Source: Salpingoeca rosetta
Taxonomy: Eukaryota; Protista; Choanoflagellata
Reading direction: 5' to 3'
Assembly (NCBI GenBank): GCA_033442325.1
Contig: JAWQFM010000030.1
Coordinates: 606,465 to 649,790, forward strand
Length of the DNA stretch: 43,326 nt
Below, one piece after another: positions 1 to 43,326 of the stretch. Below the pieces are notes generated by a model. It worked only from the letters and a program-made list of their open reading frames with translations. It did not search any database and was not told where the DNA came from. The first letter of the stretch is position 1, and each line of letters begins with the position of its first letter. The translations under genes and the position numbers were made by a program.

Positions 1-128
1 TCTCTCGAAGTAGGCCCAGTCGTGGATAATGTCTTCCTGGACAATCATCACCCACATCCGGGGCTCCGTGTAAGACCCCTCTGGGGCTTCTCTCACGGGG
101 ACTCTCACACACACTCACACACACACAC

Positions 129-166
<38 letters not shown>

Positions 167-211
167 CACCACACACACGCTCACCACACACACACACACA
201 TGCACACGCAC

Positions 212-425
212 TTGACTTTCTCGAGGTATGCCATGCCGTTTGCAATCTGCGATCCCCAGAGCACGCGCTGGAAATCCGAAACGCTGTCGCGCTTGTGCTT
301 TTGGAAATAGCCTTGCAGTGTGGGGGATGGTGATTGTGATGGTGGATGGGGGGTGGTGGTGGGAGATGATGTGAGGCGGAAGCACTAGGTTTGAGGCATA
401 TGTGTAAATGTGTCGAAACCGTTGT

Positions 426-462
<37 letters not shown>

Positions 463-1761
463 GACACACAAACACACACGCAACACAAACGCGCACTGCC
501 TGCTCCAACATGGTGCATCCAACTCACTCTCGAGGGAGCCGTTTGGGACGAGTTCCTGGACAATCATGAGGTTTGGCTGCTCAACAATGCCAAGCAGCTG
601 CACAATGTTCGGATGCTTCAGCGTCGACATCAGCTGCGCCTCGCGCAAGAACTGCACGTGGTGGTGGTGGTGGTGGTGGTGGTTGCATGGTGATGAATGG
701 GTTGGTGGTGGTGATAGTTGTGGTGGTGGTGAATGAGGTGATGGTGATAGTGGGGCGTGGCGAGTGTGGTGAGGGTGAGCAACAGGTCAAATCCCAGTGC
801 AGAGAACATACATACACGGACACATACACACACGCATACGAACACGCATACACGCACGCGCACACGCACATGCACACTCTCTTTTTCACACACACACACA
901 CACACATTGACAAAACAACACAATGGCGCTTGTGTGCACGTACGTCGTCCTTTGAGCCCATGCGTTCTGGCTTGATGGTCTTGACGGCGACCTTCACCTG
1001 CCGTCCGTCCTTGCACATCCACGTCCCGCCGTACACGGCTCCAAACTCGCCAGCACCAAGCTCGCTGCCAAGGTGCAGCGCGCTGTACCTGCAGCAGCCA
1101 ATGGTGGCGATGGTGGTGGTGATGGTGATAGTGGTGGCGTGAGAAACGGAAGTGTATGTGCGTGCGTGTGCGTGTGCGCGTGCGTGCGTGTGCACAGGAC
1201 AGGTTGCCCAAGGTGGACAAGGACTAAGGTATTGTGTGCAGATGAACACTTGAGCCAGAAGCATGTTCACGTCCTCCCCCAACAACAAATACAAGAGAAC
1301 AACAGCATGGGAACAGCGATATGCGAGCAATAATAGCATGTTAGCCACGACGCGTGTTCGTACTGGATGATGTTGATGGCGTCGCGGGACACCTGCGCTT
1401 GCTGCGACTAATGCCAGACACCGACAACAACATTGGTGGTGGATGAGACGGTGGTGTAGTGGTGAGGTTTGCGTGGGGAGTAGACATGTTAACAGCACGA
1501 TTGAAGACAGAAGCCTGGCGGGACAAGTCAAGTCATGATGTGCGACTGTGTCCACGATAACAAGAGCAGTAACTATCATCACTGCCACCATCGTAATGAC
1601 CCCATCACCATCACCATGCTCACCAATGCCCTGTCAAGGTCGTGCATGTGGTTGTAGTCCTTTGCGTCGTGCGCACCAACACGCGCCTGCTGCTGCTGTC
1701 CCGATGCGCGCGCGTGTGTGCGTGGCGCCTCGTAGTGCACCGGCTCCTGCGCTGACGACGC

Positions 1762-1831
<70 letters not shown>

Positions 1832-2516
1832 GGCGGTGGTGGGCCGTGAGTGAGGGGTACCGAGTTGAGTTGCGTGAATACAAGCAACGCTTAGCTGCTC
1901 ATGCATCATTCTTGGTGCCCATTACGCAGCTGCCATCACCACTACCATCATCACCACCTCAAACTGCCAACACGTTGAGTTCAATCCCACCTGCCGAGTC
2001 GAGGCTCCCCGTGGCATAAACTGACATCGAATCCTGCGTCAGACCAGGGCTGTGTGTGTAGTGCAATGTTGTGCGTGTTGTCAGGGGCAAGGGTGAGTCA
2101 ACTCTAACGTGCTTCAACACACACACACACACACATATGCACACACCGACACACACGCACACCGACACACACGCACCACAACCACAACCATCGCCTCACC
2201 CCTTCTGTGATCGCTTGCAATATTTCCTGAGGACGCACGGCAGCCCGTCCGCCTTGGTGCTGTAGTAGTGCACCAGGTCAGCAAGCGCTGTGATCATGGT
2301 GATGATGATGGGGATGGTTGTAATGGGTTGTGAGTAGAATGAGATTGGGAAACAGACGATCACAAACACGTGTATGCACTGACATGTGCATGTGTTCACA
2401 TGTCAGTGTGTATGTGTGCGTGTACGTGTTATGTGCATGCGATGCGCGTGTGGTCAGTGTGAAGTGCGTACATGTGTGCGTGTGATGTACATAAAAGTGT
2501 ATGTGTACGTGTGTGT

Positions 2517-2562
<46 letters not shown>

Positions 2563-4103
2563 GTGTTTCGTACAGTGGCATCCCGGGCCGTCGTCAATAA
2601 AGTAGAGACTGTCGCGCGAGTTGAACTGAATCTGCACACAGCGACAGACATGGCAGAGGTGGGAGAGGCAAGGACAGTGAGGTGGTGGTGGTGGGTTGCC
2701 GTGTGTGGTGGCGCACCTGAGGAGAGGAGTAGTGGCAACAGGATGTTTCACACGAGTACGCACACAACACAATACAACACACAACACCACACCACACCAC
2801 ACCACACCACACCACACCACACCACACCACACAACACAGCACAGCACGGCAGCGTGTCTGTGTACCTGGAAGTGGAACATGGCCTGGTCGAAGCACGTGG
2901 TCAAGATGAAGTTTCCAGACGACGGCGAAAACCTGAAACGATGGTAGTGGTGGTGGTGGTGGTAACAGCAAGGTGTGTGGTTAAAGCACATCAGACCAGC
3001 TTGTAGTTCAGTCCGAAGGCATGCACTAACACTAAGCTCGCAGACCATCATACACACAACGTCCAAAACACCCATTGACAACGCCACACCATACAACCCC
3101 TATCATCCACAGCACGTGCGTGAGTGCGCATGTACGTATGCATGCAGACACATGCGCGAGTGCAGACCTGACGAGGAAGAGGCCGTCCTCAAGACCGTAG
3201 ATGGAGATGATGTTCTCGGCAGCGGTGCGCGTCAGCTTTCCGTGGTACCAAACCAGCTCAAGCAGCGCGGCAGCACGCTCCATCGAGTGCCCTGTTGGCG
3301 CCGTCGTCATGTTGGTGGTGTGTTGTTGGTGGTGTGTTGTGTGGAGGTGGGTGATAGAAAGGCATGTGAGTGTGAGTGAAGCAGAGCGTTGCGCACATCG
3401 AGAAGAAGAAGTCTGTGCACTCGTGCATGCCCACCAAATCACCATCCATCATCATCATCGTTACAAATCAGTCTGCAACGATCAGAATCACGCCTGCAAC
3501 GATCACAATGAACGTTGCGTTGGGTTCGCACCGTCCTCAATGTCCGACAGGATCCTGCACGCCTCCGAGTTGCCGAGACGCGCAGCAACCTGGCGCGGCG
3601 TCTCCTGTCAACGCAAACACACACACACACATAGTTATGCAGATGTGAGAGGTTGGTGTAAGTATATCGCACTCAACAAGACCACCAGCACCACCATCAT
3701 CAACCACCAATCACCAACATGCCACTCACGTCCACCACTCAACGATAATTGGTACCGACCGCGTCGATGGTGATTGCCCTAACGTCACCGCCGCGCTGGA
3801 TGAGCTCACGGATCATCTTCGCATTCCCGTTGGCAGCAGCAAAATGCAGCGGCGTCCACCCCTAGATGGTAGGTACGTTGGATCGTCGATTGTGTGGTTT
3901 GTGGCGGGTTGGTTTGTGTGGTGGTTGGTGGTTGGTTAACAACCGCAACAACAGGTAGAAAGTGAGAAAGTGGTGGTGCATGAACGAGTACGCACGAAGT
4001 CACACTTGCAAATCCACCACCACCACCATCATCATCACATCATCACCATCACCATCACCATCACCATCACCATCACCATCACCATCACCATCACCATCAC
4101 CAC

Positions 4104-4135
<32 letters not shown>

Positions 4136-5029
4136 CCACCACATCCCCCAAAGCGTACAAAAGAGTCTGCGGCGTTGACGTCTGGGGTACCGCGGCCCGA
4201 CAGCAGCCGACGCGTGCACTCGATGTGATCGCATCGACAGCTCTCGTGCAGCGGCGTGCGCCCTGCCATTGTGTGTGTGTGTGTGTGTATGTGTGTATGT
4301 GTGTGTGTGTGTGTGTGCGAGTTGAGGCGCATTCGTACATGTCTCTGCTCTCTTCCATTAACAACTGCTACACCACCACCACCACCACCACCACCACCAC
4401 CACCACCACCACCACCACCACCGCCGCCGCCGCAACACACACCCTGCCTGCATTACCAAGTGCGTTCTTGGCGTTTGTGTCCTTGCCGCCAGAATATTTC
4501 CTGTGCACACATACACACGTGCAAATGCCAGCATATGAGCGTGGGTGAGCTGACCACGACAACAAAACAACACATCGACCACACCACTCGTCCACTTCAA
4601 CCACAAACGCCACTGCCAACCGCGCACCCGCCACTGTTCCTCCCCCCCCCCCCATCACACCACCGCCCCTGTCAGTGTCATGGTACTTACGAGACGGCGC
4701 CCGCGTTGCCTGACGCGGCTGCGTCGTGCAGTTTCGTGTTCTTCTCCTTCAGCCCGTGCCTACAGATGTGTAAGAGTGTGTGTGTGTGTGTGAGTGTGTG
4801 TGTGTGTGTGTGTGCATGTATGTTTGTTGTGTGAGTTGGATGCTGGCAACGAAGGGGTCATGAGCAATCACACGACTGCGCATTATGAGCGCGTGTGTGC
4901 GTGTGGCTGTAAGCACGCAATGGGTGACGACCTTGGTGGGCGGACGGGCAGGTGCTTGCCAAGGACACAGGGCAGGCCATCCGGCAGATGCGAGTAGTGC
5001 TCAATCAAGTCATCCAAGCCTGTGTGTGT

Positions 5030-5078
<49 letters not shown>

Positions 5079-5355
5079 CGTGCGTGTGTGTGTGTGTGTG
5101 TGTGTGTGTTTGTGAATGTCTCAATAACTCGGCACCGCACGATCCAACCCCTCCCCCTACAAGCACACACACACACTCTCTCCCTCCTCCAGCTTCGTTT
5201 ATCTGCTCACCTTCAAAGAGTGGGCCGTCGTCGATACTGAACCAGCACTGTTGCGGAAATTCACCACACCAACGAACCAGCAGAGCATCAAGAAAAGGTG
5301 AGCTATAGCATTTGATGGACAGACCGTTGATTGATGACGCTCAGCATGACACCCC

Positions 5356-5422
<67 letters not shown>

Positions 5423-5708
5423 CTGTTTCTTTTCCATCCTCACTCCAATTCCCGTCCCCCCCCCTCCCACCGCCCTGCTCCACCCCTGGCTGCTCATCAA
5501 AGTGTCCGCGCACCTCGCCCTGGTTGCGGATTTGAAAGTGAAGCACGTTGCGCTGTGCGACGAGCGAGAGCACGTAGTTGCCCGGGGTGGAGGTGCTTGT
5601 GCGGATGATGAACGTGCCGTCGTCGGGGGACGACGTCATCAGGGCTTCTGCCCTGCTACGACCCAGTGAGCCATGAAAGAAGGACTGCTCGCACGACAAC
5701 CCGGCCAT
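212..5708 (-). CDS. shark: Shark/HTK16-type cytoplasmic tyrosine kinase (SH2-ANK x4-SH2-TyrK); 3' end lies outside the window
   Basis: Phase-consistent GT-AG exons (minus): 5708-5514, 5247-5211, 5019-4932, 4759-4691, 4500-4457, 4262-4159, 3861-3760, 3604-3532, 3291-3168, 2932-2866, 2631-2574, 2287-2200, 2049-1991, 1760-1624, 1407-1364, 1088-944, 651-528, 311-212. SH2-1: FFHGSLGRSRAEALM...GTFIIRTS...YVLSL...IDDGP...DGLPCVL. Ankyrin repeats: NTKLHDAAASGN, GRTPLHESCRCDH, GWTPLHFAAANGN, ETPRQVAARLGN. SH2-2: WYHGKLTRTAAE...GLFLVR. Kinase: LGAGEFGAV, VAVKT, FLREAQLMSTLKHPNIVQLLG, QIANGMAYLE. HRD/DFG motifs are beyond the window edge. Confidence 0.9.
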
Positions 5709-6446
5709 GATTCCTTGCTTAAGCTGTCGGGGATGAGGGCAACAGGGATTGCAACGAGAAGGGATGGATAAGGGAGTAGGTGAGAGAGGAGAGTGGGTGG
5801 GAAAGGGATGGCAGGGAAGAGATGGCGCGGATGCGATGGGCAGCACACAACATTCGACGCTGCGACCGCCACAGCACACGCACACGCACACACCAGTCCC
5901 GCAGACAACACCAACACCCACCACAAACACAAACACACCTCGGCTGCGTGTGAAGACGCGTAAACGTGCAGAAGAGGCGCAGACGAAGCGCGCGTGCGTG
6001 AGTGGCACACACCGCAGACAAGCAGCGAGGCAGCGAGGAACAAGAGGGCTGGACAAGCAAGCGACGAGAAGGGTGCTGTGTGGGGGCAGGACACGAAGCA
6101 GCAGGACACGAAGCAGTCGGGAAGTGTGAAGTGAGAGATGTGAGAGATGTGTGGGCGTTGTTGTGCGTGAGAGTCGCTGTTGTCCCACACACACAAAAAC
6201 AACAACAAACAAAACAAAACACCGCCAAGCAAGCAAGGTAGAGGAAATTTGGTTGGAGATGTCAACCAATTATCGCGATCCTCTCGCTCGCTGCGGCTTG
6301 TCGTGTCGCGTCCAGCACCGTTCCGCGGGCGTTGTGCGAGCGGGAGAGTGCTGTCGTTCATCCTCACTCGTCTGCACACAACCCCCCCCCCCGCGCCTCT
6401 CCGACATCAGTCCATCCACAGACGCATCAGTCGACCGACCGACACG
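5709..6446. promoter_or_regulatory. Divergent (head-to-head) intergenic region between the kinase and RapGEF genes; probable bidirectional promoter
   Basis: About 740 bp between the inferred minus-strand ATG (5708) and plus-strand ATG (6447). No specific promoter motif identified. Confidence 0.45.
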
Positions 6447-7443
6447 ATGATCCGGAGACGTGGGCACAAGCGTAAAGGAAGCCAGGATGCAGGTGGTGCG
6501 GCAGGGAACGATGGCGGTAAGGACAAGAAGGGCGGCGGAAAACACAAAGCGTCGTCTTCTTCATCATCGGCGTCAGCACCAACCACGACAAAGGTTGGCG
6601 TGCCCACCTCAAAGTCGGCGTCGTCGCTGCTGTCGTCCATGTCGCCGTCCTCGGCAGCACACAGCGCATCACCGTCGTCATCACCTGGGCTTGGGTGGCG
6701 CAGGCGAAAGACCTCCGGCGGCCAGTCCGATGCGCTTCTGGAGAAGGCGCGACAGCAGCTGAAACAGCAGAGGCTGATGGCGCAGCAGGAGAGCGGCGCC
6801 GAAAACGGTGGTGACAACCATGGCCCGCTCACGCCAACGCTACAGCAGGTTGAGGCTATGAATGACGTTGAGCTTCGCGAACACATCTTCGTCAACCTTC
6901 AGGACAGCAACACCTTTGCCGGCTGGCGTCGCTGGGCCATCAGGTGCGTGCGTGTGCGTACTTTTGCGTGCATGTTTGTGAGCGCGTGCATGCTTGCGTG
7001 TGTTTGCCTGTAGGATCCTTTGTGCTTGGGTATGTAACCTTTCTCGCCACTGACACGTGCATTTGTCGCATTTCATTCAACAGGGAGTTCTGCACAACTG
7101 GAACGCTGCAGAAGATGCAAGCCGGCGACGTGTTTGCATGGTGAGCGCGTATGAGTGGATATGGCTTGTGCTTTTGTGCGTGCGTGTGTGTTGGCTTGTG
7201 CTTTTGTGCGTGCGTGCGTGAGTGTGTGTGTGTGTGTATGTGTGCGTGTGTGTGTGCGTGCGTGTGTGTGTGTGTGTGTGTGTGTCGTGTGTGCGTGTGT
7301 GTGTNNNNNNNNNNNNNNNNNNNNNNNNNNNNNNNNNNNNNNNNNNNNNNNNNNNNNNNNNNNNNNNNNNNNNNNNNNNNNNNNNNNNNNNNNNNNNNNN
7401 NNNNGTGTGTGTGTGCGTGTGTGCGTGTGTGTGTATGTGTGCG

Positions 7444-7541
<98 letters not shown>

Positions 7542-7731
7542 AGTGTGTGTGTGTCTTGCTGCATGTCAAGCCCTGCCTGCTTCAAACAACCATCTCATTT
7601 GCAGCCGCTGCTGCGCGTGTACAATCGATTTTATGTGAGCAGTCGTGGCGATGATACGGTGGTGCTTGGCATTGGGACGGTGACAACTGACACAGCAGCG
7701 CACGACGTGAACCCTGGCGACCGGTGGGTGG

Positions 7732-7800
<69 letters not shown>

Positions 7801-8604
7801 TGTGTGTGTCTGTGTGTGTCTGTGTGTGTGTGTGTGTGTGTGTCTGTGTCTGTGTGTGTCTGTGTTCACTACTTTCAGTTCTTGCGCTCACCACCCATCG
7901 TGTCACAACCGACCATCCCACCACCGCCCCACACAGTCTGCTGCAAGGGCAGGATGCCACGTGCACGTCTGATGTTGCTGTCATCGTGTCGCTCCCGCCG
8001 CTGAAATACAGCGCTCTCGCAGCAGACGCGGTGAGCCTTGACGTTTCGTGAATGGATGGATGGTTTGTTGGTTGGTTGGTTGGTTCGTTGGATGGATGGC
8101 TCTCGTCGTGTTGAGTGTGTCGCTTGCTGTGAAAGCAATTAGGGGGGGAGGGTTGTTGTTGTGCAAAGCTGAGGACTGTTTGGCTGCTAGTCATGCGTCT
8201 GTTATCAAGGCAGATGACACACACTCTCTCGCACACTCTCTCACTGACTCACTGACTCACTCACTGACTCACTGACTCACTCACTCACTCACTCACACAC
8301 ACGCACTCACTCACTTGCTCAACTCGCGCATGCGGCCACGGCGTCATGATGATGGCAGTCGTTTGCAACGCCGACCAAAGCCCCTCCCGCCCGCCGCGCA
8401 GGACACATTGCACCCAGACCACCACCGGCACCGTCATCATCAATATCATCGCATGCAACAGCAGCGGCTGCTGCCAGTGGTGGCGATGATGATGGCAGTG
8501 ATATGGAACCTGTCGTGCTGGAGGTGAGCAGAAGGGGGAGGGGAGGGGTGTGTGATTGCGAGACAGAGGTAGTGGTTGGTGTCGCTTGAAAACACGCACA
8601 CACA

Positions 8605-8635
<31 letters not shown>

Positions 8636-9280
8636 GCACACACATGCACATGCACACGCACACATGCACATATGCACACGCATACACAATACACTCACGT
8701 GCGCAACACAACACGCATGTACACAAACCAATACCCCCTTTTTCTCACAACCAATCACCCTCTCCTCTGCCTTTGCCAATGTCAGGTTGACTTCAACACG
8801 GTGCACATGAGCGGTGATGGTGGCGGTGGTGGTGATGGCACAGCGTCCCCTCGTCCAGGGTCGTTCACACCGTCACTGTCATCATCGTCCTCGTCATCTG
8901 TCTTCCTCTCCCGCTCACGCACGAACAGCACCATCAATGGCAGCAGTGCAAAGGGCAATGGCACCAGCAGCAAGCAGCGCACATCCCACCATCGCACCAC
9001 AACAGCACCAACATCACCATCCACACCCCTCTCGCCAACCCACTCCCAGTCGCTGCTTCATCGCTTTGACTTTACCGTTCTCCCGCCAATACCGCCGCCA
9101 CCGCACATCACAGCTCGCGATCTTGCATCAGGCGCCGTCGGTGGGTGGTGGAGTGGAGAGCATAACCGGAAAGGCGTTGGTTGATTGCTCGTGGCATACT
9201 CTATTCTTTTGTGCATGTGGGAGGGTGTGTGAGTCTGAGAGTGCATGTGTGTGTGACCACGTCTGTGTGTGTGTGACCAC

Positions 9281-9319
<39 letters not shown>

Positions 9320-10678
9320 TATGTCTGTGCTACGCAGTTACGTACGTGTGCTCCTGTCAACGTTACGTCACTCGTTCCCCCCTCCTCCAACTCACCGCCT
9401 CTATTGTTGGCCCTCCGTCTTGCTCCACGCTTCAGTTTATCAGGAGGATGTTGCGGATTACGTCTCCAGCCCATACAAGGTGATCCTATGTTACCAATTC
9501 AATTGCCTGCAGGCATAACTTGAACATGCGTTGCATTCAAACGCTCAAACCGGTTCGCAAGGCTCCAGCTTTCAACATCCCACTTTTACATCACCAGCAT
9601 ACGCACCTGTGTGCATGGGACTTGCACACACACATGCACACATACGAATGCATCCACACTTACACACACATACACACAAACAAACAAACAAACAAACAAA
9701 CAAACAAACAAACAAACAAACAAACAAACAAACAAACAAACAACTAAACACACCATCCCCTTGTCCATGCGACCGCCAGACCGCGGACATGAAGTTGGCA
9801 TACACGCCAGTCATGTTTTCCTCCCCCGCCATCAAGCTGGACACAACAGCAAAGTACCAGGTCAGTGGTTGTCTGCCTGTGTGTCTGTGTGTGTGTGTGT
9901 GTGCGTGTGTGTGTGTGTGTGTCTGTGTCTGTGTCTGTGTGTCTCTGTGTGTGTGTCTGTGTGTGTCTGTGTGTGTCTGTGTGTGTGTGTGTGTGTTACC
10001 CTCCTCATGCCGCAGTCCTCTGTGCTCACTTCACACACCCAATGCCACCACCACCACCACCATCCCCGCCACCATATGCGCCGAAGGCTCTTCGAGTCGG
10101 GTCTTCGTCGTCGCCATCAACAGCAACAGCAACGGTAGCAACAGCGGCGCTCAACGGGTCATACGTTGCCGAGACACCAACCGCGTCCACGAGCACGCCT
10201 CCTCCAACCACCATTTCCACGTCGCAGACGCACCAGACGCCACAAGCACCTGCTGTTGGGAAGAGTGGTGAAAAGAGGGCTGGGAGTGCTGTTGCAAGTG
10301 CTGGCGCGGGCCAGGCACGCGGCGCAAGTCGACCCGTCCGCCTTGCGCCATCACAGGCAGCAGCAGTAGCAACAGGGACAACAACAACGTCAACACCTGG
10401 TATGGCGTCACAGCCACAACAGCCGGCAGTCTCAAGTGCGAGCAAGCGCCCTGTGCGTCGCGCACCGGCACAGACGTCGCTTGCAACCGCCATCACAGCC
10501 ACACCCACCACACCATCATCAACAACACCAGCAGCAACAACACCAGCAGCAATAGTGCAGCAGGGCGGCGTGGTGGAGAGAAAGGCGCCTGCTCCTGCCG
10601 CTGCTGCGATGATGGAGACGCATGTGGATGCAATCCCTCCCTCCTCCCAACACCAACAACAACAACAACAACAACACC

Positions 10679-10746
<68 letters not shown>

Positions 10747-11907
10747 CGGAGTTCGTTGCTTTGTCGTCGTCGCTCGAGCGGCAGCACCATTGCGTCATCG
10801 CCAGCAGCAACGTCGCCGCTCGCAACGCCAATGTCTTCCAAACCAACAACGCCGCAGCAGCAACGACGCCGACCCAGCAACGCGCCGTTCACACCCACAA
10901 CACCGCAAGGACAACAGCAACAGCAACAGCAGCAGCAAGGGGAGGGACAACACCACCCTACTGCAGCAACAGCAACCGCAGCAGCAGCAGCGGCAGGACA
11001 GCGCCGCAAGAAGAAGGCGAGACTGTCCAGCAGCACTGACTTTCGACGGCGCCTTGCAAGTGACACCAGCAGCGGACACAACAGCCGGCGCTCGTCACGG
11101 TTGCTTGCAAGCATTCATCCCGACGACAGTGGCGGTGGTGACGGCGCCGGTACTGGTGTTGGCAAGGATGACGGGTCTGCACGTCGTCTGTCTGCTGCAC
11201 TTCAGCGACGTCCATCATCGCCAATGTCACGCGCGTTGCTTGCAAGCAGGCACGAGGCAAAGCAACTCGCACGCAGCCATGGTGCTGATGGCAGGGGTGG
11301 TACAAGTAGCAGAGGGAGCAGTGCCTACGATCGAGATGAAGGTGATGACGGTGTTGCGCTGAGTGCCGGTGCGAGGGGTGTGCACTCACCACAACAGCAC
11401 AATGGCGACATTGGCGACAACTCGGCAGACAGCGACGGAGCCGAGAGCGATGTGGTGTATGGGTTTGGCTTCGGTGATGGCGTCGACAACGATGATGACG
11501 TGAACATGGGTGCCGATGACAGCAGCAGGCGCGGAAGTGTGAGTCTGGCAGCAGCAGCAACAGCAGCAGACAAGAACACGAAGCCCCATCAAGGCGGTCG
11601 AAGTGGTGCATCTACACCCGTCTACACCAACAACAGCAACATGACAGCCAGTGGTGGCGGTGGAAAACAGAAGCCGTGGGTGCGGCTGCCGCCCGACGTT
11701 GGCGTTGATGTTGACCTTGGTAGCCGACCAGGCACACCAGAGCCGTCGCGTCGTCATGGCAGCGGCGTTGGCGGTATCAACAAGGCCCCGTATGAGTATG
11801 GCTTTGCCGGCTTTGATGACATCCATTTGCCCGTCATTCGTCGCAGTCCAGAAGCGCACGGTAATTTGGGAGAGGTGGGGGGGGGGGGGAGGGCTAATGA
11901 ACAAGAC

Positions 11908-12006
<99 letters not shown>

Positions 12007-12568
12007 ATGTCTGAAGGGCTTGTTTTGAAAGCTGTTGCTGACGCGGATGACTGACACCTCTTTTCTCCCCACCAATCATACACACACACACGCACGCACA
12101 TGCACACACCGCCAACAACAACAACGTGCAGACACGGGGTCGCTTGTTGAACTGCCCGAGGACCGCGTTCGAAATGCTCTTGAGAAGCAACCGAGCGAGC
12201 GAACAGACGATGACGTCACCGCGCTGATGCAAGAAATGGCGCGCCTATCCGCGTTTGCGTTTTTGCCGCATTCTGCCCAGCGCGCGTTTTGCCAGCACCT
12301 CGGCTTCCGCGAGTACTGCGAGGACGGCGCTGTGGTGGTGATGGGCGACGACGCGAGCGGGGCGTGGTGGGTGGTTCTGAGTGGCGCTGTGATGGTGTGT
12401 CAGGGCGAGGAGGCAGCGAGACACGGCCTAGGACGCATTGTTCGGGAGGGCCAGGCGTTTGGCGTGGACACGGGCACACCAGGTATGTACGCCCGCGTGG
12501 GGGCGGGGGAGAGGGCGAGGGAGAGGGAGAGGGCTGGTGTTGCTTAATGTGTTGTTGTTGTTTAAGTT

Positions 12569-12603
<35 letters not shown>

Positions 12604-14025
12604 TATGGCTGTTATGTGTTTGCCACAACACAACATCACGCACATACACAATCAGATACGCACACGCGCTCGCACAAACAAACAAACACACTCACACATA
12701 CCACCTGCCTCCACCATCATCATGCCACCATGACAGAGCGTGGGGAGCTGGTGGTGACGGGCACAGTCAACTGCCAGCTGATCACGGTGACGGCGGACGT
12801 GTACAGTGCAGCCATGGCCAAGGGCTCGCTCTCCACACGCGAGATCACCTCCAATGGACAGGTGGTGCTCGTCACGGAGCAACGCACGCGCACGCTGCGA
12901 GGGAAGGACAGCGGGAAGGGTGGTGCGATGGGTCACGGGGGTTCACGCGCCAGGAAGGACAGCAGCGTGGATGGCGGTGGCGACACGAGTGGGGACCACG
13001 ATGACGAGGCGAAGAACGTGCACGCGCGACGTGTGAAGTACAGTGTGATCATCAAAGGAGCACCAAAGCACTTGGTGGCGGTGCTGTTTGAACGGAATGA
13101 CCGCCACGGCAGACACCAGGAGCGCGAATATCGAGACATCTTCCTTCTCACCTACCGCACTTTCGTCGAGGCCACCAGGTGTTAACGTGTATGTGTGTGT
13201 GTTGGTGTGTGTGTGTGTGTGCGTATGTATGTGTGTGTCTGTGTATGTGTTGTGTGTCTGTGTGTGTGTTGTGCGTGTGCGTGTGTGTTTGAGGGTTTTG
13301 TGTCTGTGTTGCGTGTGCTTGTTGTCTTCGTGCGTTGCGTGGGTGCCCATGTCTGACCACCTGTTGAATGCACCATCTGCCCACGTCAGGCTGCTGAATG
13401 CCGTGTCCATGTCCTTGGAGGATCCACGTGCCAGGAGTTACGCCATCGCCGTCATCACGGTTCGTCAATGGGCGCAACAGGGGGTGTGGCGTGATGTGAT
13501 GGGTACGCTGTGATTGCACGTGTGACTGTTGCATGTGCACCATCTCAACTCATCCTTCCACTATTGTTCCATGTTCAACACACGCACATGCCACGCACAC
13601 GCCACATAATCCGGCCGCCACCATCACAATCACCACGACCTCGCCGTTGCTTGCAGGCATGGGTTGAGCACTATTTCATTGACTTCCAAACGAGTGCACC
13701 GCTGTACCAGTTTCTGCTGGATGTGGAGGTCAAGGTGTGTTGGAATGAGTCTCAGAGACATGAAACTTGTCAACACAAGGGACTGTCATGGCGGTGGCGG
13801 TGATGGTCGTGAACACAGCTGAGTTGATGTTCGACTGGCATTCACGCAACCATACCCACGCGTTCGTGTCCCCTTCGTGCAGATGCACACGTTGTTCCAT
13901 CAGGACCGCCACGCACGCGATCTCGTTGATGGCATCGCTACAATTCGGCGTGTTGTTGAAACACACGAGAAGCACAAGCACGTCATCTTCCAGCTCCCAT
14001 CGTACGTGTATGCGCGTGTCTGTGC

Positions 14026-14083
<58 letters not shown>

Positions 14084-28868: not shown

Positions 28869-29573
28869 ACCACATAGACATGCAAGTACCCGTGTCACGA
28901 GTGGAGTTGGTGCCGGGAAAGCCTGTCGTTCCAATTGCTGTAAAGCAAAGATGCACACAAGTGTTGAATTCTCAAAAGTTGCACATCGTCATGCAGATTT
29001 GACTTTGCGGTCCCACAACACAGTTCAATAATGTAACCCAAACACACAGACACAGACACAGACACAGACGCACAGATACAGACACAGACGCAGACACAGA
29101 CGCACAGATACAGACACACATGCGCAGACGGACAGACCTTGGCTCGTGCCGTTACTGGTGGCGGTGGTGGAAATGGGATGGAGGCAGCAGAGGAGGAGAA
29201 GGAGGAGGAGTGGAATCGGCAGGATGGGAGGCGAAGTAAGGAAAGGCGTGCGTGCCTGCAGGCACGATGGGCGCCTCAAATGGGGGTGTGCGACTGATGG
29301 GCGGTGTGCTGTTGTCGGGGAGTTGACCTTGCTGGCTCGATGTGGTTGATCGCGTTGCTCATGCACGCGAAGCCTGATCGGGCAGCGGCGTGGGTGTGCG
29401 TGTTGCTTCTGCTGGCGGTGGTGGTGGGCGTAACACTGGTGATGCCGGGATTTGCCTTGCTTACGCTCGTGATCAGAGACTGCTGCTGCTGCCGCTGCTG
29501 CTGCTGTTGCTGGTGGTGAGTCCAGGAGGGAAAGGGATACACGTGTTGCTGCTGCTCTGCTGCTGTTGCACAT
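24129..29573 (-). CDS. Uncharacterised membrane protein: hydrophobic signal/anchor, about 35-aa ectodomain, TM helix, long disordered tail with Tyr motifs
   Basis: Phase-consistent exons: (29573?)-29138, 28937-28890, 28574-28486, 28353-27715, 27148-25433, 25087-24991, 24472-24129. Product reads [29 protein letters not shown]|AIGTTGFPGTNSTRDT|GLSVGVFQEEEHTPPFVYFAIGAASFILFV|AVVAIVVMVRNNQSTRR... and ends QPVAL*. The start codon and a possible extra exon (about 27590-27506) are uncertain. Confidence 0.65.
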
Positions 29574-30239
29574 TGCGAAACGGAGGCGTGCGGGGAGAAG
29601 CGAGTGCACGCCCGACAATGGCAATCGTCGGCGACGTCGTTGTTGTTGTCCTTTGCCGTCCTCGTGGTGGCAGGAAGGAAGAGGGGAGTCGTGGTGGTGG
29701 TGGTGGTGGTCGACGCGAAAATGGTAGTGGTGGTGGTCGTCGTCGTCGCCTTGTGAGGGATCACAATACAACAGGTGGGTGGGTGAGCTTTGGGGAGCAA
29801 CATGCAAAATGGGCCGCGAGTAACGGTGGACGTTGAAGGGGAGAAGGAGAAGGAAGGGGGGGGGGGAAGGGGAAAGAAGTGATGAGGGAATGAATGAATG
29901 AATGAGCACAGGGTGCGCTGCAATCCGGGGGAACAAGGAGGAGGTACAAGACTCACAGCACACAACAATGAACACACACACACACACACACGCACACACA
30001 CACACACACACGCACACACAACACAACACATAGACATGCACATAACCGCCGTGACATGCAGCACGACAACGCTGGTGCACTGCCCAGCAACGCGCCACGA
30101 GAAACAAAAAGGCGCGCGCGCAAACAGAGGTGCATGACACACGATCGACACGAAACACGCAAGACCGAATGATCTGTGGCCACAACAACGGGCAAGCGCG
30201 TGGGTGCGTATCGACGCAGTCCACAGCAACGCCCACAGC

Positions 30240-30288
<49 letters not shown>

Positions 30289-30452
30289 CCACACACACAC
30301 ACACACACACAGCCACTCGTCTCACCTAGCGAACGCTGTGGGCCGGAGGGTGTTGGCTCGCTACCCTCAAACTAATAATTGCTGTGATCTCGAGCCTGTG
30401 ATGCAACGGCACGAGTGATGAAAGGACTCACGGTCGCAGCGCCAAGGCGCAT

Positions 30453-31430
30453 GCAAGATGTGGCTCGGTGATGGGCAGGCCGATGCAAAGGTGCGCACGC
30501 TGGGCGGCAGCAGCAGCAACAACGCTGGCAGGACGTGGGGAAATGAGAAGACGTCGAAGCAAGACAGCAATCCGTCCCCCCATGCAACAACACCACCACA
30601 ACAACAAAAACGTGCAGCCTGTGTGTGCTGGTGCTGGCAGTGTTGTTGCTGTTGACCGGGTGGCTGGCTTGTTCCGCACGCACACACAGCAGTGGGGAGG
30701 GAGAGAGTGTGTGAGTGAGTGAGAGGTGACCAATGGCTGGATGGTTCAGTGAGCGCGCGCGGGGGTGTGGGGTGGTGTGTCCTTTGCCAGGCAACACCAA
30801 CCAGTGGTTGTCCGCGCGATATTTGGATGTGGGTGTTTAGTTGTTTGGTGGAGGTTGGTTGGCTGCGCGTGTCCGAGTCGTAGCGGGGGCAGTAACGGTC
30901 GGATACGTGGAGATGGTGGGTGCTCGCGCACTTGCACCTTGGTGCTTGCAGGCAACAACCCTTCCCAGTCGCCGTGCAACGCGGCGTGTTGTAGGGACGG
31001 CTTTGGCGTGTTTAACGACGCAAGTCTGCACGCCTCCACTGGTGTTCTGCCGTGTTCTCCTGCACGTCTTGATGTGCGTGTGTCCCTCGCTCCCGTGGCT
31101 GTCGCTGTGCGAGCACAGCTCGTCGTTCAGGCAACCCCCAAGTATCGACACGTCTGCCCGTTGGTTGTGGGCTGTGCGGTGGTTGGTTGGTTGGTTAGTT
31201 GGTTGGCCTACTGGGTGGTTCACTCTCACTCCCATCACTCACTAACAGCCACACTCGCAGTGGCCTGGGTGATGTGATCGAGTTGGCTGGCAACCTGCCA
31301 CGTTGCCCAGAGGCACCGCCGCCGCCACAGATTCAAACCAACACCCGAAAACAACTGCATGCACGCATCGTTGACCGGCAATGGCTGTATGCAACATCAT
31401 TTATTACAAATAAACTGAATTCAGTCGCGC
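30453..31430 (+). CDS. Possible small spliced hypothetical gene
   Basis: Several short AG...GT-bounded segments (about 30790-30828, 30952-31024, 31119-31159, 31261 onward) can be joined in frame. No domain, secure start or stop was found. Confidence 0.2.
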
Positions 31431-31432
31431 GC

Positions 31433-31538
<106 letters not shown>

Positions 31539-31748
31539 NNNNNNNNNNNNNNNNNNNNNNNNNNNNNNNNNNNNNNNNNNNNNNNNNNNNNNNNNNNNNN
31601 NNNNNNNNNNNNNNNNNNNNNNNNNNNNNNNNNNNNNNGCATATGTGTGTGTGCATATGTGTGTGTGTGTGTGCATGTGTGTGTGTGTGTGTGCATGTGT
31701 GTGCACCATCTCTCTGGTGGTGTTAAAGGACTCAAAGTTGCCATCTGC

Positions 31749-32056
31749 TCATTGTTGCTGTGCGCGCTGTCGCTCAAAGTCCAACACCATCTCCTGCGCA
31801 ATGCACAACGACATCCGTCCACCCATCCATGCACTGTAAGGATCCGGGAATGCCCCAGACACACGGCGGAGGGAGGCATCAAGTAAAGCGACCACAGTCG
31901 TACGCACATCCACACACACACACACACACCCAGAACACAGACACACACCCAGAACACAGACACACACCCAGAACACAGACACACATCCACACACACACAT
32001 GCATGCACAAACACATGCACATGCAGAACACACACACAGGCACACACACACCCAGA

Positions 32057-32088
<32 letters not shown>

Positions 32089-33734
32089 ACATTCACATAC
32101 CTGTCGAAAGATGTGTGATCCCGGCTCCCACGTGTTGTGGTCGTCGGAAAAGCCAAACCACTTGATCAGATACAGCTCAAGGCCATCCGATGCCCGCGTG
32201 CGCTTGTCCAATATCGCCTCCACAAGCAGCGGCGTGGACGCTGCGACTGGAATTGCGTCGTTGCCGTTGCTGCTGACAACATTATCGCCACCGCCACCCT
32301 TGTCTTTGCTGCCTGTCACGTGTCTACCCTTGCTGGCAGTGCTGTGTTCCTTGTTGTTGCTGCTGGTGCTGCACATCTTTTCGCTGTTGCTGATGCTGTT
32401 GTCGTGGTTGGTGGTGCTGGTGCTGTCGTGTTGTTCATCTCCACCATGACGGGACTCGACCGTGTCGATGTCCTGCGCGCGACCGTCGTCGTCTTTGCCG
32501 TCGCCGTTGTCGTCGCTGCTGGGATCGGGTGCGATGTGGGCTGGATCCGGGGTGGATATGAGCCGGGATGCTGCCACATTTGCAGAAGTGGCGTGGGTTT
32601 GTTTGGCGTGCGCTGGCGGCGGCGACAGAGGTGGTGAGGACGGTGAGCGGGGTGACGGCCTGGCAATCACCGCTGTCGCTGTGGTGATGATATCGCCGCT
32701 GTGTGCGCTTGCGGCTGGCGTCAGTGCAGCCTTCCTGGCCGTCTGCTTCCCCTTTGCCATCGTGGGTCCCTTCTTCGGGCTCGATGCCGCGCTTGATGAT
32801 GATGACGACGAAGACCCCTTGCCGGTTCAAGACGCAGAGCAGTGATGGCACATGAGCGGATGCGTGTGTCGCATCGTTGATGCGACGGGATGGAGTGAGA
32901 TGAGGTGAGATAACATGGGGGGGGGGGAAATACCATGAATATTTGCGTACTCCATACACATCCATGCGCGCTTCCACCCATACACGCACAAGCACAAACA
33001 CAAGCACAAGCACAAGCACAAGCACAAGTATACAAGTACACAAGCATACAAGTATACATACATACAAGTATACAAGTATACATACATACATTCATACACA
33101 CATACATACATACACGCACACAAGCACACACAAGCACACACACATGCAACAGTTTCTTTGAGCTTACGAGGAGTCGCATGGCGAGTTGAAGCTTCCGCTG
33201 TTCTCGGCGCGACGTGTCCGGATCAAAATACTCCACACTCTCCTTTGAGTGGGTCACAAGTCGGCTGAGCTCTCGACTCTTGCCGCGCGTCGGTCTGGCC
33301 ATGCCGCGTCTCCCTGGTGACGCCGGCAGTGACCCTGATGATGACGACGACGGCGACGACGACGGCAGTGGTGGTGGTGCCAGTGCTGATGTTGCGTGCT
33401 TTTGTTGCTGCCGATTCCCATCCTCGTCCTCCGTTGTTGCTCTCCTCCACTTGACCCTCTTGTTCCTCAAGTCGCCACCACCATAACTTTCCCGACTGCC
33501 CCAGCTACTGCCACGACGACCGCCACTGTCGCCACCTCTACTCCCTCGACTCCCTCGACTCCCTCGACTCCCTCGACTCCCTCGCCTCGCACCTCTACTT
33601 CCTCTACTTCCTCTACTTCCTCTACTTCCTCTGCTACCACCTCGATCACCCCTGCCTCTGCTTCCGCTGCCACCACCACCACCACGGCTGCTAACACCAC
33701 CACCACGGCTGCTAACACCACCTTGCCTCATCAT
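31749..33734 (-). CDS. RG/RS-rich chromodomain protein (about 442 aa) with internal histone H3-tail-like motif and C-terminal chromodomain
   Basis: Exons 33734-33168, 32817-32101 and 31793-31749, all phase 0. N-terminus MMRQGGVSSRGGG...(RGS)n; internal MAKGKQTARKAA; chromodomain LLVEAILDKRTRASDGLELYLIKWFGFSDDHNTWEPGSHIFRQ|EMVLDFERQRAQQQ*, matching the VE-I-KR...YLxKWxG...TWEP...C-terminal helix consensus. Confidence 0.8.
33530..33640 (-). repeat. 9-bp coding tandem repeats encoding (RGS)n
   Basis: Plus-strand units ctccctcga and cttcctcta, each repeated about 4 times, in exon 1 of the chromodomain gene. Confidence 0.85.
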
Positions 33735-33863
33735 CGTCCCCGGATTGCGGAAAAGTGACGATGTTGCCCACAAATCGTCACAACTTCCTTGCCCCAACTT
33801 CACACGAACAACAAACAACAAAAAACAACAAGCAAGCGCGAGCCACCACAACACACGCCCGTC
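33735..33863. promoter_or_regulatory. Very compact bidirectional promoter/5'UTR region
   Basis: Only 129 bp separate the two inferred divergent ATGs. Confidence 0.45.
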
Positions 33864-36800
33864 ATGTGGCAGCGGCTGCGTGGGAAGAAGGGCAACCGGG
33901 AGCTGTTACCGCTGCTTGATGATGCGTTGGAGGGGCAGCGAGGAACACACAGCACAGGCATCTCGTTCACGTTTGACGACGACGATGGCGATGGCGATGG
34001 TGACGGGCACAACAACGACGGCAGTCCTGTCGTTGCACACCACCAAAACGCACACCACCAAAACGCACACAACACAAACCCGGAACAACCGCAACCACAA
34101 CAACCACCACAAGAACCACCACAAGAACCACCACAACAGCAGCAAGAGTCGCAGGAAGGCGTAGCAGGGGCACAGATTTCAGCGCAGCAAAGAGGCGGCT
34201 TGTCGCCCGCCGCGCTTGCGACCACATCACAGGCGCAATCAACAGCACAGCACAAGTCAACATCCCAGCAACCGCAGTTCGACGAAACCACGTCCTTGCT
34301 GACGAGCACCCCGGCTCGCCACCCGCATGTGAGCAGGACCGTGTTTTATCCAGCAGGGCCTGTTGACAGCGGCAGCGAGGCGTTCCATCACCGACATGCG
34401 CCTCCACGTGCGACCATGCAACATGATGTGGTGGTGGTGCAGGACAACAGCGGCAGCAGCCCCAGCAGCACCGCCTACGCCCTGACAACACCTCCAGCCT
34501 CTGTGCCGCTGAGCGACTCCGAAGCCTGCTGCATGTGCTGCTGTCCACCAGCGTTCTGGATCGGCAAGGGCCAGTCGTCACACCCGACGACAAACGCGGA
34601 TGCAGCGCCTACCATGATGGGACCCCTGACGCCGGAAGATGCGCTCGACGCTGCGCAGCGGGAGGCAGCGTTGCAGCTGGCCAAGATGGCGTGGTCCTGG
34701 GCTGTCAGCGTGGTCGTCTGCCTTGGCAGCCTGGGCTTGCTGTGCGTTGGCGTGTTTGCTCTGAGCAACAACCTGCCTGCGAGTCTGTACTACGCGTTTC
34801 ACCAGCAGGCGACCACGCCCGTTGCATCGCCCACGTTCTGGTTTGTGCTGAACCTTGCCGCCATCTTCGTGGTGCTGGACTTCAGCCTGCTCCAGCGCGC
34901 AGTGCACCACATTGCGCACGTGCGCTACACAGCATGGCGAACACGGCACATGTCCCTCCTCGCTCGCCGCCGCAAACAACGTCGTGCCGGTGGTGGTGAT
35001 GGTGGTGGTGGCAATCGTGGTGATGGTAGTGGTGATGTTGATGATGGTGTTGATGGTGGTGGTGATGATGGCGGTGCTGGGGATGAAGGGATGACAGGTC
35101 ATCGCCGACACCGCAACGCCACTGAAAATAGCAGCAGCAGCAACAACCACAACAACAACAATAGGGCATGGCCACAATCGCGTAGCCTTGGAGAGGGTGG
35201 TGTCGGCGTCCATGGCGGTGTTCGTCGTGGTCGCGGTGTGCAAACTGGGATGGCGTGGGCCGTTGGTGCTCTGGCCGTCACGGGCATTGCTGTGGACATC
35301 ATCTTGCTTGCTGATCAGGAGGACACACGCTGGGTTGGTACTGGAGTTGGTTTGTGTGTGTGTGTGCGTGTGCGTGTGCGTGCGTGCGTGTGTGTATGCG
35401 TGTGTGTGCTTGTGTATCGACGTTGTTTGTTGCTTGCGTGTGGTTGTTGTTGTCCCTTGCTTTGTCACGTCCGTGTGTTTCCCATGCATTGTGTCTCTTC
35501 CTTCTCGTTTTGAACTCACATTTCATCCCTCTCCTTATTTTTTGGTTCTCTTCCACATGACACGTGTACGCCAGGGATACGTGGTGTCGCTGGTGCTGCG
35601 GCTGCTGTTTCGAATGGCGATGGTCGTCATTATTCCTTGCGTCATCGATACCATGCCATGTCAGCAACGAGTATTGCACGTGCACGCGTGCATGTGCTCG
35701 ATCGCTTTGGGCCTGTCTTGCGCATTCGGGGGAAGATTGGGTGGAGAGTCAGCACGCCCTCGTGATGATTGTCCCTTCCATTAACACACACACACACAAA
35801 CATGTGCGAAAGCGCGCACTCTCTCACCCTGTGTTGACTGCTGCTGCTGCTGCTGCTGCCATGTTTTCGATCCGCAGGGAGGCACACCTCACCAAGCATC
35901 CGCCAACCGCCGCCACAAGAACACGACCAAGAGCAAGAACAACGGCAACAACCACAGCAACAACAATTGTACCCTCCACAACCACCTCCACCACCACCAC
36001 AACCACCACAACCACCACAACCACCACAACCACTGGGGCTGCTTGAAGGTGAAGCCACGCCGCAGCAGAAACAGCGACAGCTGCTGCTGTCACGCGTGCG
36101 CGACGCTGTGTTGGTGCTGGGCCTGTTGTCTGCCCACCTGGCCATGGTGATCGATGCAATGGCATTTGCAGTTGTGCTCATGATGGGCACGGCGCAGCCA
36201 AACCAAGACGGTGTTGGTGGTGGTGATCGCGAGACGGGCGGCTGGGTGCCTGGTTCGCCCGGATTTGTGGTCCTCCTCGGCACATCGGTCCTCCCTCTGG
36301 CAATGCAGTCCTACCTGTGTTTTCGAGCGCTGTACCGGCTGCTGCTGCGGGTGGAGGCGCACATGCGCATGTCGCCGTCCCTGCCATGCATTCTCGCGTG
36401 CGGCTGCTGCCTTGCACCCATCGCCCCGACACTTGAAGGTGATGATGGTGATGGTGGTGGTGATGGTGATGGTGATGGTGGTGTGAGCGACGAGGTCATT
36501 GGGCTGAGCATGATGTGGGGGATGGCTTTTGGCGCTGTACCGCCACATGCGCAGGTGAGCAGCAGCCATCGCCACCACCACCAGCCCCTCCCACTGCAAC
36601 AACACCAACACCAGCAGCAGATGTTGATGCATGCACAGCCACCGGCATACGCACCATATGGCGAGTGCGGCTATCAACGAAGCGCCCTTGGTGGTGGTGG
36701 TGGTGGTGGTGGTGGTGGTGGAGATAGCACATACGACCACCTTCATCGACCACACCAGCAGCAGCAGCAGCAGCAGCAGCATTGGCAACAACACACTGGG

Positions 36801-37705
36801 GAGCATCGCGTTGGGGCGGATGGGCTGTTCGTTTGCGACGACACGACAATGGCAACAACGGGCAACGGTGGGACGACGATGACAACGGTGCCTGCTGCAA
36901 TGGTGATGATGGGTGATAGCTTCCACAACAGGATGCTGGATGACACGCGCACAACGCAGCATGACCGCACACAAGGAGGTGGGTTGCACTGTGGTGTGGC
37001 GTGTTGTGGCGTGTGGTGGCGTGTGGTGGCGTGTGGTGGCGTGTTGTAGGCCTATCATCTTTCCGTGGTTTTGTTCCTGCCAGCGTTTGGATGCAGTGTT
37101 GCGTGTCTGTGACTTGTGCGCTCACACCTCTGGAAATGCAATCGTCCCATCTGTCTTCGCATACCCCCGTGCTCACCACATCCCCTCCCTCATCCACACC
37201 ACACGACAGCGCCCAATGACGTTCTTGGGGCGCACTCCCTGCTGGCCTCAACCCCGCCAGCAACAACAACGGCAACAGCAGCACGACAGAGTGGTGATGC
37301 TGGTGATAGCAGTATGCAACAAGATGCTCGTGGTGGTGGTGGTGGTGTTGGTGTTGGCGACAGTGATCGACTTCCTGCTGTACCCGTTCGCCGGTCGAAA
37401 CGACACAAAGACAACAACAACAATGATGATGATGCTGGTGGCAGTGGCAGTGATGGTGATGGTGATGATGGTACTGGCAGTGGTGGTGATGATGATGATG
37501 CTGATCCCGTGTACATGGTCCCGGTCCGTGGAAAGCGAAGTGGCCGTGATGGTGATGGTGATGGTGGTGGTAATGGTGTTTGGTGGGCAAAGTTGTCGCA
37601 GAGCGCCGACACGTCGCATGAGCACGAATACGAGGTGCGTGTGTTCATGTGTGCGTGCGTGTGCGTGTGTGCGTGTATCCTGTGTGCGTCTTGTGTGTGT
37701 GTATC

Positions 37706-37750
<45 letters not shown>

Positions 37751-38065
37751 GCTATCATCATGCACTGACACTCAAACACACACACACACACACACATGCA
37801 CGCACATGTGCAGGTGCTGTCACCGCGGGAAGACAATGGTGACGATGATGGCGATAGCGGTGATGAAGAGCGCGTGACGCGGTATGAGACGCACGACTGG
37901 TCGTCGCCCTCATCCCCAACGCGTGGTGCCGCGTTTGCACCGCCGCCACCCGAGATGGTGGAGCAGGGTGGACACGTGGTACTGTCGAAGATAGGGCACG
38001 AGGAGGACGAGGACAAGGAACACGGTGGTAGTGATGATGGTGATGGCGATGAAGCAGTGGAGTGA
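33864..38065 (+). CDS. Uncharacterised multipass (about 6 TM) membrane protein with N-terminal dileucine sorting motifs and a Tyr-bearing acidic tail
   Basis: Exons approximately 33864-35333, 35575-35659, 35878-36978, 37211-37634, 37814-38065. Hydrophobic segments: AWSWAVSVVVCLGSLGLLCVGVFAL, FWFVLNLAAIFVVLDFSLL, MAWAVGALAVTGIAVDIILLA, WGYVVSLVLRLLFRMAMVVIIPCVI, AVLVLGLLSAHLAMVIDAMAFAVVLMMG, FVVLLGTSVLPLAMQSYLCF. Family not recognised. Confidence 0.7.
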
Positions 38066-38245
38066 TGGATGACACGTCGGGGAAGTGTCCGTGTACACGT
38101 CTGCGTGTTCCTGTTACATGACATACATTGTGGCGAGCGACAAAGCCACTTCCAACTGCCGTGACATGATGTGTGACATGCTCACACGTGTCAGGGTGTT
38201 TTGTTCCATAAACGACAACAGCAAAGGCACTTCACAAGCAAAGAC

Positions 38246-39246
<1,001 letters not shown>

Positions 39247-39276
<30 letters not shown>
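39247..39276. repeat. (AC)n microsatellite, 3' flank or tail of the retroelement fragment
   Basis: About 15 AC units immediately after AATAAA. Confidence 0.9.
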
Positions 39277-39277
<1 letters not shown>

Positions 39278-40769
39278 AGCCGGCCCGAAATCTACGCCTA
39301 ACCGAGAGAAATCTACCCGCTACTCATTGACCCACTTCGTGGCGAAGTGTGACGAGGTGCAAGGATTCATTTGCCGCGAGAGATTCAAATTTGCCAGTTT
39401 GCACCGAAGAACACCGAATGTTGCAAGGCACTTTTCGTGGTTTCTGAGCGGCACTGGTGTGCCATGTCTTAATACCCGGCTTGCCCTCGAGCTGTACCGA
39501 GGTCAATACGCAAATAAACCACAGTACTTAGTCACTGCTCAACGCTCTTTCAGACGATATAAGTTTCATTTCCATACTCCCATTATTTCTTGAGTTATGC
39601 CCAGAGTTGTGAGGGGTGGATTTGGACCCAACCACACCCTTTCCAGACCCTGTGTTGTATCAGAGCGTCGCCCTGCTGTACAACGCCTATGGTGGGCCTT
39701 ACGAGGCGTCCTCGCATTGAATTATGCCGCAGGTTGCCTCTCTCTGGCCTTAATACTTGATTTGAGGTTTTGACATGCATTTACACCAAGTCAAAAGGCC
39801 AACGTGTATTTATTGTGGTTTACATAGACACTTTGCTCATAATTATAATAATGTGTGTGCTTGTGCACATGTACCCATCTCATTTGTCGCAAACGCACTG
39901 GCGCGCGTCCCTGTGGTGTAATTCCATGCCCAGAACAAGTACAAATGCACGGCAGCGTCTCGGACGCACGCATTACTGTCCATTCGATGCATTATGAGCC
40001 AAAGAAACGACGAAAAGTCGCCCATTCGCGCACTGGAAGCAGTGCGGCAGCGCTCACGAAACAAGGGCCTGATCCATAGGTGTCCCTCACCGACCTCCAC
40101 CAGTGCATGTCCCCTTTCAAATGCCCCCTCGAGTACCCCATACACACACCCGCTTTTCATGCGGAACTGTCTCCAACAGTGTCATTTATTGGTGAAGAGC
40201 TGCAGCTCGCCAACAGCAGGTCGAATCAAGCACACGTCTATGAAGGCAGCCATGGCAACACAGGCGACACTCCCAGACCACCGAAGGCACGCATCTCAAA
40301 CCCGCAGCACACTGCGCAGCACACACGCGTGTTATATGACATGCAAAAAGNNNNNNNNNNNNNNNNNNNNNNNNNNNNNNNNNNNNNNNNNNNNNNNNNN
40401 NNNNNNNNNNNNNNNNNNNNNNNNNNNNNNNNNNNNNNNNNNNNNNNNNNTTGCACACGCACCACTCCCACCATCGGGGCACCATCTCACCTCGTCTGGT
40501 AGCCTGACGTTCACTCGCTTGGGAGCTGAGTGCAACGGGCAGGTCGTCTGTTCAACACACCACAGGTGGCAGTACGTGAGTGTGATGCCCTAGCGGAGTA
40601 GTGTGCACGCACAAGCACGAGGACACCAGGAGTGTTACCGCTTTCATCTGAAGGCGTGCGTTCCGGTGGACGCTCCAGATTGAGCCTGAGAGGTTGCAGC
40701 TGCCGTCTCCTTCCGTCGCCTGTGGTCGGGTGTGCAAGCGCAAGCATAACCGAGGACACAGTGAGATGG

Positions 40770-41590
40770 TGTGCGTGTGCGTGCGCGTGTGCATGTATGT
40801 GTGTAAGTGAAGATGTGAATGCGAAGCAGGAAGAGAGAGCGTGTGTGTGTATGTGCATGCGCGCGAGGATGTGAATGCGAAGGAGAGCGCGTGTCCGTGT
40901 GCGTGTGTGTGTGTGTGTGCGTGTGCGTGAGCGCGTGCATGTGTGTGTATGTGTGTGTGTGTGTGTGTGAGAGTGGGTGTGAGCATGAGCGTGTGTCCGT
41001 GTGTGAAAGCGAAGGAGAGCGCGTGCGTGTGCGTGCGTGCGTGTGTGTGCGTGTGCGTGAGCGCGTGCATGTGTGTGTATGCGTGTGTATGAGTGATGGT
41101 ATGAATGCGAAGCAAAAGAGAGAGTGTGTGTGAGTGTGTGAGTGTGTGTGTGTGAGAGTGTGTGTGAGTGTGTGTGTGTGAGTGAGAGAGAGAGAGTGTG
41201 TGCGGGTGTGCGTGTGTGTGTGCGTGAGAGTGTGTGTAAGCGTGAGCGCGTGCATGTGAGTGTATGAGTGATGGTATGAATGCGAAGCAAGAGAGGGAGA
41301 GAGAGTGTGTGTGTGCGTGAGTGTGCGTGTGTGTGGGTGTGCGTGTGCGTGAGCGCGTGCATGTGTGTGTATGTGTGTGTATGAGTGATGGTATGAATGC
41401 GAAGCAAAAGAGAGAGAGTGTGTGTGAGAGAGTGTGTGAGTGTGAGTGAGTGTGTGAGTGTGTGTGTGTGTGAGTGTGAGCATGCGAGTGTGTGAGTGTG
41501 TGTGTGTGAGTGTGTGTGAGAGAGCGTGTGAGTGTGTGTGAGTATGAGTGATGGTATGCATGCGAAGCAGGGAGAGAGTGTGTGTATGGT
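40770..41590. repeat. Degenerate minisatellite built on GT microsatellite (probably intronic)
   Basis: Recurring block gagcgcgtgcatgtg...tgagtgatggtatgaatgcgaagcaa..gagagagtgtg at about 41060-41130, 41245-41305, 41351-41420 and 41540-41580, with partial copies at about 40810 and 40870. Confidence 0.75.
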
Positions 41591-41699
41591 TGCGAGCTCA
41601 CATGTAAGTGTACAGACGACAAGACGCACGCGCACATGTACACACACACACACACGCACGCAATATACAGAGCACATGAGAGCACTGGCAACGAACCAG

Positions 41700-43326
<1,627 letters not shown>

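Follow-up and report, generated by a model that had tools for sequence, protein, structure and literature searches.

Does the choanoflagellate Salpingoeca rosetta have a chromodomain protein with its own copy of the histone H3 N-terminal tail, and if so, is that copy translated and used? The question is raised by a minus-strand locus within a window of 43,326 nucleotides of S. rosetta nuclear DNA (the whole stretch that was analysed, positions 606465-649790 of contig JAWQFM010000030.1), where 12 codons at 32760-32725 encode MAKGKQTARKAA. The minus-strand translation of 32829-32101 contains PKKGPTMAKGKQTARKAALTPAAS and is stop-free as far as the donor after 32101 (CAG followed by GTATGT). In a protein search the translation of this exon, exon 2 of the gene, matched one protein, PTSG_10631, at 99% identity. 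The database entry is a "Chromo domain-containing protein" of 217 amino acids that maps to GL832992.1; a full-text search of the literature, together with part of the supplements of the genome paper, contained no mention of it. The gene model that we favour has 45 + 239 + 14 = 298 codons in a single ORF, and its 5' structure is not that of the public model. The features discussed below, all on the minus strand, are as follows.

33168..33302, minus strand: proposed coding exon 1, 45 codons (MARPTRGKSRE...LQLAMRLL), ending in phase 0 before GTAAGC
32818..33167, minus strand: proposed intron 1 (350 nt, GTAAGC..CAAG), its 5' half a TG microsatellite and its 3' half C-rich
32955-32934, minus strand: first coding exon of the public model, 22 nt, inside proposed intron 1, with T at -3 of the ATG
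32933-32818, minus strand: intron 1 of the public model, 116 nt, inside proposed intron 1
32101..32817, minus strand: exon 2, a single open frame of 239 codons
32731..32760, minus strand: H3(1-10)-like decapeptide MAKGKQTARK (from the translation), residues 65-74 of the proposed 298-amino-acid protein
32748-32731, minus strand: KQTARK core within MAKGKQTARK
32541..32670, minus strand: intron 2 of the public model, 130 nt, GTGATT..CCAG, which regains the chromodomain frame; the favoured model reads SPRSPSSPPLSPPPAHAKQTHATSANVAASRLISTPDP here
32101..32223, minus strand: N-terminal part of the chromodomain, Pfam PF00385, E 1.5e-11
31794..32100, minus strand: intron 2 of the favoured model, 307 nt, GTATGT..GCAG, common to both models, donor 8.0 bits
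31749..31793, minus strand: last exon, 14 codons EMVLDFERQRAQQQ (31793-31752) and a stop codon (31751-31749), encoding the C-terminal helix of the chromodomain

We compared the decapeptide with the start of canonical H3 as encoded by the H3 genes of the S. rosetta genome itself. Eight of the ten residues are identical, the differences being R2>K and T3>G; KQTARK is an exact copy of H3 residues 4-9, and the Met is in register with that of H3. The translation and the species' own H3 genes thus bear out the 8/10 identity, Met included, that had been claimed in the initial annotation, which had also described a replacement of Ser10 by Ala. The Ala is indeed present after KQTARK in the motif, but the residue at this position of S. 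rosetta H3 is Thr, not Ser, as has also been recorded elsewhere (PMC12572184). Beyond residue 10 the motif and H3 diverge fully (AALTPAAS in PTSG_10631), the motif codons and the H3 genes differ at synonymous sites, and a Pfam search found no histone match in the PTSG_10631 translation. These comparisons speak against a reading of the motif as a fragment of histone H3. We also considered an internal repeat (AKGKQTARKAAL against AHAKQTHATSA) and rejected it, as 62% of shuffles reach an equal score.

The reading frame at the locus was assessed with a 3-periodic Markov model; its training set, 38 kb of S. rosetta sequence trusted to be coding, came from open frames surrounding Pfam kinase matches. 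In leave-one-out runs the model chose the correct frame in 90-99% of windows of 126-300 nt. Additionally, 32 real introns were inferred in kinase and myosin genes, at places where the profile coordinates of two exons abut; they are 166-426 nt long (median 268), and are typically TG-rich in the 5' half and C-rich in the 3' half. Splice-site weight matrices were built from 18 confident S. rosetta introns, but they discriminate poorly and are not decisive between the models.

The proposed exon 1 is absent from the public model. Its ATG at 33302 has G at both -3 and +4, its donor GT lies at 33167-33166, and the frame of this ATG beats the other frames by 14.2 nats, a lead that is reached by 3 of 1000 shuffles and by 0.35% of real-intron windows. 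The coding-versus-intron LLR of the exon is +17; Pfam and protein searches with its peptide returned no match and no homologue. It joins exon 2 (start 32817) in phase via an acceptor common to the public model, and on the poorly discriminating 18-intron matrices its donor scores 3.4 bits and the shared acceptor 0.7 bits. The 350-nt intron between the two matches the 32 inferred real introns in build and size. A single frame of exon 2 takes in a Ser run, the H3-like motif, disordered stretches that are Pro/Ser-rich or acidic, and ~40 residues from the start of the chromodomain; from ~32630 downstream this chromodomain frame, which is also that of the motif, wins by 60-85 nats. A scan of metagenome contigs for a transcript-derived contig gave 0 matches to the exon 2/exon 3 junction. 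Among the sequencing runs listed for the stretch, none on record as RNA contains it; the runs that contain all of its sequence words are contig sets of 21-77 Mb that may be DNA. The initial annotation had proposed three exons, an arrangement that the sequence statistics support better than the public model, although the coordinates of its upstream exon had to be corrected to 33302-33168.

The chromodomain itself is recognized with confidence: the Pfam PF00385 Chromo match scores 44.4 bits against a cut-off of 25.1, and the 14 codons of the last exon complete the domain. It begins ~176 residues C-terminal of the motif, without a change of frame, and forms the end of the protein, in agreement with the earlier description of a chromodomain about 175 residues downstream at the end of the same polypeptide. 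The closest chromodomains are those of CBX5/HP1alpha, CDY1, CBX2, CDYL and MPP8, which are readers of H3K9me/K27me. Among solved structures, 56 chromodomain chains match at E<=1e-3, the best being CBX5 at 1.5e-9, and HP1/CBX5, CDY1, CBX2 and MPP8 (PDB 3fdt, 6v41, 5epk and 3lwe) are the best matches, with E values from 1e-9 to 1e-7. PTSG_10631 shares with these four the W and F/Y residues of the aromatic cage and the NTWEP core; unlike them it has Leu in place of the first cage Tyr/Phe, and its domain is C-terminal. A chromo shadow domain, the mark of the HP1 family proper, is absent, as is any further domain: the Pfam search returned Chromo only and the protein ends right after the chromodomain helix. 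The cage-equivalent residues, on the minus strand, are these.

32229-32227, minus strand: L242, just upstream of the Pfam match, equivalent to HP1alpha Y20 and CDY1 F6
32160-32158, minus strand: W265, equivalent to HP1alpha W41, kept
32151-32149, minus strand: F268, equivalent to HP1alpha F44, kept

The three-residue cage is therefore incomplete, with two of the three aromatics kept. Residues in the cage columns were counted over the 150 nearest proteins, which contain 442 chromodomain instances; the first cage position could be aligned in 162 related domains, where it is Y/F/W in 145 (90%) and Leu in 5. Binding of methyl-lysine by the PTSG_10631 chromodomain, as predicted from these residues, is uncertain. 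Outside the chromodomain there is no Pfam domain, and the sequence consists of a Ser run and Pro/Ser-rich, acidic and S/N/T-rich low-complexity stretches. The gene is best explained as encoding a small, lineage-restricted nuclear protein of ~298 amino acids, in which one chromodomain of the HP1/CDY type, at the C-terminus, comes after an extended disordered N-terminal region.

Whether the motif is translated depends on the choice between the two gene models. The public protein begins at an ATG at 32955 and reads MEYANIHG, then VFVVIIIKRGIEPEEGTHDGKGEADGQEG...HHHSDS, then AHIAPDPSS...; it takes the motif region in another frame, as ...THDGKGEADGQEG..., so that MAKGKQTARK would be an out-of-frame coincidence. 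This model is the annotated protein sequence itself, and it comes from ab initio/EVM models that were refined with PASA/Inchworm RNA-seq (PMC4054682), a refinement for which it merits a real prior. Its frame ties with the alternative or leads slightly in 32817-32671 (1-3 nats ahead), and its intron 2 has a good acceptor at 6.2 bits and an acceptable donor at 4.6 bits, again on the poorly discriminating matrices. However, it requires a first coding exon of 22 nt whose ATG has T at -3 and whose donor, at 1.8 bits, falls below all 18 confident real donors. Every one of the 32 inferred real introns is longer than the two that are private to this model (116 and 130 nt), whose donors both carry T at +5, a position occupied by G in 17 of the 18 confident donors. 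The 130-nt intron scores as coding: its LLR is +9.4, whereas windows of real introns lie at -11 in the median and at +2.1 at the 95th percentile, and 32541..32670 is thus probably coding sequence rather than an intron, as judged from its composition. The opposite holds for 32955-32818, the public exon 1 and the 116-nt intron, which scores as intron-like (LLR -9.5). Trusted coding sequence takes (TCR)n repeats as Ser in 54 of 55 occurrences, whereas the annotated frame turns the one at 32814-32794 into VFVVIII; 12,764 trusted residues contain seven Ser runs of at least 5 and no V/I/F run of at least 6. Finally, the public model leaves the periodic, ATG-started, in-phase exon at 33302-33168 unexplained. 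The periodicity of that exon, the coding-like public intron 2, the intron sizes and the reading of the TCR repeat as Ser together favour the motif frame, which we consider quite probably translated; that the public model is right at this point seems unlikely. At its 5' end the public model of PTSG_10631 is probably wrong, having two implausibly short introns and one missed coding exon, and users of this gene model should be aware of the probable error whatever the function of the motif.

A translated motif could still be fortuitous: a chance match to H3, without a selected role, in an orphan protein whose disordered region is of low complexity, rich in K/A/T/Q/S/P and fast-evolving. The register of the Met, which is internal, would then be coincidental. 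We searched the 55-Mb genome with a back-translated KQT-A-[R/S]-K pattern and obtained 13 sites, against 3 for a reversed control. KQTARK is encoded at eight of the 13, namely at four H3 genes (one of them a variant), at the PTSG_10631 site and at three CA-rich non-coding sites. Amino-acid frequencies give an estimate of ~0.3 chance occurrences of KQTARK per proteome, and the hexamer alone is therefore not rare. The similarity to H3 stops at residue 10, the chromodomain cage is degenerate, and protein searches found no conserved flank. No orthologue of PTSG_10631 was found among 5.8 billion clustered proteins or 1.84 billion representatives: an exhaustive search of the representatives gave 662 matches, all via the chromodomain. 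Many matches were to proteins with several chromodomains, from metagenomes or from eukaryotes that are not related, and neither KQTARK nor QTARK occurs in any of the best 150 of the 662. The protein looks lineage-restricted and fast-evolving, and the absence of found orthologues weakens functional inference on the motif. Moreover, the motif was picked post hoc from a very large scan, of ~250,000 windows, which keeps chance a serious rival. Against this stands the joint event, an exact copy of H3 4-9 with M-A in register in the frame of one of few chromodomain genes, which is unlikely at roughly 1e-3 to 1e-2 per genome; in addition, K9 writers and readers are likely to meet a QTARK exposed on a nuclear protein, selected or not. 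On balance a fortuitous motif is quite possible, if somewhat doubtful, and would make a case for caution, as exact six-residue H3 matches arise by chance about once per few proteomes.

A further possibility is a variant of the mimic reading in which the motif acts on its own protein, by cis autoinhibition or oligomerisation via its own chromodomain, or else as a short isoform from ATG 32760 with a free AKGKQTARK N-terminus after removal of the Met, serving as a decoy for the writers and readers of H3K4/K9. The ~170 disordered residues in between would permit fold-back, and there is a precedent in Swi6, the fission yeast HP1, where the chromodomain protein has an ARK loop of its own that mimics the H3 tail and rivals H3K9me for access to the cage. 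In Swi6 the loop is part of the chromodomain, works between dimer partners and faces an intact cage, unlike the PTSG_10631 motif, which is 176 residues away from a cage without its first aromatic. With Leu as the first cage residue, strong cis binding to a methylated mimic is doubtful, and the idea of cis autoinhibition is weakened. Reading on from an in-frame TGA at 32829-32827, the first start codon is ATG 32760, with A at -3 and G at +4. However, R2>K and T3>G remove residues used by H3K4 readers and writers, and with a coding-like exon 1 this ATG lies downstream of at least two in-frame AUGs, which counts against the short isoform. Since the motif is internal in the 298-residue protein, the Met register matters only for that hypothetical isoform. 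We regard either version as improbable.

The reading that we tentatively favour, while granting it somewhat less than an even chance, is that the motif is a functional histone mimic of the H3K9 type that acts mainly in trans. It would be a short linear motif in the disordered part of PTSG_10631, where K74 would be methylated by the cell's H3K9 writer, and the methylated motif could then serve as a docking site for HP1-type readers. Acting mainly in trans, it would tie PTSG_10631 into the K9me network or compete with H3 tails, in parallel with the automethylation sites of G9a, ATF7IP and SETDB1; fold-back on its own chromodomain, with the degenerate cage, would be less likely than such trans action. 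Methylation of K74 and reader binding are steps that we purely infer. The QTARK-A core of the motif is identical to the Q5-T6-A7-R8-K9 segment of H3, with Ala at +1. That segment is the one clamped by HP1 chromodomains in 1KNE-type structures and recognised by H3K9 methyltransferases. Ala at +1 instead of Thr/Ser may lower the activity of the writer, and to that extent may count against the mimic reading. To our knowledge, known mimics share 3-4 contiguous identical residues with H3; the six of PTSG_10631 exceed this number, which supports the mimic reading. Methylation of both H3K9 and H3K27 has been found in S. rosetta histones by mass spectrometry (PMC12572184), and the former indicates that a K9 writer exists in this species. 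Six-frame scans of the genome for Pre-SET and Chromo shadow domains gave no match, and neither did their controls.

If real, the motif fits a known class of histone mimics, in which it would be unusual for the length of its identity and for its reader-type carrier. Recruitment of HP1/MPP8-class chromodomains by K-methylated H3K9-like motifs of non-histone chromatin proteins is well established; besides ATF7IP and SETDB1, examples are G9a/GLP, LIG1 and the Swi6 loop. The automethylation site of G9a/GLP (ARKT, bound by HP1) is likewise an H3K9-like A-R-K motif in the disordered N-terminal region of a chromatin protein, and becomes a chromodomain docking site once methylated. There the carrier is a writer and the identity extends over 3-4 residues, whereas PTSG_10631 is a reader-type protein with six contiguous (8/10 in all) identical residues, known from sequence alone. 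In ATF7IP and SETDB1, non-histone H3K9-like motifs are methylated and read in trans by chromodomains of the HP1/MPP8 class, which is also the class closest to the PTSG_10631 domain. ATF7IP methylated at such a motif (K16me3) recruits the MPP8 chromodomain (PMC6172828), and automethylation of SETDB1 takes place on H3K9-like motifs (bioRxiv 10.1101/2025.10.22.683908). Unlike these animal proteins with demonstrated methylation, PTSG_10631 of S. rosetta is an orphan without known partners. Short H3-tail mimicry that recruits or sequesters readers is also found in LIG1, where the tandem Tudor domain of UHRF1 reads K126 (TARK), and in the ARSK tail of influenza NS1, with readers and contexts other than those of PTSG_10631. 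The NS1 mimic is terminal, a position that the PTSG_10631 motif would take only in the hypothetical short isoform.

If translated and methylated, the motif would be the longest known contiguous copy of the H3 tail in a non-histone protein. It would also provide a simple system, outside animals and fungi, for histone mimicry that tunes H3K9 methyl signalling: the choanoflagellate is genetically tractable, and the carrier is a reader-type protein. At the peptide level the two gene models are told apart by KAALTPAASAHSGDIITTATAVIAR and GKQTAR, which belong to the mimic frame, and by GIEPEEGTHDGK, which belongs to the public one.

The 5' end of the public model PTSG_10631 (P0001, the 217-residue annotation of the chromodomain gene; window 32541-32955, minus strand) is probably wrong, as judged from the sequence, because several features of the model and of the adjacent DNA point the same way. 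Its first coding exon is only 22 nt long, and its introns of 116 and 130 nt are shorter than every one of the 32 real introns sampled, which were inferred from kinase and myosin genes and span 166-426 nt. The donors private to the public model carry T at +5, and its reading frame turns a TCR repeat into VFVVIII. Finally, a periodic exon with an ATG start, at 33302-33168, is missing from the annotation.

The real introns inferred in S. rosetta (loci L048-L081) have a recognizable common layout, in which (TG)n microsatellite is abundant in the 5' half and C or (CA)n in the 3' half. Their donor consensus is GTGNGT-like; G occupies +5 in 17 of the 18 confident introns and, in an EM-weighted matrix of all inferred donors, +3 at about 81%. 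Other features of the window are as follows.

33540-33720, minus strand: tandem 9-nt repeat (GAGTCGAGG-like), 5' of the proposed exon 1
33112-33149: TG-rich intron microsatellite
31537-31638: 100-N assembly gap within a (CA)n tract, between the chromodomain gene and the 132-residue gene
30837-31235, minus strand (that of the chromodomain gene): annotated single-exon gene of 132 residues

The 9-nt repeat lies within a long open frame that encodes SRG/RGG repeats and has in-frame ATGs near 33735. Frame scores are ambiguous in this part, and the protein may start at 33302 or 5' of it. At the other end, the annotated 132-residue gene starts about 500 nt 3' of the chromodomain gene stop, and a Pfam search with its product returned no match; this annotation may represent 3' UTR instead of a gene.

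H3K27-like motifs, TKAARKST and TKGARKST, were found in linkers of P0105 and P0138, two proteins from Logan assemblies that are related to each other and carry several chromodomains each. From sequence, these are possible candidates for histone-mimic motifs in chromodomain proteins of a eukaryote; ARKS occurs three times in the 57,852 pooled residues of the best 150 chromodomain matches, versus about 1.2 expected.

The S. rosetta genome also contains two tandem H3 copies, one of which (C32:367975, locus L063, minus strand) departs from the H3 frame past residue 24 (…RKQLATKGCPQVRP…). This copy is either broken or an H3.3-like gene with an intron. An H3 variant gene, at C5:489493 (locus L014, around position 1500), has an H3-like start followed by an intron. 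Its residue 10 is Ser, where the canonical H3 of S. rosetta carries Thr10, and it contains a short insertion; this may be relevant to the reported failure of H3K9me3 antibodies in this species.
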